Below are positions 1 to 64,000 of a DNA stretch of 64,000 nucleotides, in pieces. A program made the position numbers and the translations under genes. The stretch is from an uncultured Acidimicrobiia bacterium (GTDB taxonomy: Bacteria > Actinomycetota > Acidimicrobiia > Acidimicrobiales > AC-14): assembly GCA_963836205.1 (NCBI GenBank), contig CAWIIV010000023.1, positions 32,001 to 96,000 on the forward strand. The letters are read 5' to 3'. The notes beneath the pieces are model-generated. The model had not been told where the DNA came from. It was given only the letters and a program-made list of their open reading frames with translations, and searched no databases. Within the stretch, counting starts at the first letter, position 1, and every line of letters starts with the position of its first letter.

Positions 1-194
1 TCGAGGCGGTCGCCTCCGTGGAGCTCGACGTCGCCGTCGCGGGTGTGGAAGACGATGCTCCCCGACACGCAGAACAGGACCTTGTGGTAGGTGTGCGAGT
101 GCCAGCCGTAGGTGTCGCCCGGCCCGTTCCCCCACGACGTGGGCGACAGCCCCTCCTCGCGGAACTGCGCCTCGACCTCGGCCCGGGAGGTCAC
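1..194 (-). CDS. Cupin-domain protein (partial, runs off window start)
   Basis: Manual translation from GTG at 194: MTSRAEVEAQFREEGLSPTSWGNGPGDTYGWHSHTYHKVLFCVSGSIVFHT..., with a cupin HxH motif; start overlaps the stop of the upstream gene (GTGA). Confidence 0.75.
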   Translation of the reverse strand, partial: MTSRAEVEAQFREEGLSPTSWGNGPGDTYGWHSHTYHKVLFCVSGSIVFHTRDGDVELHGGDRL

Positions 195-1447
195 GGCTGC
201 ACCAGCGCCCGCATCATGGGCTCCAGCTTGGCCTGCGTCTCCGCCCACTCGGCGCCGGCCGACGACCCGGCCACGATCCCGGCCCCGGCGTACAGATGGG
301 CCACCGCCCCCTCGATCTGGGCGCACCGCAGTGCTACCGCCCAGTCGCCGTCGCCCCGGCTGTCGACCCATCCCACGGGACCCGTATACCCACCCCGGTC
401 GAAGTCCTCCAGCTCGGCGATGGCGGCCAGCGCGGCCGGGCGGGGGGAGCCCGCCACCGCCGGGGTGGGGTGGAGCAGCCCGGCCAGGGCCAGGGCCGAC
501 GGCCACGGCGCCTTCAGCCGGCCGGCGACGGTGGTGGCCAGGTGGGCCACCGTGGCCAGGCGGGCGACCTCGGGTTGGGCGCTGGCCGAGACCTCCTCGC
601 ACACCGGCCCGAGGGCGGCCCGCACCGCCTCGACCACCACCCGGTGCTCCCGGCCCTCCTTGTTGGACGACTTCATGCGGGCCACCATGCGCCGGTCGTC
701 GTCGAGGGTGTCGCCCCGGGGGGCGGTGCCGGCCATGGGACGGGACACGACCAGGGCGTCTCGGCGGCGCACGAGCAGCTCGGGCGTGGCGCCCACCAAC
801 CCGCCGGCGAGGAACGTGAAGCACGTGGGGTGCCCGCCCCGCAGCCGGGTGAGGATGGTGGCGACGTCGAACGGGCGGTCGGCCTCCACCGTCACCTCCC
901 GGGCCAGGACCACCTTCGACAGCTCGCCGGAAGCAATGCGGGCGAGCGCGTCGTCGATCATCTCGCCCCACCGGGGACGAAGCCCATGGCCGTCGACGAC
1001 GAACCGGGACGGCCCCGGGCGGGCCGCGGCCGTCGGGGCGCCAGTCGAACCCGCGCCCGGACCGGTCTCGGTCCGCCACGCCTGGCCGGCCCGGGTGACG
1101 CCGATGACGACCGCGGGCACGATCAGCTCCGCCTCGCCGTCGTCGGAGAAGCCGGGCGCGCCCACCGCCAGCGGTCCCGAGCCCGGAACGCTGACCGTGT
1201 CGTCGGAGGCGATGGCGGCCAGCAGGGCCGACACCTCGGCCGCGGCCTCGTCGAGGCGCCCCGAGCCCTGCCGCACCCGGATCCGCGCCGCGACGCCCGA
1301 CGTCACCAGGCCGGCGCCGTCGTGCAGCCAGGCGAAGCCGTCGGGGTCGTCGCTCAGGGCGGCCAGCAGTTCGGGCAGGTCGGGGGGGTCGGCCAGCGGC
1401 CGGGTGCGGCTGGTCAGCACCGGCTGCGGCACCGGCAGGGCGCTCAT
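191..1447 (-). CDS. menF: Isochorismate synthase (chorismate-binding enzyme)
   Basis: Motifs KVVLAR, GATPELL, AGT, KEGREH, LHPTPAV and YAGAGIV...EWAET..K; ATG at 1447 overlaps the upstream stop (ATGA). Confidence 0.88.
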   Translation of the reverse strand: MSALPVPQPVLTSRTRPLADPPDLPELLAALSDDPDGFAWLHDGAGLVTSGVAARIRVRQGSGRLDEAAAEVSALLAAIASDDTVSVPGSGPLAVGAPGFSDDGEAELIVPAVVIGVTRAGQAWRTETGPGAGSTGAPTAAARPGPSRFVVDGHGLRPRWGEMIDDALARIASGELSKVVLAREVTVEADRPFDVATILTRLRGGHPTCFTFLAGGLVGATPELLVRRRDALVVSRPMAGTAPRGDTLDDDRRMVARMKSSNKEGREHRVVVEAVRAALGPVCEEVSASAQPEVARLATVAHLATTVAGRLKAPWPSALALAGLLHPTPAVAGSPRPAALAAIAELEDFDRGGYTGPVGWVDSRGDGDWAVALRCAQIEGAVAHLYAGAGIVAGSSAGAEWAETQAKLEPMMRALVQP

Positions 1448-2928
1448 ACCGCGACGCCCGACGCCCGGGTGCCGGTGAGGAGTTGGGCGATGCCGCCCGA
1501 CAGCGCCCGCCGGGACGCCCTGGTGAACCCGGCCGCGGCCATCATCGTCAGCATCTCGGGGGGCGGCGGCAGGTAGGCCACCGACTGCGGCAGGTACCGG
1601 TAGGCGGCCCGGTCGGAGAGCAGCCCGCCCACAAAAGGCACCACCTTGCCGAAGTACAGCCCGTGCCCCGCCCGCAGCACCCGGTTGGCCGGCACCGCCA
1701 CTTCCAGCAACGCCACCCGGCCGCCGGGGCGCAGCACCCGGGCGCACTCGGCGAAGAACAGGTCGAGCCCGAGGACGTTGCGGAGGGCGAAGCCGCACAC
1801 GATCCCGTCGACCGACCCGTCGGCCATCGACAGGGCCAGGGCGTCGCCCCGTACCAGCGGCGCCGACGTGCGGGCCGCGGCCAGCATCCCCGCCGACCGG
1901 TCGACGCCGACCGGCCGGTAGCCGGCGTCGTCCAGCACCCGGCACAGGTCGCCCGTCCCGCAGGCCAGGTCGAGCACGATCGCGCCCGGCGGCAGGGCCA
2001 GCGAGCGCACCGTCTTCTTTCGCCAGCCGACGTCCATGCGCATGGTGAGGATGCGGTTGAGGGCGTCGTAGCGGGGGGCGATGGCGTCGAACATGTCGTC
2101 GACCGCCCGCACCTTCTCGTCGCCCTGGGGCAGCCCACTCCGGCGGCGGGTCACGGAGGACCAGCCGTCGTCGGCCGCCGCGGCCGCGATCTCGGCCGCG
2201 TCGCCCACCGCCTCCAGGTGCTCCTGGGCGACCTGGAGCAGGATGCGGCGGAAGTGGAAGGCGACCAGGTCGCTCACCGCCGGCATCAGGGTGCGGAAGG
2301 TCTCCACCATCCGCTCCGCCTTGGCCGCGTCGCTCAGGTCGTCCTGCGCCCGCAGCGGCTTGCGCACGTAGACGTCGAACAGTTCCACCGCCTGGGTAGC
2401 CACCTCCCGGCTGAGGGCGTGGAAGCGGCGGGCGAGGTCGAAGACCTCGGTAAGGGGCAGGCCGGCCTCGAGCAGGCGCAGGCCGGCGGAAAGAACCGTG
2501 ACGTCGTCGGGGCCGAACCGGGCCTCGCCGTCGTGCATGCGGGGGACGAGGAGGCCCTCCCGGACGAGCGATTCGAGGATTGCGCTGGGGACGCCCACCT
2601 TGGCCGCCAGCCCCTCGAGGTCGTACGCCTCGCCCTCGCCGTCGCCCGCCGCGCTGGTGTCCTCGGCGCCCGCCTCCACCACCGCCGCCGCCAACCGCTC
2701 GTCGGCCGGGTCGAGCTCGCCCGACAGGAACCGCCGGATCACGGCCAACGTGAACCCCCGCCGCTGGAGCTCCTTGATGCGGGCGATGCGCTCGAGGTGG
2801 TCCTCGTTGTACCAGGCCAGCCGTCCGTCGCGGCCGGGGGCGGGCAGCAGGCGTTGCTTCTGATAGAAGCGGATGGTGTCGACGGAGACGTCGGCCTGGA
2901 GCGCCAGCTCCTCCACCCGCATCCTCAT
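1444..2928 (-). CDS. menG: MerR-family regulator in frame with a UbiE/MenG menaquinone methyltransferase (fusion or indel artefact)
   Basis: N-terminal MRVEELALQADVSVDTIRFYQKQRLL is a MerR HTH; from GTG at 2154 come MFDAIAPRYDALN, VLDLACGTGD and RVLRPGGR, typical of UbiE/MenG. Confidence 0.8.
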   Translation of the reverse strand: MRMRVEELALQADVSVDTIRFYQKQRLLPAPGRDGRLAWYNEDHLERIARIKELQRRGFTLAVIRRFLSGELDPADERLAAAVVEAGAEDTSAAGDGEGEAYDLEGLAAKVGVPSAILESLVREGLLVPRMHDGEARFGPDDVTVLSAGLRLLEAGLPLTEVFDLARRFHALSREVATQAVELFDVYVRKPLRAQDDLSDAAKAERMVETFRTLMPAVSDLVAFHFRRILLQVAQEHLEAVGDAAEIAAAAADDGWSSVTRRRSGLPQGDEKVRAVDDMFDAIAPRYDALNRILTMRMDVGWRKKTVRSLALPPGAIVLDLACGTGDLCRVLDDAGYRPVGVDRSAGMLAAARTSAPLVRGDALALSMADGSVDGIVCGFALRNVLGLDLFFAECARVLRPGGRVALLEVAVPANRVLRAGHGLYFGKVVPFVGGLLSDRAAYRYLPQSVAYLPPPPEMLTMMAAAGFTRASRRALSGGIAQLLTGTRASGVAV

Positions 2929-2982
2929 AGTGATCATTCTAGGAGCGATCGCTCCCGTGGTCAGCCCGGGAAGAATGGGGGC

Positions 2983-3609
2983 ATGGCCGCCACCGACCGT
3001 TGGGCCGACGCCTGCGCCGCCCTCACCGCCGCCGACCCGGCCATGGCCGCCGCCATCGCCGGGCTCGGGCCGTGCCGGCTGGTCCGGGGGCGGGCCGCGG
3101 GCGGTGCGTTCGGCGCGCTGGCCCGTTCCATCTGCTTCCAGCAACTGGCGGGAGCGGCCGCGGCCGCCATCCACGGACGCTTCGCCGCCCTGTACGACGG
3201 ACGTCCCACGCCGGCCGCGGTGGCGGCCACGCCGGAGGAGGTCCTACGCCGCGTCGGCCTGTCGGCGGCCAAGGTGGCGTCGATCAAAGACCTGGCGGCC
3301 AAGTCCCTCGACGGCACCGTCCGCCTCCAGGGCTGGGACCGCATGGGCGACGACGAGATCGTCGACCGCCTGGTCCAGGTGCGCGGCATCGGCCCGTGGA
3401 CGGCGCAGATGTTCCTGATCTTCCAACTCAACCGGCCCGACGTCTGGCCCACAGGCGACCTCGGCGTCCGGGTGGGGTTCGGCCGCATGCACGGCCTCGA
3501 CGAGGCCCCCACCCCTGCGGCATTGGCCGCCGCCGGCGAGATCTACCGTCCCTACCGCTCGATCGCGGCCTGGTACTGCTGGCGCGTGGTCGAAGGTCCC
3601 TACACCTGA
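2983..3609 (+). CDS. alkA: DNA-3-methyladenine glycosylase II (HhH-GPD family)
   Basis: SICFQQL, VRGIGPWTAQM, DVWPTGDLGV and PYRSIAAWYCW motifs. Confidence 0.9.
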   Translation: MAATDRWADACAALTAADPAMAAAIAGLGPCRLVRGRAAGGAFGALARSICFQQLAGAAAAAIHGRFAALYDGRPTPAAVAATPEEVLRRVGLSAAKVASIKDLAAKSLDGTVRLQGWDRMGDDEIVDRLVQVRGIGPWTAQMFLIFQLNRPDVWPTGDLGVRVGFGRMHGLDEAPTPAALAAAGEIYRPYRSIAAWYCWRVVEGPYT

Positions 3610-3786
3610 GGAGCCAGCCGAGGCCCGGAAGCGTCCCGCCGGTGGCCGACGAGCGGAAGGGGCTGCTCGCCTACCTGGCCCCGCAGCGCCGGCCACGCCG
3701 TCGTCGACGGCTCCAGCGATCGCTACGACTACCCCCTCCGCAGGGGTGTCCGTGCCATTCGCTCAGTCCGCCCGACCGCCTCCGCC

Positions 3787-3837
3787 GAGCGATCGCCACG
3801 AATGCCCCCTCCCTGGGGGTGTTTGTGGCAATCGCTC
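3787..3837. terminator. Long hairpin between convergent alkA and sufE (probable bidirectional terminator)
   Basis: GAGCGATCGCCACGAATGCCCCC-tccct-GGGGGTGTTTGTGGCAATCGCTC, a 23-bp imperfect stem. Confidence 0.6.
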
Positions 3838-3855
3838 GCCCGGCCCGGCCCCACG

Positions 3856-4314
3856 TCAGGGCGCAGGCGGCTCGGTCTGCGCCTGGCGGGCGGCCATCTG
3901 CGCCCCTACCTGTCGCTTGAGGCGGGCGAGGATGGCCGACATTCCCCGCAGCCGGAGTGACGAGATGACCTCGGCCAGGCCCATCTTGTTGTAGAAGTCG
4001 TTCGGCGTGTCCAGCACGTCAGCGGCCGAGGCCCCCTCGAGCCCGGCCGACAGGATGCCGGCGAAGCCCCGGGTCGTGGGCGCCTCCGCCGGTACCCGGA
4101 AGTGGAGGTGGACCCGCTCGTCGTCGTCGATCTCGGTGGCCAGGAAGAAGGGCGTCTGGCACTCGGGCACGCCCTCCATCAGCTCCGGATGGTCGAGGTA
4201 GCGCTCGGGCAGGGGGGGCACCTTGCGGGAGTACTCCAGGAGCGCCTGGATGCGCAGATCCTTGGGGGCTCCCCCGAACAGGTCGACGATGCGTTGCAGG
4301 GCGGGCGTGGTCAC
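3856..4314 (-). CDS. sufE: SufE-family sulfur acceptor protein
   Basis: VPECQTP and EAPTTRGFAGIL motifs; LRLRGM near the C-terminus. Confidence 0.88.
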   Translation of the reverse strand: MTTPALQRIVDLFGGAPKDLRIQALLEYSRKVPPLPERYLDHPELMEGVPECQTPFFLATEIDDDERVHLHFRVPAEAPTTRGFAGILSAGLEGASAADVLDTPNDFYNKMGLAEVISSLRLRGMSAILARLKRQVGAQMAARQAQTEPPAP

Positions 4315-4351
4315 ACCCCAGTTTCCCACGGCGCCGACGCCAATTCGCAAC

Positions 4352-4393
4352 AAAGCCGACTATATTGGTCGGGAATCAGGATTGGTAGGAAAT
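4352..4393. promoter_or_regulatory. Palindromic operator (Rrf2-like) in the divergent sufE/sulfurtransferase promoter
   Basis: CCGAC-TATATTG-GTCGG at 4356-4372 plus a related half site ATTGGTAGGAAAT at 4381-4393 in an AT-rich intergenic stretch. Confidence 0.45.
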
Positions 4394-4421
4394 CACGCGC
4401 GATCTACACCAAGGAGGCTCC

Positions 4422-5297
4422 ATGCCCGTCGCCGCAGACCCCGCAGCCGAGCTGCAGCAGTACGCCCATCCCGAGATGCTCGTCACCGCCGAGTGGGTGG
4501 CCGAGCACCTCGACGATCCCAACGTGGTGATCGTGGAGTCCGACGAGGACGTCCTCCTCTACGACACCGGCCACATCCCGGGCGCGATCAAGGTCGACTG
4601 GCACCTCGACCTCAACGACCAGCTCACCCGCGACTACGTCGACGGCAATGGCTTCGCCAGCCTGGCCTCCAAGGGCGGGATCAACCGCGACTCCACCGTT
4701 GTCTTCTACGGCGACGCCTTCAACTGGTGGGCCGCCTACGCCCTGTGGGTGTTCAAGCTCTTCGGCCACCCCGACGTGCGCCTGCTCAACGGGGGCCGCG
4801 CCAAGTGGATCAAGGACGGCCGAGAGCTCAGCACCGACGTCCCCAAGCGGGACGCCACCGACTACCCCGTGGTCGAGCGCGACGACGCCCCCATCCGGGC
4901 CTACCGCGACGACACCCTCGGCCACATCGGCGAGGGCCCGCTGATCGACGTCCGGTCGCCCGGCGAGTACTCAGGCGAGCTGCTGCACATGCCCGAGTAC
5001 CCCCAGGAGGGCGCTCTGCGCGGTGGCCACATCCCCACCGCCAAGAGCCAGCCGTGGAAAGCGACGGCCAACGAGGACGACGGGACGTTCAAGGACGCCG
5101 AGTTCCTCCGGGGCCTCTACGAGGGCAAGCACGGCCTCAAGTCCGACGACGACGTGATCGTCTACTGCCGCATCGGCGAGCGCTCCAGCCACACCTGGTT
5201 CGTGCTCACCCACCTCCTCGGCTACGAGAACGTCCGCAACTACGACGGCTCGTGGACCGAGTGGGGCAACCTGGTGCGGGCCCCGATCGAGCGGTAG
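4422..5297 (+). CDS. sseA: Tandem-domain rhodanese / thiosulfate sulfurtransferase
   Basis: [15 protein letters not shown] active site and YDGSWTEW; RBS AGGAGG upstream. Confidence 0.93.
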
Positions 5298-5311
5298 CCG
5301 GCGCGCCGACG

Positions 5312-5581
5312 TCAGGCCACGGCAGGTGCGGCGGTGGCGGCGGTGGCGGCGGCCACCGCCGCAGCCGCGTCGAGGAACTGGAGCGCCCGGGACACCTCGG
5401 GCATGTCGGACCGCCCCGACGACGTCAGCCGGCACGTCTCCCGGGCCTGCCCGAGCACCCACGGGTCGTACCCCGCGGCCTCGGCCAGGTCACCCACCGC
5501 CTCGTGCTCCGGCACCATCGACACCACCAGCGCCAGCGCTCGCCCCACCAGCCGCACGTCCCCCAGCTCGGCCATCGTCAC
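5312..5581 (-). CDS. Hypothetical protein (89 aa)
   Basis: ORF with host-like codon use directly downstream of the sigma factor gene. Confidence 0.5.
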   Translation of the reverse strand: MTMAELGDVRLVGRALALVVSMVPEHEAVGDLAEAAGYDPWVLGQARETCRLTSSGRSDMPEVSRALQFLDAAAAVAAATAATAAPAVA

Positions 5582-5610
5582 GGGCGACCTGTACCCCCCC
5601 GGAACCGGTC

Positions 5611-6549
5611 CTACGCCGACAAAAGGTCGCGCATGCTGCGGGTCGAGGCGCGCCGCAGCTTGGTCATGGCCCGGGTCTCGACCTGGCGGACGACCTCCCG
5701 GGAGAGCTCCAGCAGCTCGGCCACCTCGTCGAGCGAGCGGGAGCGGCCCCAGTCGAGCCCGAAGCGCAGACCGAGGACCTCCTGCTCCCGGGGGTCGAGG
5801 GCAGCCAGCAGCTGGCGCACCTGGCCGGGGAGCATGGCCTCGAACACGGCCTGGTCGGGCGGGGCCGACTTGGCGTCCTCCACCCGGTCGCCCAGCTCGC
5901 CGCCGTCGGTGTCGTTGATCCGCTCCGACAGCGACACCGGCTCCACCACGTGAGGGAGCAGCTCCTTGACCTTCCTGGTGGGCAGGGTGACGGCGGCGGC
6001 AACCTCGTCGGCCCGCGGCGGACGGCCGTTACGGACCTCGAAGGCGGCACTGGCCATGCGGATGGCGGTGAGCTGATCGCCGGCGTGGACCGGGAGGCGG
6101 ATGGTGCGGCTGGTGTTGGCGATCCCGCGGGTGATCGTCTGGCGGATCCACCACGTGGCGTAGGTGGAGAACTTGAACCCGCGGGACGGGTCGAAGCGCT
6201 CGACCGCCTCGATGAGCCCGAAGTTGCCCTCCTGGATGATGTCGAGGAGGGGCAGCCCGCACGACTGGTAGCGCTTGGCGATGGACACCACCAGGCGGAG
6301 GTTGGCCTGCACGAACTGGCAGGCGGCGTCGGCCCCGGCGCCGGCGACTACTTCCAACTCCTTGCGGCGGACGGGGTCGACTCCCACCCCCGCCTGCTGC
6401 AACCGGGCCGCCGCCGCCTGCCCGGCCTGGGTGAGCTGGCCCAGGCGGGCCTCGTCCTCCCTGGTCAGCAGCGGGTGCTTGCCGATGTCGTTCAGGTAGA
6501 GCTGGAGGAGGTCGTGCTCCTCGGCGCTCTGTCCTCGTCGACCGGTCAC
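5611..6549 (-). CDS. RpoD/SigB-like sigma-70 factor with region 1.2
   Basis: LYLNDIGKHPLLT, NLRLVVSIAKRY and GFKFSTYATWWIRQ motifs; region 4 HTH present. Confidence 0.92.
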   Translation of the reverse strand: MTGRRGQSAEEHDLLQLYLNDIGKHPLLTREDEARLGQLTQAGQAAAARLQQAGVGVDPVRRKELEVVAGAGADAACQFVQANLRLVVSIAKRYQSCGLPLLDIIQEGNFGLIEAVERFDPSRGFKFSTYATWWIRQTITRGIANTSRTIRLPVHAGDQLTAIRMASAAFEVRNGRPPRADEVAAAVTLPTRKVKELLPHVVEPVSLSERINDTDGGELGDRVEDAKSAPPDQAVFEAMLPGQVRQLLAALDPREQEVLGLRFGLDWGRSRSLDEVAELLELSREVVRQVETRAMTKLRRASTRSMRDLLSA

Positions 6550-6616
6550 CCGACCCCTTTCGCCGCGACTCGCAACGTACCAAACGACGCCCCGCCCGTC
6601 ATGGGTGGCGAACGTC

Positions 6617-7006
6617 TCACGGCGGATCGAAGCGCAGGTGGAGGCAGAAGTCGCCGTCGTCGCGGCCGGTCTCGACCCGGGTCGCGATCTGGCTCATGAG
6701 ATGGAGGCCCCGCCCGTGCTCGGCCAGGGGTTCGGCCGCCACCCGGCCGGCGAGCTCGAAGCCCAGGCCCCGATCGCAGACGGTGACCACCAGCGCCCCC
6801 CGGTCGAGGGTGGCTGCGACCCGGAGCACGCCCCCGCCGTGGCGGTCGGCGTTGGTGAGGGCTTCGTGGACCGCCAGCACCACGGCGTCGGCGTGCCGGC
6901 CCCACCGGGTGCCGGCCAGGATCGCCTTCAGCTCCCGGCGGGCATCGCCCGGCGTGACCGGAAGCATGAGGGGTGCCGGTTGACCGGTGGCTTGAGTCGA
7001 GGGCAT
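6617..7006 (-). CDS. RsbW-like HATPase_c protein (anti-sigma / Ser kinase-like)
   Basis: LAVHEALTNADRHG, VCDRGLGF and EHGRGLHLM motifs; start uncertain. Confidence 0.8.
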   Translation of the reverse strand: MPSTQATGQPAPLMLPVTPGDARRELKAILAGTRWGRHADAVVLAVHEALTNADRHGGGVLRVAATLDRGALVVTVCDRGLGFELAGRVAAEPLAEHGRGLHLMSQIATRVETGRDDGDFCLHLRFDPP

Positions 7007-7259
7007 GAGTTGTTGGGCGGCGCTGCGAAAAGGGGGCTCGGTGGTAGGTCTGCCCGATGCGGCCGGTCGGGAACCACGAATCGTGCGGTTGACGCGGGCA
7101 GACCTCGAGCGCAGGTTCGTCGACCTGCGTGCGCTGATCAGCGGCGGCACCGGTTGGACCCAATCCGGCGCCGCGAGGCTCTACCAGTCCGAGGTCCCGT
7201 CGGCCCCTCCCGGAGCCACGGCCCGTCCTCTTGGGTGGACAGGCGAACATCGATCTCGA

Positions 7260-8255
7260 TCAGGTGCACCCCGGCGGGGGAAGTTCGCCCACGGCCGCCA
7301 AGAAGTCTCGGAAGATGACGGCCTCGACAGGATCGTTTCCTGATTCCATTTCCGCTACCGTTTCCCATCCGGACCAGAGCAGGATGATCCCGATCCCGCA
7401 ATACCCTCGTACGATCGCCAGTTGCCGGCGCATTGTCTCCGGCGAGATCGCCAGACGCTTGTCCGTCGAACCGTCGCCCGTGAGGACCCAGAATGAGAGG
7501 ATGGGACAGAGGGGGATCGGTCGACAGTCACTGCGGGTCAGTGTCAGCGATGACTCGATTGCCTGTCGTGTGGCCGCATCGGTCCATTCCTCGACATGCT
7601 CTACACTCGGGGCGAAGCGGACGTAGAGAACCGGGACCAGGTAGTCGAGCTCGTCGTACATGTTGAAGTCTCCGGCGGCTCTATAGCCTCTCATTCGCTG
7701 TTGGAATTCTGGGCTTGTCCGGCCCCTGGCTGCTGGGACGATGACCTGGTAGAGCGCGAGCTTTGCTCCCGTCCCATCCAGCACCTCCCGTGCCACGCGT
7801 ATTCTCAAGATGTACGCATCGACAATTCTTTGCCAAAGTGGACCATCCACATACTTCCCGAGGTCGCGAAGAGCCAGATCTCCCGGCTCCATATCGAGCA
7901 CAACGAGATCGTTCGGACCAGGGTGGATGTCGTGCTCGTGCAGGTAGCGTGTCAGCCTGATGCAAATGTCTTCTTTACCTGTCCCGAGAAACTCGTCTTG
8001 CGCGGTGTCGCGGCCCGCATAAAGCGCTGAGCCTTGGATCAGCACCGCATTGTTGGTGATCCCGAAGTCTTCGAGCTCTCCTCGAAGATCGTTGCCCGCG
8101 AATCGACCCTGAAGCGCAAAACGAACGTCGCAGGTTCTCGAGTCGGCAATGCGACACCAACGAATGCACTTGGGAGAGCCGCGAAGGAGACACCGAAGCG
8201 CACACCGCAGCCAGCGAAAGAAGCAACGGATCCACCTGCCGAGGTCAGAGCTCAT
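7260..8255 (-). CDS. Hypothetical protein, possible TIM-barrel glycoside hydrolase-like, with a Cys/Arg/Trp-rich N-terminus
   Basis: 332-codon ORF in visibly lower-GC DNA; VVLDMEP, KLALYQ and DYLVPVLY segments. Confidence 0.6.
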   Translation of the reverse strand: MSSDLGRWIRCFFRWLRCALRCLLRGSPKCIRWCRIADSRTCDVRFALQGRFAGNDLRGELEDFGITNNAVLIQGSALYAGRDTAQDEFLGTGKEDICIRLTRYLHEHDIHPGPNDLVVLDMEPGDLALRDLGKYVDGPLWQRIVDAYILRIRVAREVLDGTGAKLALYQVIVPAARGRTSPEFQQRMRGYRAAGDFNMYDELDYLVPVLYVRFAPSVEHVEEWTDAATRQAIESSLTLTRSDCRPIPLCPILSFWVLTGDGSTDKRLAISPETMRRQLAIVRGYCGIGIILLWSGWETVAEMESGNDPVEAVIFRDFLAAVGELPPPGCT

Positions 8256-8732
8256 CGCTGCGAGTCGCTGGGTGCGAGGGGAAAAGTGCGATCCACGTGG
8301 CGAGTGCCAACTGGGAGCGGGCTGCCCTTCCCCCAAAAGAGGGAAGCACGGGGCCGGCCCATCCAGGGGACCTGCCGGACCGGGCCATCGAACCGTTCAG
8401 GTCCAATCATGGCTTCCGCATCCTCCTCGCCGTGAGCTCGAGCCCCTCGGGGATGGGGTGCCGAGCTCTGAGCGCCATTCTACCGAGCCGGCGGCCGGCT
8501 CGCCGGGGGGCGGGCGGGGCGCGACGGCGCGTCGGCCGGTCCGCCGACCGCATGAAACGCCGGGTTCGGCGGCGTCTCCCACGACCGTCTGGCCGACCCG
8601 CCACACGACCCGTCTCTCTCCCGGGCGAGTGCCTCCAACGAGGCCTCCGGATCCGCGTCATGATTCCGCTCCCGGCACGTGACCCCCACCGGGTCTGCCG
8701 AACGTGTGACGCCCGCAAGGAGGTACTGGGAA

Positions 8733-9776
8733 GTGGCCAAGACCCGCACGGTCTTCTCGCTCTCTCTGGTGGCTGCGATCGCCCTCGTGGCCGCCGTCCT
8801 GGGGGTGGTGGCCGGACGGGCCACCGGGTCGTCGGGCGATGGCGGTGGAGGCGGCGGATCGGGCGGGGCGGCCGGCGGCAAGAAGATCGACGTGATCATC
8901 AAGGCCAGCGACTCCTCGTTCTGGCAGGTGATGCTGGCCGGGTCGAAGCAGGCCGGGGGTGACTTCGGCCTGTCGGTGAGCACCTTCGGGCCCACGTCGG
9001 AGACCAACATCGACGAGCAGGTCCAGTTGGTCGAGAACTCGATCTCGCGGGGGGCGGACGGGATCGTGATCGCCCCCAACTCGTCCAGCGCCCTCAACTC
9101 CGCCATCGACCGGGCCCGGGCCGAGGGGATCAAGGTCGTCACCGTCGACACCGCGGTCACCACCGCCACCGAGGGCTTCATCGGCACCGACAACGTCAAG
9201 GCCGGCGAGCAGGCGGGGCGGAAGATGTGCGAGCTGCTCACGGCCGCCAACAAGACCTCGGGCAAGGTGCTGATCGAGTCGTCGGTGGCCGGCATCCAGT
9301 CGCTCGTCGACCGCGATGCCGGCTTCCGGCAGGGCTTGGCCGAGGAGTGCCCGGGCGTCGACGCCTCCCTCCAGCGGTACAACAACAACGACATCAACAC
9401 CGCCGCGTCCCAGGTGAACGACGCCCTCACCGCCAACCCCGACCTGCTCGGGGTCTTCGCCGACAACAACACTTCGGGTGTCGGCGCGGCCCGGGCCATC
9501 AAGGACAACAACGTCGCCGACCGCATCCCGGTGGTGGCCTTCGACTCCGACCCCCAGGAGAACGCCGCCCTCGCCGACGGGTCCATCGACGCCCTGGTGG
9601 TGCAGAACCCGTACTTCTTCGGCTACCAGGGCGTGCTCCAGGCCGGTATGGCCACCGTCAACCGCATCCCGCCGCGCGTCCTCGATCCCGGCGCGGTCGT
9701 CGCCGACAAGGACAACATGGACGAGCCCGAGGTGAAGCAGCTCCTCGAGCCGCCCACCGAGGAGGCGGGATCATGA
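8733..9776 (+). CDS. Sugar ABC transporter substrate-binding protein (RbsB-like)
   Basis: Signal peptide; FIGTDNVKAG, VVAFD and VVQNPY motifs. Confidence 0.9.
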   Translation: MAKTRTVFSLSLVAAIALVAAVLGVVAGRATGSSGDGGGGGGSGGAAGGKKIDVIIKASDSSFWQVMLAGSKQAGGDFGLSVSTFGPTSETNIDEQVQLVENSISRGADGIVIAPNSSSALNSAIDRARAEGIKVVTVDTAVTTATEGFIGTDNVKAGEQAGRKMCELLTAANKTSGKVLIESSVAGIQSLVDRDAGFRQGLAEECPGVDASLQRYNNNDINTAASQVNDALTANPDLLGVFADNNTSGVGAARAIKDNNVADRIPVVAFDSDPQENAALADGSIDALVVQNPYFFGYQGVLQAGMATVNRIPPRVLDPGAVVADKDNMDEPEVKQLLEPPTEEAGS

Positions 9777-11357
9777 CCGCCGACCGCCCCGCCGACACCG
9801 ACACCGACACCCCCGGCGGGGGAGCGCACCGCCGTCCTCGAGCTGAAGGGCATCTCCAAGGCGTTCGGACCGGTCCAGGCCCTCAGCAACGTCGACCTCC
9901 GCCTCCTGCCGGGACAGGTCCACTGCCTGGCCGGCGAGAACGGGGCCGGCAAGTCCACCCTCATCAAGGTGCTCACCGGCGCCCACAGGGCCGACTCGGG
10001 GACCTTCGTCATCGAGGGCGAGCCCGTCACCAACCCCACGCCGGCCTCGCTGCGGGCGGCGGGGGTGCAGGCCGTCTACCAGGAGCTGAGCCTGCTCCCG
10101 CACCTGTCGGTGGGCGAGAACCTGTTCATGGGCCGCCTCCCGTCGCACCGGGGCGTCCTCGACCGGGGCGACCTCAAGGACCGGGCCCGCAAGGCCCTCG
10201 ACGAGGTCGGGCTCGACAACGTCTCGCCCAGCGCCATCGTCGAGCGCCTCCCCGCCGCCACCCGCCAGCTGGTCGAGATCGCCAAGGTCCTCACCGCCGA
10301 CGTGGTGAAGGTCATCGTCTTCGACGAGCCCACCACCGCCCTCACCGAGTCCGAGTCGAAGCGGCTGCTCGAACACATCAAGCGCCTGCGGGAGGCGGGG
10401 GTGGCGATGCTCTACGTCACCCACCGGCTGGAGGAGATGTTCGAGATCGGCGACTGGGTGACGGTGCTCCGCGACGGTGGCCTGTCGGAGAGCGGCCCCA
10501 TGTCGGCCTACGACGAGGACAAGCTCATCACGGCCATGGTCGGCCGGGAGATCACGTCGCTCTACCCCGACACCCACAAGGAGCCGGGCACGCCCCTTCT
10601 GCGGGTGCGAGGGCTGCAACGGGAGGCCGACGGTCCGACGATCGACTTCGACCTGCGGGCGGGCGAGATCCTCGGCATCGGCGGCCTGCTCGGCTCGGGA
10701 CGGAGCGAGCTGCTGCTCTCGCTCTTCGGAGCCACGCCGATCGTGGCCGGCGAGATCGAGGTGGAGGGCAAGGCGGTGAAGCCCACCGGTCCCCGCACCA
10801 TGATGAACGTGGGCATCGGCCTGCTCACCGAGGACCGCAAAGTGCTCGGACTGCTGCCGGAGCTGTCGATCAGGGAGAACGTCACCATCGCCAGCCTGCG
10901 GCGGGGGTCCCGCCGGGGACTGCTCCCGCCGAAGGAGATGGGCGAGGAGGCGGACAAGCTGCTCGACAGCCTGCGCCTGCGGGCCGGCTCCTACGACCAG
11001 CCGGTGTCGACGTTGTCGGGCGGGAACCAGCAGAAGGTGCTGCTCGCCCGCTGGCTGCTGACCAAACCCAAGATCCTCGTGTTCGACGAGCCCACCAAGG
11101 GCATCGACGTGGGAGCCAAGGGGGAGCTGTACACGGTGATCGGCGACCTGGCTGCCGCCGGGCTGGGGATCATCGTGGTGTCGTCGTACCTGCCCGAGCT
11201 GCTGGGGCTGGCCGACCGTGTCCTCGTGCTGAAGGACGGGGCCATCGCCGGCGAGCTGGGGCGGGCCGCGTCCGAGGAGGACGTCCTGCGCCTGGCCAGC
11301 GGGGGCGGCGGCGGACGACCTCCGGCCTCCGAGGGAAAGGTGCCCGTCGATGCCTAA
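9773..11357 (+). CDS. Sugar ABC transporter ATP-binding protein (frameshift near 9815)
   Basis: GENGAGKST, FDEPT and LSGGNQQKV; the ATG at 9773 is out of frame with the body across a C/G homopolymer run. Confidence 0.88.
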
Positions 11358-12415
11358 GTTGCTGTGGCGCGAGCCGGTGCTCACCACCACCATCCGCAGC
11401 GGGCCGGCGGTGGGGATCGAGCCCCCGGACCCGGGCGAGCCGGGCGCGGCACCCACCGTCAACCGGGTCATCGCCCTGGGCGACGTCGCCGGCCGGGAGA
11501 GCGGGGGGCTGGTCGTGCTCCTGGTGGCCGTGGGCGCGCTCACCCTGGCCAGCAACGACTTCCTCACCGGGAGCAACCTGTCCAACCTGGCCCGTCAGGT
11601 GGCCATCTTCGGCATCATCGCCGTCGGCCAGCTGCTGGTGATCCTCACCGCCGGGATCGACCTGTCGGTCGGTTCGGTGCTCGCCCTCTCGGGGGCGGTG
11701 ACCGCGCAGCTGCTGGTGGCCGGCTGGCCCATCCCCCTGGCCATCCTCGTCGGCGTGGCCCTGGGCACCGGCCTCGGCATCGTCAACGGGCTCCTGGTCA
11801 CCAAGGCCAAGCTGCCGCCGTTCATCGCCACCCTGGGCATGCTCGGGATCGCCCGGGGGGTGGTCCTGGTGATCACCGACGCCAAGACGGTGCAGCCCCT
11901 GCCGACGAGCTTCGAGAAGATCGCCAACGGCACCCAGATCGGGATCCCCAACCTGCTGATCTTCGCCGTGATCATCACCGTGGCCATCCACTTCGTGCTC
12001 ACCCGCACCGTGTTCGGGCGCTACATCTACGCGGTGGGGTCGAACCCCGAGTCGGCCCGGCTGGCCGGCGTGCCGGTGCGGGTCGTCACCGTGTCGGTGT
12101 ACGCCATCTCCGGGTCTGCTGGCCGGCATCGGCGGCTTCCTGCTCACGTCCCGCCTGGGCGCGGGCATCCCCACCGCCGGCACCGGCTTCGAGCTCAACG
12201 CCATCGCCGCCTGCGTGATCGGCGGGGCCAGCCTGTTCGGGGCCAAGGGCAGCGCCATGGGCGCGGCCACGGGGGCGTTGATCATGGGGGTGCTCAACAA
12301 CGGTGGCAATCTCTTGGCCATCAACGCCTTCTACCTGCAGATCGCCATCGGTGTCCTCATCCTGGTGGCCGTCGGGTTCGACCAGCTGAACACCCGGAAG
12401 TCGGCCGGCCACTGA
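11350..12415 (+). CDS. Sugar ABC transporter permease (frameshift near 12115)
   Basis: GIDLSVGS, PPFIATLG and YAVGSNPESARLAG; continues in another frame as ELNAIAACVIGGASLFG to the stop at 12415. Confidence 0.88.
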
Positions 12416-12420
12416 CCGGG

Positions 12421-13326
12421 TTGCTCGGCGGGATCGAGCTCGGGGGGACGAAGGTCATCTGCGTCGTCGGGACCAGTCCCGGGGACGTGCTGGCGTTGGA
12501 TCGCCACCCGACCACCATGCCGGACGAGACGCTCGGGTGGGCGGTCGCACGGCTCCGGGCGCTGGCCGAGGAGCACGGGCCGCTCGCGGCCGTCGGGGTG
12601 GCCGCCTTCGGACCGGTCGACCTCCGGCCGGAGGCCTCCACCTACGGCTGCCTGCTGGAGACGCCCAAGCGGGCGTGGGTCGGCGTCGACGTGCTGGCCC
12701 CGGTGCGGGCGGCGTTTCCCGGCGTGCCGGTGGGGATCGGGTCGGACGTGGACGGGGCCGCGCTGGCCGAGGGGGCGACGGGCGCGGCACGGGGCCTGCG
12801 GGACTTCCTCTACGTGACGATCGGCACCGGGATCGGGATGGGGGTCGTGGTCGACGGGGTCCTCGTGCATGGTGTCCTGCATCCCGAGATGGGCCACGTC
12901 ACCGTCCCCCGGGTGGACGGTGATTCGTATGCCGGGGCGTGCTTCGCCCATGGCGACTGCCTGGAGGGGATGGCCAGCGGCACCGCCATGACCGGCCGTT
13001 GGGGACAGCGGCCGGAGGAGCTGGCGGGCGAGCGGCGGGAGGCGGCCCTCGACCTGGAGGCCGCCTACCTGGCCGCCGGGCTGCGCAACGCCGTCTACGC
13101 CTTCGCCCCCGAGCGCATCGTCCTGGGCGGGGGCGTGGCCCACATGTCCGGGCTGGTCGAGCGGGTGCGGCGGGCGCTGGCCGCGGACCTCGGCGGCTAC
13201 CCCGGCCTCCCCGAGTACGCCCGCCGCGACTTCGTCGTCACCGCCGGCCTGGGCGACATTGCCGGCCCCGCCGGCGCATTGGAGTTCGCGGCCCAAGCCG
13301 CGGCCTCCGCCGCCTCGGGGAGCTGA
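12421..13326 (+). CDS. ROK-family sugar kinase (fructokinase-like)
   Basis: GIELGGTK, YVTIGTGIG, HPEMGH and CFAHGDCLEG motifs. Confidence 0.88.
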   Translation: MLGGIELGGTKVICVVGTSPGDVLALDRHPTTMPDETLGWAVARLRALAEEHGPLAAVGVAAFGPVDLRPEASTYGCLLETPKRAWVGVDVLAPVRAAFPGVPVGIGSDVDGAALAEGATGAARGLRDFLYVTIGTGIGMGVVVDGVLVHGVLHPEMGHVTVPRVDGDSYAGACFAHGDCLEGMASGTAMTGRWGQRPEELAGERREAALDLEAAYLAAGLRNAVYAFAPERIVLGGGVAHMSGLVERVRRALAADLGGYPGLPEYARRDFVVTAGLGDIAGPAGALEFAAQAAASAASGS

Positions 13327-13412
13327 TCGGCGGATTGCCCGGCGCGGCGGCGTCAAGGTCGATCGCCTCGGCGATAACCTCGGCTCTCGTTCCGTCGGAA
13401 GGCGAGATTCAG

Positions 13413-14651
13413 ATGGCAGACGCACCGAAGCCGCTCGAGTCTCCCGCCCTCGGCAGCGGCATCGAAGACCTCATCCAGCCCTGTGGTACCGGCATCCGGC
13501 CGGCCAGGCCGAAGGCCCCGACGAAGGGTCCAACAGTGGGTGTGGCGTTGAGTGGCGGCGGGTTCCGGGCCACGTTCGCCGCCCTGGGCGTGCTCCGGTT
13601 CCTGGCCGACGCCGGGCTGCTGGGCAACCTCCGTTACGCGTCGTCGGTGTCGGGCGGATCGGTGGCCAACGGCATGCTCGCGACCAGATGGGCCGAGGTC
13701 CGAGCCGGTGGGTACGCGTCGGGCGAGCTCGACCGGCTCGTCATCGACCCCATGGTGGCCCAGGTGGCGGGCAAGTCGCTGAAGACGAAGGTCATCCGGA
13801 ACGTCTGGCGGACAGTGGGCTTTTCGAAGGGCCGCACCGACATCTTGGCCTGGGCTCTCGACGATTGGTTCTACGGCAACACGCAACTCGAAGATCTCGA
13901 CCCCGAGTGCCGGTGGATCATCAACGCGGCCAACCTCAACACGGGCGTCAGGTTCGGGTTCGAGCGCGACGTCCTGGGTGACTACGTCACCGGCAACGCG
14001 CCGACCGCGGGCACCGGCCTGAAGGTGTCCCACGCCGTCGCCGCGTCGGCGGCGGTTCCCGGCGTGCTCGCACCACTTCAGATCGCCGGTGTGCCCTTCC
14101 CGTGCTGGACGGGTCCGGTCGAGCTGATCGACGGAGGCGCCTACGACAACGCCGCCCTGACCCCCCTCGACCGGCCCGGCCTCCGCCACGTCTTCACCTT
14201 CACGATCAACGCCGGAGGGGTCTTCGTGACGGGCGGCTACGGGAGGATCCCGCTCGTGCGGGAGCTCACCCGGGCCAACTCGCTCCTGTACCGCCAGAGC
14301 ACGGCCTTGCGCACCAGCCTGATGGTCGAGCGCTTCCGAGCCTGGGATTCCACCATCGAGGGCGAGCAACCGGCCTGGGCCCGACAGGGACTGCTGTTCG
14401 GGCTGGCCACGACCATCGAGGCCAAGGACGCCCCGGCCGAGTTCGCCGAGTTCGTCGCCGCTCACCCCGAGGAACGTACGTACAAAGGCAAGGATCTGGC
14501 CTTCGTCCCGACCGTGTTCGACAGGCTCGACGAGGCCCTGTTGCGACGGCTGGTCTACCGGGGGTGGTGGCTCACCGGCGCCAGCCTCGCCCGCTGGTAT
14601 CCCGGTATGGCCCGCCTGGAGCCTTCGGCCACGCCGCCACCCCTCGACTGA
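13413..14651 (+). CDS. Patatin-like phospholipase
   Basis: LSGGGFRA oxyanion loop, SVSGGS nucleophile and DGG motif. Confidence 0.85.
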   Translation: MADAPKPLESPALGSGIEDLIQPCGTGIRPARPKAPTKGPTVGVALSGGGFRATFAALGVLRFLADAGLLGNLRYASSVSGGSVANGMLATRWAEVRAGGYASGELDRLVIDPMVAQVAGKSLKTKVIRNVWRTVGFSKGRTDILAWALDDWFYGNTQLEDLDPECRWIINAANLNTGVRFGFERDVLGDYVTGNAPTAGTGLKVSHAVAASAAVPGVLAPLQIAGVPFPCWTGPVELIDGGAYDNAALTPLDRPGLRHVFTFTINAGGVFVTGGYGRIPLVRELTRANSLLYRQSTALRTSLMVERFRAWDSTIEGEQPAWARQGLLFGLATTIEAKDAPAEFAEFVAAHPEERTYKGKDLAFVPTVFDRLDEALLRRLVYRGWWLTGASLARWYPGMARLEPSATPPPLD

Positions 14652-14673
14652 CCGACATGCCGAGGCGAGCCGC

Positions 14674-15408
14674 CTACGAGGCCTCCCGGAGGCGCTTCGA
14701 GAGGAGGTCGGTCAGGCGGGCCCGCTCGCCCTCGTCGAAGGTCCCGGCCCGATCGGTCAGGAACAACCCGGCCAGGCCCCGACCTCCTCTGAGGAACACC
14801 AAGTCGAAGCTCGCGGTGTCGGGGAGGGCGTCCAGCTCGGGGGGCAGGTCGGGGACGAGCGTGATCCGGTAACCGATCTGGCCGTCACTGCGGGTATCGA
14901 CGGGCAGGGTCGACACCGATATCTCGGGCGCGCTGCCGAACTGCTCGAAGGTGGTCCGGAGCGTTTCCTCCAGGCATTCGGCGACGCCCTGGCGGCTCAT
15001 CTCGGCGAACGCCGCCTCCGCCTCGTCCTCCTGTTCGGCGAAGACGACGAGCGACAACACCGAAACCGAACCCTCGTCGTCGTTGAACTCCGAGCTCTCG
15101 CCGCGTGGGCCCTTGCCCAGGTTGTCCAGGAGGGCGTTGTCGCCCAGGCAGCTGAGGAACCTGTCCTCGAGAGCGTCGTCCTCGGCGTCCTCCTCCCCCG
15201 GCGAGGGCTCGGTCTCGTCGTCCTCGACCCGCGGCTCCTCCCTCAGTCTCGGCAGGTCAGCCTGCCGGAGGACGACCTCCCCGGCCCTGGCCTTGTCGTC
15301 CGCCGCCGACGGTGGCGTCGATCCCCCGCCGCCACCCGCGCACGCGCCCAGGGTCACCCCGAACACGAAGACCACGACGATGCACCGTCCACGGGACCGT
15401 CGTGCCAC
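14674..15408 (-). CDS. Putative lipoprotein
   Basis: Hydrophobic signal with LGAC lipobox followed by an acidic domain. Confidence 0.7.
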   Translation of the reverse strand: MARRSRGRCIVVVFVFGVTLGACAGGGGGSTPPSAADDKARAGEVVLRQADLPRLREEPRVEDDETEPSPGEEDAEDDALEDRFLSCLGDNALLDNLGKGPRGESSEFNDDEGSVSVLSLVVFAEQEDEAEAAFAEMSRQGVAECLEETLRTTFEQFGSAPEISVSTLPVDTRSDGQIGYRITLVPDLPPELDALPDTASFDLVFLRGGRGLAGLFLTDRAGTFDEGERARLTDLLSKRLREAS

Positions 15409-15484
15409 CGCCCACTTGGAGTTGCTCCGTTCGTTGCCGAGGCCGCTCAGGCTACCGGCGCCGGCCAGGTCGACCGACGGGGAG

Positions 15485-15660
15485 TCAGGCGTCCCACTCG
15501 ACGTGCAGTTCCCGGAGACCGCGGTGGACGGAGTTCACGACCCAGGTGAGCTCCTGGCCGTCGGTCAGCCGGAGACCGGGAAGGCGGGCCGCCAGGAGCT
15601 CGACGGCGACGCGGCCCCTCGAGCGAGCAGCAGGTGTGTGGATACCGACCGGGCTGGACC
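15485..15660 (-). pseudogene. C-terminal remnant of a cytochrome P450
   Basis: GIHT..., then GRVAVELLAARLPGLRL...HRGLRELHVEW; the heme-Cys region is broken and no N-terminal part is present. Confidence 0.55.
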
Positions 15661-15734
15661 ATCGTCCCGGTCGGGTAGGACCAGGTGGGTATCGCACCGT
15701 CGGACCCCCGGCGGCCGGCGCCGGCGGACCCGGC

Positions 15735-16811
15735 CTACGCGCCGAAGACGGCGGCCAGCTCCTGGGGGACGGCGACCTCGAGTTGGCCGTACGTGCACGA
15801 ACGCGGCTCCCGTTCGGGGCGCCAGCGGACGAAGTGGGTGGCGTGGCGAAAACGTTCGCCTTGCATGTGGTCGAAGGCGACCTCGGCCACCAGCTCGGCC
15901 CGGAGGGGCTCCCACGACATGTCCTTGCCTGCGTTCCACCGGTTCCCCATGCCCGGCACCTGGCCGCCGGAGGCGGTCATGAACTCGGCCCACTCGCCCC
16001 ACGGGTGTCCGTCCAACGCATCGACCCGGTAGGGGGCCAGCTCGTCGACCAGTTCCTTGCGCCGGGCCATGGTGAAGGCGGCGGCAACCCCGACGTGGTG
16101 GAGCGACCCGTCGTCGTCGTAGAGGCCGAGGAGCAACGACCCCACGATGGGGCCGGTCTTGTGCCAGCGGAAGCCGGCGACGACGCAGTCGGCGGTCCGT
16201 TGGTGCTTGACCTTGAGCATCACCCGCTCGTCCTCCCGGTACGTCAGGTGGACGGGCTTGGCCACCACCCCGTCGAGACCGGCGCCCTCGAAGCGGTCGA
16301 ACCACTGCTCGGCCAGGGCCCGGTCGGCGGTGGCGGGCGTCAGATGCACAGGCGGCGCCACCCCGGCGAGGGCCGATTCCAGCAACGCCCGGCGCTCGGA
16401 AAACGGACGCCCCCGGAGGTCGTCGTCGCCCAGGGCCAACAGGTCGAAGGCCACGAACGACGACGGCAGCTCCTGGGCCAACATCTTGATCCGGGACTCG
16501 GCCGGGTGGATGCGCAGTTGGAGGGCCTCGAAGTCGAGACCGCCCGGAGTGGCGATCACGATCTCGCCGTCGAGCACGCACCGCTCGGGCAGGGCGGCCC
16601 GAAGCGACTCCACCAGCTCCGGGAAGTACCTGGTCAGGGGCTTCTCGTTGCGGCTGCCGATGACCACCTCGTCGCCGTCTCGAAACACGATCCCCCTGAA
16701 CCCGTCCCACTTGGGCTCGTAGATCACCCCGCCCGAGGCGGGCAGCTCCCGAGCCAGTTTGGCCAGCATGGGCTTGACGGGAGGCATCACGGGCAGGTCC
16801 ACAGCCCCCAT
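15735..16811 (-). CDS. ligC: ATP-dependent DNA ligase (LigC type)
   Basis: EPKWDGFR, LDGEIV, DGVVAK and RFRH motifs. Confidence 0.92.
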   Translation of the reverse strand: MGAVDLPVMPPVKPMLAKLARELPASGGVIYEPKWDGFRGIVFRDGDEVVIGSRNEKPLTRYFPELVESLRAALPERCVLDGEIVIATPGGLDFEALQLRIHPAESRIKMLAQELPSSFVAFDLLALGDDDLRGRPFSERRALLESALAGVAPPVHLTPATADRALAEQWFDRFEGAGLDGVVAKPVHLTYREDERVMLKVKHQRTADCVVAGFRWHKTGPIVGSLLLGLYDDDGSLHHVGVAAAFTMARRKELVDELAPYRVDALDGHPWGEWAEFMTASGGQVPGMGNRWNAGKDMSWEPLRAELVAEVAFDHMQGERFRHATHFVRWRPEREPRSCTYGQLEVAVPQELAAVFGA

Positions 16812-16876
16812 TGAAGCCCCAAATGAATGCGCGGGCCCGGCTTCCGGCGCCCAATCGTTGGGTACGGTCGGCCTCG

Positions 16877-19552
16877 ATGCCTACGCCCCGGGCCACGTAC
16901 CGACTCCAGATGCACGCCGGCTTCACGTTCGACGACGCGGTCGAGATCGTCGACTACCTGGCCGACCTGGGCGTGAGCCACGTCTACCTGTCCCCGATCC
17001 TGCAGGCGGCGGCGGGGAGCACCCACGGCTACGACGTCGTCGACCACTCCCGCATCAACGTCGAGCTCGGGGGCGAGGCGGGCCACGAGCGGCTGGCCGT
17101 GGCCCTCGCCCGCCGCCAGTTGGGTGAGATCGTCGACATCGTCCCCAACCACATGGCCATCGGCGAGTCCAACGCCTGGTGGTGGGACGTCCTCGAGAAC
17201 GGACCGTCGAGCCGGTGGGCGGCCGCCTTCGACATCGACTGGGACACCGACGGCGCGTCCCACCAGAAGGTCCTCCTGCCGTTCCTCGGCGACCACTACG
17301 GCCGGGTGCTGGAGGCGGGCGAGCTCCGCCTCGACCGCGACGGCGGCAGCTTCGTCATCCGCTACTTCGACCACGTGGTGCCGGTGTCGCCCCGCACGCT
17401 CGATGACCTCCTCGGGCGCACGGCCGAGGTGTTCGGGTCCGACGAGCTGGCCAGCCTCTCGGTGGCCCTCGGCCGCCTGCCGCCGGCCAACGCCACCGAC
17501 GAGGAGAGCGTCATCGAGCGCCACCGCGACAAGGAGGTGCTCCGGGGCCAGCTCACCCGGCTGCTCGACGAGGACCTCCACCTGGCCGGGGCCGTCGACG
17601 GGGCGGTGGCCACCACCAACGCCGACCCCGACGCCCTCGACGCCCTCGTCGACCGCCAGAACTACCGCCTGATCTACTGGCGGTCGGCCGGCCAGGAGCT
17701 CGATTACCGCCGCTTCTTCGACGTCCCCACCCTGATCGGCCTACGTATCGAGCGCCGCCGCATCTTCACCGCGGCCCACGAGAAGATCCTCGAACTGGTG
17801 AAGAACGGGCGAATCGATGGCCTGCGGATCGACCACATCGACGGCCTCCGCTATCCGGCGGGGTACCTCGAGCGGCTGGCCGACGAGTCCGGCGGGGCCT
17901 ACGTGCTGGTGGAAAAGATCCTCGAGCACGGGGAGGAGCTGCCGACGGCGTGGCCCGTCGCCGGCACCACCGGGTACGACTTCCTCAACGCGGTGGCCGG
18001 GCTCTTTGTCGACCCCGCGGGCGAGGAACCCCTCACCGAGCTGTACGGGGAGGTCACGGGCGCCGTCCCCGGCGAGCCGCCGAGCTGGGACGACGCCGTC
18101 GCCCAGGGCAAGAACCTCGTGCTGCGGGAGGTGTTGGGGGCCGACGTCAACCGGCTGGTGCGGCTGCTGGTGTCGGTGTGCGAGCACCACCGCCGTTACC
18201 GCGACTACACCCGCCGCGACCTCCACGAGGCCCTGTGGGAGGTGCTGGCCTGCTTCCCCGTGTACCGCACCTACGCCCGGCCCGGGGAGGAGCCGACGGA
18301 GGCCGAAGTTGCCGTGGTGGAGACGGCGGTGGCGGCCGCCGCCGACCGCCGGCCCCAGCTTGACCCCGAGCTGTTCTCGTTCCTGCGCGACCTGCTCCTG
18401 CTCCGGGTGCCGGGCGAGGCCGAGGTCGACTTCGGGCTCCGGTTCCAACAGGTCACCGGGCCGGTTATGGCCAAGGGGGTGGAGGACACCGCCTTCTACC
18501 GCTACAACCGGCTGGTCAGCCTCAACGACGTCGGTGGCGACCCCGGGCGGTTCGGGACGTCGGTGGCCGAGTTCCACGAGTTCAACCGGCGGGCGGCGGG
18601 GGGATGGCCGGCCACCATGCTGGCCACGTCGACCCACGACACCAAGCGCAGCGAGGACGTGCGGGTCCGCATCGGGCTGCTCTCCGAGATCCCCTCGGAA
18701 TGGGGGGCGACCGTCCGCCGGTGGACGACGATGAACGCCCGCCACAAGACGGACCGGATGCCCGACGCCAACACCGAGTACCTGCTCTACCAGACGTTGG
18801 TGGGCGCCTATCCGCTGAGTGCGGCGCGGGCGGTGGCGTACATGGAGAAGGCGTCCCGGGAGGCCAAGGAGCACACGTCGTGGATCGACCCCGAGCCGGC
18901 GTACGACTCGGCCCTGCGGGACTTCGTGGAGGCGGTGATCACCGACCCCGAGTTCTCCGCCGACCTGACCGGGTTCGTGCGGCCCCTGGTCGACCCCGGC
19001 CGGACGGTAGCGGTGGCCCAGGCCCTGCTCAAGCTCACTGCCCCCGGCGTGCCCGACCTGTACCAGGGCACCGAGGTGTGGAACCTCAGCCTGGTCGACC
19101 CCGACAACCGCCGCCCGGTCGACTACGAGGCCTGCCGCAGCCTGCTGGAGAAGGTCCGCCACCTCGACGCGGACGATGTCCTGGCCTTGGCCGACGAGGG
19201 GGCGGCCAAGCTGTGGACGGTGTGGCGGGCGCTGGCGGTGCGCCGGGACCATCCCGATGCGTTCGGCGAGACGGGAGGCGTATGAACCGTTGCTGGCGAC
19301 GGGCGCCCAGGCGGACCATTTGGTCGGGATTCGTGCGGGGCGAACGGGTCGCCACGGTCGTGGCCCGGTTTGTCCTGGGCCTGGCCCGGGACGGGGGGTG
19401 GGCCGACACCACCGTGGAGCTGCCGCCTGGGACGTGGACCGACGTTCTGGGCGGGAGCGTGGTGGCGGGTGACGGCGGCGGGGGGCCGGTGATCGGTGCC
19501 GGTCGGTGAGCTGCTCGACCAGTTCCCGGTGGCGTTGCTCGTGCGCCGATGA
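16877..19552 (+). CDS. treY: Malto-oligosyltrehalose synthase (frameshifts in the last ~280 bp)
   Basis: ATYRLQ, GSTHGYDV, LRIDHIDGL and STHDTKRSED; C-terminus ...LLDQFPVALLVRR* is split across frames. Confidence 0.92.
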
Positions 19553-21273
19553 CGTCGGTCTGGGCTCCCCGGGCGGAGCGGGTCGACCTCGTCGTCGACG
19601 GCCGGCTGTTCTCGATGGAAGGTCCCGACGAGCGAGGTTGGTTCCGGTCGGCAGTCGAGGTGGCGGGCGGCCAGTCCTACGGCTTCTCCCTCGACGGGGG
19701 GACGACCCGTCCCGATCCCCGGTCGCGGTGGCAGCCGGACGGGGTCGACGGGCTGTCCCGGGCCGTCGACGACGGGGCCTTCGAGTGGACCGACGGGGCG
19801 TGGGCCGGCCGCCGGCTGGACGGCTCGGCCGTGATCTACGAGCTCCACGTGGGCACCTTCTCGCCCGAAGGGACGTTCGCGGGGGCGATAGGTCGGCTCG
19901 ACCACCTGGTCGAGCTCGGGGTCGACGTGGTGGAGCTACTCCCGGTGAACCAGTTCCCGGGCCGGTGGGGATGGGGCTACGACGGCGTCGACCTGTTCGC
20001 CCCCCACGCCGCCTACGGAGGCCCCGACGGACTCAAGGCGTTCGTCGACGCGGCCCACGCCCGGAACCTGGCGGTGGTGATCGACGTGGTCTACAACCAC
20101 CTCGGCCCGGCCGGGAACTACCTGCGTGAGTTCGGCCCCTACTTCACCGACCGCTACCACACGCCGTGGGGCGAGGCGGTGAACTTCGACGGGGCCGGGA
20201 GCGACGAGGTGCGGGCGTTCGTGGTCGACAACGCCCTCATGTGGCTGCGGGACTACCACGCCGACGGCCTCCGGCTCGACGCGGTGCACGCCATACTCGA
20301 CACGTCCGCCACCCACATCCTGGAGGAGCTCGGGGTGCACGTGGAGGCCCTGGTCGTGGAGGTGGGCCGTCCCCTCACCCTGGTAGCCGAGAGCGACCTC
20401 AACGACCCCAAGGTGGTGCGGCGGCGGGATCTCGGAGGCTACGAGCTCGACGCCCAGTGGAGCGACGACTTCCACCATGCCCTCCATGCCGTCGTCACCG
20501 GCGAGCGCACCGGCTACTACGCCGACTTCGGGACGCTGGCGCAGCTGGCGACGGCCCTGCGGTGGGCTTTCGTGTACTCCGGCGGCTACTCGCCCTTCCG
20601 CCAGCGTCGCCACGGCCGGCCGATCGCGGGGCTGCCGGCGACGAAGTTCCTCGCCTACCTGCAAAACCACGATCAGGTCGGCAACCGGGCCACCGGCGAG
20701 CGCTCGTCGATGCTGGTCGGGCCGAAACTGCTCAAGGTGGCCGCCGCCCTGGTCCTGCTGGGTCCGTCGGTGCCGATGCTGTTCGCCGGGGAGGAGTGGG
20801 CCGCCTCCACGCCGTTCCTCTATTTCACCGACCACGAGGACGAGAAGCTGGGCCGGCTGGTGAGTGAGGGCCGGCGGCGGGAGTTCGCTTCGTTCGGGTG
20901 GGCGCCGGAAGACGTCCCCGACCCCCAGTCGCCGAAGACGTTCGAGCACTCCAAGCTCGACTGGGACGAGGTCGGCCAGGGCGTCCACAAGGAGCTGTTG
21001 GACTGGCACCGCCGGCTTATCGCGCTGCGCCGGTCCGAGCCCGCCCTGTCGTCAGGGACCTTCGCCGACGTGCGCGTCCGCTTCGACGACGATGACCGCT
21101 GGCTGGTCCTCAACCGGGGCGACCTCTCGATCGCGGCCAACTTCTCGTCCGAACCCCGCCGTGTCCCGGGTCTTGCGGGCGAGGTCGTCCTGACGTCCGA
21201 CGACTCAGTAGCGGTCGACGTCCTGCCCCCCGAGAGCGTCGCCGTCCTCCGCCGCCCCTCCCCGAACCGGTGA
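19549..21273 (+). CDS. treZ: Malto-oligosyltrehalose trehalohydrolase
   Basis: YELHVGTF, WGYDGV, LRLDAVHA and QNHDQVGNR motifs; adjacent to treY. Confidence 0.93.
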   Translation: MTSVWAPRAERVDLVVDGRLFSMEGPDERGWFRSAVEVAGGQSYGFSLDGGTTRPDPRSRWQPDGVDGLSRAVDDGAFEWTDGAWAGRRLDGSAVIYELHVGTFSPEGTFAGAIGRLDHLVELGVDVVELLPVNQFPGRWGWGYDGVDLFAPHAAYGGPDGLKAFVDAAHARNLAVVIDVVYNHLGPAGNYLREFGPYFTDRYHTPWGEAVNFDGAGSDEVRAFVVDNALMWLRDYHADGLRLDAVHAILDTSATHILEELGVHVEALVVEVGRPLTLVAESDLNDPKVVRRRDLGGYELDAQWSDDFHHALHAVVTGERTGYYADFGTLAQLATALRWAFVYSGGYSPFRQRRHGRPIAGLPATKFLAYLQNHDQVGNRATGERSSMLVGPKLLKVAAALVLLGPSVPMLFAGEEWAASTPFLYFTDHEDEKLGRLVSEGRRREFASFGWAPEDVPDPQSPKTFEHSKLDWDEVGQGVHKELLDWHRRLIALRRSEPALSSGTFADVRVRFDDDDRWLVLNRGDLSIAANFSSEPRRVPGLAGEVVLTSDDSVAVDVLPPESVAVLRRPSPNR

Positions 21274-21436
21274 CGTATTCGGGCCTCCTGCGACCTTGAG
21301 TGTCACCGTTTCGAGAGCGCCCACCGAACTGGTGACGATTTTGGGGTCCCTGGCCCCGCCGAACGTCACCGGTTCGAGGGCCGACGCCGACCGAATGACG
21401 TTCCGGGGGTTCCCGGCCACACAGGATGTCAACCGG
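21263..21436. repeat. Three tandem REP-like palindromic units
   Basis: CGAAC[C/T]GGTGAC-~26 nt-GTCACCG[T/G]TTCG at 21263-21313 and 21325-21376, plus a degenerate third copy; a related unit lies at 35795-35844. Confidence 0.65.
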
Positions 21437-22634
21437 AGAGGTCGCGCTCCAGGGGGGTGCGGAACCTTGGCGTCACTCGGACGGGGCCGATGGCGGACTG
21501 GAGGCGGGCGGCCTCGGCTTCGGCCAGCCCGGCGGCCTCCGCGCCCACGTCCTCCAGAAGGCGGACGACGACCTCGCCGGTCTTGCGTTGGGCCCATCCG
21601 CCGACGACCCGTCCGCCCCACCAGACAGTGGGGCCGGCGTTGCCGGACCGATCGAACAACGCCGGACCGTGCTCGCCCAGGTACCACGAGCGTTCCTTCC
21701 AGCCCATGACCGTCGGATCCAACGCCGGCAGGAGCGCCACCGACGGCGCGGGCGGCGGGTCCACGACCTCGACGTCGTCGGCCAGGACCAACCCGGGCCT
21801 GGCCCCGCAGACGTCGACCTCCACCGTGGGCAGCTCGGCCACCGCCCGCCGCACCTCGCCCATGGTCAGTCCCGTCCACCAGGCGAGGTCGGCAACCGTC
21901 CCCGGGCCGAACGCGGCCAGCCATTTCCACACCAGCTCCACCTGGGCCACGCCCGCCGGCAACAGCGTCAACCCCCGGTCCAGCCCCCCGGCCAGCCACG
22001 ACGCGGTCGGCGACCACCGGTACTGGGAGCTGATCCACGATCCCCGGGGCCGGCCCCGGACGATCCGTCCCGATGCGGCCAGCACGAACAGCACCCGGGT
22101 GGACGACCCCTGCACCGCCTCCCACTTGGATCCGACGCCCAGGTGGAGCCGCTCCCGCAACCCGGCGACGACCGGCGACAGCTCGGCCGCGGTCGCCTCG
22201 CCCCCCGCCGCGGCCAACGCCTCCATGGTCGCCGACTCCACGTCCGCCAGCCAGGCGTGGCCCTCGTCCTCCCCGACCACCCCCGCCTCGGCCAGGTACT
22301 GCACCAGCCGGTTGCGCTCCCGCACCTCGATCGCCCGGGTGCACGCGCCATGGACCACAGCCACCAGCTCCACCGGCACCACCCACATCGTCCGCCGCAT
22401 CCCCAGCATCCGCAGCAGGCTCCGGACCTCGTACAGCTCCCGCTCGACTGCGGCCACGTCGACCGCACCCGACGTCCGGGCCAGCACCGACAGGAACACC
22501 GACGCCGGGTCGGTCGAATGCAACGCCACCAGGTCGCGGACGATCTCCACCACGTCGTCGGACCGGGCCTCGACGGCCAGATGATGCCGGCGGGCCAGCC
22601 GAGCCCGGCGCTCCTCGATTCCGATGGTCCTCAC
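21429..22634 (-). CDS. AlkZ/YcaQ-like winged-helix (HTH_42) DNA glycosylase family protein
   Basis: LHSTDPASVFLS, MRRTMWVV, FGPGTVADLAWWTGL, LLPALDP and GRVVGGW motifs. Confidence 0.82.
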   Translation of the reverse strand: MRTIGIEERRARLARRHHLAVEARSDDVVEIVRDLVALHSTDPASVFLSVLARTSGAVDVAAVERELYEVRSLLRMLGMRRTMWVVPVELVAVVHGACTRAIEVRERNRLVQYLAEAGVVGEDEGHAWLADVESATMEALAAAGGEATAAELSPVVAGLRERLHLGVGSKWEAVQGSSTRVLFVLAASGRIVRGRPRGSWISSQYRWSPTASWLAGGLDRGLTLLPAGVAQVELVWKWLAAFGPGTVADLAWWTGLTMGEVRRAVAELPTVEVDVCGARPGLVLADDVEVVDPPPAPSVALLPALDPTVMGWKERSWYLGEHGPALFDRSGNAGPTVWWGGRVVGGWAQRKTGEVVVRLLEDVGAEAAGLAEAEAARLQSAIGPVRVTPRFRTPLERDLSG

Positions 22635-22653
22635 CGGCCTCTAGCTTGGCCCG

Positions 22654-24630
22654 GTGGTCAGGAGCTTGTGGAACGACGACGACGCCGAGCAGTGGACGGG
22701 CGACCTGGGTCAGCGGGTGTACACGTCCCGGCTGCTCGGACGCGACCCCGACCTGGTGCTCCACGGGGGCGGGAACACGTCGGTCAAGTCCCGGCGCACC
22801 ACCGTCTTCGGCGAGGAGGTCGACGTCCTCCTGGTGAAGGGCAGCGGCGCCGACCTGGCCGACATCGACGAGTCCGGCTTCGCCTGCCTCCGCCTCCACG
22901 ACGTGGCCCGCCTGGCCCAGCTCGACGCCCTCTCCGACACCGATATGGCCGAGCAGCTGCTGGTGGCGTCGCTCACCGCCGATGGGCCGGCCCCGTCGGT
23001 GGAGGCGATCCTCCACGCCATCCTCCCGTACCGGTTCGTCGACCACACCCACGCCGACGCGGTGGTCACCTTGACCAACTCGGCCGCCGCGGCCGACGTC
23101 CTGGCCGAGGCCTACGGCGACAGCGTGGTCGTCGTCCCCTACGTGATGCCCGGGTTCCTGCTCGCCAAGGAGTGCGCCCGCATCCTGCCCGAGGCGCTCG
23201 CCCGGCCGGGCATACGAGGGGTCGTCCTCATGAACCACGGCATCTTCACGTGGGGCGAGTCGGCCCGGGACTCCTACGAGACCATGATCGACCTCGTCGG
23301 CCGGGCCGACGAGCTGGTCGACCGCCACCGCATCCCGCCGCCCGCTCCGGAACCCGCAGCCGGCCTGCGGGTGGCCCGGGCCGAGCTCCGGCGCCGGGTG
23401 TCCGACGCCGCGGGGGCGCCGTTCGTGATGTCGTCCCACACCGACGGGCCGAGCATGGCCTTCATCGGTCGAGCCGACCTGGACGACGTCTCCCAACGCG
23501 GCCCCGTCACCCCCGATCACGTCATCCGCACCAAGCCGACGCCGATGGTCGGCCGCGACGTCGACGGCTTCGTGGCCGCCTACCGCCGCTACTTCGACGA
23601 CCACCGCAGCCGGGCTCCCCACCCGCTGCGAGCCCTCGACCCCGCCCCCCGCGTGATCCTCGACCCTGAAATCGGCCTGTGTTGCGCCGGCCGCACGCCC
23701 CGCGACGCAGCGATCGTGGAGGACGTCTACCGCCACACGATCAGGGTGATCGTCGACGCCATCGCCCTCGGCGGCTACCGGCCGGTCACCGTCGCCGACC
23801 TGTTCGACGTCGAGTACTGGGACCTCGAGCAGGCAAAGCTCCGCCGCCGACCGCCGCCCGCGCCCTTCGCGGGCGAGATCGTCCTTATCACAGGGGCCGC
23901 CAGTGGCATCGGCCACGCCACCGCGGCCGCCTTCCTGGCCGAGGGGGCGGCGGTCGTCGGGATCGACGCCAACCCCGGGATTCTGTCCACCTTCCCCGAT
24001 ACCGACCCCCAGGCGTGGCTCGGCATCGAGGCCGACGTGACCGCCGAGGACGAGGTCGACGCCGCCGTCGAACAGGCCGTCACCCGCTTCGGCGGCCTCG
24101 ACGTGCTCGTCCTCAACGCGGGCGTGTTCCCGCCGAGCGCGGCCATCGCCGACGTCGACCCCGAGGTGTGGCGGCGGACGATGGCCGTCAACGTCGACGC
24201 CAACGCTTCCCTCCTCCGCCTGGCCCATCCCCTTCTCCGGCTGGCGCCGAGGGGCGGGCGGGTGGTCGTGGTGGGGTCGAAGAACGTGCCCGCGCCCGGA
24301 CCGGGAGCGGCCGGCTACTCGGCGTCGAAGGCGGCGCTCACCCAGTTGGCCCGGGTGGCCGCCCTCGAATGGGGGCCGGACGGGATCCGGGTCAACGTCG
24401 TGCACCCCAACGCCGTCTTCGACACCGGCCTGTGGTCGGCCGAGGTGATCGCGGAGCGGGCGACCCGCTACGGGGTGACGGCGGAGGAGTACCGCACGGC
24501 CAACGTCCTGCGCACCGAGGTGACGAGCGCCGACGTCGCCCGCCTGTGCCTCGCCCTCTGCGGACCCGCCTTCGCCCGCACCACCGGCGCCCAGATTCCC
24601 GTCGACGGAGGGAACGAGAGGGTGATCTGA
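22654..24630 (+). CDS. Bifunctional class II aldolase / short-chain dehydrogenase (RhaD-like)
   Basis: HGGGNTSVK, PSVE and HTH/NHG aldolase motifs; TGAASGIG and YSASK SDR motifs. Confidence 0.9.
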   Translation: MVRSLWNDDDAEQWTGDLGQRVYTSRLLGRDPDLVLHGGGNTSVKSRRTTVFGEEVDVLLVKGSGADLADIDESGFACLRLHDVARLAQLDALSDTDMAEQLLVASLTADGPAPSVEAILHAILPYRFVDHTHADAVVTLTNSAAAADVLAEAYGDSVVVVPYVMPGFLLAKECARILPEALARPGIRGVVLMNHGIFTWGESARDSYETMIDLVGRADELVDRHRIPPPAPEPAAGLRVARAELRRRVSDAAGAPFVMSSHTDGPSMAFIGRADLDDVSQRGPVTPDHVIRTKPTPMVGRDVDGFVAAYRRYFDDHRSRAPHPLRALDPAPRVILDPEIGLCCAGRTPRDAAIVEDVYRHTIRVIVDAIALGGYRPVTVADLFDVEYWDLEQAKLRRRPPPAPFAGEIVLITGAASGIGHATAAAFLAEGAAVVGIDANPGILSTFPDTDPQAWLGIEADVTAEDEVDAAVEQAVTRFGGLDVLVLNAGVFPPSAAIADVDPEVWRRTMAVNVDANASLLRLAHPLLRLAPRGGRVVVVGSKNVPAPGPGAAGYSASKAALTQLARVAALEWGPDGIRVNVVHPNAVFDTGLWSAEVIAERATRYGVTAEEYRTANVLRTEVTSADVARLCLALCGPAFARTTGAQIPVDGGNERVI

Positions 24631-24639
24631 CCGGAGGGG

Positions 24640-24891
24640 CTAGCCCGCCCGCCAGCTGCGGTAGAGGGCGACCAGGTCGGCGCGGGCGGCGGGGGACAGG
24701 CCTTCCGGCTCCACCCGGCCGAGGGCGGCGATCGTCACCCGCATCTCCCGCAGGTACTCGGTGCAGTGGGGGCAGCCGGCCAGGTGGGCCTCGAAGCGGG
24801 CCCGCTCGTCGGGAGTGAGGGCGCCCTCCAGGTAGTCGGTGACCAGCTCGACCGCCTGGCGGCACATGATGGCGTCTCGTCGCGAGCGCAT
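24640..24891 (-). CDS. zf-HC2 anti-sigma factor
   Basis: CRQAVELVTDYLEG...HLAGCPHC (HxxxCxxC). Confidence 0.88.
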   Translation of the reverse strand: MRSRRDAIMCRQAVELVTDYLEGALTPDERARFEAHLAGCPHCTEYLREMRVTIAALGRVEPEGLSPAARADLVALYRSWRAG

Positions 24892-24895
24892 CGTC

Positions 24896-25489
24896 TCAGC
24901 CCTTCCCGAGTTCCCGTTCGAGCATGTTGCGCAGTCGGGACCGGCCCCGGTGCAGCAGGACCCGCTGGTTGGCCTCGCTGATCTCCAGCAGGCTGCAGAC
25001 CTCTGTCGCCGGCAGCCCCTCGAAGTCGCGCATGACCACCACCTGCCGTTGACGGTCGGGCAGCAGGTTGAGGTGGCGGGAGACCTTCTGAGCCGTCTGG
25101 CGGGCGACGATGCGGTCCTCGGCGTCGTCGGCCCACGGTGTCGGAGGCGACGACCACCCGCCGCCGGCGTTGAACCGCTCCGGGGGGACGGCCGGCTCGT
25201 CGGCCCGGTCGGTCGGCACCTCCCGCCGCTCCCGGACGCCGGCAGTACGGGCCCGGTTGACGACGATCCGGAACAGCCACGTCTTGAGCGACGAGCGTCC
25301 CTCGAACCGCTCGATTCCCCGGACCACGCCCAGCCACGTGTCCTGCACGACCTCCTCGGCGACGGCCCGGCTGGGAACGAACGTCGACGCCAGGCGGAGG
25401 AGTGGTGCGTGGTAGAGGTCGACGAGCGTGACGAAGGCCTGCTCGTCCCCCGCCCGGAGGCGGGCCACGAGGTCGGAGTCGTCGACCAC
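24896..25489 (-). CDS. ECF RNA polymerase sigma factor
   Basis: AEEVVQDTW, SSLKTWLFRI and NQRVLLHRGR motifs; paired with the anti-sigma gene. Confidence 0.92.
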   Translation of the reverse strand: MVDDSDLVARLRAGDEQAFVTLVDLYHAPLLRLASTFVPSRAVAEEVVQDTWLGVVRGIERFEGRSSLKTWLFRIVVNRARTAGVRERREVPTDRADEPAVPPERFNAGGGWSSPPTPWADDAEDRIVARQTAQKVSRHLNLLPDRQRQVVVMRDFEGLPATEVCSLLEISEANQRVLLHRGRSRLRNMLERELGKG

Positions 25490-25547
25490 CGGCCGCAGGC
25501 TAGGGCATGCCGTCCCATCCGCCAGGCGACCGTCGTACGATGGCGGC

Positions 25548-25911
25548 GTGAGCGTGACGGTCGGGCCGGCCGAGCTGCGGACGGAGGTCGAGCGCTACGG
25601 GCCGGTCGCCTACCTGGTCACCGTGTCGCCGGAGACGGGACGTCCCCATGTGGTGTCCGTCTCTGTGGGCTGGAAGGGCGGTTTCCTCGTGTGCGGGGCT
25701 GGGAGCCGGACGGCCGCCAACGTGGGCGCGGGCGCCGACGTCACCCTCCTGTGGTCGCCTCCGGCGGAGGTTGGGTACAGCCTCATCGTCGACGGCCCGG
25801 CGTCGCTGGCCGGGTCGACGCTGTCGGTCCACCCCGCAGGGGCCGTGCTGCACCGCCTGGCGGGGGCGGTCGACGAGGGGCCGGGCTGCATCCCGGTCAC
25901 GACCGGACTAA
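25548..25911 (+). CDS. Pyridoxamine 5'-phosphate oxidase-like small protein (reads through into the next gene as sequenced)
   Basis: AYLVTVS..GRPHVV, RTAAN and YSLIVDG; an out-of-frame TAA at 25909-25911 is the probable true stop. Confidence 0.6.
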
Positions 25912-25931
25912 CCGTTGTCGAGGAGGTCGCG

Positions 25932-26381
25932 GTGAACGACGACGAGCACCCCAACGCAGCGATGGTGCGCCGGTTCCTCAACGCCTGGTTCGACGGTGAC
26001 TTCGACACGTGGACTGCGCTGGCGGCCGACGACATCGTCATCCACATGCGGGGCAAGCCCGCTCTCGACGGGAGCTACCAGGGCCGGGAAGGGGTGATGC
26101 GGTTCTTCGAGAACTTCGCCGCCACCGACGTCGACAGCTTCGAGATGGAGGTGGAGGACGTCGTCGCCGACGACCGCCACGCGATGGCGATCATGCGCTC
26201 CGTGTACCACCGGGGCGATGAGCAGCTCGAGCTGCGCAATGCGTGCGCGTACAAGATCGACGCCGACGGCCACATCGCCGAGGCGTGGAACGTGTCCGAC
26301 TCGCAGGTCGCGGAGCACGACTTCTTCCACCAGATGGACGCCGACACGGGCGGGCTCGGCGTGGGGCTCGGGCCACCGTGA
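25932..26381 (+). CDS. SnoaL/NTF2-like protein
   Basis: Own RBS (GAGGAGG) and GTG; HPNAAMVRRF...GSYQGREGV...IAEAW. Confidence 0.8.
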   Translation: MNDDEHPNAAMVRRFLNAWFDGDFDTWTALAADDIVIHMRGKPALDGSYQGREGVMRFFENFAATDVDSFEMEVEDVVADDRHAMAIMRSVYHRGDEQLELRNACAYKIDADGHIAEAWNVSDSQVAEHDFFHQMDADTGGLGVGLGPP

Positions 26382-26776
26382 TCGAGCACGGAGGAGTGGC
26401 GAAGGCCCGAACGTTCCTCGACGCGTTCGCCCGGGGGGATGCCTTGGCGATGGGCGACTTCTTCACCGACGACCTGCCCTGGCACGTGGCCGGGTCGCAT
26501 CCGATGAGCGGGGACCATCGGGGCAAGGAGGCGCTGCTCGAGTACTTCGGCGAGCTCCGGGCTCGGACGGGGGAGACGTACGCGCTGTCGGCGGGGTCGG
26601 TGCTGGCCACCGACTACCACACCGCCCTGTTCACCCGGGCGACGGCCGCGCGCGAGGGTGGCCGGAATCTGGACGTGCTGTTGGCCCATGCGTTCACCGT
26701 CCGTTCCGACGGGATGTGGCGCGAGTACTGGGTGTGCGCCGACGACCAAGACGCGGAAAACGAGTTCTGGTCGTGA
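26378..26776 (+). CDS. SnoaL/NTF2-like protein (second copy)
   Basis: GTGA overlap; AFARGD...WHVAGSHPMSGDHRGKEA. Confidence 0.8.
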   Translation: MIEHGGVAKARTFLDAFARGDALAMGDFFTDDLPWHVAGSHPMSGDHRGKEALLEYFGELRARTGETYALSAGSVLATDYHTALFTRATAAREGGRNLDVLLAHAFTVRSDGMWREYWVCADDQDAENEFWS

Positions 26777-26939
26777 CGGCGGGGATGCGCCGGTCGTAGG
26801 CTTTGGCTGGGTTCTCGGGCATGTCCGACCGAAGAGCCGGCGTATGAGGGTGTGAGCCGGTCGCGCAGGTGGCTTGATGCCGTGAGTCGTTCCCTCTTTG
26901 ACAGCCCGAGGGCCCACTCTTTCAACGCCGCAGAATCCG

Positions 26940-26982
26940 GCCTGGCCTGGCCTGGCCTGGCCTGGCTGGCCGGGCCGGGCCG
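26940..26982. repeat. Short tandem repeat (CCTGG)n
   Basis: Five CCTGG units followed by GGCCG variants. Confidence 0.7.
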
Positions 26983-27125
26983 AGGTCGAACAGGCGGCTC
27001 AGGTTGTTCGCTGCCACCCGCAGTGACCCCCGGGCGAAGGACCCCTCCACCAACGGTCGCGGTTGGGCGGCTTGGGAAACGGGCTCCGTCCACGTCAGCC
27101 ATCACATGTTTTTTGTCGAATTGGC

Positions 27126-27154
27126 TTGACAACCGAACATGTGTTCGATAGCAT
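27126..27154 (+). promoter_or_regulatory. Sigma-A promoter with a LexA (SOS) box in the spacer
   Basis: TTGACA(27126)-17 nt-TAGCAT(27149); CGAAC-ATGT-GTTCG at 27134-27147 matches the actinobacterial SOS box. Confidence 0.85.
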
Positions 27155-27160
27155 GAGGGT

Positions 27161-28331
27161 ATGTCGGAAGGGTCGACGGGGGGCAGGCTGGCAGAGGTTG
27201 TGACGATGCTGCGCGAGATGGTGTCGGGCTTCGAGCCGCGGATCGCTCGACGGGCCGGCGGCGGTGGAGGCGTTGGGGCTGTTCGGCGAGGTCGAGCGGC
27301 TGGGGGCGGCGGGGGTGGCGCTGGCCGGGGGACGGGTGGAGGCGACCCGGGCCTGGCAGGGCTCGGGGACTCGTTCGGCGGCGCATTTCGTGGCGTTGCG
27401 CTGTGGTTCGTCGCTGCGCTCGGCGGTGGTGGCGTTGGAGACGGCCCGGCGGCTGGAGTCGCTGCCGGCGACGGAGGAGGCGCTTCGCTCGGGAAGGCTG
27501 TCGCTGGCCCAGGCGAAGGAGGTCGCCTCGGTGGCCGGGGAACGGCCCGAGCGTGAGGCCGAGCTGGTGGCGGCGGCCGGTTCCGAGACCCTGCCCGCGC
27601 TGCAGGAGCGGTGCCGGGCGGTGCGGGCCGAGGGAGCGGCCGCCTCCGAGGGCTACCGACGAGTCCACCAGCACCGCTACCTGCGGCACTGGAGCGACGA
27701 GGAGGGGGCGTTTCGCCTGGAGGCCCGGCTCTGTCCCGACACCGGGGCCAGGCTGCTGGCCGCGCTGGAGGTCCACCAGCGGCGGATCTTCGCCACCGCC
27801 CGGGGCGAGGGGCGCCGTGAGCCCTACCAGGCCTACGCGGCCGACGCCCTGGTGGCGCTGGCCTGCGGTGGAGGCGGAGGAAGGGGACCGGTACCGGTGG
27901 TGCACGTCCGCGTCGACCACGCGGCGCTGGTCCGGGGCCACGTGGAGGAGGGTGAGGTGTGCGACATCCCGGGGCTGGGCCCCATTCCGGTGGCCACCGC
28001 CCGGGCCCTGGCCACCGACGGCGTGTTGAAGGTGCTGGTGACCAGGGGCGTCGACGTGGTGGCGGTGGCCCACGGGGGACGGACCGTCCCCGCCCACGTG
28101 CGCTCGGCCCTGGAGACGAGAGATCCCAAGTGCGTGGTCCCCGGCTGCGACGTACGCCAGCGCCTGGAGATCGACCACCTCGTCTCCTTCGCCGAGGGCG
28201 GTCCCACCACGCTGGAGAACCTGGCCCGGCTCTGCCACCGCCACCACGCCCTCAAGACCCATCAGGGCTGGGTCCTGGCCGGCCGCCCGGGAGCATGGAC
28301 ATGGGACCCACCACCGGAGATACCACCGTGA
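27161..28331 (+). CDS. DUF222/HNH endonuclease family protein (frameshift near 27250)
   Basis: RDPKCVVPGC, EIDH, GGPTTLENLARLCHRHHALK HNH motif; ALRSGRLS and ADALVAL segments. Confidence 0.85.
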
Positions 28332-28479
28332 GGCCGGAGCGGGTGGGCGAAGGGCGGCTGGTGGCGGGCTCCGACGCCAGTTCCCACCCGGGCGCGGGTT
28401 CGCGATCGCGGGCCGCGTGCGCCGAGTATGGGCTGAGCCGCCCACCGGGGCCGGACGCCGGTGTTGCCGGGACGGGCGC

Positions 28480-28750
28480 CGGCCGGGATGGGGTCGTTGG
28501 CCGGACGGTCGCCATGCCGGGACGGGGGTGGTGCCGGGGACGGTCGTATGCTGGGACGGGGGTGGTTCCCGGGGCGGGCGCCGTACGGGCGGGCGCCGTG
28601 CGGGGACCCGAGGGCCGTGCGGGGGACGGGCACCGGGACCGGGGCCGTGCGGGGGACCGGGGCCGTGCGGGGCGGCCGACGTGCGGGGCGGGCGCCGTGC
28701 GGGGCGGCCGACGTGCGAGGGCCGGCGACGTGCGGGGACGGGCGGCGCGA
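28480..28750. repeat. Imperfect G-rich tandem repeats
   Basis: Recurrent GGGCCGTGCGGGG / GGGCGCCGTGCGGGG / CCGGGACGG units. Confidence 0.6.
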
Positions 28751-28813
28751 CCGGCCCGGACGTCAGGACGAGGCTCGCGATCGGATTGCCCGAGAATCGT
28801 CGGGCGGCTGCTC

Positions 28814-29971
28814 CTACGAACGGAGGCCGTGCATGGGGAAGACCAGGCGGCGGACGGCCTCGATCGAGCGGTCGACGGCCTCGTCGTCGGGGCGGCGGGT
28901 GGTCACGGGCGGCTCGGACAGTGTCGACGGCAAGGCGTGGCCGGCGATGCGCTCGGCGGCCTCGAGCCACGCCGGGGGCAACGCGTCGGGCAACTCGCCG
29001 GCGCCGGCCATCTCGGCGAAGTAGATCGTCCATGCCCGGGGGACGACGCTCGCCCATTGGTAGCCGCCGCCTCCCGTGGCCAACCACTTCCCGCCGGCGG
29101 CGCGGTGGGCCAGGTCGTGCAACGCCGAAGCGGTCGCCCGGTACGCGGCCGTCGTCAGGCCCATGTTGGCCAGGGGGTCGGTGTGGTGGCTGTCGCAGCC
29201 GAGTTGGGTGACGAGCACCGACGGGGCGAAGGTCTCCACCAGCGGGGGCACGACCTCGCGAAACGCCCGCAGCCAGGCCCCGTCGCCGGTGAACGGTGGC
29301 AGGGGCACGTTGACGCTCGTTCCCGCCGCATCCCCCTCGCCCACCTCGCCCACGAATCCGGTGCCGGGAAAGAGAGTCCGCCCGTCCTGGTGCAGGGAGA
29401 TGGTCAACACCCGAGGGTCCCGGTAGAAGATCTCCTGCACGCCGTCGCCGTGGTGGACGTCGACATCGACGTAGGCCACCCGGTCAGCCCCCTGCTCCAG
29501 CAGCCAGGCGATGGCGATGGCGGGGTCGTCGTACACGCAGAACCCGCTCGCCCGCGACGGCAGGGCGTGGTGGAGGCCGCCGGCGGGGTTGAAGGCGTGC
29601 TCGGCCCGTCCGCTCCACACCGCCTCGGCCGCGGCCAGCGTCGCCCCCACCACCCGGGCCGACGCCTCGTGCATGCGGGGGAACACGGGATTGTCGCCCG
29701 GCCCGAACCCGAACTCCCACCACGATCCCGGCTCCCCCCGCCCGGCCCGGATGACGGCGTCGAGGTAGCGCTCGGTGTGCACCAGGCCCAACTCGTCGAG
29801 GGTGGCGTCGCGGGCGGGCGTCTCCCGCACCCGCGATCCGTCGACCAGGCCGTAGTCGTGGATCAGCCGGCGGGTGAGCGTGACCCGTTCCGGCCGCAGT
29901 GGGTGCTCGGGACCGTGGTCGTACCGGGTGGCGTCGTCGCCGTACCAGACGAGCTCAACCCGCGCGCTCAC
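28814..29971 (-). CDS. acuC: Acetoin utilization protein / histone deacetylase family
   Basis: [25 protein letters not shown] and GGGGY motifs. Confidence 0.92.
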
Positions 29972-30078
29972 GCAGCCACGAGGCTACCGAGGTTTCGGGC
30001 CGGGCCAGGCTGGGCAGAGCCGGTCCGCACACGCACGGGCTGGGGTGCCACGCGCCATCGATCGGACCACGACCCCAC

Positions 30079-30957
30079 ATGACCGCCACACCGGTACCGG
30101 CCACGACCGTTCCGGCCGCGTTCATCGGGCACGGCAACCCCATGAACGCCATCGAGCGCAACCGCTACACCGAGGCGTGGGCGGCGTTCGGCAACTCCCT
30201 CCCCAGCCGACCTCGCGCCGTGCTGGTCGTGTCCGCCCATTGGTACGTGAACTCCACCGCCGTCACCGCCATGGCGTGGCCCCGCACCATCCACGACTTC
30301 TACGGCTTCCCGCCCGAGCTGTTCGCGGTGGAATACCCCGCGCCCGGTGCCCCTGAGCTGGCCGAGGAGGTGGCCGACGCGGTCACACCCCACTGGGTGG
30401 GAGCCGACCACGACAGCTGGGGCCTCGACCACGGCACCTGGTCGGTGCTCCGCCATGTCTTCCCCTCTGCCGACGTCCCGGTGGTGCAGCTCTCGATCAA
30501 TGCCCAGCGCCCGCTCGACTACCACTTCGAGCTGGGAACCCGCCTGGCACCGCTCCGGGAGCAGGGGGTACTCGTCATTGGCAGCGGCAACGTGGTCCAC
30601 AACCTGCGGGCGGTCGACTGGAGCCAGCCCGACGCCGCCTTCCCGTGGGCCCGCAGCTTCGACGACGACGCCAAGGCGGCCATGATCACCAATCCGGCCG
30701 GTGTCCTCGGGCTCGCTCTCCACGTCGAGTTCCGCCGGGCGGTGCCGACCCCCGACCACTTCCTGCCCCTCCTCTACGTGGCCGGCCTGGCCCACGCCGC
30801 CGGCTGTCCGGCCGACGTCCTGGTCGAGGGCTACACCATGGGCTCCATCTCCATGGACGCCTACACCGTCGGCGCACCGCCCGTCCCGCCCGCCGGCGAT
30901 GCCGGGCCGCCCTCGCCCCTCCCCGACGCCGTACCCCCCGACGACACCAATGTCTGA
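30079..30957 (+). CDS. ygiD: 4,5-DOPA extradiol dioxygenase (LigB family)
   Basis: [28 protein letters not shown] and PTPDHFLPL motifs. Confidence 0.9.
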
Positions 30958-31029
30958 GCCCGTCCGAAGTCCGTTGCCCGGATGACCGCCACCGCTCCGG
31001 CACCCGCCCCCGCATCTGGTCGCGGTTGG

Positions 31030-31199
31030 CCGGGCGTAGTCCGGGCCGACCGTCGCGCCCAGGCCGACGTGGGCGTCGGACATGAGGTCGACGTGGCCGC
31101 CACGACTGGCAGGCGAGCCGTCTTCTCCGCCTGGCGGATGGTGCCGGGGTCGACGTCGGTCGCCCACGAGAGGAGCTTGTCGTTGATCGTGACGGGCAT
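31030..31199 (-). pseudogene. rtcB: N-terminal remnant of RtcB RNA ligase
   Basis: MPVTINDKLLSWATDVDPGTIRQAEKTARLP, then frameshift, then GHVDLMSDAHVGLGATVG (degenerate MPDAH motif), then truncation. Confidence 0.7.
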
Positions 31200-31271
31200 G
31201 GCCGTCCCAATGTGGCGGGCGCCGCCCCGGACGGCGGCCGATCGTGGGGCGGGCCGGCCGGGGCGGCGGTG

Positions 31272-31913
31272 TCAGGGGCGGCGGCCGTTCCAGGCCACCA
31301 GGCGGTCGATGAGCGGGGCGTCGTCGGCGACGGGGACGGCGTCGGCCCATGGGTCACCCGCCGACCGGTAGGGCTCGGGCATCCCCGCCTTCACCGCCGC
31401 GAACATCTCCGAGCGACCCTCCCCGGGCATGCCCCGGAAGGACTCCCAGGCCGTGGCGACCACCTCGTCGTCCCACGCCGGGGACTGGCCGGTCGCGGTG
31501 GCCAGGTCCCACGTGTGGACGGTGATCTCGTTGCAGTAGCTGGCCAGGGTGAGGGCGCCGGAGTCCTGGGCCCACGGCAGGTGGACGATGCGGACGAGGC
31601 TGGCGTCGTCCGCCCACGCCTCGACCACACCCTCGGCCGCGGCGGACCACGCCGCCAGCCAGGCGCCGTCGGCCAGGCCGGTGACCTTGTCGGCCACCTG
31701 GAACGGGTTCTCCCCCCGGCCCATGAGCGTGACCCGCTGGAGGATGGCGACCAGATGGCCGACGAGGGTGCGGACGTCGTACTCGGCGCACGGCGTCGGC
31801 CCATCGAGCTGTTCGGGGCGGACGTTGCCGATGACCTCGCCGCCGGTGGCCATGGCCCGGGCGAACACGGTGCGGACATCCGATCCGGTGAGGGTGGGGC
31901 TGGTGGTTGTCAT
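31272..31913 (-). CDS. TIGR03086 / MDMPI-family metal-binding protein
   Basis: PTPCAEYDVRTLVGHL, VHTWDLATATGQ and DRLVAWNGR motifs. Confidence 0.88.
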   Translation of the reverse strand: MTTTSPTLTGSDVRTVFARAMATGGEVIGNVRPEQLDGPTPCAEYDVRTLVGHLVAILQRVTLMGRGENPFQVADKVTGLADGAWLAAWSAAAEGVVEAWADDASLVRIVHLPWAQDSGALTLASYCNEITVHTWDLATATGQSPAWDDEVVATAWESFRGMPGEGRSEMFAAVKAGMPEPYRSAGDPWADAVPVADDAPLIDRLVAWNGRRP

Positions 31914-31933
31914 GGGATGAGCATGTGCCTCTG

Positions 31934-31956
31934 AACCGGTCACCTCCTGGCCGGTT
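31934..31956. promoter_or_regulatory. Palindromic operator between the WYL regulator and its divergent gene
   Basis: AACCGGTCA-CCTCC-TGGCCGGTT. Confidence 0.55.
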
Positions 31957-31977
31957 TTCCGGAGCAGAATGTGACGA

Positions 31978-32982
31978 GTGAGAGCCGACCGGCTGGTGGC
32001 CATCCTCCTCCTGCTCCAGTCCAAGGGACAGGTCACCGCGGCCCAGGTGGCGGAGGAGTTGGAGGTGTCGGAGCGCACCGCCCGGCGCGACCTCGAAGCC
32101 TTGGGTATGGCCGGCCTGCCCATCTATTCCATGCAGGGGCGCAACGGCGGCTGGCGGCTGGCGGGTGGTGGGCGGACCGACCTGAGCGGACTCAACGCAG
32201 CCGAGGCCCGGGCCCTGTTCCTGGTCGCGGGACCGTCGTCGGCGGCGACGCCGCAGGTCAAAGCCGCTCTGCGCAAGCTCGTACGGGCTCTGCCAGAGCA
32301 GTTCCGGCCCCACGCGGAGGCGGCGTCGGAGGCGATCGTGGTCGATCCCCGGGGGTGGGACCAGACCCGCGGGGCGGGGGCCGGCACCGACCGTCCGGTG
32401 CCGCCGCTGCTCGACGCGGTGCAGCAGGCGGTGGTGGAGGGCGAGCAGGTAACCCTCGGCTACGTGGGCCGCAACCGGGAGCCGAGCAGCCGGGTGGTCC
32501 ACCCCCTGGGCCTCGCCGCCAAGGGCTGGGCCTGGTACCTGGTGGCCGACACCGAGGCCGGGCTGCGCACGTTCCGGGTCGACCGCATGACGTCGGTGGA
32601 GCCCACCGGCGAGGCGGTCGTGCGCCCCGAGGGGTTCGTGCTGGCCGAGGCGTGGAAGCTGATCGCGGAAGAGGTCGACCTCCGGCGCACGCCGGCGACA
32701 GCCCGGGCCCTGGCCACGTCCCGGTCCCTCGCCTGGTGCCGGTGGGCGTTCGGCAACCGCCTGCGCATCGGCCCGTCCCAACCCGACGGCCGGGTGGAGG
32801 TGGAGGTGCGGGGCCACGACGTGCAGTCGCTGGCGGCCGAGCTGGCGGGGATGGCCGGCCATGTCGAGGTCGTCGTCCCTCCCGAGCTGCGAGCGGAACT
32901 GGCCCGCCTGGGCGCGGCGCTCACGACGACCTACGGGGGTCCGTCGGTCGATCGGGCCGCGAACGTGTCGCCGGGCGACTGA
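31978..32982 (+). CDS. HTH-WYL transcriptional regulator (YafY-like)
   Basis: MRADRLVAILLLLQ HTH; PLGL...WYL...RTFRVDR. Confidence 0.92.
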   Translation: MRADRLVAILLLLQSKGQVTAAQVAEELEVSERTARRDLEALGMAGLPIYSMQGRNGGWRLAGGGRTDLSGLNAAEARALFLVAGPSSAATPQVKAALRKLVRALPEQFRPHAEAASEAIVVDPRGWDQTRGAGAGTDRPVPPLLDAVQQAVVEGEQVTLGYVGRNREPSSRVVHPLGLAAKGWAWYLVADTEAGLRTFRVDRMTSVEPTGEAVVRPEGFVLAEAWKLIAEEVDLRRTPATARALATSRSLAWCRWAFGNRLRIGPSQPDGRVEVEVRGHDVQSLAAELAGMAGHVEVVVPPELRAELARLGAALTTTYGGPSVDRAANVSPGD

Positions 32983-33002
32983 TCCGCGCCGCGGAACGTC
33001 GG

Positions 33003-34421
33003 TCAGGCCTCTATCCAGCCCCGCTCGAAGACGGCGGCCCGGAAGCGTTGGTAGTTGGCCTCCATGGCGTCGCGCTCGGTATCGTCGGGCTCGACCGGCT
33101 CGCCGGTGGCGGACATGGCCGCGGTGGCCGAGGCCAGGTCGGGGTGGAGGGTGCCGGCGGCGGCGAGGATGGCCGCGCCCCGGGCCGTCGACGCGCCCGG
33201 GGTGGCCAGCAGGGGGACGCCGAGGACGGTCGCCCGGATGCGGTTCCACACCGGGCTCCGGCTCCCGCCGCCGGTGACCACGACGGGCGGCCGGGCGGGG
33301 GCGCCGAGGGCCGCCAGCCGCTCGTAGCCCAGCCGCTCGACGAACGCCACCCCCTCGGCCGTGGCCCGCACCCGGTCGGCCTCGTCGGCCGGCTCCCCCA
33401 CCACGAACGCCTCGGCCTCGGGGACGACGAAGGGAAAACGCTCGCCCCGCCCGATCAACGGGTACATCACACACGTGGCCGGGCCGTGGGCCGCCGCGAG
33501 GGCGTCGAGCTCGGCCGGGCCGCGGCCGGGGAAGCCCTCGACCAGCGCCCGCCCTCCCGTGCTCGACGCTCCCCCTGGCAACCACCACCCCTCCGGGTGG
33601 CGGTGGCTGTAGACCGCGCCGGTCGGGTCCAGCACGAGGGACCGGCTGGCCCCCTTGAGGACGAGCGTCGACCCGAGGACGGACACGAACCGGCCCGGCT
33701 CCCCCGCCCCCGCCGCCAACTGCGACGCGCACCCGTCGGTCATCCCCAGCCGCACCTCGCACCCGGCCGGCAACCCGGTGGCGGCCGCCGCCTCCCGGCC
33801 CACCACACCCGCCAACGACGTCGGCCGGCGCACCTCGGGGAGCAGGTCGATCGGGATGCCGAGGGCGTCCATCGCCTCCCCCGCCCACTCCTGCGCCACC
33901 GGGTCGAAACCGCTCTTGAGGGCGTGGCTCCAGTCAGTGGGGACACGCCCTTCCCCCACCAACCGGCGGACCACGACATCGGGCGCGTGGGCCAGGGCCG
34001 CGGGCGAACAGCGCAGCAGCCACGCCCACTTGGGCAGGCCGAACGAGGCCTGGATGCGCAGCCCGAGCCTCGCCCACCGATCCGCCCCCGCGGCCTGGGC
34101 GAGGTCGGCCTCCGCCTGCGCCCGTTGGTCGGCGTAGGTGAGGGCGGGCCCGATCGGGTGACCCCGGCGGTCGAGGGCGACCACCGTCCCCGACGTGCCG
34201 CACACGCTCACCGCCACCACCCGACCGGCCCCGCTCACCTCGGCCAGCGCAGCCGCCGCCGCCGGCCACCACGTCCCGGCGTCCTGCTCCGACCATCCCG
34301 GCCGGGGTGACGTGGGCGCCGGCAGCGGCCGGTAGGCCTCGGCGTGCATCCGTCCTTCGCCGTCGACCGCAACCGCCCGCACGTCGGCCGTGGCCATGTC
34401 GACGCCGACGACGAGGTCCAC
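33003..34421 (-). CDS. FGGY-family carbohydrate kinase
   Basis: VGVDMAT, GWSEQD, VLGST, GERFP and TGGGSRSPVW motifs. Confidence 0.88.
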   Translation of the reverse strand: MDLVVGVDMATADVRAVAVDGEGRMHAEAYRPLPAPTSPRPGWSEQDAGTWWPAAAAALAEVSGAGRVVAVSVCGTSGTVVALDRRGHPIGPALTYADQRAQAEADLAQAAGADRWARLGLRIQASFGLPKWAWLLRCSPAALAHAPDVVVRRLVGEGRVPTDWSHALKSGFDPVAQEWAGEAMDALGIPIDLLPEVRRPTSLAGVVGREAAAATGLPAGCEVRLGMTDGCASQLAAGAGEPGRFVSVLGSTLVLKGASRSLVLDPTGAVYSHRHPEGWWLPGGASSTGGRALVEGFPGRGPAELDALAAAHGPATCVMYPLIGRGERFPFVVPEAEAFVVGEPADEADRVRATAEGVAFVERLGYERLAALGAPARPPVVVTGGGSRSPVWNRIRATVLGVPLLATPGASTARGAAILAAAGTLHPDLASATAAMSATGEPVEPDDTERDAMEANYQRFRAAVFERGWIEA

Positions 34422-34446
34422 CGCCTCACCGTGCCACGATCGGCGG

Positions 34447-35804
34447 GTGCCGGGCAGCCCGTTCGTCGACATCCTGGGGCCCGACCGCGTTCTCACCACA
34501 CCCGGCGACACCGCCCCCTTCTGCGTCGACTGGTCGGGCCGGTTCCGTGGGGCCACGCCCGTCGTACTCCTTCCGGGGACGACCGAGCAGGTGGCGGCCG
34601 TGGTCGCCGCCTGCCGCGCCCTCGGCGTCGGCCTCACCCTTCAGGGCGGGAACACCGGGCTCGTCGGAGGGTCGGTCCCCCTCTCGGGGGAGGTCGTGCT
34701 CAGCCTGCGCGGCCTCGACCACATCGGCCCCGTCGACGACGTCGCCGGCCAGCTCACGGCGGGGGCGGGCGCCCGCCTGGCCGCGGTCCAGACGGCCGCG
34801 GCCGGCACCGGCGACCCCGCCCGATGGGCCTATGGGGTCGACTTCGCCAGCCGCGACCGGGCCACCGTCGGGGGGACGATCGCCACCAACGCCGGCGGCC
34901 TGCGGGTCCTGCGCCACGGCGACACCCGGGCCCAGGTCTTGGGAGTGGAGGCGGTGCTCGGCGACGGGACGGTGGTGTCCCATCTGAGCGGGCTGGTGAA
35001 GGACAACACCGGCTACCACCTCCCGTCCCTTCTCTGTGGCAGCGAGGGGACCCTGGGGGTGGTGACGGCGGCCCGCCTCCGGCTGGTGCCCGCCGTGACC
35101 CACCGGGTGACCGTCCTCCTCGCCTTCGACGCCGTCGCCGACGCGATCGTGGCCGCCCACGACCTCCGGCGCCACGTGCGCGCCCTCGACGCGGCCGAGC
35201 TCATGCTCGCCGGCGGCGTCGACCTCGTCTGCCGGGTGACGGGCCTTCCCCCGCTCACCGGTGGCCGCCACGCCGCGTTCGTGCTGGTGGCGGCGGCCGA
35301 CACCGCCGACCCGACGGCCGACCTCACCGCCGGCATCGGCGCCCTCGCCGCGGTGGCCGGGGTGGTCTTCGGCGGCGACGACCTGTGGGCCTACCGCGAG
35401 AACCACACCGCCGCCATCAACACCCTCGGCCCGCCCCACAAGCTCGACGTCACCCTTCCCGCCGACCGGCTGGCGGCGTTCGTCGAGCAGGTGCCGGGCG
35501 TGGTGGCCCGGGTCGCCCCCCACGGCCGCACGTGGATGTGGGGCCACGCGGCCGACGGCAACGTCCACGTCAACGTCACCGGCGTGGAGCCCGACGACGA
35601 CCGGGTCGACGACGCCGTCCTCCGCCTGGCCGCGGATCTGGGGGGAAGCATCAGCGCCGAGCACGGGATCGGCACGGCCAAGCGCCGGTGGCTCCACCTC
35701 AACCGCTCCGAGGCCGAGATCGACGCCTTCCGGGCCGTCAAGCGGGCCCTCGACCCCGACGGCATCCTCAACCCCAACGTCCTGTTCCCCCCTCCAACTG
35801 GTGA
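34447..35804 (+). CDS. FAD-binding oxidoreductase (GlcD / D-2-hydroxyglutarate dehydrogenase-like); 3' end approximate
   Basis: QGGNTGLVGG, ATNAGG, KDNTGY, GSEGTLG, SISAEHGIG and DPDGILNP; no in-frame stop as sequenced, but an out-of-frame TGA lies at 35802. Confidence 0.85.
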
Positions 35805-35844
35805 CAGCTCCGGCCGTCCTGGGCCCCATACCGTCACCGTTTCG

Positions 35845-37368
35845 TCAGAGGAACTCCACCCCTTGGGCCAGGGGCAGGTCGGGCGACGAGTTGACGGTGG
35901 TCGTCATCCGCCGCATGTAGGCCTTCCACGCATCGGAGCCCGACTCCCGGCCGCCGCCCGTCTCCTTCTCCCCACCGAAGGCGCCGCCGATCTCGGCCCC
36001 CGACGGTCCGATGTTGACGTTGGCGATGCCGCAGTCCGACCCCGCGGCGGATACGAACCGCTCCGCCTCCCGCAAGTCAAGGGTGAACAGCGACGACGAC
36101 AGCCCGTGGCGGGCGGCGTTGTGCAGCTCGACCGCCTCGTCCCACGAGTCGTAGGCGACGACGTAGAGCACGGGCGCGAACGTCTCCCGCAGCACGAGGG
36201 CGGTCTGCGCCGGCATGGCCACCACCGCGGGCCGGACGTAGAAGGCGCCCGGCGCGGCGTCGGCCAGCTCCCGCTCGCCGCCCACCACCACCTTCCCACC
36301 GTCGGCGGCGGCCTCCCCCAGCGCGGCTTCGAACCCGGCAAACGCGGCCCCGTCGATCAGCGGTCCTACCAAGGTAGGATCATCCAACGGGTTCCCCACC
36401 GGCAACGTCGCGTACGCCGCCACCAGGCGGTCGACCAGCTCGTCGTGAACCGTGCGGTGGGCGATCACCCGCCGCAGCGTCGTGCACCGTTGCCCGGCGG
36501 TCCCGGCGGCGGCGAAGGCCACCGCCCGCACGGTGAGGTCGAGGTCGGCGGACGGGGCCACGATGGCGGCGTTGTTCCCGCCCAGCTCGAGCAGGCTGCG
36601 GCCGAAGCGGGCTGCCACCCGGGGTCCGACGGCCCGGCCCATGGCGGTGGAGCCGGTGGCCGACACCAGCGCCACCCGGTCGTCGTCGACCAGCGCCCTC
36701 CCCACGTCGGCCCCCCCGAGCACGAGGCCGAGCAACCCCGCCGGCGCGCCCACGTCGCCCGCGGCCCGGATGGCCAACGCGTGCACCGCCACCGCCGTCA
36801 GCGGCGTCTTCTCCGACGGCTTCCACACCACCGGGTCGCCGCACACCAGGGCCAGGGCCGAGTTCCAGGCCCACACCGCCACCGGGAAGTTGAACGACGT
36901 GATCACCCCGACCACGCCCAGGGGCTGCCACACCTCGCTCATCCGGTGCCCGGGACGCTCCGACGCCATGGTCAGGCCGTAGAGCTGGCGGGACAGGCCG
37001 ACGGCGAAGTCGCAGACGTCGATCATCTCCTGGACCTCACCCGCCGCCTCCGACCGGATCTTGCCCGCCTCGATCGTCACCAGCTCGGACAGGTCGCCCT
37101 TGTGCTCCCGCAACAGCTCCGCCAGCCGCCGGACCAGCTCCGCCCGCCGGGGCGCGGGCACCATCCGCCACTCCCGAAAGGCTCCGGCGGCATCGGCCAC
37201 CGCCCGCTCCACGTCGGCCGCCGTCGACACCGGCACCGACCCCAACCGGCCGCCCGTGATGGGCGTACGAACCTCCAGGTCGCCCGCACCGGACCAGGTC
37301 GCCCCGAGCCGGTCGAGGGCGGCGGCGGCGGCGCCCGCCAGGTCCTCGAAGCTGGGGAGAGGGTTCAC
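35845..37368 (-). CDS. pcd: Piperideine-6-carboxylate / alpha-aminoadipic semialdehyde dehydrogenase (ALDH7 type)
   Basis: GEVQEMID, SRQLYG, FNFPVAVW, LELGGNN, GQRCTT and GGEKETGGGRESGSDAWK motifs. Confidence 0.88.
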   Translation of the reverse strand: MNPLPSFEDLAGAAAAALDRLGATWSGAGDLEVRTPITGGRLGSVPVSTAADVERAVADAAGAFREWRMVPAPRRAELVRRLAELLREHKGDLSELVTIEAGKIRSEAAGEVQEMIDVCDFAVGLSRQLYGLTMASERPGHRMSEVWQPLGVVGVITSFNFPVAVWAWNSALALVCGDPVVWKPSEKTPLTAVAVHALAIRAAGDVGAPAGLLGLVLGGADVGRALVDDDRVALVSATGSTAMGRAVGPRVAARFGRSLLELGGNNAAIVAPSADLDLTVRAVAFAAAGTAGQRCTTLRRVIAHRTVHDELVDRLVAAYATLPVGNPLDDPTLVGPLIDGAAFAGFEAALGEAAADGGKVVVGGERELADAAPGAFYVRPAVVAMPAQTALVLRETFAPVLYVVAYDSWDEAVELHNAARHGLSSSLFTLDLREAERFVSAAGSDCGIANVNIGPSGAEIGGAFGGEKETGGGRESGSDAWKAYMRRMTTTVNSSPDLPLAQGVEFL

Positions 37369-37415
37369 GGTCTGATGCCGATGATAGGGATCGGGCCGGC
37401 CTTACCATTCGTCAC

Positions 37416-38504
37416 ATGAGAACGTTCACCAACGTCCTGGTGTGTGGTCTGGGAAAGGTGGGCGAGCTCGTGGCCCGCCTCCTCCAGGGTGCCGGCTTCG
37501 ACGTGGTGGGCGCCGACCGGACCGTCGCCGACAGCCTGCCCTTCCCCACCGCCGCCCTCGACGCCGCCGACCCCGCCGCCCTCCGCTCCGCCCTGGCCGG
37601 CGTCCAGGCGGTCGTTTCCTGCGTCCCCCACCACCTGAGCAGCGGCGTGGCCCAGGCCGCAGCCGACGTCGGCGTCCACTACTTCGACCTGTCGGAGGAC
37701 GTCGGCCTCAGCCAGCGGGTCCTGGAGCTGGCGGAAGCGAAGGGCGCAGGCGGCGCCTTCGTCCCCAACTGCGGGCTGGCCCCGGGGCTCATCTGCATCG
37801 TGGGTGCGGGCCTGGCACGGGGCCTCGACCGCCTCGACTCCGTGGAGCTCAAGGTCGGCGCCCTCCCCCGCAACCCGAGCGGTCTCCTCGGCTACGCCTT
37901 CAACTGGTCGCCCGAGGGCGTGGTCAACGAGTACCTCAACGACTGCGAGGTGATCCGCGACGGGCGCCGCCGCACGGTGCCGTCGATGAGCGAGCTCGAG
38001 CACGTGTGGATCGGGGGGACGCAGCTGGAGGCGTTCACCACGTCGGGCGGCCTGGGCACCATGTGCGCCACCTTCGACGGCCGCCTCGACCGCCTCGACT
38101 ACAAGACCCTCCGCTACCCCGGCCACTGCGAGCTCATGCGCTTCTTCTTCGACGAGCTCCACCTCCGCCACCAGCGGGAGCTGGCCGGGCGCATCCTGGT
38201 CGACGCCAAGCCCCCGGTCGGCGACGACATCGTCTACCTGTACGCGGCAGTGGAGGGCGAGCGGGCCGGCCGCGCCGTGCGGGAGCAGGTGGTGCGCACG
38301 TACGAGCCCATCTGGATCGACGGCCAGCGGTGGCGGGCCATCTCGTGGACGACGGCCGCCTCGGCCGCGGCGATGGTCGACCTCGTCGCCGACGGACACC
38401 TGCCCGACCACGGTTTCGTGCGCCAGGAGGACGTCGACCTCTCCGCCTTCGCCGCCACGCCCACCGGCCGCCTCCTGGGCGACGCCTCCGCCCTCGCCGC
38501 ATGA
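37416..38504 (+). CDS. Saccharopine dehydrogenase family / L-lysine 6-dehydrogenase
   Basis: GLGKVG, CGLAPG, WSPEGVVNEY, EAFTTSGG and YKTLRYPGH motifs. Confidence 0.87.
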   Translation: MRTFTNVLVCGLGKVGELVARLLQGAGFDVVGADRTVADSLPFPTAALDAADPAALRSALAGVQAVVSCVPHHLSSGVAQAAADVGVHYFDLSEDVGLSQRVLELAEAKGAGGAFVPNCGLAPGLICIVGAGLARGLDRLDSVELKVGALPRNPSGLLGYAFNWSPEGVVNEYLNDCEVIRDGRRRTVPSMSELEHVWIGGTQLEAFTTSGGLGTMCATFDGRLDRLDYKTLRYPGHCELMRFFFDELHLRHQRELAGRILVDAKPPVGDDIVYLYAAVEGERAGRAVREQVVRTYEPIWIDGQRWRAISWTTAASAAAMVDLVADGHLPDHGFVRQEDVDLSAFAATPTGRLLGDASALAA

Positions 38505-39511
38505 GCACGCTGCACGACCTGGTGGCGGCCCAGTTGGGGACCGAGTGGGCGGGCCCGCTCCTCGACGGGCTGGCGATTCACCCGTCCCTCGTCGAAGACG
38601 GCGACGGCGCGTCCCGGGCCGTCATCGCCCAGGCCCTGGGCGTGGTCCTCCTCGACGACCTCCTCCACCGGGTGCCGAGCGCGGCCGCCTACGCCGCCGA
38701 GCGGTGGGCGGCCGGCGGGCGTCTCTTCCTCGACCACGGGGCGGTGCGAACCGTGGCCGGCGTGGCGTGCGGCGAGCTGGCCGAGGGCCAGGAGAGCCTG
38801 GCCCGCGTCCTGCGCCCCCTCGGCTACGCCCACCGGGAGACGTACGACCTCGGCCGGCTGAAGATGACCGGCCACTCCTGGTGCCATCTCGACCTGCCGG
38901 CCGACGTTCCCCAGTACTTCGTCAGCGAGCTCCACGCCGACCGCTTCACCGACCCGTTTTCCGCGGCCGCGGCCCGGGTGATGGGCTCCTCCCGCGACCC
39001 TCTCACCGGCCTGGCCCGCCTCAACCTCGACCGCCTGGCTGCCGACGGCCGCCTGCCCCTCGCCGCGGCCGAGTCCCTCCTGGGCGAGCTGGCCACCTGT
39101 TTCGCCCGCCAGCACGGCACCCCCGCCCTGGCCGACTACGAGACCGTTCTGGCCGAGTCGGCCGAGATGGCGTGGATCGCCACCGAGGGCACCGCCTTCA
39201 ACCACGCCACCGACCGGGTCGACGACGTGGTCGCGGTGGCCGAGGCGGAGCGGGCCGCGGGCCGGCCGATCAAAGACCGGGTGGAGGTGTCGGCGTCGGG
39301 GCGGGTGCTCCAGACGGCCCATCGGGCGGCAATGGTGGAGCGCTCGTTCAAGGTGGGCGAGCGGTCCACCGAGACCCGCACCGTCCCGGGCTCGTTCTTC
39401 GAGCTCATCACCCGCCATCCTCTCCCCGACGGCTCCGGCCCCGACCTCGCCTTCGACGCGGCCAACGCCCAGGAGATCTTCACGATGACCCGAGGTCCGG
39501 CTTCGGTCTGA
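38501..39511 (+). CDS. DUF1338 protein (2-oxoadipate dioxygenase/decarboxylase HglS family)
   Basis: [32 protein letters not shown] and FFELITR...FDAANA motifs; ATGA overlap. Confidence 0.8.
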
Positions 39512-40766
39512 TCCGGTAATGGAGGGTGAGGAAGGGCAGGCCGAAGACCCAGAAGGAGTGGTCGGCCCGCACCTCGCCGTCGTCCGGTGTCACGTAGACG
39601 TGGAGCTCCTCGGCGAAGCCGTGGACGGCCAGGGTGGTCAGATCCCGGGACTCGGGGTCGATGTAGGTGAGGTAGTGGCCCGGGTGGGGGAGGTCGCTGC
39701 GGGAGCTGAGGGTGAGGCCGCCACCGGCCCGGGCCCGGGGGACAAGGGTGGCGGTGAAGCTCGCCTGCGGCAACGGGAAGCCGACGCTCACGTAGCCCCG
39801 GTCGGTGTCCCGGTAGGTGGTGTAGATGCCGGTGTAGATGGGGGCGTCGTCGTCGGCGAACGAGCGGATCCAGCCCCGCACCTCGGGGACGCCGTCCCCG
39901 TCGGCGTCGATGGTGTCGATGCGGCTGTGGACGCCCCGCAGCGCCTCCCGCTGGTTCATGGGCACGTTGGCCTGGCCCAGGGGGCGGGCCACGACCGTGC
40001 GGTAGAGGAGGTACCCGGGACGGACCCACGGCCGCCACTCAGGGACGATGTCGAGGGCATAGCGGCTGGTGTGCTCGTAGAAGCGCCGGACCCGGGGGTC
40101 GACGGTGGCCGGGTCGAGCTCGGGACCGGCGAGGGCGTCGAGCGACGGCACGATGCCGGCGTCGGGCACGTCCCGGACGTAGGAGCCGCCGAGCACCTCG
40201 GCCAGGGAGCGAACGTAGTCGGTCCCGACGTAGCGGGTGCGGGACTCGAGGGGCACCACGAAGGGCAGGTCGGCGGGGTCGACCCGCTCCGCCAGCAGGT
40301 CGAGCTGGGCGTCCCTGAAGACCGCCGCCGAGAACACCCGGTAGGCGACCACGGTGGAGGCGGCCACCGCCGACGCCGGCATCCGCCCGCCGGACACGGC
40401 CGCCAGGGTCCGCCCCATGGCCGCGCCGAACACCGGTCCCAACAGCACCTTCTGGGGACGGAGGCCCACCGCGCCCACGACCGCGCCGGCACCGGTCGCC
40501 ACCGCCACCGGCCCCGCACCGGTGACCCGCCCGGCGGCCCAGCCCACTGGGGCAGCCAGCGCCCCGGTCGTGAGGATCCGGTGCCACAGGCTGGGGATCT
40601 CGTTCGGCCGCTGGCGGTGGCGGGCGACCGCCTCCGACGCGCCCAGCACCGCCGCGCCCGCCGCCACGGGGAGCCGGTACCGGCCGCGGCCACCGGCGAG
40701 CGACAGCCCGGCCATGGCGCCGATCGCCCCCGCCCACGCGATCTGCTCCGACCGTTTCGATCCCAT
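39480..40766 (-). CDS. Membrane protein with a YndJ-like C-terminal domain
   Basis: Hydrophobic Gly/Ala-rich N-terminus; FYEHT...GFPLP soluble domain. Confidence 0.6.
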
Positions 40767-40786
40767 CGGCCCTATCCTCCCTCGTG

Positions 40787-42133
40787 ATGGCCGAGGATCA
40801 GCCCCCGATGGTCGCCGGCTCGTTCCTCTCCGGCTCGGGCCGGGCCCTCAAGAAGGACCAGCTGGCGGTCTGCGCCGCCGTCCTCAGGGACCACGGCGGC
40901 CGCCGGGTCCGCATCCGGGTGGGACCGCCGAAGGTCGGCTTCGTGTTCGACGCCGTCTCCCGGCCGGAGGACGTCCGCCAGGTCCTCGCCACCGAGGCCG
41001 CGCAGTACGACAAGGAAGTCCCCGGCATCGACGAGCTGCGGCGGCTCTTCGGCAACGGGCTCATCTTCAGCGGCGGCGACCGGTGGCGGCGCGACCGGCG
41101 CATCGTCGCCCCGCTGTTCACCAAGGCGCGGGTCATGTCCTACGTCGACGGGATGGCGACCGCCGCCGCCCGGCTGGCGACCACGTGGGCGGCGGCCGAG
41201 GGCGGGCAGGTCGACCTGAGCGAGGCCGGCACCCACTACGCCCTCGACGTCCTCGGGCGCAGCGTGTTCGGCCGCGACGTGGAGTCGGCCGCTCCCGTCC
41301 TGCGGGCCACGGTGCCTGTCCTCAACCAGTTCGGCGCCCGCCGGGTGCTCTCGCCCGTGCGCCTGCCGGTGTGGGTGCCGACGGCGCGCAACCGCCGGGC
41401 GGAACAGGCCCGACGCCAGCTCTGGGGTCTGGTCGACGGCCTCGTCGCCGAGCGGCGGGCGGGGCCCCTCGAGGGCGACGACCTCCTCAGCCTGCTCCTC
41501 ACCGCCCGCGACCCGGAGGACGGGTCGGCGCTGAGCGACGTCGCCGTCCGGGAGCAGGCCCTCATCCTGCTCGTCGCCGGGCACGAGACCACCGGCACCA
41601 CCATGGCCCTCACCCTCCACCTCGTCGGCCGCCACCCCGCCGTCCAACAGCGGATTCGGGACGAAGTGGCCGCCGTCGTCGGCGACCGGCCGGTTGCGGT
41701 GGACGACCTTCCGCAGCTCACCTACACCGCCCAGGTCGTCGACGAGACCATGCGCCTTTACCCGCCCGGCCACACCCTGGTCCGCCACGCCCACGGGCCC
41801 ACCACCCTCGACGGCCAGGACGTGGCGCCCGGGCACCTGGTGGCGGTCAGCATCTGGGGCGTCCACCACAACCCCGACGTGTGGCCCGACCCGTCCCGCT
41901 TCGACCCCGGCCGCTTCGCCACCGGCGGCGTCGGCCGCTACGACCACGTCCCGTTCGGCGGCGGGCCCCGGGGCTGCATCGGCCAGCACCTGGCCACCGC
42001 CGAGCTGGTCGTGGCGGTGGCGACCCTCGTCCGGGCCTTCCGCCTCGAGTCGGAGCTGGAGGAGCCCGTCCTCGAGGTGGCGGTGTCGCTGCGGCCCAAG
42101 GGGGCCCTGCCGTGCCGGGTGACGCCGGCGTAA
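40787..42133 (+). CDS. Cytochrome P450
   Basis: AGHETT, ETMR and [11 protein letters not shown] heme motifs. Confidence 0.93.
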
Positions 42134-42187
42134 CGCGGTTCGCCCGCGTCGGACAGGATGGTCGGGGACGGACGAGGAGGTGCGGGA

Positions 42188-42799
42188 ATGGCCAAGTTCA
42201 CGCGGGGCTTCGCCGGCCGGGGGGCGGACCGCGATCCGAGGCTGCCGCCAGGCCAGTACGACACCGGTAGGACGTGGCCGGTGCTCACCGCGGAGGCCAC
42301 GCCCAAGCTGTCGGCGTCGTCGTACACCTTCGGCGTCGAGGGTCTCGTCGCCCGGCCCACCGCCTGGACGTGGGACGAGCTGCACGCCCTCCCATCGTCC
42401 TCCTACTCGGGCGACATCCACTGCGTGACCACATGGTCGAAGCTCGGGATCACCTTCACCGGCGTGTCGATCGACACATTGCTGGAAGCCGCCGGCGGGC
42501 CCCTGCCGTCCGCCACCCACGTGGTGGCCACGTCCCATACCGGCTACACCACCAACCTGCCCCTGGCCGACGTCACCGGCGGCCGGGCGTGGGTGGTGTG
42601 GGAGGTCGACGGGGAGCCGCTGCCCACGGAGCACGGTGGGCCCGTGCGCATGCTCGTCCCGCACCTGTACTTCTGGAAGAGCGCCAAGTGGGTGGCGACC
42701 CTCCGCCTCCTCGACCACGACCAGCCCGGGTTCTGGGAGGTCAACGGCTACCACGACCGGGGCGACCCCTGGCGCGAGCAGCGGTACCAGGGTGACTGA
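42188..42799 (+). CDS. Sulfite oxidase-like molybdopterin oxidoreductase
   Basis: RLPPGQ, DIHCVTTWSK, EHGGPVR, WKSAKW and GFWE motifs. Confidence 0.9.
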   Translation: MAKFTRGFAGRGADRDPRLPPGQYDTGRTWPVLTAEATPKLSASSYTFGVEGLVARPTAWTWDELHALPSSSYSGDIHCVTTWSKLGITFTGVSIDTLLEAAGGPLPSATHVVATSHTGYTTNLPLADVTGGRAWVVWEVDGEPLPTEHGGPVRMLVPHLYFWKSAKWVATLRLLDHDQPGFWEVNGYHDRGDPWREQRYQGD

Positions 42800-43521
42800 C
42801 TCGCCCGTGGCCCCGCCCCGGAAGGGGTGGCAGATGGCGAAGGTGCTCGGGTCGAAGGTGGAGACGGCCCACGCCCGGACGTTCCGCCTCTCGCTGCCCG
42901 GGCGCACGCCTCACCTGCCGGGCCAGCACTACGTCATCCGGTTGACCGGCACCCGACGGGTACACCGCCTCCCGGTCGTACTCGGTGGCCTCGGCTCCGG
43001 ACGGGTCGGACGAGTTCGAGATCACCGTCGAACGATTGGACGAGGGCGAGGTGTCGACCTTCCTCCACGACGTGGTCGAGCCGGGCGACGAGCTCGAGGT
43101 GCGGGGTCCGATCGGGAAGTTCTTCGTGTGGGATGGCGAGTCGCCCGCCCTTCTCGTGGGCGGCGGCTCGGGCGTCGTGCCGCTGATGGCGATGCTCCGC
43201 CACGCCCGCCGCACCGGGAAGTCCGACCGGGTGCGGCTGGTGATGTCCGTCCGCTCCGCCGACGACCTCCCCTACGCGGCCGAGCTCCCCGGCCCCGAGA
43301 CGACCATCGTCTACACGCGGGTGGCGCCCGAGGGCGACACCCGTCCACCCGGACGGGTCTCGATGGATGACCTGGCCCCATCGGTCGAGGCCGTCGGCCC
43401 CGGCGCCGCCGTCTTCGTGTGCGGGTCGGCCGGCTTCTGCGACTCGATGACTGACCTGCTGCGCCAGGCAGGCGTCCCCGTCGAACGCATCAAGGTCGAA
43501 CGCTTCGGCCCGACCCGATAG
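42792..43521 (+). CDS. FNR-like FAD/NAD(P)H oxidoreductase (frameshift near 42950)
   Basis: PGQHYVIRLT / RSYSVAS, GEVS, GGGSGVVP, VCGS and ERFG motifs. Confidence 0.85.
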
Positions 43522-43533
43522 CCGGTCGTCCAG

Positions 43534-44985
43534 CTACCCCGCGGTTCGGAGGACGACGGGTTCGTAGTGGTGGCCGGCGAGCCAGGGCGGGGCGACCTGC
43601 TGGTAGAACTCGACCGGCACGGTGCCGGAGTCCCACTTGTTGAAGCTCCAGTCCCACTGCTTCTGCAGGTGACGGGTGTCGAGCAGGGCCCGGCCGTTGT
43701 TGATGTCGACCAGTTCGGCGATGAGCTCGGGCTCACACGGCGGCAGCTCCAGGCGGCCGTGGGCGGCGAACTCCTCCGGGAAGTGCTTGACGATGCTGCC
43801 GATCACGACCTGCTGTTGGGTGGCCAGGTAGCACCGCGACCGGTCGGCCACCGTGGTCAGCCGGTGCCGGACCACGTCGTAGTCGTGGGTGCGCCCCTCG
43901 ACCGATGCCAGCCGGGCGAGCGACTTCGACAGCGTGATCCCGTCCAGCTTGCAGGGCGAGCACTGCCCGCACGACTCGACGGCGAGGAAACGGGCCACGC
44001 CCGCGGCCACCGACGTCATGTCGGTCTCGTCGTCGAACACGATGAAGCCGGCCGAGCCCATGCCGCTGCCGATGGCGTTCAGGTTCTCGTAGGTCACCGG
44101 CGTGTCGAGGCCCTCGGCGGTGATGATCCCGTTGGCCACGCCCGACAGCACCGCCTTGATCGTCCGCCCCGGCCGGGGCCCGCCGCCGATGGCCTCGATC
44201 ACCTCACGCAGCGGCGTGCCCATCTGGACCTCGCCCACGCCGTGGCGCTGCGTGCGGCCGGTGATGGTGCACACGATCGTCCCCGGCGACTCGGCGGTGC
44301 CCATGGTGCGGAACCAGTCGGGGCCCCGGCCGACGATCCGGGCGACGTTGGCCAGGGTCTCGGTGTTGTTGACCAGGGCCGGCTCACTGGGGGCGTCGTC
44401 GGGTAGGGGGCCCCGGCGCAGGCCGCGGCGGAAGGTGGGGACGATGCGGGGGAAGGGCCAGCGGCCGTCGATGGTCTCCAGCAGCGCGCTCTCCTCGCCG
44501 TAGAGGTACTCGTCGGGACCCTCGAAGACCACGACCTCCACGCCCTCGTTCCAGCCCGCATCCTCGACGTCCTCGATCGCCTCCCGCACCCGGTCGATCT
44601 CGCCCTCGAATGACTCTTTGGTGGCGACGACCACCAGGTCGGCCCCTACCGCCCGGGCCGCGATGAGGGCGCCCTCGATGACGACGTAGGGGTTCCGGCG
44701 CAGGATGGTGCGGTCCTTGAACGTGCCCGGCTCGCCCTCGGCGGCGTTGACGATGACCGTCGACGGGGCCGACGGCGAGTGGTTGGCCGCCACCGTCTGC
44801 CACTTACGGCCGGTGGGAAATCCGGCCCCGCCCCGGCCCCGCAGGCCGGACGCCAGGACCCGCTCGACGATGGCCTCCGGGGCCATCTCCCGAGCCGCCA
44901 AGATGCCCGTGCCTCCTCCCCGCGTGAGGTATTCCTGGAGGGACATGATCGGCGACGGGTACAGCACCCGGTGGACGAGCGTCAT
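43534..44985 (-). CDS. Stand-alone NuoF/HoxF-like NADH-binding flavoprotein
   Basis: SGLRGRGGAGFPTG.KW, NAAEGEPGTFKDR, YLYGEESAL and ESCGQCSPC...C motifs. Confidence 0.88.
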   Translation of the reverse strand: MTLVHRVLYPSPIMSLQEYLTRGGGTGILAAREMAPEAIVERVLASGLRGRGGAGFPTGRKWQTVAANHSPSAPSTVIVNAAEGEPGTFKDRTILRRNPYVVIEGALIAARAVGADLVVVATKESFEGEIDRVREAIEDVEDAGWNEGVEVVVFEGPDEYLYGEESALLETIDGRWPFPRIVPTFRRGLRRGPLPDDAPSEPALVNNTETLANVARIVGRGPDWFRTMGTAESPGTIVCTITGRTQRHGVGEVQMGTPLREVIEAIGGGPRPGRTIKAVLSGVANGIITAEGLDTPVTYENLNAIGSGMGSAGFIVFDDETDMTSVAAGVARFLAVESCGQCSPCKLDGITLSKSLARLASVEGRTHDYDVVRHRLTTVADRSRCYLATQQQVVIGSIVKHFPEEFAAHGRLELPPCEPELIAELVDINNGRALLDTRHLQKQWDWSFNKWDSGTVPVEFYQQVAPPWLAGHHYEPVVLRTAG

Positions 44986-45005
44986 GCCCGCGAGTCTACT
45001 CCCGG

Positions 45006-45023
45006 TTGTGAATGTGTTCACAA
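45006..45023. promoter_or_regulatory. Rex operator (ROP)
   Basis: TTGTGAA-TGTG-TTCACAA is an exact match to the Rex consensus and lies between the divergent nuoF-like and CBS genes. Confidence 0.85.
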
Positions 45024-45061
45024 TCACGAAACCGACGATTTTCGGCGGCTACGGTAGACGC

Positions 45062-45463
45062 ATGGAGATCGGACCCCTCACCACCCGCGCCGTCCTGACC
45101 ATCGAGGAGGACGACAGCCTCCGGGATGCCGCCGTCAGCATGGTGGAACGGGGGGTCGGGTCGGCGGTCGTGGTCGCCGGCGGGAAGCCGGTCGGCATCG
45201 TCACCGACCGCGACGTGATGCGAGCCTACGCCCAGGGGGGCGACGGGTCGAAGCGGAAGGTTACCGACTACCTGTCCCGCCGACTGCTCTCGGCGCCGCC
45301 GACGATGTCGGTCGGGGCCGCGGCCCAGATCATGCGCGACCGGGGCTTCCGCCATCTGGTGGTGGTCGACGACGCCGGCGCCCTCGTCGGCGTGTTCTCC
45401 ATGCGTGACCTGGTGGTCGGCCTCCTCCAGGAGCTCCAGGCCACCGCCGGCGCCCCCGCCTAA
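45062..45463 (+). CDS. CBS-domain pair protein
   Basis: VGIVTDRD and FRHLVVVD...LVGVFSMRDL. Confidence 0.88.
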   Translation: MEIGPLTTRAVLTIEEDDSLRDAAVSMVERGVGSAVVVAGGKPVGIVTDRDVMRAYAQGGDGSKRKVTDYLSRRLLSAPPTMSVGAAAQIMRDRGFRHLVVVDDAGALVGVFSMRDLVVGLLQELQATAGAPA

Positions 45464-46143
45464 CGGGCGGGTGGAGACCCCAACCGCCGGCTGAGAGGCA
45501 CCCTCCCCGGGCGCCGGGTGTCGGCCAGGCGCAGGTGGAGGACGATGGCGACGCTGGCGACGGCGGCCCACATGCACCACAGGGAGATGAACGCGCTCTT
45601 CCACAGCCAGGCCAAGCCGCAGCCGACGACCAGGTTGGCGATCCCGAACCAGCGCACGTGCCGATACCGGGACGCCAGGGTCGGGCCGCAGGTGGCCACC
45701 GCGTAGAGTGCGACGACCACGCCGCCGTGCCACAGGTCGACCGTGTAGTCGACGTGCAGGTTGCGGATCTGGGCCTCGACCGGCCCCCGCACGACCGCGT
45801 ACATCAGGACGAGGGACGCCGCCGCGCCGACGAGCACGAACCCGCGCACCAGCCGGCGGCGGGGGGGAGGTTCGAGCACACCGACCGCGATCGGCACGAG
45901 CACCGGGAACACACCGAAGGCGACGGCCAGATAGACGCCGAGGGCGGGACGCCACACCTCCTCCGCGACCTGGCCCTGGAGGCCCAGCCAGACCACGGCC
46001 TCCACCAGCTGGTGGGCGGCCAGGACGAGCGGGAGGGACGCCAGCCACAGCTCCGCCGGGCGACGCACGTGACGAAGGCCGTCGAGACCGATGGCGCCGA
46101 TGACGACGCCCGCCACCACGTCGGCCTCGGCCGAGAAGCACAT
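45460..46143 (-). CDS. Integral membrane protein (DUF6629-like)
   Basis: MCFSAEAD start, HQLVEAVVW and FISLWC motifs. Confidence 0.75.
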   Translation of the reverse strand: MCFSAEADVVAGVVIGAIGLDGLRHVRRPAELWLASLPLVLAAHQLVEAVVWLGLQGQVAEEVWRPALGVYLAVAFGVFPVLVPIAVGVLEPPPRRRLVRGFVLVGAAASLVLMYAVVRGPVEAQIRNLHVDYTVDLWHGGVVVALYAVATCGPTLASRYRHVRWFGIANLVVGCGLAWLWKSAFISLWCMWAAVASVAIVLHLRLADTRRPGRVPLSRRLGSPPAR

Positions 46144-46210
46144 GGCCCTCTCCCTCGTATCGAGGTGGGAGTCAGGGCCAGGGGATTCGAGCGGTGGCTC
46201 CGGTCCAATT

Positions 46211-47089
46211 TTACGCCCGGATCGACCCCATTCGGGTCACCAATCCGACCAGACGGCGATGGGCGTCGTCGGGATCAAGCCCGACCCGGGCACCGTGGCC
46301 GGGCAGGACCCAGGAGAACGACACCGTGTCCGCCAGCCGGGCCAGCGACCGGGTCTGGGCGGTCCAGGAGTACCAGCAAGCGTCGCGGAACGCGACCAGG
46401 TCCTGGCCGCGGTGGCTCCACGCCAGCGAGTCGCCGGTGAACAGCCAGGTGTCGTCGACCGCGAACACGACCGAGCCCCGGGTGTGGCCGGGCACGGGGA
46501 CTGCCACCACGCCCGGTGCGACCACCGCCGCCGCCTCCCCCCGGAGCAGGTCGGTCGCCCCGGGAGCGGCCGACGCGTCGGCCTCGTGGATCCACATGCG
46601 AGCGCCGTAGCGCTCGGCCCATCGGGGAGCGTCGGCCACGTCGTCGCGGTGGGTGAGGAGCACGTGGGCCACCCCGCCGAGGGCGTCGATGGGGCCGGTG
46701 AGCGACCGGGTGTAGCGGGGGGCGTCGACCATGAGGTTCCCGTCGGGCCGCAGCACGAGGTAGCTGGTGGCCCCGAACGAGTCCTCGGACGTGTGGCCCA
46801 GGTCGTACACCGGGCCGTCGACGTGGAGCGGGTAGAGCCCCGGAGGACGGGGCGTCCGGGGGGTCCGCCCGATCGACTGGGTCGGGCACGCCTCCGCCGC
46901 CAGCCAGGCCCGGTGTTCCCCGTCGGGCCCGGCGGGCTGCACCGCCACGATCGACTGGTCGCCGCCGCCCGCGACCGCCGCGAACAGCTCGGGGACGAGG
47001 TCGCGGCACGTCCCGCAGTCGATGCACCGGGTGTCGACGAACCAGGCGCCCTCGGCGTTGCGGGGATCCCGCTGGTCGATCCGGGCCAT
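46211..47089 (-). CDS. Ferredoxin-fused metallo-beta-lactamase-fold hydrolase
   Basis: CIDCGTC...CP ferredoxin; THRDD, PGHT, FTGD and PGHG motifs. Confidence 0.88.
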   Translation of the reverse strand: MARIDQRDPRNAEGAWFVDTRCIDCGTCRDLVPELFAAVAGGGDQSIVAVQPAGPDGEHRAWLAAEACPTQSIGRTPRTPRPPGLYPLHVDGPVYDLGHTSEDSFGATSYLVLRPDGNLMVDAPRYTRSLTGPIDALGGVAHVLLTHRDDVADAPRWAERYGARMWIHEADASAAPGATDLLRGEAAAVVAPGVVAVPVPGHTRGSVVFAVDDTWLFTGDSLAWSHRGQDLVAFRDACWYSWTAQTRSLARLADTVSFSWVLPGHGARVGLDPDDAHRRLVGLVTRMGSIRA

Positions 47090-47167
47090 CGCCCCCACGG
47101 TACGACTCCGGTGCCGGCTCCACGGTCGCCGCCGACCGATCGCCGAGCGGGCGGGCAGACTGCACGG

Positions 47168-47689
47168 GTGCGGATCCTCCTCGTCTCGGGCAGCACGAGG
47201 AGGGGGTCGACCAACACCGCCGCCCTCCGCACCGTGCAGGAAGAAGCGCCCGACGGGGTCACCGCCGTCCTGTACGAGGGGCTGGCCGACCTGCCCCCCT
47301 TCAACCCGGACGACGACTTCCCTCCCCTCCCCCCGGCCGTGGCCGACCTCCGCCGGCAGCTGGCGGAGGCCGACGGCGTGCTCTTCTGCACCCCCGAGTA
47401 CGCCGGCGCCCTGCCCGGGAGCTTCAAGAACCTGCTCGACTGGACCGTCGGCGGGGCCGAGATGTACGGCAAGCCGGTGGCCTGGATCAACGTGGCCGCC
47501 GAGGGACGCGGCCGGCACGCCCACGCGTCCCTCGCCACCGTCCTCGGCTACGTGGGCGCGGCCATCGTCGAGCCTGCCTGCGCGGCGGTGCCGGTGCCCC
47601 GCGACGCCCTCGGGCCAGACGGTGCCGTGGTCGACCCCCCGGTGCGGGCCGCCCTCGCCGGCGTGGTCCGCCGCTTCGCCGAGCACTGA
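47168..47689 (+). CDS. NADPH-dependent FMN reductase
   Basis: SGSTRRGSTN and TPEYAGALPGSFKNLLDW motifs. Confidence 0.9.
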   Translation: MRILLVSGSTRRGSTNTAALRTVQEEAPDGVTAVLYEGLADLPPFNPDDDFPPLPPAVADLRRQLAEADGVLFCTPEYAGALPGSFKNLLDWTVGGAEMYGKPVAWINVAAEGRGRHAHASLATVLGYVGAAIVEPACAAVPVPRDALGPDGAVVDPPVRAALAGVVRRFAEH

Positions 47690-47698
47690 TCGCGACAC

Positions 47699-47729
47699 CG
47701 ATGAGTTCCGGCGGGCACCGGCGTTACAC
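47699..47729 (+). promoter_or_regulatory. Putative SigG-type ECF promoter
   Basis: CGATGA-18 nt-GTTACAC upstream of the VOC/ECF operon. Confidence 0.5.
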
Positions 47730-47757
47730 GTGGCATCCGACCAAGGAGAAACGACAA

Positions 47758-48171
47758 ATGGACTTCCGACTCGAGCTGGTGATCATCCCCGTCACCGACG
47801 TGGACCGGGCCAAGGCCTTCTACGTCGACAACCTCGGCTTCTCCCTCGACGTCGACCACAACGTCAGCGAGGAGTTCCGGGTCGTCCAGATGACGCCGCC
47901 CGGCTCGGCCTGCTCGATCACCATCGGCAAAGGCATGAGCGACGCCGCCCCCGGCTCCTACCGGGGCACCCACCTGGTCGTCGACGACATCGAGGGGGCC
48001 CGGGCCGAGCTGGTCGAACGGGGCGTCGACGTGAGCGACATCCGCCACTTCGGCGGGGCGGGCTGGGAGCCGGGTCCCGACCCCGAGCGCCGCAAGTACA
48101 ACTCGTTCGCCGACTTCCGCGACCCCGACGGCAACTCATGGGTCCTCCAGGAGGCGAGGCGGGCCGAATGA
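47758..48171 (+). CDS. VOC/glyoxalase family protein
   Basis: PVTDVDRAKAFY, TPPGS and FRDPDGNSW motifs; RBS AAGGAG. Confidence 0.9.
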   Translation: MDFRLELVIIPVTDVDRAKAFYVDNLGFSLDVDHNVSEEFRVVQMTPPGSACSITIGKGMSDAAPGSYRGTHLVVDDIEGARAELVERGVDVSDIRHFGGAGWEPGPDPERRKYNSFADFRDPDGNSWVLQEARRAE

Positions 48172-49130
48172 GCCGGGCGGGGGTCCTGGGCGACGAGGCC
48201 TCGTTCGCCGCCCTCGCCGAGCGCCACCGGCGGGAGTTGCATGTCCACTGCTATCGCATGCTGGCCTCGTTCGACGAGGCCGAGGACGCGGTGCAGGAGA
48301 CGTTGCTGCGGGCGTGGCGGGGCCGGGAGGGCTTCGGCGGGGCCTCGTTGGCCCGGGCCTGGCTGTACCGGATCGCCACCAACGTGTGCCTCGACCTGCT
48401 CCGGCGCCGGTCGCGGCGGCTGACCGCCGTCCCGTCGCTCGCCGAGGTGCCGTGGCTCCAGCCCTACCCCGACCGCCTGCTCGACGAGGCCGGGCCCGGC
48501 CCCGACCAGCCCGACGCCGTCGCCGTCGACCGGGAGACGATCGAGCTGACCTTTCTCGCCGCCATGCAGGTGCTTCCGCCCCGGCAAAGGGCCGTCCTGA
48601 TCCTCCGGGACGTGCTTGGGTGGCCGGCGAGCGAGGCGGCCGCGCTGCTGGAAACGAGCGTCGCCGCCGCCAACAGCGCCCTCCAGCGGGCCCGGGTGAC
48701 CATGCAGGCCCACCTGCCCGAGCGGCGGACGGAGTGGTCGGCGGGCGTCCGAACCACCGAGGAGCGAGCCCTGCTCGAGCGGTTCATCGACGCCCACCAG
48801 CGCTGCGACGCGGCGGCCGCCATCGCCATCGCGGCGGAGGACATCCGGGTCACGATGCCGCCGAACCCGCACCGCTTCGAGGGGCTGGCCATGGTCGCCG
48901 CCCTCGTCGAGCGGGCGTTTGCGGAGGACACCCGCGACGGTGACTGGCGGCTGGTGCCGACGTCGGCCAACCGCATGCCCACCGCCGCCAGCTACCTGCG
49001 CCGGCCGGGCGACTCCGAGTTCCGGGCCTTCAAGCTCGACGTCCTCCGCATCCGCGACGGAGCCATCGCCGAGATCACCACGTTCGGCCCGTCGCTGTTC
49101 GAGGACTTCGGACTATCGCCGACGGCGTGA
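48168..49130 (+). CDS. ECF sigma factor with C-terminal SnoaL-like extension (SigG-like)
   Basis: HCYRML.S..EAEDAVQET, WLYRIATN, WLQPYPD, NSALQRAR and MPP motifs. Confidence 0.9.
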   Translation: MSRAGVLGDEASFAALAERHRRELHVHCYRMLASFDEAEDAVQETLLRAWRGREGFGGASLARAWLYRIATNVCLDLLRRRSRRLTAVPSLAEVPWLQPYPDRLLDEAGPGPDQPDAVAVDRETIELTFLAAMQVLPPRQRAVLILRDVLGWPASEAAALLETSVAAANSALQRARVTMQAHLPERRTEWSAGVRTTEERALLERFIDAHQRCDAAAAIAIAAEDIRVTMPPNPHRFEGLAMVAALVERAFAEDTRDGDWRLVPTSANRMPTAASYLRRPGDSEFRAFKLDVLRIRDGAIAEITTFGPSLFEDFGLSPTA

Positions 49131-49154
49131 GGGTCTGGCCGACCTGCCTTCTCT

Positions 49155-49364
49155 CTACGACGCGGCCGACCTCACGTGGTGGGCCTCGTCGAGGAGCTTG
49201 GCGATGTCGGCCCGGAGGAATCGGCGGTGGCCGCCGAGGGTCGTGATGTGCGAGATGCGTCCCTCGTCGGCCCACCGGCTCACCGTGCGGGGCGTGACGC
49301 ACAGGAGGTGGGCGACATCGCGCGGGGTCAGGTAGTCGGCGGCGAGAGTCTCGGGTGTGGACAT
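49155..49364 (-). CDS. BldC-family MerR-like HTH protein
   Basis: LTPRDVAHLLCVTPRTVSRWADEGRI...TLGGHRRF. Confidence 0.85.
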   Translation of the reverse strand: MSTPETLAADYLTPRDVAHLLCVTPRTVSRWADEGRISHITTLGGHRRFLRADIAKLLDEAHHVRSAAS

Positions 49365-49742
49365 TGCTGGGAATCCCTCGGTTTCGTCGTACTGGCGAGG
49401 ACTGGTCGAGCGGCTCGCTTTTGCACCGCGATGTTGTTTCGGCCGATCGACCCCGTGGCGTAGGGCAAACCCGAGAAATGATCTGAATTACCCAAACTCT
49501 CGGGTCGTCGTCCGCGACCCTTCGGGGCGAGGCGTGGGACCGGAGGGCGGCGACCCGGTCCAGTCGGCTTCGGGAAAACCCGTCGCCGGTCCTCGGCCGC
49601 GGGATCGCCTCCGGCCTTCTCCAGGTCGCCGATCGCTGAGGGTGTGCGCCACCGTTCGCAACGCCGGTCCGTCCCCCCGCTCGCCGCCAGTGGGACCGAA
49701 CCGGGGTGGGCTCGTCGAGCCTCCGGCTGCGTCTTGCTGCAC

Positions 49743-50534
49743 TCAGCCGAAGAGAGCGGGGATCGCCCAGACGCAGGGGTAGGTCGCCGGGAAGGCCCAC
49801 AGGAAGCCGTTGAGCCCCATGAGGAAGGCGCACGCAACGTGGAACGCGAATGCCGCGCCGAGGGTCGCGGCGACGAGCGGCCGCGGGCCGAGGACGAGCA
49901 GCGCGAAGGGCACCTCGACGAGGAGGACGGCCGCGGTCGCAGCACGGGTCATCCGTGGTCGAGCTCGGAGGAAGTCGGCGGCGCGAGCGTGGCCATGTCC
50001 GTAGGTGTCGAGGACCTGGGCGACCGCGACACCGCTTCGCCACAGGGGTGAGACGAGCTTGGCCACGCCGGCCGTCGTGTAGGACAGAGCTGCCTGGGCG
50101 GCGAGGAAGGCCACAGCCATGGCGATGCGAGCCGGCTGGGGACTCGGCAGCACGGCCGCCGCTGTTGCGGCGACGATGAGCGTGGACATCTGCTCGGCGC
50201 CGTCGCCCCCCAGGACCCGCCGGCGATGCAGCGTGATCAGGGTCACGAGACTGACACCGACGGCGGCTCTGCCCAGCGCCGTGTAGGGACCGGCGCCGAG
50301 GACGACCGCACTGGCGAGAAGTTGTGTCGCGGCGAGGGCGACGACGACGGCAGGGGGCCGGAGCACTGCGGGAAGCGCGTTCCCCCGCACCGCCAACACC
50401 ATCGTCGGACCGAAGATGCCGTCGTCGGCATAGGACCGCCGGTCGGCGATGACCTCGAGCGCGGTCAGGCAGAGACCGGCAGAGGCGATTCGGACCGAGA
50501 CATCGAGCGCGGTGGAAAGCGCGTCAGCATCCAT
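49743..50534 (-). CDS. HTTM / SdpB-like membrane protein
   Basis: Multiple TM segments; GGDGAEQM, YTTAGVAKL..PLWRSG and FH...MGLNGF.W motifs. Confidence 0.72.
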   Translation of the reverse strand: MDADALSTALDVSVRIASAGLCLTALEVIADRRSYADDGIFGPTMVLAVRGNALPAVLRPPAVVVALAATQLLASAVVLGAGPYTALGRAAVGVSLVTLITLHRRRVLGGDGAEQMSTLIVAATAAAVLPSPQPARIAMAVAFLAAQAALSYTTAGVAKLVSPLWRSGVAVAQVLDTYGHGHARAADFLRARPRMTRAATAAVLLVEVPFALLVLGPRPLVAATLGAAFAFHVACAFLMGLNGFLWAFPATYPCVWAIPALFG

Positions 50535-51060
50535 TGTCCCCGCCGGCAGCATGCCAGCCGGACAGATACACGATCCGGAGGGATCGGGATTCGCCGTGGC
50601 CGTTCGACGCGACCACCGCGAATTGCCGCTTGGCGCCTTCCGCAGCGGGCTCGATCAGCGACCACCGGAGCAACCCCAGGTACGAGCCGCTGAGCTGCTC
50701 CGCTCCGGGCGCGAAATCTGTGCTTCCCAGGGCGCGAAGGGTTCCGAGGAGGCCGGAGACGAGGTCGCTGAGGGCTTTGCTCCCGTAGCGAGACGGCTGC
50801 CAAAGCCATCGCCACGAACGTTTGGACTCGTCAAGGGCGACGGGGCGCCACCGTCCGGCGACACCGGGCACCACCTCGTCGCGCACCACCAGGTGACGGT
50901 CGTCGCGGCCCGGGTTCGGGGCGAAGAATCGCCAGCGCGGCAGCAAGGCATACCGGTCGTGACGCGAGATCCTCGACCACCGCGGCGGATCGAACTGATG
51001 GACGACGCTGGCAAGGAACCAGAGCGTGAGTACCAGCCCGACAGTGGCAGTCCAGGCCAT
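50524..51060 (-). CDS. SdpA / DUF5819-like protein
   Basis: N-terminal TM segment followed by LLPRWRFFAPNP; overlaps the HTTM gene. Confidence 0.65.
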   Translation of the reverse strand: MAWTATVGLVLTLWFLASVVHQFDPPRWSRISRHDRYALLPRWRFFAPNPGRDDRHLVVRDEVVPGVAGRWRPVALDESKRSWRWLWQPSRYGSKALSDLVSGLLGTLRALGSTDFAPGAEQLSGSYLGLLRWSLIEPAAEGAKRQFAVVASNGHGESRSLRIVYLSGWHAAGGDNGC

Positions 51061-51118
51061 CGCGAGGTGGCCGCTCAGCGCCCGCGCTCCGGGATGGCTG
51101 GCGCTTCGGGCGGTCGGA

Positions 51119-51451
51119 TCAGTCTGCCGTCGCGTCCGAGCCGTGGCCGCCCGCCTCGGACGAGCCTTCCTGGACGGCCTGCGAACGCATCTCCATGAGC
51201 TGGCCAAGGGTCGGCGCGCCCTGGAGCTGGCTGGCGAGCTCGCGGATCTGGCCAAGGATCTGGCGGTTGTGTTCGCTGAACTCGATGCCTCCCCGCCCCT
51301 CCATGCGCGTTTCGACCATGGCCATCTGGGCTTCCGCCACGCATTCGTCGTCTTCCAGCCGGTCGTCGAACGTGCGCCCTTTGGACTGCGCGACGGTGAT
51401 GAGCGCGTCGAGCGACGCCAGCTCTGCATGGGTGAGTCGTCCAGACGCCAT
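51119..51451 (-). CDS. Small acidic helical protein (110 aa), putative substrate of the SdpAB-like pair
   Basis: RBS GGGAGG then MASGRLTHAELASLDALI...APTLGQLMEMR; first gene of the three-gene run. Confidence 0.7.
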   Translation of the reverse strand: MASGRLTHAELASLDALITVAQSKGRTFDDRLEDDECVAEAQMAMVETRMEGRGGIEFSEHNRQILGQIRELASQLQGAPTLGQLMEMRSQAVQEGSSEAGGHGSDATAD

Positions 51452-51744
51452 GTCGTCCTCCCTGTTCGTGGCCGCCGCCCTGTTCGTCTTGAGGAGATGG
51501 ACCAAGCCCGCTCGATTCGCGGGTGTCGAACGATAACGCGATCAGTCTCGGGAGAGCCCGACACCGACGGGTGCCTCGTCGGCATGCGAATGCGGCACTG
51601 ATCGCCGATCGGCCGTAACGCCAACATGGAGTCGGGCGCTGCCGTGCGCCTCGACCGCCGGGACATCAAGCAGTACATCGAGGAGGGCCGCCGGCCCGCC
51701 GCTGAACCGGGTGCCGCGGCGCGAGTCTCGGCACGTCCGACGTG

Positions 51745-52075
51745 TTCACCGATCGGCAGGTTCCGAATCGCCAGCCTCGTCGGACTGAGCGAAACGACGA
51801 CACCCCGGTCGAGGTCGTCGACGATCGCCGGCAGGTTGGCGAGAAGGAGGCCGCCCGTGGTCGTCAGGCGACAACTCCGAAACCCGGCGCAGGAGGATGA
51901 CGGGCGGAAACGGCGCCGCCTAGCGCCAGCAGCATGGAGAAGTCGGTGTCGGCGGTGACGACGACGTAGCCATCGGCGACGGCCCGGTCGAAGATGACCG
52001 GTCCGGAGCGGCAGCAGATCCAGTTCGCCTAAGTGGACGATGTCGTACCCGGCATCGGAGAGCAACCCAACGGGA
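51745..52075 (-). pseudogene. DUF5615 PIN-like (VapC45-type) gene remnant
   Basis: Across frames: LSDAGYDIVHL, IFDRAVADGYVVVTADTDFSMLLA and LLANLPAIVDDLDRGVVVSL...IRNLPI. Confidence 0.65.
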
Positions 52076-52094
52076 CGGGGGAACGTCCTCCTGC

Positions 52095-52400
52095 TCGGCC
52101 AAGCGTTCGTCGTCCCGCAGCTCGTAGTGGACGTTGAGCGCCGGGCTGCCGTAGGACGGGTACGGGTCGAGGCGGACGCCGTGGTCACGGCACAGCTTGT
52201 GGAAGCGCGGTTGGAGGCCGAGCTCGAAGCGCATCGGTCCCCACTCGGCGGTGAACCGGCCGAGGAAGCGGGACGACTGGATCCGCCCGCCGGCCCGGTC
52301 GAGGGACTCGAGCAAGGTGACGTCGTGGCCCCGGGAAGCCAGTTCGTCGACGCCTACAGCCCGACGATGCCCGCTCCGACAACCACGATGCCCGCCGGCC
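52095..52400 (-). pseudogene. Flavin amine oxidase N-terminal remnant
   Basis: IVVVGAGIVGL, then stop, then RGHDVTLLE..RAGGRI...EWGPMRF in another frame; truncated. Confidence 0.65.
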
Positions 52401-52568
52401 CGCGCCGAAAACGGCCTGCGGCCGCGTCGTCGGTGGGATAGGCAACCACGGTAGATGGGCGGCAACGGGCCGGCCGTGGATGCGCACGCGAATCGAGAAC
52501 CCCAGGGCTTGACACCCCCGGAGACGCCGTGATTGTGTCGAGGAAACGGTGGAAGGCGGAGGTGCGGG

Positions 52569-54116
52569 ATGTGGAAGAGGCGGGCACGCGGGCGCGGGAT
52601 GCTGGTCGTGGCGGGAGCGATGCTGGCGGCGACGTTGGGGCCGGTGACAGCTGCCGACGCAACGAGTACGAGTCAGGCGGCCGGCGGACAGGGCCAGGTG
52701 CAACTCCTGGGGCAGATGTTCCTCGCCCTGCGGGCGGCCCAGTTCGACCGGACCATCGACTTCGGGCCCTTCGAGGACGTGTGCCCGGGGGCGTCATTCT
52801 GCGCGGTCCCGGCCCGGCCGGTGAAGTACATGCCAAACATCGACCTGGCGATCATCGAGCTCGATCAACAGGGCCAGGCGACGGCGGTGGCGAACGTCCT
52901 TCTCTCACGGGACTATCCCGCCGGGCTGCCCCTGCCTATCGACCGGGTGGCGGGTCCCGCGGGCAGTAACGGGGTGAGCGTCGTCCGCTGGCGGCGGTGG
53001 GATATCGACCGTTACAACGGCGGCACGTTCTCCCAGGACGACGGCCACCAGCTCACCCAGAAGGGGTGGAAGACCAATCCACCGCTCACGGCGGCGGACA
53101 ACATCGTCCCCGGGCGGTTGGGGACCCCGATCGACTTCATGGCGCCCTACCCGGCGTCACTGTTCAAGATCATCGTGGCCTTCCGGATCATGCGCCTGGT
53201 CGACTTCGGCCAGCTGAGCCTCGACCAGACCTATACCTACAACCCGGTCGCCTCGTTGGCGGCCGAGGGCAAGCAGCTCGACCAGCCCCTGGAGCGCCCG
53301 GTCGGCGTCGGGGTGGCGACGGCCGCGGCGGTGGCCGCGGAGGGAGAGACGCGGACCATCCGGGACTGGTTGGACCCGATGATCACTGTCTCGAGCAACA
53401 ACGCGGCGCGGGCCATGCTCAAGCTCCTCCACGACCGCAACGACCTCCCGGCCATGCACGCCGAGCTCCGGGGCCTGGGGCTGGGAACCCTCCAGGTGAA
53501 CGGCACCGACCCCGGCACCGGCGGTAACTGGCAGCCGGGCAGCATCCACATGACATCACTCGACACCGCCCGCCTGCTGTGGCTCATCGAGGGTGGGGCG
53601 GGGACGCTCTGGCTCCGTCCCGACGGACGGCCGGTCCTGGCGTCGCTGCTGTCCTCCAGCTCCCGCAGCTTCCTCAAGGGATTGCTCGACGACCAGGCGT
53701 TCCACGAGGCGCTGAGCACGGGGAGCCTGTGCGGCAAGGCCAACGTCCGGCCCGGTATCCCCGCCCTGGTGCCCGCCCGCTGGATCAACCCGGACGGCAC
53801 CGAGACGGCCGGCGGCTTCCCCTACGGCCAGGACGTCCGGCCCTGCAACGCGGCGGCCGAGGTGGTGTTCGGGCACAAGACGGGGCTCACGTTCAACTAC
53901 GGGTCGAATGCGGGGATCGTGCGGTCGCTGCCGGGCAAGCCGGAACGCCGCTACGTGATCGCGTTCAACTCGAGCCTCGGCTACCGCTACACGGACCCCG
54001 CCTTCGCCTCCCGCTCGTCCTACCCGTGCTACGACCCGGTCGGAGGCATCTGTTACACCCAGCGCATCCCGGCGATGGCGAAGCAGCTCGACGACTACAT
54101 CAAGTCGACTCCGTAG
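52569..54116 (+). CDS. Secreted serine hydrolase, class A beta-lactamase-like
   Basis: Signal peptide; PASLFK (SxxK), SSN (SxN) and HKTG motifs. Confidence 0.8.
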   Translation: MWKRRARGRGMLVVAGAMLAATLGPVTAADATSTSQAAGGQGQVQLLGQMFLALRAAQFDRTIDFGPFEDVCPGASFCAVPARPVKYMPNIDLAIIELDQQGQATAVANVLLSRDYPAGLPLPIDRVAGPAGSNGVSVVRWRRWDIDRYNGGTFSQDDGHQLTQKGWKTNPPLTAADNIVPGRLGTPIDFMAPYPASLFKIIVAFRIMRLVDFGQLSLDQTYTYNPVASLAAEGKQLDQPLERPVGVGVATAAAVAAEGETRTIRDWLDPMITVSSNNAARAMLKLLHDRNDLPAMHAELRGLGLGTLQVNGTDPGTGGNWQPGSIHMTSLDTARLLWLIEGGAGTLWLRPDGRPVLASLLSSSSRSFLKGLLDDQAFHEALSTGSLCGKANVRPGIPALVPARWINPDGTETAGGFPYGQDVRPCNAAAEVVFGHKTGLTFNYGSNAGIVRSLPGKPERRYVIAFNSSLGYRYTDPAFASRSSYPCYDPVGGICYTQRIPAMAKQLDDYIKSTP

Positions 54117-54149
54117 CGTCCCGCAACGGGACCGGCCCTGACGCCGATA

Positions 54150-54582
54150 TGGAGCGTCGGCGCGGAATCCGTCGATAGCCCGGACGCCGTTGCGTTGCTA
54201 CGCGACTACTTCGCCGAGCTCACCGTCCGCTACTTCCACCGAGAGACCACGGACGAGGAGATCGACAAGACCCTCGAGGAGTTTCCGAGCACCGGCCTTG
54301 CGCTCTTCCTCATCCTCCGTGCACGCGGGGTGCCTGCCGGTTGCCTTGGCGTGCACCCGACCGGCGAGATCACGCGCATGTATGTCATCCCCCGGTTTCG
54401 CCGCAAAGGCGGCGCCCGCGCCCTCCTCACCGCCGTCGAGTCGTGGGCCCGCACCCAAGGCATCACCCGGCTGTTTCTCGACACCCGCACCGATCTCGTC
54501 GAGGCCCGAGCGTTCTACGCGTCGTGCGGGTTCATCGAAATCCCGCCCGCCACCAGTACGCCTGGCCCCTTCCAGGACCACC
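54150..54582 (+). pseudogene. GNAT acetyltransferase, truncated at its 3' end by an IS remnant
   Basis: EITRMYV.PRFRRKGGA and LDTRTDLVEARAFY..CGF; no clear start; C-terminus runs into IS481 sequence. Confidence 0.7.
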
Positions 54583-54913
54583 GTGACCTGGCGCCGGGCC
54601 CAGGAGCGTCCGACCCGGTAGCTGGTGCCGGCGAAGCAGATCGACCCCCCGCCGTCGGCCATGCGCACCTCGCACACCGCCTTGTAGCGCCTGCTCCACC
54701 GGTCCCAACTCCACGAGTACGGGGGCCTCCTCTGGATCTGCGGGCGCGAACGACCACAGCGAAGAAGGTGGCGACCGGCGGGTGGTGGACCCTCAGTCAA
54801 GCGTCAGTGTCGTGCAGGTACCGAAGCCAGTGTCGCCCAGGTACCGGAGCCGCGTCCGGGGAATGTCAGGTGGTACCGGAGCCACGGTGTCAACCATGTA
54901 CCGGAACCGCACA
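54580..54913 (-). mobile_element. Internally deleted IS481-family element (left end plus transposase fragments)
   Basis: Terminus reads TGTGCGGTTCCGGTAC on the minus strand from 54913; four TGTC-N5/6-GTACCG[G/A]A[G/A]CC repeats; RBS and LVELG.VEQ/RYKAVCEV joined directly to GSICFAGTSYRVG...RRQV. Confidence 0.65.
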
Positions 54914-55030
54914 CCAGGCAGCGAGCCTTTGGTTCTCAAAATGCTCATCACGGCGTCCTTGCCGGGAACAATCCACAGGCCGGGAAAACGCTGTTACCTG
55001 GACTTTTGTGGTGCGCCCGGAGAGATTCGA

Positions 55031-56452
55031 GAGAAATAGTCAAGACCTGTGGATCGGATTCCCGTCCGACTACGCGGCGGCTCCCTGATCCTGCTGGTTG
55101 GGGCGCTCGACCATCACCCCCTTCTCGAACTTGGTGCCGGCCCGCACCAGGGCCACGAGATTAGGGCCGTTCACCGCTCGCCACCGGTCCTGGGCGGACT
55201 CGATGAGCTTGAAGGCCATGGCCAGCCCGGCCACCCGGGATCCGGGGCCCTTGGTCACCTTGGTCCGCAACCGCACGGTGGCGAAGGTGGACTCGATGGG
55301 GTTGGTCGTCTTGAGGTGGATCCAGTGCTCGGCCGGGAAGTCGAAGAAGGCGAGCAGCGTCTCGGTGTCGTCGACGACCTTGGCCACGGCCTTGGGGTAC
55401 TTGGCCGCGTAGGCCTCGGCGAAGCCGCTGATGGCGGTGATGGCGTGGTCGCGGTCCTCGGCGTCACGGATGTCGGCCAGCATGCGCCGGGCGCTGCGCT
55501 GGGCCGACTTCGGCAGGGCGGACAACACGTTGGCCACCTTGTGGACCCAGCAGCGCTGGGTACCGGTGGCGGGGAACACCTCCCGCAGAGCCCCCCAGAA
55601 CCCGAGGGCACCGTCGCCCACGGCCAGCACCGGGGCCCGCATCCCACGGCGGCGGAGGTCCCGCAGTACGTCGGACCAGCTCTCCGTCGACTCCCGGAAG
55701 CCGTCCTCGATCGCCACCAGCTCCTTGGTGCCGTCGGCCCGCACACCCACGATGACCAGGGCACATAGCCGTTCTTCCTCGAGTCGGACGTTGAAATGGA
55801 TGCCGTCGGCCCACACGTAGACGTAGTCGACGGCGGAGAGATCCCGGTGGGCGAAGGCGGTCCGTTCGTCCTGCCACTGGCGGGTCAGACGGGTGATCAC
55901 CGAAGCCGACAGGCCGGCGGCGGAGCCGAAGAACTCGCCCAGGGCCGGGCTGAAGTCGCCGCTCGACATCCCGTGCAGGTACATCAGGGGCAGCACCTCG
56001 GCCACCTTGGGGCTCTTGCGGCACCACGGGGCCACGATGGCCGAGCGGAACCGGAGTCGGTCGCCGGTGTCGGGGTCGAGGCGGCGGTCGTCCACCCTCG
56101 GCGCCTCGATCTCGATCCCGCCCGCAGCGGTGGTGATGGTGCGGGCCTCGGCGTGGCCGTTGCGAACCACGCGCCGCCGACCACGCTCGTCGAGCTCGCC
56201 GGCCATCGCTTCGATGTACGCGTCGACTTCGGCTTCGAGGGCGGCGGCCAGCATCCGTCGGGCACCCTCGCGGACGATCTCGTCGAGCCCGGCCGTCAGC
56301 TCCGCGCGGGCGTCATCATCGGTGACTACTGTCAACATCGGCGTTCCTTCCTCGCCGGCGTTCCACCGCCAGCGACTACTCGTTTTGGTCAACGAGGAAG
56401 GTACGCCGCGCCCTCGAACGGGTGGGTGATCCACAGGTTCTGGTCATAACTC
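55031..56452 (-). mobile_element. IS256-family insertion sequence
   Basis: 25-bp imperfect IRs (GAGAAATAGTCAAGACCTGTGGATC / GAGTTATGACCAGAACCTGTGGATC); 9-bp TSD GAGATTCGA at 55022-55030 and 56453-56461. Confidence 0.93.
55070..56338 (-). CDS. IS256 (Mutator-family) transposase
   Basis: RNG, YVWADG, RES..SW, VGDGALG, QRCWVHK and TTNPIES motifs. Confidence 0.95.
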   Translation of the reverse strand: MLTVVTDDDARAELTAGLDEIVREGARRMLAAALEAEVDAYIEAMAGELDERGRRRVVRNGHAEARTITTAAGGIEIEAPRVDDRRLDPDTGDRLRFRSAIVAPWCRKSPKVAEVLPLMYLHGMSSGDFSPALGEFFGSAAGLSASVITRLTRQWQDERTAFAHRDLSAVDYVYVWADGIHFNVRLEEERLCALVIVGVRADGTKELVAIEDGFRESTESWSDVLRDLRRRGMRAPVLAVGDGALGFWGALREVFPATGTQRCWVHKVANVLSALPKSAQRSARRMLADIRDAEDRDHAITAISGFAEAYAAKYPKAVAKVVDDTETLLAFFDFPAEHWIHLKTTNPIESTFATVRLRTKVTKGPGSRVAGLAMAFKLIESAQDRWRAVNGPNLVALVRAGTKFEKGVMVERPNQQDQGAAA

Positions 56453-56623
56453 GAGATTCGAACTCCCAACCTTCTGATCCGTAGTTCGCACCAAGGGGTT
56501 ATCCACAGGTCGCCGTGAAGGTCCACAAGGCTCATCTCTGGCCTCTGAGCTGGGCTTTCGCGGATTGGCTTGAACCCGCAGATGACCGTGGTTGACCGCC
56601 CGTTTCAAGTTTTCGCCGACGTT

Positions 56624-56647
56624 TGGTTCTCACGGTGGTTCTCACGG
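56624..56647. repeat. Tandem 12-bp direct repeat (candidate integrase arm sites)
   Basis: TGGTTCTCACGG x2, about 140 bp inside the att core. Confidence 0.6.
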
Positions 56648-56827
56648 AATGTGCTGAAAAGTTAGATGCACCGAACCCTCCAACATCGGAGGGGGACACG
56701 GCATCCCATACGAGAGACCGCATCTCACGCGTCGGACCTGCTGAGGGTCGCCGTGCGGCGAGCATCGGATGCAGAGCGAGCGGGATCGCGCCGCACCCGA
56801 TGAGATGGAGGTCGATCCAGACTCAGT

Positions 56828-56871
56828 TTGACCGACGACCGGGCGCCATGCCATAATCGAACGTATGTTCG
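56828..56871 (+). promoter_or_regulatory. Promoter with overlapping LexA (SOS) box upstream of the HD operon
   Basis: TTGACC(56828)-18 nt-CATAAT(56852); TCGAAC-GTAT-GTTCG at 56857-56871. Confidence 0.75.
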
Positions 56872-57029
56872 TCTCCCGTCCGGCGCCCCGACGCCCGCGG
56901 AACGGTGCCGGACAGTGGTCGACGTCGGCAGTAGAAACGGCTGCACTCCCGGGGGGGCATCCCAGACGCCGGTGTCATCGACAATTACGCTGTGAGGTTT
57001 CGGGTGAAAGCAGGGACGAGAACGCTCCA

Positions 57030-58364
57030 GTGACGGCTTGGCAAGAAATACGAGACCCAGTACACAACTTCATCAAGGTAACTTCGTACGAACGGCGAGT
57101 GATCGATTGTCCTGCGGTACAACGGCTTCGACACATACATCAGCTCGCAATGTCGTACCTTGTTTATCCTGGCGCAACCCATCGTCGGTTTGAGCATTCT
57201 CTAGGGGTCATGCATCTCGCTGGCGAGGCGTTCGATGTTGTAACTGCCGCCGAAAATATCACCGATGAGGTCCGTGACCTCATACCTGAGCTGAAAGAGA
57301 CCCAAAACTTCGACTATTGGCGAACGGTAGTTCGCATGGCCGCTTTATGCCACGATCTCGGTCATCTGCCGTTTTCTCATGCAGTAGAGCACCACCTGAT
57401 GCCTGACGGCTATAACCATGAGCGCCTGTCCATGGACCTAATCAACGGGCCCGAGTTGACGGCCATTCTTGCCGACATCATCCCTCCTATCCAACCGGGT
57501 CTGCTTGCGAAACTCGCCGTCGGACCCGGAAAGGCAAAGGGACAGGCATTCAATACGTGGGAAGCGATCCTATCCGAGATCGTTGTGGGCGATGCCTTCG
57601 GCGTCGATCGGATGGATTACCTGCTGCGAGATTCACTTCATGCGGGTGTTCAGTACGGACGATTCGATCACCATCGCCTACTGGATACCTTGCGCATACT
57701 CCCTGCAGCACCGGCTGGGGACACTGAGGACGCATCTGAGCCCTCTCTCGGAGTAACCGAGGGTGGCCTACACGCCGCAGAATCTCTCCTGCTAGCTAGA
57801 TACTTTATGTGGACGCAGGTATATCTTCATCCTGTTCGTGTTATGTACGACGCGCATCTCCACGACTTCCTTCAGGCCTGGCTTCCCGATGGTCGATTTT
57901 CGGTCGATCTCGAACGACATCTCGCTCTGACGGACCTGGAAGTGCTCGCAGCAATGAGGGCCTCACAATCGAATCCCGAAGCGCCCGGTTTTGAAGCTGC
58001 GCGACGGATCTTGACTCGTGGTCACTTTCGTCGTGTATTTGACCGCGCGCCAAGCGATCTTAGTATTACTCTTGAACCCGGCGCTGCCATCGCAGCGGCT
58101 CTCGCAACTAAATACGATGATGCGAATGTAAAGACAAAGAAGTATGCACCCGGAAGCGGAGGAGTCGAGTTTCCGGTTAAGGTTCATGATGGATCAGTCG
58201 TATCATCCACCTCGTTATCTGCAGCCTTGCGTGGACTGCCAAAAATAGTCGTGGACCAAGTCTTCGTTGAGCCTTCCTTGGCCAAGGAGGCTCGCACTTG
58301 GCTCGCCAGCAATAAGAGGTTGGTACTAGAGGCTGCGGCTGTAGATGAAGGAGCAGAGGAATGA
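57030..58364 (+). CDS. HD-domain dNTP triphosphohydrolase-like protein (SAMHD1/YwfO family)
   Basis: IRDPVH, QRLRHIHQL, YPGATHRRFEHSLG, HDLGHLPFSH, DRMDYLLRD and VYLHP motifs. Confidence 0.9.
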   Translation: MTAWQEIRDPVHNFIKVTSYERRVIDCPAVQRLRHIHQLAMSYLVYPGATHRRFEHSLGVMHLAGEAFDVVTAAENITDEVRDLIPELKETQNFDYWRTVVRMAALCHDLGHLPFSHAVEHHLMPDGYNHERLSMDLINGPELTAILADIIPPIQPGLLAKLAVGPGKAKGQAFNTWEAILSEIVVGDAFGVDRMDYLLRDSLHAGVQYGRFDHHRLLDTLRILPAAPAGDTEDASEPSLGVTEGGLHAAESLLLARYFMWTQVYLHPVRVMYDAHLHDFLQAWLPDGRFSVDLERHLALTDLEVLAAMRASQSNPEAPGFEAARRILTRGHFRRVFDRAPSDLSITLEPGAAIAAALATKYDDANVKTKKYAPGSGGVEFPVKVHDGSVVSSTSLSAALRGLPKIVVDQVFVEPSLAKEARTWLASNKRLVLEAAAVDEGAEE

Positions 58365-58918
58365 ATCGACTCCAACGAGCGGCAATTCTTGGCCTTCTCG
58401 TGCAATCACTACGCGATCGTGGAAGTTGGGCCGGTGAGACACACGTTCAGAAGGCGGCGTATCTCCTCGAGCATGCAGCCGGCGTCCCTCTGGATTACGA
58501 ATTTGTACTCTACAAGCACGGCCCTTTCTCGTTTGATCTCCGTGACGAGTTGAATGACTTCAGCGGGGACGGCCTACTTGTTATTGAGCCCCAAGTCTAT
58601 CCGTACGGGCCAAGGTTGCGCGTAACTGACTTGGGTCAGAAGAACATCGAGTTGCGAGACCAAACGGCAAATCAGTACCAGGGTGCAATCGCTACAGTCA
58701 CGCTCTTCATCGGCGATCGGGGTGTGGCGGCTCTAGAGCGACTAGCAACCGCGTTCCTGCTCCATTCTGAGTCGCCGAACGCCTCGGACGAGGAAATCGC
58801 AACCCGCCTGGTCGAGGTTAAACCGCACGTAAGCCGGTTTGATGCGTTGTCGGCTGTCAGAGAGATGCGAGTTGCGGTTCCTTCCTTGCTGACATCAGGG
58901 TCATCCGGCCCCAGTTGA
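58361..58918 (+). CDS. SocA/Panacea (DUF4065)/YwgA-like protein
   Basis: HVQKAAYLL...YEFVLYKHGPFSFDL and LERLAT motifs; ATGA coupling to the HD gene. Confidence 0.68.
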   Translation: MNRLQRAAILGLLVQSLRDRGSWAGETHVQKAAYLLEHAAGVPLDYEFVLYKHGPFSFDLRDELNDFSGDGLLVIEPQVYPYGPRLRVTDLGQKNIELRDQTANQYQGAIATVTLFIGDRGVAALERLATAFLLHSESPNASDEEIATRLVEVKPHVSRFDALSAVREMRVAVPSLLTSGSSGPS

Positions 58919-59827
58919 TTCGTTCGTGCTTGGAGTGGGCGCAACTGGAAAACCAAAACGACGAGCTCCAGGGCCGGATAGCCATCTACTACCCTCCTCG
59001 CATGTGTCGGAAATCGAGCAATATCGACACTGGCTCCCAGGGTGGCGCAGCTGGGGTTCCTTGCTGAATCCTGCTTGAACGGCCACGACTGTGGCCGCGG
59101 TGCATACAGCTTGGACCCCCTCCTCGATTAGTGCTGGATCGACGTCTATCTGCACAGTTCGATGTGCCCCACAGTCTGGGAGAAGCGCGACCACTCTTAC
59201 CGGCTCCTCACCCACAAGTGCTGCCATCACTGCGGCGAATCCTAGCTCTCTTCGGATATATTCGCTCCAGGCGCCGTTAAGGATCAGCCCAAGGGTCAAT
59301 TCCCCATCAACTCTGTATAGCAAGTCGATTCGGCCAGCGATTCGGAGCGCCCGACCTGGGTACTCCCATGCAGGCCTCCAACCAATCCGAGTCCCAGGAG
59401 GCAGAGGCCAGACGCCGATCGCTCGTGCAGCTCCGGAAACAAAAGAGATGGCTCTTTGACCAATCATTGCCCGTTCCGGCTTGCTCGCACCATACCGGAT
59501 CCATTCCCAGGGCCAGCGATTGCTATCGCCGTTCCGAAATGCCTCGACGAAGGCGCGAGGTGGGCCAACCGAAAAATCGAGTTCGCAGAGTGAGTCAAGC
59601 GCGCTAGCTCGCCAAACAGTATTGACACTTGACTCGAATGGAGTGGAAGGCGTCGCAGCCTCCCTCGCCGGACAGACGAGGGATTGGCGGACTTGCCATG
59701 CGCCCACTTGCAACCGCTCGTCCTCCGCTGCGTCCCAATACTTGCCGGGAGCACACCGCTCCGCAACAACACTTAGTTGGTCGGTTAGTGCCTTCCGTAC
59801 TGAGTCGTGCCGCTTAGAAGGGGTCAT
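58901..59827 (-). CDS. Cas4/AddB-like PD-(D/E)XK-fold protein, catalytic ExK apparently missing
   Basis: N-terminal CP; GRIDLL without a following (D/E)xK; C-terminal PGSQCRYCSISDTC. Confidence 0.65.
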   Translation of the reverse strand: MTPSKRHDSVRKALTDQLSVVAERCAPGKYWDAAEDERLQVGAWQVRQSLVCPAREAATPSTPFESSVNTVWRASALDSLCELDFSVGPPRAFVEAFRNGDSNRWPWEWIRYGASKPERAMIGQRAISFVSGAARAIGVWPLPPGTRIGWRPAWEYPGRALRIAGRIDLLYRVDGELTLGLILNGAWSEYIRRELGFAAVMAALVGEEPVRVVALLPDCGAHRTVQIDVDPALIEEGVQAVCTAATVVAVQAGFSKEPQLRHPGSQCRYCSISDTCEEGSRWLSGPGARRFGFPVAPTPSTNESTGAG

Positions 59828-60776
59828 CGGCCAATCTTTCCCTGAACTCAACAGGTAGCTCCGCAGTGACTTGAGCCGACGGACATTGCTTGGCGTCCGG
59901 ACACCAACCGCAGCGATATGACGGGTTTTCGGTGGGAATCCGGCCACCCGCCAACTCACCTGCCAATATGAGGGCATCCCCCAGCCGCCTCGCGGCTGAA
60001 CGCAGTTCGTCTTCGCCAATCCAGATGTCGTCGACCGCTCCGGTCTCGCCGCAGCAAGTGATGACACAGTCCGGCGGGATACCGTCACGAAACGCAACGA
60101 GGAGCGCGTACAGGAGGGCATCCTCAATATCCTCCCGCCGAAAGCGTCTCGACTTTGTCTCGATGATCGCGGCTCGACGGCTAGTCGGCGGTCCACCAAG
60201 CACGATATCTGCCCGGCTATCGATCATCACCTCGCCATCGGCCAGCGTGAGACACGCTCGGTCCTGGACTCTCGGCCACCATTCGCCGCTCAGTTGCGGC
60301 CAGTCATCTAGGAGGCGTAGACGTCGTTCTGTGAGATCCTCTTCAAGGGCTTTGCGCAGGCCTGCGTCCAGAGCGCCGACCCAGTCGAGAATGCCCTCGT
60401 TTTGGTCTCCGCTGGCCCGGAGCAACTCAATGGCTAGATCCAAGGGAGGGTCGTCGAGCCGTCCTGCAGTGACCCGATGGCTGCAAAGTAGGTCGAGAAG
60501 TACGCCTAACACCAACTCCGACGTGACATCTGCGTCCTGGGGTCTCAGCATCGCAAGCATGTAGCGCTCGCAATCAAGCATCTGCCGAATCCGACCCTTA
60601 GAGAGCCGAAGCGGCTCAGCGCCAAGGGGGAGGCTGGCAAGTTCGGTCGCTCGGCGGGCGGCGTCCTCGAGGTCGTCGAGAAGGGCCGAGACGATGCCGT
60701 CAGCGATGCGCCGTGAACTGCCCCCGTTCGCCCATCTCTCAATCAGTGCAGCGAACTGAGTTTGCCCTTCCGCCAT
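59814..60776 (-). CDS. Cas4/AddB-like PD-(D/E)XK nuclease with a four-Cys cluster
   Basis: LSKGRI...DCER, SRADIV...IIETKS, LLYAL and PSYRCGWCPDAKQC motifs. Confidence 0.8.
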   Translation of the reverse strand: MAEGQTQFAALIERWANGGSSRRIADGIVSALLDDLEDAARRATELASLPLGAEPLRLSKGRIRQMLDCERYMLAMLRPQDADVTSELVLGVLLDLLCSHRVTAGRLDDPPLDLAIELLRASGDQNEGILDWVGALDAGLRKALEEDLTERRLRLLDDWPQLSGEWWPRVQDRACLTLADGEVMIDSRADIVLGGPPTSRRAAIIETKSRRFRREDIEDALLYALLVAFRDGIPPDCVITCCGETGAVDDIWIGEDELRSAARRLGDALILAGELAGGRIPTENPSYRCGWCPDAKQCPSAQVTAELPVEFRERLADDPF

Positions 60777-61057
60777 GTCAAGGAACACTACCGCTGGGCC
60801 TCGCTGGAGAGGTGCACGTGGCCAACCAAACGTGCCGACCAGACTCTCGTCTTCTCGGCAGGGCGTCCGTGATTCCTGTCAACCCCGGCCTCACGCGACC
60901 TGGCCCTTTGTCTCCGCCTCTCGGATCCAGAGGCGTGCGTCCCGACTGGACACCCTCGTCCGGGACGCGAGATCTCGAACGTCGTTACGGCCTAGTTCAA
61001 TATCGGACCCGACTACGCACAGACGAGTGCATTGCGTCCCGCGGGACGGCAGCCGTG

Positions 61058-63723
61058 ATGCGGGCCACGAAGCTCAAGGCCGATGGTGCCGGCGTGACGG
61101 GGCTCGTGGGCTACTACGCCGGTCTGGCCGAGGACCAGCTCCGACGGGATGGGCGGAGCCGGGGGCCGATCGACTACTACCTCGACCCCAACGAACCGCC
61201 GGGCCGGTGGTGGGGCGGCGGCTCCGCTGCCGTCGAGCTGTCCGGCGACGTCAGGCCCGAGCATCTGGAGGCGTTGCTCCACGGCCGCCAACCCGGCGAT
61301 GGGCGGCAGTTGGGACGGGGCTTCGGGGCCAAGTCGGCCCGGGCCTTCGACGCAACCTTCTCGGCCCCCAAGAGCGTGTCGGTGCTGTGGGCGCTGAGCC
61401 CGGATGCCTCGATACAGGCCGAGGTGCTCGCCGCCCATGACGCGGCCGTCGTCGCCGCTTTGGACTGGCTGGAGCAGCACGGGGGAGTCACCCGGCGGGG
61501 CAGAAACGGCGTCCACCAGGTCGACACCAGGGGATTGGTGGCGGCATTGTTCCGACAGCACACCAGCCGGGACGTCGACCCGCAGCTGCACACCCACGCT
61601 GTCATCTGGGCCAAGGTCCAGGACCCAACCGGCAAGTGGCTGTCGCTCGACGCCCGGTTCCTCAAACAGCAGCAGCGTCCGATCGGCTGGGTCTACGCCG
61701 CCGCCCTACGTTCGGAGCTGTCGGCCCGCCTCGGAGTGTCGTGGGGTCCGGTAAACGAGGGCCATGCCGACATCGAAGGAATCCACGCGGGGATGCTCAC
61801 ACTCTTCTCACGGCGCAACGCCGAGGTCGACGCCAAGCTGGCCGAGGCCGTTGCCGCCTGGGTCGACGACCACGACGGCGCTGAACCCGACTCCCGCACC
61901 CTCTACCACCTGGAGCGAAACGCCGTCCTTGATAGTCGGCCGGGCAAGTCCGAGCCTGTTCCGGCCGACGAACTACGACGCGAGTGGGTGGCCCGGGCCC
62001 AGGATGCCGGTTTCGAACCGCTCGCCGTCCCACGCTGCCCACTCCAACTGACCCAGGACGCGTCCTGGGATGACGAAGCAGTCATCGCCCAGGCCCTGGA
62101 CATGGTGGCCTCGTCGTCGTCGATCTGGCTGCGGGCCGACCTGGCCCGGGAGATCGCTGCACGCCTCCCTGCCGAGGCAGCCAACTCGGCCGCCGACGTC
62201 GGCGGATCGTCGACGAACTGGCCGAGCGGGCTGGCCAGCGGTGCGTCGAGCTGCACCCGCAGACGACGAAGGGTGCGGCCCGCAGGCGCGACGGCCGGCC
62301 TGTCACCGAGCACGTGGTGGAGCGCAGGCTCAGCACGGCGGCGGTGCTGGAACAGGAGGCGTGTCTCTTGCGCTGGGCCCGGGCCAATGTCGGGACTCGC
62401 CGACCATCAGCACCCGGCGACGACGCGTACGCCGTCGCCGCCCGAGACGTAGCCGGCGATCACCGCCTCGTCCTGGTAGTCGGCCCTGCCGGTGCCGGCA
62501 AGACGACGATGCTGGCGACGGCGGTCGCCGAGCTGGCGGCGCAGGGACGAGCAGTCGTCGGCCTGGCGCCGTCGGGCAGGGCCTCCGACGTACTGGGCCG
62601 GGAGACCGGCTCGACAGCCACCACTCTGGCCAAGCGGCTCCACGAATACGGCCGAGGTGACGGGCCGCAGCCCGAGTGGCGCCTGGAGCGAGGGACCACG
62701 ATCATCCTCGACGAGGCTGGGATGGCATCGACCGACGACCTCGCTCGCCTGGTCGCCCTGGCCGACCGCCATGACTGGCGACTGGTGTGCGTCGGGGACC
62801 CGGCCCAGCTTCCGGCAGTCGGCCGAGGTGGCATATTCGCCCATTGGTGCGCAGTCCTCCCCGCCCGCCACCTCGGCGAGGTGAGGCGCTTTGCGGAGCC
62901 GTGGCAGGCGGAGGCCAGCCTGCTCCTACGGGAGGGCGATCCGGCCGCCGCCGCGCTCTATGCCCAGCACGGACGGTTGCGCACCGTCCATCCCGCCCTC
63001 ATTGCCGACCGGGTCGCCCGCCAGCACGAACGGCAGGCCGCAGGAGGCGCCATCGTCGCCATCACCACCGCCTCCACGAGCACGGCCCGAGCCATCAACA
63101 TCGAGATCCAACGGCGTCGCAACCCCCGCCAGGTCGGACGGTCGGTGTTGCTGGCCGACGAGACGAGAGTCTTCGTCGGGGACCGGGCCGCCACCCGCCG
63201 CAACGATCCCGGCCTCGTCACTACCGGCGGCGGCGCCGTTCGCAACCGCCAGACGTGGACGGTTACCGCCATCGGCGACGACGGCTCGCTCGCCGTCGCC
63301 GACGCCGAGCGTGGTTCGGTGCGCCTGCCTGCGGAGTATGCCGCCCGCCACGTCGAGCTTGGATGGGCCGTCACCGGCTACGGCAACCAGGGGACAACCG
63401 TCGACCACGGCATCTGCGTGATCGAGCCGGCGAGCACCCGGGCCGGCATCTACGTGGCCATGACCCGGGGCCGGGGCCACAACGACCCTTGGCTCGTCGA
63501 CCGCACCGGCAGCGCCGACGCCGAGGCGTCCTTCGCCGCCGCCATCGCCCGGCCGCCCAACGCCGGGACCGCCCACGCCGTCCGGGACCGGCTCTACCGA
63601 GCCGCGGGCGTTTCCCCACCGGAGCCGGCCCTCCCGGCATTGACGGACGACGACCCGGCTCGACGGATGGCCGAGCACCTCAGCCGACTGCCGGCCCAGC
63701 GGCCACCGAGTCTGAGCCGATGA
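61058..63723 (+). CDS. MobF (TrwC/TraA-like) relaxase-helicase (frameshift near 62205)
   Basis: YY motifs, DATFSAPKSVS, HTSRDVDPQLHTH and FSRR; second frame has GPAGAGKTT, DEAGM, VGDPAQL and YVAMTRGR. Confidence 0.9.
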
Positions 63724-63792
63724 GCGGCGCCGCGAGATCTGGCGGGGCTCAGCGGCCTAGTTGAGGTGATGACCGCCACAGGAGAACACACC

Positions 63793-64000
63793 ATGTCGAG
63801 AGCCTCGCAATCCGACCGCCTGCCGCTGATGGACCTGGCCGCCGTTGCCGAACGCCTCGGCGTCAACCAGCGCCACGTGCGGCGCCTCGTCGCCGAGCGC
63901 CGGATTCCGTTCGTCAAGTGGGGCCACCTACTCCGGTTCGATCCCGCGGAGATCGAGGAGTGGCTGGACGGGGCCCGGGTCGGGTCCGGGGCCGGATTGG
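63793..64000 (+). CDS. Excisionase-like HTH_17 DNA-binding protein (runs off window end)
   Basis: RBS GGAG; manual translation MSRASQSDRLPLMDLAAVAERLGVNQRHVRRLVAERRIPFVKWGHLLRFDPAEIEEWL. Confidence 0.85.
   Translation, partial: MSRASQSDRLPLMDLAAVAERLGVNQRHVRRLVAERRIPFVKWGHLLRFDPAEIEEWLDGARVGSGAGL

Follow-up and report, generated by a model that had tools for sequence, protein, structure and literature searches.

Bacterial HTTM proteins are numerous. To our knowledge, their roles are known in outline in few cases (the SDP toxin, linaridins and malonomycin), and in none is it understood what chemistry the small split forms perform. A locus in a 64,000-nucleotide stretch of DNA from an uncultured Acidimicrobiia bacterium (hereafter, the window) raises the question of what such a form acts on, since there a gene for a small acidic protein stands directly before the genes of a putative split HTTM pair. 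Is the small protein the substrate of the pair, a further subunit, the precursor of a toxin or peptide, or simply a co-transcribed neighbor? A first-pass annotation had described the locus as an SdpAB/HTTM-like modification operon with a non-canonical small substrate.

The window carries three co-oriented genes on the minus strand, as had been described, which encode an acidic protein of 110 aa, a single-pass membrane protein of 178 aa and a membrane protein of 263 aa. The features discussed below are:

51119..51451, minus strand: gene 1, soluble acidic protein of 110 aa (from the translation)
50524..51060, minus strand: gene 2, single-pass membrane protein of 178 aa, putative distant DUF5819/"SdpA-like" HTTM partner
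49743..50534, minus strand: gene 3, HTTM-type membrane protein of 263 aa, modeled as the equivalent of a minimal GGCX transmembrane core
51457..51462, minus strand: GGGAGG, Shine-Dalgarno-like box, 5 nt upstream of the gene 1 ATG, read from the sequence
51377..51436, minus strand: N-terminal helix motif, gene 1 residues 6–25, from conservation in 48 sequences
51278..51376, minus strand: variable center, gene 1 residues 26–58, mostly acidic, including the only Cys, C36
51164..51277, minus strand: conserved C-terminal part, gene 1 residues 59–96, from conservation in 48 sequences
50058..50060, minus strand: K159 codon of gene 3, invariant Lys in the AGVAKL motif, candidate counterpart of GGCX K218

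The ATG start of gene 1 agrees with the N-termini of its homologues. Genes 1 and 2 are separated by 58 nt, and gene 3 overlaps gene 2, as the annotation had it, by 11 nt. The gene 3 start at 50534 is the one called for P0002 in the database; initiation at another ATG, at 50552, would yield a protein of 269 aa. The strings that had been quoted from gene 1 (LTHAELASLDALI, DDRLEDDECVAE and PTLGQLMEMR) and from gene 3 (GGDGAEQM and YTTAGVAKL..W) were all found in the translations. No promoter or terminator was found by a consensus scan of positions 49000–52000. Among the sequencing runs listed for the sequence there was no RNA run, only DNA runs from soil metagenomes in which its share is small, and PADLOC assigned no defence family to any of the three proteins. 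The cassette adjoins decayed genes and a transposase, and its distribution is patchy. A BldC-like neighbor was considered as a part of the system and rejected, as it does not stand beside the cassette in nine loci from other genomes.

In all nine of these loci the three genes occur in the same order. Counting the window, the small-protein gene stands immediately before the pair in 10/10 genomes, which belong to four phyla (Actinomycetota, Chloroflexota, Acidobacteriota and a betaproteobacterium), cultured carriers including strains of Nostocoides vanveenii, Mycetocola miduiensis and Pseudarthrobacter sulfonivorans; the co-occurrence that had been proposed as a check on the substrate idea was thus found in every genome. 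The small-protein profile gave exactly one match per genome, always at the cassette, and this reverse linkage, from the small protein to the pair, is drawn from whole-genome profile searches of ten genomes only. The small protein was not found in 60 relatives. A gene 2 homologue lies directly upstream of an HTTM-like gene in 9/9 genome loci, and among testable metagenome loci an HTTM-like gene was found in 63/64 and was adjacent on the same strand in 59/64. In a quick tree of gene 2 proteins, the group of the window comprised 22 rows, 21 of which had the small protein, the remaining row having no upstream DNA. The three-gene arrangement is far beyond chance. Beyond it, the window and the nine loci share no conserved neighbor: no protease, transporter, immunity gene or LinE-type hydrolase is conserved beside it, and the earlier remark that no immunity gene is evident is supported.

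Outside this group, the gene upstream of the pair changes. The small-protein type was found in just 25/70 testable metagenome loci of the pair. Other clades have quite different upstream proteins, of 72 aa to about 400 aa, among them a 72-aa type, types with an apparent 11-residue repeat or PE repeats, and types of 250–400 aa with hydrophobic segments. A profile of the C-terminal part of the small protein scored upstream ORFs above the 99th percentile of controls in 14/45 more distant loci, where about one was expected by chance; the shared C-terminal motif was undetected in the other 31/45. A regular expression composed post hoc matched 29/70 upstream ORFs versus 24/2441 control ORFs. The small-protein gene was absent from the six canonical DUF5819-HTTM loci examined.

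The third protein had been called HTTM/SdpB-like. The HTTM part of this name is upheld by its HTTM/VKGC fold; the NCBIfam SdpB model does not match. Pfam gave no match for the window protein at E<=1, and a search of the whole genome with PF05090 was empty at E<=10. The gene 3 protein has 32 homologue clusters, and of 29 aligned homologues, which are 33–46% identical to it, 17 match HTTM PF05090 at E<=0.1 (best E 2.5e-7) and 4 also match the related LMF1. Because close homologues match PF05090, gene 3 falls into the HTTM family by transitive homology. Its AF2 model (pLDDT 94.6) retrieved human GGCX in all of the top 15 Foldseek matches (TMq 0.56–0.68; next about 0.2). VIA aligned 241 residues with GGCX (Z 17.3, rmsd 4.2), the best non-GGCX match having a Z of 9.0. 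The alignment runs over the full length: residues 1–263 of the model superpose on residues 54–318 of GGCX (PDB 9l6q and others). Unlike GGCX, gene 3 lacks the luminal clamp and C-terminal domains (GGCX domains as in PMC12647623), and sequence identity to GGCX is just 14–16%. When solved structures were searched by sequence, the profile of gene 3 and two of its homologues retrieved chance ribosomal rows only and no GGCX. On its predicted structure, the gene 3 product is a genuine HTTM/VKGC-fold membrane protein.

Five residues, K159, W165, E207, F231 and F244, are invariant in the 29 gene 3 sequences, and by a collinear offset of 55–59 they fall near K218, W223, D263, F286 and F299 of GGCX. An AlphaFold 3 model of a DUF5819 protein with an HTTM protein from Melghirimyces thermohalophilus predicts a GGCX-like complex, in which the modeled menaquinol is reported to lie near a Phe and near a conserved Lys that is followed, six residues on, by a Trp (bioRxiv 10.64898/2026.08.19.745780). 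K159 and W165 are likewise six residues apart, like the K189/W195 pair of that model. From the collinear aligned ranges and this Lys/Trp/Phe set, we infer that K159 is a candidate counterpart of the general base K218 of GGCX.

The second protein had been called SdpA-like on the strength of a motif. The motif is indeed present (LLPRWRFFAPNPG; pattern LLPRW-x-FFAPNPG), following an N-terminal hydrophobic helix at about residues 2–20, but at E<=1 the Pfam SdpA model (PF17418) matches neither gene 2 nor any of the 10 homologues searched, at E<=10 it matches nothing in the whole genome, and NCBIfam gave no match either. Similarity to DUF5819 (PF19136) was weak: for gene 2 itself, E was 0.03 at 15.3 bits, below the curated cut-off of 27.1, and 3/10 homologues matched (best E 0.0062). 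With a gene 2 profile, the six DUF5819 ORFs took the six top ranks (E 1.7e-4 to 0.014), and hhalign of the gene 2 family against the six ORFs gave a probability of 65% and an E of 5.9e-5, over just 46 columns. The two kinds of protein share the N-terminal helix, the motif W-x-[FL]-F-A-P-[ND]-P and adjacency to HTTM. A single-sequence homologue search with gene 2 returned 5 clusters only, and in the ESM Atlas it fell among unnamed clusters and one cluster that was 12% DUF5819, with a score of 0.84. Gene 2 may be a distant DUF5819-like partner of the kind that accompanies bacterial HTTM proteins, and is not a member of Pfam SdpA. Its AF2 model is of middling quality (pLDDT 80). Foldseek returned nothing at E<=0.001, and the best of 48,161 chains in VIA had a Z of 3.8, the GGCX luminal domain being absent from the matches; at this model quality, the searches show neither a new fold nor a difference from the GGCX luminal domain.

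The published DUF5819-HTTM pair resembles the present one in architecture: a single-pass protein with an N-terminal helix and a domain of about 150 aa, encoded beside an HTTM protein, the two together resembling a split VKGC. The HTTM protein of the window, unlike the one described there, is much smaller (263 aa), with no DCC1-like domain and no extra helices. A further difference from canonical DUF5819-HTTM loci is the third, dedicated small-protein gene that precedes the pair.

The small protein itself is acidic (pI 4.59; 19 D+E versus 9 K+R) and has one Cys, C36, both as originally annotated. Neither its sequence nor its hydropathy indicates a signal peptide or a transmembrane segment. Its best 19-residue Kyte-Doolittle window is 0.68, versus 1.85 for the gene 2 helix, in accord with the earlier statement that it has no signal peptide or hydrophobic toxin segment; a 10-residue window over the first 35 residues is uninformative, as it picks up the amphipathic conserved helix. 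The protein has no Pfam, NCBIfam or PADLOC family match, and the ESM Atlas gave nothing usable. Its family is rare: an exhaustive profile search of 1.84e9 representatives gave 67 matches at E<=1e-3, of which 37 also passed E<=1e-10. Members are about 95–105 aa long, and nearly all profile matches are of 78–132 aa. A dedicated search found no longer or fused forms, which is weak evidence on this point. In the 230-aa representative P0038, the small-protein domain sits N-terminally.

Across 48 family sequences, conservation is concentrated at the two ends. The N-terminal motif is L-[TS]-x-x-E-L-x-x-L-D-x-L-I-x-x-A-Q-x-x-G, in which L6, L11, D15 and I18 are near-invariant; the C-terminal motif is SEHDxxILxQIxELAxQL ... 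[PT]-T-L-x-x-L-I-E-x-R, in which L85 and R89 are. The two polar residues among these, D15 and R89, could be a mere structural pair, and the Ser/Thr that is conserved in the C-terminal motif resembles a helix N-cap. The center is 22–38 aa long in the family, with a median D+E fraction of 0.18. Its mean consensus frequency is 0.34, against 0.57 in the N-terminal and 0.50 in the C-terminal part; it is therefore variable but not hypervariable, and a hypervariable RiPP core is not supported. Nor is a conserved Cys or Glu target: in the 48 sequences, the center has no invariant or near-invariant column, and as no Cys, Ser, Thr or acidic position is conserved there, it offers no site that could be named as the target. 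The single Cys of gene 1 is not conserved, since 34/48 members have none. Two distant members, P0085 and P0095, have Thr/Val/Ala-rich hydrophobic centers with Cys, which we take to resemble linaridin cores. Overall, mean column identity is 47% for the small protein and 50% and 47% for the two membrane proteins; being about as conserved as the enzymes, the small protein would also fit a structural subunit.

On which side of the membrane would the three proteins meet? At conserved positions of gene 3, K+R amount to about 7.4 on the K159 side versus 1.7 on the opposite side, and in gene 2 to 3.9 in the 23 residues after the helix versus 0.57 before it. By the positive-inside rule, taken by itself, the catalytic face and the partner domain are predicted to be cytoplasmic, and both N-termini to be outside. 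This charge bias, together with a gene 1 product that has no signal peptide, would place all three on the same side. The predicted orientation is opposite to that of GGCX, whose quinone site is in the luminal leaflet (PMC12647623). The genome encodes MenD (439.9 bits), therefore menaquinone is probably made.

Precedents for a client encoded with an HTTM protein come from toxin and peptide maturation, where HTTM proteins are required for the SDP toxin and for linaridins. In Bacillus subtilis, SdpAB-SdpC and YitPOM each comprise a small accessory and an HTTM-type protein encoded with a client, and SdpC, like the small protein here, has a conserved and a variable part (PMC6818787). SdpC is described there as a protein of 203 aa that bears a hydrophobic toxin segment besides its secretion signal and is encoded after sdpAB, with the sdpRI immunity genes nearby, whereas the client candidate of the window is encoded first and is acidic and soluble, with no signal peptide or immunity gene. 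In linaridins, LinG, an HTTM protein, acts with LinE and LinL on the LinA precursor (PMC9927463; bioRxiv 10.1101/2020.07.09.196543), and the likeness is that the precursor, which bears a leader but no secretion signal, requires an HTTM membrane protein for its modification. The present cassette, unlike linaridin clusters, has no LinE alpha/beta hydrolase, transporter, PxxxTP motif or Thr-rich C-terminal core, and its client candidate is about 100 aa long with conserved sequence on both sides of the center. We rejected membership of the cassette in either system. For SdpABC, the SdpA Pfam and the SdpA and SdpB NCBIfam models were unmatched, a secreted precursor of the SdpC type is missing, and the genes are ordered differently. 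A looser reading, which has the small protein matured as in those systems, as a leader-core-follower precursor cut and exported, would draw on conserved ends that resemble a leader and a follower, on the hydrophobic Cys-bearing centers of P0085 and P0095 and on the patchy occurrence of the cassette next to decayed genes and a transposase. It is set against a center that is not hypervariable, a small protein with no signal peptide, SdpA, SdpB and SdpC models that do not match, and the lack of a linked protease, exporter or immunity gene in the window and nine loci, where general features of RiPP precursors are not seen; neither a conserved LinE-type hydrolase nor, in the window protein, a PxxxTP motif or Thr-rich core was found. 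We consider this reading quite improbable.

A stronger competitor is that the small protein is a third subunit and no substrate, serving for instance as a regulator, a lid or an assembly factor, and that the complex has another target, be it a lipid, quinone or small molecule or a protein whose gene lies elsewhere. Besides its overall conservation, the small protein looks folded and helical rather than like a peptide, and its center offers no conserved candidate target residue. In addition, the DUF5819-HTTM preprint points out that just one side of the GGCX clamp is represented and that the usual substrate channel is apparently blocked, which would leave room for another subunit. Canonical DUF5819-HTTM pairs nevertheless work without the small protein, which none of the six loci has, and upstream proteins that differ as greatly in size and make-up as those of the other clades are unusual for a subunit and usual for clients. 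We regard a subunit role as somewhat unlikely. The pair could also be a membrane redox or lipid-modifying module, beside which the small gene is just co-transcribed with no direct functional tie. HTTM proteins are part of a wider group of quinone-linked membrane proteins. A DCC1-like thiol-disulfide oxidoreductase adjoins the cassette in one locus (L009), and in the published DUF5819-HTTM example HTTM carries such a domain as a fusion. A one-to-one linkage in fixed order over four phyla, while all other neighbors change, speaks against a merely incidental gene, and we hold this explanation to be very improbable.

The reading that we prefer is that of a quinone-dependent modification module with the small protein as its client, for which we judge the chances to be about even. 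Conserved ends around a center that varies in length and sequence are a client-like pattern, and the bacterial HTTM proteins backed by genetics or biochemistry have a peptide or product encoded nearby as their target; both favor a substrate. Against it count the six canonical DUF5819-HTTM loci, whose pairs have no small-protein gene, and the metagenome loci, of which just 25/70 have this small-protein type, with no shared motif detected in 31/45 of the others. The overall conservation of the small protein, the lack of a nameable target in its center, a predicted orientation opposite to that of GGCX, the absence of a Pfam HTTM match for the window protein and the middling gene 2 model also weigh against it. 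The bacterial enzyme MloH, of the malonomycin pathway, combines HTTM with a DUF5819-like region and works on a locally encoded pathway intermediate; it shows that carboxylation of acidic residues by such enzymes is not confined to animals (as cited in bioRxiv 10.64898/2026.08.19.745780). MloH is one fused polypeptide in a PKS-NRPS cluster, whereas the proteins of the window are split, no such cluster is present, and the candidate client is a ribosomally made protein. From GGCX substrates, the candidate client differs in having neither a propeptide nor likeness to a Gla domain. A dedicated protein client of an HTTM-type enzyme nonetheless seems to us still the best reading of the small protein.

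We propose that the three genes could form a self-contained module that has spread horizontally. Gene 3 would be a minimal HTTM enzyme, a quinone-binding transmembrane core devoid of the luminal and C-terminal domains. Gene 2, as the DUF5819-like partner, would probably provide the missing extra helix and a "clamp"-like domain that holds the substrate. The gene 1 product, a soluble, acidic, mainly helical protein of about 100 aa, would be the client and most likely the substrate, its conserved terminal helices docking where the pair is positively charged and faces the cytoplasm. Reduced menaquinone and O2 would then power a base-dependent modification somewhere in the gene 1 protein, for which carboxylation of Asp or Glu has a precedent, and dehydration or other carbanion chemistry would be equally possible. 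The proposal in its fullest form, in which the small protein is the first natural substrate of a minimal split bacterial VKGC relative, modified in the cytoplasm by a menaquinone-driven reaction, and in which clade-specific clients are recognized via shared terminal helices, we consider unlikely as a whole.

A compact module with a soluble, easily expressed candidate client makes the function of minimal HTTM enzymes testable, and it could show how a DUF5819-like partner recognizes its client. If the small protein is just a subunit, the cassette would be a tidy new subfamily of modest interest. If the cytoplasmic orientation is true, intracellular proteins would come within the reach of vitamin K-type chemistry.

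The cassette occupies positions 49743-51451 of the window, where three genes run in the same direction on the minus strand in DNA of about 70% G+C:

51451..51119, minus strand: gene 1, small acidic protein of 110 aa; ATG five bases past a GGGAGG box
51060..50524, minus strand: gene 2, single-pass membrane protein of 178 aa; 58 nt after gene 1
50534..49743, minus strand: gene 3, HTTM-type membrane protein of 263 aa; 11-nt overlap with gene 2

The start of gene 3 at 50534 is that of the database gene call (P0002), and an alternative ATG upstream, at 50552, would give 269 aa. Every sequence string quoted in the first-pass annotation was found in the three translations. A consensus scan of window positions 49000-52000 detected neither a promoter nor a terminator. 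The sequencing runs listed as containing this DNA were soil metagenome DNA runs with small shares, and no RNA run was among them.

The gene 3 protein alone had no match to any Pfam or NCBIfam model, and the HTTM profile (PF05090) found nothing at E ≤ 10 in the whole genome. A word-indexed search of 5.8 billion proteins returned only 32 clusters of homologues; 17 of the 29 aligned homologues matched PF05090 (best E 2.5e-7) and four matched the related LMF1 model. The AlphaFold2 model of gene 3 was confident (pLDDT 94.6, pTM 0.91). When this model was compared with the PDB by Foldseek, the top 15 matches were all human gamma-glutamyl carboxylase (GGCX), with TMq values of 0.56-0.68, followed by values of about 0.2. 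VIA-align placed residues 1-263 collinear with GGCX 54-318 (Z 17.3, rmsd 4.2 Å, 241 residues aligned), and the best non-GGCX chain reached Z 9.0. Sequence searches of the PDB gave no link to GGCX. The family matches and the fold thus bear out the HTTM-like membrane protein claimed in the first-pass annotation; judged by its modelled fold, gene 3 is a minimal HTTM / carboxylase-core protein without a counterpart to the luminal clamp or the C-terminal domains seen in GGCX.

Residues invariant in gene 3 homologues include D111, Q147, Y152, K159, W165, E207, F231, H232 and F244. In GGCX, the general base is K218, on which W223 stacks; D263 lies beside K218, the naphthoquinone is packed by F286 and CO2 is held by F299 (PMC12647623). 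With a collinear offset of 55-59, we infer that K159, W165, E207, F231 and F244 lie at or near these five residues, respectively. A DUF5819-HTTM pair is reported to have three conserved residues at the menaquinol in its model, Lys189, Trp195 and Phe273 (bioRxiv 10.64898/2026.08.19.745780), and its Lys-to-Trp spacing of six residues is identical in gene 3.

The gene 2 protein has a hydrophobic helix at its N-terminus and carries the motif LLPRWRFFAPNPG. It had been annotated as SdpA-like, and the Pfam SdpA model gave no match to the window protein, to its ten homologues or anywhere in the genome; of the proposed SdpAB/HTTM-like pair, the HTTM assignment holds for gene 3 and the SdpA assignment of gene 2 is not supported. 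The match to DUF5819 was weak (15.3 bits vs a cut-off of 27.1), and 3/10 homologues matched that model (best E 0.0062). For comparison, canonical DUF5819 genes were collected from 5 of 201 genomes of the phylum (six ORFs), each adjoining an HTTM gene larger than gene 3. A gene 2 protein profile ranked all six ORFs first (E 1.7e-4 to 0.014), while hhalign of gene 2 with DUF5819 gave a probability of 65% (E 5.9e-5) over just 46 columns around W-x-F-F-A-P-N-P. The AlphaFold2 model of gene 2 was middling (pLDDT 80), comprised beta hairpins and two helices besides a single N-terminal one, and found no relative among solved structures (Foldseek none at E ≤ 0.001; VIA best Z 3.8). By these profile comparisons, gene 2 is a putative DUF5819-like partner and not a Pfam SdpA protein. 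In the same preprint, the DUF5819 helix is predicted to replace one GGCX transmembrane helix and the domain to replace the clamp, and MloH is noted as a fused form (bioRxiv 10.64898/2026.08.19.745780). By analogy, gene 2 would fit the role of the missing GGCX helix and clamp.

The gene 1 protein (pI 4.59, 19 D+E vs 9 K+R, one Cys) had no match in Pfam, NCBIfam, PADLOC or Atlas. A locus scan with one genome per species yielded nine loci outside the window, in one acidobacterium, two Chloroflexota, five Actinomycetota genera and one betaproteobacterium. In 9/9 loci the gene-2 homologue lies directly upstream of the gene-3 homologue, and in 9/9 an ORF of 94-104 aa lies upstream of the gene-2 homologue; seven of these small ORFs were found via tblastn and the other two by reading ORFs. 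One genome (L008) is flagged as unpublished, and excluding it the counts are 8/8. A 48-member gene 1 profile had exactly one match per genome in the nine genomes, each at the cassette. A ten-member profile (A2) had one match in the window's genome, at the cassette, and none in 60 other relatives, seven of them congeneric, many of these genomes being incomplete. Exhaustive HMMER over 1.84 billion representatives gave 67 family matches at E ≤ 1e-3 and 37 at E ≤ 1e-10, nearly all of 78-132 aa; the outliers are several long, repetitive proteins and a single form of 230 aa. In that form (P0038), the small-protein domain spans residues 3-102 and is followed by about 130 unrelated residues, which may reflect a genuine fusion or read-through in the gene call. 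The suggested co-occurrence of the small ORF with the two membrane genes was thus found in all nine other loci and in the window: gene 1 represents a real, rare protein family strictly linked to the pair. Beyond the three genes, neighbours differ in every locus, and therefore the cassette forms a unit of its own with a patchy distribution. The tree of gene-2 proteins departs from taxonomy. In the betaproteobacterial locus (L009), a DCC1-like thiol-disulfide oxidoreductase gene (5597-6190, plus strand) lies directly past the HTTM-like gene; the preprint gives a Melghirimyces example in which a DCC1-like domain is fused to HTTM (bioRxiv 10.64898/2026.08.19.745780).

In the window, the cassette is adjoined by the following genes and decayed gene pieces:

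48180-49130, plus strand: ECF-type sigma factor with a C-terminal SnoaL_2 domain; convergent with the BldC-like gene
49155-49364, minus strand: 69-aa BldC-family or excisionase-type helix-turn-helix regulator, about 380 nt downstream of the cassette (NF033787 72.7 bits, slightly below the cut-off of 77; PADLOC mad1 match at 3.6e-8)
51505-52465, minus strand: decayed DNA immediately upstream of the cassette; a 181-aa ORF aligns to the flavin amine oxidase model (443 positions) at positions 9-103 only
51918-51998: 27-residue remnant of a DUF5615 (PIN-like) gene (E 0.0058); frameshift apparent by eye
52533-54116: class A-like beta-lactamase-family gene
from 54195: GNAT acetyltransferase
55070-56434, minus strand: Mutator-family transposase (E 3.7e-65), about 3.6 kb from the cassette

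The BldC-like gene was not found beside the cassette in the nine other loci. Up to the Mutator transposase, the surroundings look like a variable, island-like stretch.

Across 48 gene 1 family sequences, L6, L11, D15, I18, L85 and R89 are nearly invariant. Mean consensus frequency is 0.57 in the N-terminal helix (residues 5-26), 0.34 in the centre (residues 27-58) and 0.50 in the C-terminal part (residues 59-96), and therefore the proposed leader-core-follower picture is right in outline; its core is variable, not hypervariable. The centre (22-38 aa, median D+E fraction 0.18) has no conserved column in the 48 sequences. Neither Cys nor any particular Glu stands out as a conserved target across the family, in which 34/48 members have no Cys. 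In two distant members (P0085 and P0095), the centre is a hydrophobic stretch of 19 residues that is rich in Thr/Val/Ala/Ile and contains Cys (Kyte-Doolittle 1.85 and 2.19), whereas that of the window protein is acidic. The gene 1 protein has no transmembrane or signal-like segment (best 19-residue hydropathy window 0.68 vs 1.85 for the gene 2 helix), and the first-pass annotation had likewise stated that it lacks a signal peptide and a hydrophobic toxin segment. D15 and R89 may be merely a structural pair, and the conserved Ser/Thr that opens the C-terminal motif resembles a residue capping a helix.

When metagenomes were scanned with the gene 2 alignment, 127 relatives were recovered, of which the best 80 loci, including several near-copies, were retained. 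Among these 80, an HTTM-like gene was present in 63 of the 64 loci with sufficient downstream DNA, and was adjacent on the same strand in 59. At two near-identical loci (L076 2247-3029, L077 3021-3803) it is encoded on the other strand and converges on the gene-2 homologue, and at two others (L041, L082) it lies 0.4-1.3 kb further downstream. The window-type small protein was upstream in 25 of the 70 retained loci with sufficient upstream DNA. In a quick maximum-likelihood gene-2 tree (75/90 rows, partial and identical rows dropped, SH-aLRT support), the window falls within a 22-row group with support of 92; 21 rows have the small protein and the remaining row has no upstream DNA.

Other gene-2 clades have different co-oriented upstream ORFs (starts chosen by eye), encoding proteins of 72 aa with the C-terminal end GGEGLS-x-x-E-L-x-x-x-R, of about 200 aa with an 11-residue repeat apparent by eye, of 250-400 aa with a hydrophobic segment, or with Pro-Glu repeats. 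The ~200-aa proteins, upstream of more distant pairs (L036 1660-2271, L037 1615-2397, L044 1747-2379, L068 338-967), have an apparent V-N-A-V-E-N-type repeat, then an A-S-A-x-Q-L-I-Q-A-R-R motif and a charged tail. The Pro-Glu proteins of one clade (L064 1-534, L071 1263-2450, L072 2-319) have long PEPEPE... repeats and the C-terminal end R-P-S-x-x-x-L-L-x-Q-R-E. Many other-clade proteins have a terminal motif resembling T-L-G-Q-L-M-E-M-R of the window. With a profile of the last 27 columns of the 48-member alignment and a threshold at the 99th percentile of 1462 control ORFs, the best upstream ORF exceeded the threshold in 14/45 other-type loci, where about one was expected by chance; the motif was undetected in the other 31. 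The N-terminal helix profile exceeded the control 99th percentile in 8/45, and a regular expression written post hoc matched 29/70 upstream ORFs vs 24/2441 controls. The canonical DUF5819 loci (six ORFs) had neither the small protein nor the C-terminal motif.

Conserved Lys/Arg positions across gene 3 homologues total about 7.4 on the K159 side, which also bears the GGDG loop and the cap, and 1.7 on the opposite side; in gene-2 proteins, the 23 residues that follow the helix hold 3.9 K+R vs 0.57 before it. Under the positive-inside rule, this bias predicts, by charge counts only, a cytoplasmic location for the catalytic face as well as the domain of gene 2, which is where a protein without a signal peptide, such as that of gene 1, would be expected. 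Linaridin precursors are not known to carry a secretion signal, and the MloH pathway intermediate is probably cytoplasmic; both points would lend plausibility to a bacterial HTTM site that faces inward. Linaridin precursors bear leaders and leave the cell through an ABC transporter encoded in the cluster (PMC9927463; bioRxiv 10.1101/2020.07.09.196543). The quinone site of GGCX is described in the luminal leaflet (PMC12647623), opposite to the predicted catalytic face of the cassette. MenD scored 439.9 bits in the window's genome, which makes a supply of menaquinone probable.

MloH is reportedly already in print. Also published are SdpAB-SdpC (PMC6818787), linaridin LinG/LinE/LinL (PMC9927463; bioRxiv 10.1101/2020.07.09.196543) and a predicted DUF5819-HTTM complex (bioRxiv 10.64898/2026.08.19.745780). 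Full-text literature searches combining HTTM, DUF5819 or SdpB with RiPPs or precursors turned up no account of the small-protein family or the three-gene form.

The best-supported reading, to which we give an even chance, is a three-part modification module with the gene 1 protein as its dedicated client. The main rival, which we consider rather unlikely, makes the gene 1 protein a subunit or regulator that is not itself a substrate. Its even conservation and the absence of a conserved target residue would then be accounted for, but such a role is a poor fit with how strongly the upstream proteins of sister clades differ. A genuine toxin or RiPP system is improbable: gene 1 shows neither a signal peptide nor a PxxxTP motif, and the cassette has no linked protease, exporter, immunity gene or LinE. 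In the modification module, gene 3 would be a minimal quinone-dependent HTTM enzyme, gene 2 a DUF5819-like partner completing it, and gene 1 a dedicated soluble protein client recognised via its conserved terminal helices. For the chemistry, analogy offers carboxylation (GGCX, MloH) and dehydration (linaridins) as candidates, and it may be another reaction altogether.

Follow-up and report, generated by a model that had tools for sequence, protein, structure and literature searches.

A conserved tandem of Cas4/AdnA-like nuclease genes predicted to encode a heterodimer of an active and a motif-dead iron-sulphur subunit

The window (the whole stretch of DNA that was analysed, 64,000 nucleotides from a contig of an uncultured Acidimicrobiia bacterium) contains a pair of minus-strand genes, A and B, that appear to encode related Fe-S nucleases. 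We studied in silico the gene structure, the motifs, the folds, the paralogy and the co-occurrence of the pair, as well as its predicted complex. The features of the locus and its surroundings are the following (window positions, except for the integrase):

55070..56434, minus strand: Mutator-family (IS256-type) transposase (PF00872, E 3.7e-65), left edge of a low-GC patch
56865..58364, plus strand: HD phosphohydrolase (HD and HD_assoc_2 domains, weakly dGTPase-like); context, outside the pair
58361..58918, plus strand: DarG C-terminal-domain-like protein (185 aa), 4-bp overlap with the HD gene; context
58901..59827, minus strand: gene B (308 aa), paralogue of A, predicted non-catalytic Fe-S subunit
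59814..59827, minus strand: overlap of 14 bp between the stop of A and the start of B
59814..60776, minus strand: gene A (320 aa), Cas4/AdnA-like PD-(D/E)XK nuclease, predicted catalytic subunit
60777..61054: divergent intergenic region between gene A and the relaxase gene (~280 bp), presumed location of the A-B promoter
60713-62452, plus strand: TrwC relaxase ORF
62314-63723, plus strand: AAA_30 SF1 helicase ORF, overlapping the relaxase ORF in another frame
63766-64014: HTH_17 excisionase-like gene, after the helicase ORF
97306-98457 of the contig (G000:C23): tyrosine integrase, just beyond the window

The minus-strand open reading frames that contain A and B are longer than the genes themselves (59814..60788 and 58901..60199 in the ORF list), and the starts were placed at ATG 60776 for A and at ATG 59827 for B on the basis of a start scan and the N-termini of homologues. 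With these starts the two genes do overlap, as the original prediction had it, and have 14 bp in common. The same overlap of 14 bp was read from the ORF translation at a metagenome locus (L040), and an overlap of 4 bp is present in 20 of 30 Acidimicrobiales loci, which suggests that A and B are translationally coupled. The tail-to-tail overlap of 18 bp that had been noted between B and the plus-strand gene at 58361..58918 was found as well (58901-58918); this gene, there called SocA-like, is the DarG-C-like gene of the list. On the other side of the pair the relaxase gene probably starts at GTG 61055 or ATG 61058, and no sigma-70-like site was scored in 60777..61054. Two soil DNA sequencing runs, with small shares (0.07 and 0.05), and no RNA run were listed.

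Gene A encodes C69, R188-A-D190, E206-T-K208, Y223 and C289-x2-C292-x5-C298. In an alignment of 39 sequences of the A family, C69, D190, E206, C289 and C292 are invariant, with a conservation of at least 90% for K208, Y223 and C298. The motif set of the RecB family (GxhD, hhExK and QxxxY) can be recognized in A as G-R-A-D190, I-I-E206-T-K208 and D219-A-L-L-Y223, with D instead of Q in the last motif; three of the 13 closest A sequences have another residue in place of the ExK Lys (N in P0001 and P0003, T in P0006). Gene B encodes C52, R166-I-D168, C267-x2-C270-x5-C276 and a C-terminal tail W-L-x-G-P-G-x-R-R-F-G-F-P, but carries L-I-L-N-G at the expected position of ExK and retains only G-R-I-D168 of the RecB motif set. 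The claim that A has both RAD and ETK and that B has RID but lacks ExK was confirmed, and the loss in B extends to its family: in all 44 sequences of the B-family alignment the ExK and the Tyr are absent at their places, while C267, C270 and C276 never vary and C52 has a conservation of at least 90%. The pattern of one N-terminal Cys and a C-terminal CxxCx5C, typical of an iron staple, is conserved in both families, and both are putative Fe-S proteins; as a description of the conserved residues the predicted single N-terminal Cys was right, as a total it was not, since the translations hold 9 Cys in A and 8 in B. Judged by its sequence, B is uniformly motif-dead but has kept the four Cys.

Searches against family collections were of little help. 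A matched PF12705 (PDDEXK_1) at 16.9 bits (E 0.0063), which is under the curated cut-off of 22 bits; relatives of A pass it (the A homologue at locus L019 with 30.7 bits, and 6 of 13 homologues with a precomputed assignment). For B there was no match in Pfam, NCBIfam, PADLOC or PHROGs, and for A none in PHROGs or, at E up to 1, in NCBIfam; the latter held for B at the same threshold. A search of PDB chains by sequence with the A profile yielded only chance-level matches (E 0.13 and 0.24), and in the protein atlas only unnamed Actinomycetota PDDEXK_1 clusters were matched. AF2 predicted the folds of both proteins with confidence (pLDDT 90.6 for A and 94.7 for B). The top Foldseek matches of A were the nuclease domain of AdnA (E 4.4e-7), ACE1, RecE, the Cas4 protein SSO0001, Dna2 and AddAB, and those of B the same AdnA domain (E 8.5e-7), ACE1 and Cas4. 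At E <= 0.001 there were 25 matches for A and 21 for B, and the matches listed are all nucleases of the Cas4, AdnAB, AddAB, RecE, Dna2, Exo5 or MGME1 type. Both proteins are thus predicted to have the PD-(D/E)XK / RecB-like nuclease fold.

A and B are related to each other far beyond chance: a profile-profile comparison of the two families gave a probability of 99.1% (E 1.3e-18, 266 columns). In a tree of 94 rows a branch with support 100 separates the 45 B rows from all others, and another with support 87 sets apart the 40 A rows, which adjoin 9 rows of a lone type (support 90). The original prediction had made co-occurrence of the two genes elsewhere a check of the pairing, and the two were indeed found together. 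A scan of metagenome contigs with an alignment of the close A clade found only two short loci, and in both metagenome loci (L040 and L041) B follows A. Among 37 Acidimicrobiales loci, 7 are too short downstream to be counted; in all 30 with at least 1.8 kb downstream, B follows A. A profile built solely from the island clade matched 29 of these 30 downstream proteins, 29 of the 30 contain CxxCx5C, and in a phmmer comparison the B of the window matched 23 of them and the A of the window none. The pair is also present in genomes G043 and G283. The search for relatives gave a match in 49 of 61 genomes; of the nine relatives' loci that were examined, eight carry a lone, motif-intact paralogue and one (G043) the pair. 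By these alignments and contexts, the two genes are paralogues of ancient origin that travel as a pair.

Another result is the predicted complex. A and B together scored 0.89, compared to 0.01 for the best of three controls; the score is the model's own confidence. In the calibration 58 of 80 solved complexes and 2 of 110 mismatched pairs attained this mark, counts that hold only approximately here because the alignments differ from those of the calibration. The runs agreed in at least 95% of the contacts, and the partner pLDDT was at least 89. The family signature WPRVQDRA of A is part of the predicted interface, in which conserved positions of A are overrepresented (18 of the 48 most conserved positions, 8.6 expected, p 3e-4), and the catalytic residues D190, E206, K208 and Y223 lie outside the predicted contacts. 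On B the interface involves residues 185-187, where the degenerate ExK site lies, and residues 282-298 of the conserved C-terminal tail; here conserved positions are not overrepresented (8 of the top 48, 7.3 expected, p 0.46). The proposal of an active/inactive heterodimer therefore gained support from the predicted folds, the motif-dead B, the coupling and co-occurrence of the genes and the complex score, and we regard a heterodimer of an active and a dead Fe-S nuclease of the Cas4/AddB-like type as well supported in silico.

The explanation that we favour, with moderate confidence, is that A and B together make up a single nuclease, independent of a helicase, with an active subunit A and a dead Fe-S partner B, and that they form a self-contained module. 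The active site would be on A. B would be a paralogue that lost the ExK and the Tyr and kept the four-Cys iron staple and, by analogy, would serve as an obligatory structural or DNA-binding partner; translational coupling would ensure that both subunits are made together. If the AdnA nuclease domain, Cas4 and ACE1 are a guide, the complex would most likely cut single-stranded DNA, 5' tails or flaps at DNA ends or forks. The module would be inherited vertically in one Acidimicrobiales lineage, and the present copy would be horizontal cargo that lies beside the HD/DarG-C-like module yet is independent of it. In all this, Fe-S binding, nuclease activity, substrate and biological role are what we infer for the pair.

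The pair had been proposed as a possible anti-phage or anti-plasmid system, which in stand-alone form would degrade the DNA ends or replication intermediates of an invader. We consider this unlikely. In its favour, the pair lies in a low-GC patch carried as cargo by an integrated mobilisable element, next to a toxin-antitoxin-like module; at L040 the pair has a GC content of 61% against 69% for the neighbouring gene, which suggests that this clade moves horizontally; and ACE1 enzymes, which belong to the Cas4 family, act in Argonaute-based immunity (PMC12094033, according to the part of that article consulted). The contexts elsewhere, however, look like housekeeping and do not support a role in defence. 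An ABC1 kinase gene lies upstream in 35 of the 37 Acidimicrobiales loci and thiamine genes lie downstream, at syntenic chromosomal sites whose identified neighbours are ABC1, enoyl-CoA hydratase, an ACT-domain protein and the thiamine genes, and in G043 and G283 the pair is found among SDR, patatin, MFS and APH genes (these contexts stand for a minority of the family, which further includes 8 close A homologues and 82 B-family clusters). Nearly all other A-B loci examined are thus ordinary chromosomal neighbourhoods rather than defence islands, and of the copies examined only the present one is on a mobile element, in a low-GC cargo patch. Neither A nor B has a significant match to the anti-phage systems known to PADLOC-DB 2.0.0, a release of 2023 that precedes later systems (DruK at E 0.013 for A, nothing for B). 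A tblastn search with A in plasmid and phage records gave no match, and none of the 29 pattern matches of the A alignment in viral contigs was confirmed.

As for the element itself, the GC content is 55-62% across 56.5-60.8 kb and ~69% around it, and the low-GC patch is flanked by the transposase gene and by the relaxase, excisionase and integrase genes. The best explanation for the A-B copy in this genome is therefore that it is divergent, horizontally acquired cargo of an integrated mobilisable element. The pair could instead be an accessory of that element which processes DNA while the element is transferred, integrated or established, perhaps with the help of the adjacent relaxase-helicase; A is divergent from the TrwC relaxase gene at a distance of ~280 bp, and the SF1 helicase domain is 1.5 kb away. 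We think this distinctly improbable, because the GC content of the pair (~60%) differs from that of the relaxase region (~70%), which points to a later insertion as cargo, because the relaxase, divided between two overlapping frames, may be defective, and because the identified neighbours at the other A-B loci examined include neither a relaxase nor a helicase. The claim that there is no cas1, CRISPR array or UvrD gene nearby was borne out, with no Cas1 match in the genome (88.6% complete), no CRISPR-like array in 40-64 kb and seven UvrD-family matches in the genome, none of which is on the contig of the pair. The wider claim, no helicase partner, stands as regards UvrD on the contig and has to be qualified by the AAA_30 SF1 helicase domain at 62314-63723.

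A third explanation is that of a toxin-immunity (addiction) pair, with A as a toxic nuclease and its dead paralogue B as the bound inhibitor. The tight translational coupling, the confidently predicted complex and the adjoining toxin-antitoxin-like module would all fit such a pair. We nevertheless give it very little credence, as the catalytic residues of A lie outside the predicted contacts and as B has kept a four-Cys site for which an inhibitor would have no need; the stable synteny in 35 of 37 loci of one lineage is also unlike that of addiction modules.

The HD and DarG-C-like genes turned out to be a separate two-gene module that is independent of A-B. The DarG-like protein matched DarG in PADLOC (E 3.7e-9) and, under the cut-off, in NCBIfam (E 7.3e-8), with no match in Pfam. 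Sampling 401 genomes of the phylum turned up homologues of the HD protein in 35, this genome included, and at 19 other HD loci a DarG-C-like gene is adjacent in four (E 5e-40 to 2e-8) and, more weakly, in another two, but an A- or B-like gene is within ~1.5 kb in none of them; likewise, there is no HD or DarG-like gene among the identified neighbours of the A-B loci elsewhere. The suggestion of a four-gene unit, in which A-B degrades DNA and the HD enzyme and its partner clear the released nucleotides, has in its favour that the four genes abut in one low-GC patch and that B overlaps the DarG-C-like gene. It is now largely refuted by the co-occurrence data; the convergent transcription of the two pairs also speaks against it, and we see next to no chance for it.

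Fe-S nucleases of the Cas4 family and of the AdnAB/AddAB type are key enzymes of CRISPR adaptation, Argonaute immunity and double-strand-break resection, and to our knowledge the roles of the solo members are poorly understood. If our explanation is true, this conserved live/dead Fe-S pair would be a compact, helicase-free form of this class of nucleases and a clear example from bacteria of a nuclease with a pseudoenzyme as partner, and would offer a system of ~630 residues for asking what the iron staple does apart from catalysis. A more far-reaching idea, which we put forward as speculation, is that A-B is a hitherto unrecognised two-subunit "solo-Cas4" machine in which B, as an Fe-S pseudonuclease, guides the active A to DNA ends or licenses it there, no helicase being involved, and that the mobile clade of lower GC content was recruited by integrative elements as a portable defence or anti-defence module; if that clade acts against phages or plasmids, a new two-gene type of defence would be added. 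The protein-kinase-like gene that recurs upstream, ABC1 or APH, may be a sign that the pair is regulated.

Among known systems, the nuclease domain of mycobacterial AdnA is the best or near-best structural match for both proteins, with 14-17% sequence identity in the structural alignments. The B-family profile also matches the C-terminal parts of open frames of 1000-1900 aa in other Actinomycetota, which we take to be AdnAB-type proteins. In AdnAB and AddAB, however, an SF1 motor or motor-like domain is fused to the nuclease, whereas A and B have no helicase domain, and in AdnAB both nuclease sites are active, whereas B is motif-dead. A role of the pair as a helicase-less stand-in for AdnAB was considered and rejected: the genome has a canonical AdnAB-like pair of its own on another contig (C6), its UvrD-domain genes lying on contigs other than that of A and B, and the Acidimicrobiales loci did not show the gene order of the mycobacterial adnAB region. 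In the nuclease domain of AdnA there is an Fe-S cluster, and the 5' strand is passed to this domain (PMC13000450, in the part consulted). AddAB is likewise a two-subunit enzyme, with an Fe-S iron-staple nuclease domain in AddB that was among the Foldseek matches and with degenerate modules in one subunit; according to the part of the article consulted (PMC3321194) the dead part of AddB is its helicase module and not its nuclease, and A and B have no such module. Cas4 has the fold in common with A and B, together with a D...ExK-type site and one N-terminal and three C-terminal Cys (PMC12094033, in part), and solo-Cas4 genes are encoded apart from cas genes, like the A-B pair (PMC5704561, in part). 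A and B differ from Cas4 in being ~100 residues longer, in having, unlike Cas4 systems, no cas1, CRISPR array or Argonaute context, and in giving no match to the Cas4 model TIGR00372, for which relatives reached 18-19 bits against a cut-off of 65 bits; an active/dead pair is not mentioned for Cas4 or solo-Cas4 in the consulted parts of these two articles (PMC12094033 and PMC5704561). Outside supplementary files, the literature search found no account of solo Cas4-like genes arranged as an active/dead tandem, and the A-B arrangement is rare. In XPF-ERCC1 and Mus81-Eme1 a catalytic subunit is combined with a degenerate paralogue on which assembly or DNA binding depends; although these eukaryotic or archaeal enzymes have the ERCC4 fold and no Fe-S cluster, the logic of the A-B pair would be alike.

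The ORF list contains minus-strand ORFs at 59814..60788 and 58901..60199, for which a scan of in-frame start codons and the N-termini of homologues gave the following gene models:

59814-60776, minus strand: gene A, the predicted live Cas4/AdnA-like nuclease (ATG at 60776, 320 aa)
58901-59827, minus strand: gene B, its predicted dead paralogue (ATG at 59827, 308 aa)

The two genes overlap by 14 bp, and B shares 18 bp with the convergent plus-strand gene at 58361..58918. Gene A encodes C69, R-A-D190, E206-T-K208, Y223 and C289-x2-C292-x5-C298, and gene B encodes C52, R-I-D168 and C267-x2-C270-x5-C276, with L-I-L-N-G occupying the place of the ExK. The ORF list and the start scan reproduced the originally predicted overlapping minus-strand genes, their motifs and the 18-bp overlap; the single N-terminal Cys claimed for each protein stands when conserved cysteines are counted (just one in each) and fails for all cysteines (9 in A, 8 in B).

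The pair recurs as a unit. The co-occurrence that the original prediction proposed to check was found in two metagenome loci (L040 and L041), in 30/30 loci of the Acidimicrobiales type and in two other genomes (G043 and G283). In both metagenome loci that yielded a close homologue of A, the next gene is a homologue of B, in L040 with the same 14-bp overlap as in the window (read from the ORF translation). Scanning 185,579 species by pattern, with one genome for each, identified A-type genes at 32-40% identity in 37 loci, titled as Acidimicrobiales, Acidimicrobiia or Acidimicrobiaceae MAGs (32), 'Actinomycetota bacterium' (2) or 'uncultured bacterium' (3). Seven of these loci end within 700 nt and the downstream count rests on the other 30, with at least 1.8 kb downstream, all of which have a same-strand gene of ~300-400 aa after the A-type gene (overlapping it by 4 bp in 20/30). 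A profile restricted to window B plus three close homologues matches 29 of the 30 proteins encoded downstream (E 2e-13 to 2e-6) and CxxCx5C is present in 29, the exception being L008, a contig whose neighbouring gene also appears fragmented; with phmmer, 23 of the 30 are hit by window B and 0 by window A.

The B profile matched 115/401 sampled genomes of the phylum (a tally including genomes flagged as unpublished), with adjacent double matches in this genome and G283 only; the remaining full-length single matches resemble a lone, motif-intact paralogue. The copy of that paralogue in this genome lies on another contig (G000:C17:52.6-53.4 kb; L002:1336-2310), has the motifs G-K-V-D, D-L-K and CxxCx5C, has no B partner and adjoins PNPOx-like and MazG genes. 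Its family, which appears uncharacterised, was matched in 49/61 relatives and 115/401 genomes of the phylum, again including genomes flagged as unpublished, on which no specific claim is based.

Among 5.8 billion proteins, word-indexed searching brought up 13 relatives of A, 8 of them at 51-60% identity and all metagenomic, and just 3 relatives of B beyond the window's own product. In an alignment of 39 A-family sequences C69, D190, E206, C289 and C292 are invariant, with conservation of 90% or more at K208, Y223 and C298; 3 of the 13 closest sequences have another residue in place of the ExK Lys. Exhaustive HMMER searching, over 1.84 billion cluster representatives, returned 82 relatives of B (E <= 0.001), 23 of which reach E <= 1e-10 and 11 E <= 1e-30, so the B family is rare yet genuine. 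Over 44 aligned members the three C-terminal Cys are invariant, C52 is nearly so and ExK is found in none, and a C-terminal tail W-L-x-G-P-G-R-x-R-x-G-[FLI]-P is widely conserved. Profile-profile comparison (99.1% probability, E 1.3e-18, 266 columns) shows that the two families are homologous over nearly their entire length. In a FastTree tree of 94 sequences, in which the midpoint root serves drawing only, the 45 B rows (support 100), 40 A rows (87) and 9 lone-type rows (90) each lie on one side of a branch, A adjoining the lone type, so the duplication that yielded the dead subunit predates the split between the island and Acidimicrobiales copies.

AlphaFold2 models of both proteins are confident (A, pLDDT 90.6 and pTM 0.87; B, pLDDT 94.7 and pTM 0.89) and Foldseek against the PDB gave an identical list for both, headed by the mycobacterial AdnA nuclease domain and ACE1 and followed by SSO0001 Cas4, RecE, Dna2, Exo5 and AddAB. 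Sequence models are far weaker than these structural matches: PF12705 gives A 16.9 bits where the cut-off is 22 bits and does not match B, DruK at E 0.013 is the sole PADLOC match, and neither NCBIfam, PHROG nor the PDB searched by sequence gave a match.

The originally proposed complex prediction was positive, with a score of 0.89 for A and B vs 0.01 for the best of three controls, which supports binding as modelled. Such a mark was reached by 58/80 solved complexes and 2/110 mismatched pairs, counts that are approximate because own alignments were fed to the prediction; the runs share at least 95% of contacts, with partner pLDDT of at least 89. To our knowledge two Cas4-like chains of such a kind have not been solved as a complex, so a pass by model memory seems unlikely. 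The predicted interface of A comprises the family signature W-P-R-V-Q-D-R-A (167-177), E-P-L-R-L (54-58), G-P-P-T (195-198) and R-D-G (230-232) and holds 18 of the 48 most conserved positions vs 8.6 expected (p 3e-4); that of B comprises the degenerate ExK place (185-187), D-C-G-x-H-R (218-223) and the C-terminal tail (282-298), without such enrichment (8 vs 7.3 expected, p 0.46). The catalytic residues of A are absent from the predicted contacts, and B as a partner would fit this better than B as an inhibitor.

In 35/37 Acidimicrobiales loci (L003-L039) an ABC1 kinase gene (ABC1/UbiB-type) immediately precedes the pair in the same orientation, and convergent thiamine genes (thiD, thiG, thiC) lie downstream of the pair. 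That the chromosomal synteny is stable within one lineage speaks for a role in DNA metabolism at the family level. Elsewhere the pair lies between short-chain dehydrogenase and patatin-like genes (G043), between an APH-family kinase gene (L074:9081-10082) and an MFS transporter gene (G283), or after an NHL-repeat gene (L040, where the GC of the pair is 61% vs 69%). A protein-kinase-like gene of the same orientation is seen immediately upstream in two unrelated forms, ABC1/UbiB-type and, in G283, APH-type, which could be a functional link or merely inherited gene order; no kinase gene adjoins the window's copy.

In the window, GC is 55-62% over four genes at 56.5-60.8 kb and ~69% on both sides, and the patch is flanked by the following:

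54195-55088, left: GNAT ORF
55070-56434, left: Mutator-family transposase gene
60713-62452, plus strand, right: TrwC relaxase ORF
62314-63723, plus strand, right: AAA_30 helicase ORF, overlapping the former in a different frame
then, right: HTH_17 excisionase-like gene
just beyond the window's end: tyrosine integrase

By its low GC and these neighbours, the window's copy is cargo of an integrated mobilisable element; such mobile copies of low GC could still serve in defence or for the element itself in this clade. The split of the relaxase may be genuine or stem from a frameshift or an assembly error, and the element may no longer be mobilisable. A 26-nt direct repeat (77% identical, 54928-54953 and 56622-56647) brackets the transposase gene and may mark insertion ends; the family match of the GNAT ORF is confined to residues 12-119 and its tail may be artefactual or have been fused on by the insertion. 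Just left of the mobile region is a 527-aa class-A-like Beta-lactamase2 protein (52533-54116, plus strand; PF13354, E 2e-11) with a signal-like N-terminus, and a second low-GC patch (59-64% vs ~72%) lies on the same contig ~24 kb past the window's end (G000:C23:120000-123000).

In the operon adjoining B, an HD phosphohydrolase gene (HD + HD_assoc_2, weakly dGTPase-like) overlaps a DarG-C-terminal-like 185-aa gene by 4 bp (56865-58918, plus strand). The suggested four-gene unit with this operon is unsupported, since none of the 19 other HD loci fetched has an A- or B-like neighbour and no HD gene was seen among the identified neighbours of other A-B loci. HD homologues occur in 35/401 sampled genomes of the phylum, this one included and the sole one from the organism's own order. 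In 4/19 other HD loci the HD gene adjoins a homologue of the 185-aa protein (E 5e-40, 8e-11, 5e-9 and 2e-8), with two weaker cases. The two genes recur as a module in other Actinomycetota (L055, L056, L057, L063) and look like a toxin-antitoxin-style or defence pair of their own. A promoter-like site (56828-56857) stops just short of the ATG at 56865, so the HD transcript may be leaderless. A separate AdnAB-like pair is present in the genome, which, in line with the originally noted absence of a cas1 partner, has no Cas1, so A-B neither replaces AdnAB nor belongs to a CRISPR system.

Among solved structures, the nearest relatives are enzymes that act on ssDNA: the nuclease domain of AdnA is described as receiving the displaced 5' strand, with the Fe-S subdomain at the DNA fork (PMC13000450), and ACE1 as an endonuclease of ssDNA whose site is D-DxK and which holds an Fe4S4 cluster (PMC12094033). 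We infer that A-B would be a nuclease of two subunits that needs no helicase and works on single-stranded tails, flaps or forks, B contributing to assembly or DNA binding. Literature searches over passages of main texts, including papers on Cas4 phylogenomics (PMC5704561), ACE1 (PMC12094033) and, from 2026, solo-Cas4 (PMC13621843), returned no tandem active/dead solo Cas4-like pair. The predicted obligate heterodimer with a conserved, putatively Fe-S-binding pseudonuclease, whose function we infer here, is the part for which we found no description; the fold and the chemistry of A-B are familiar.
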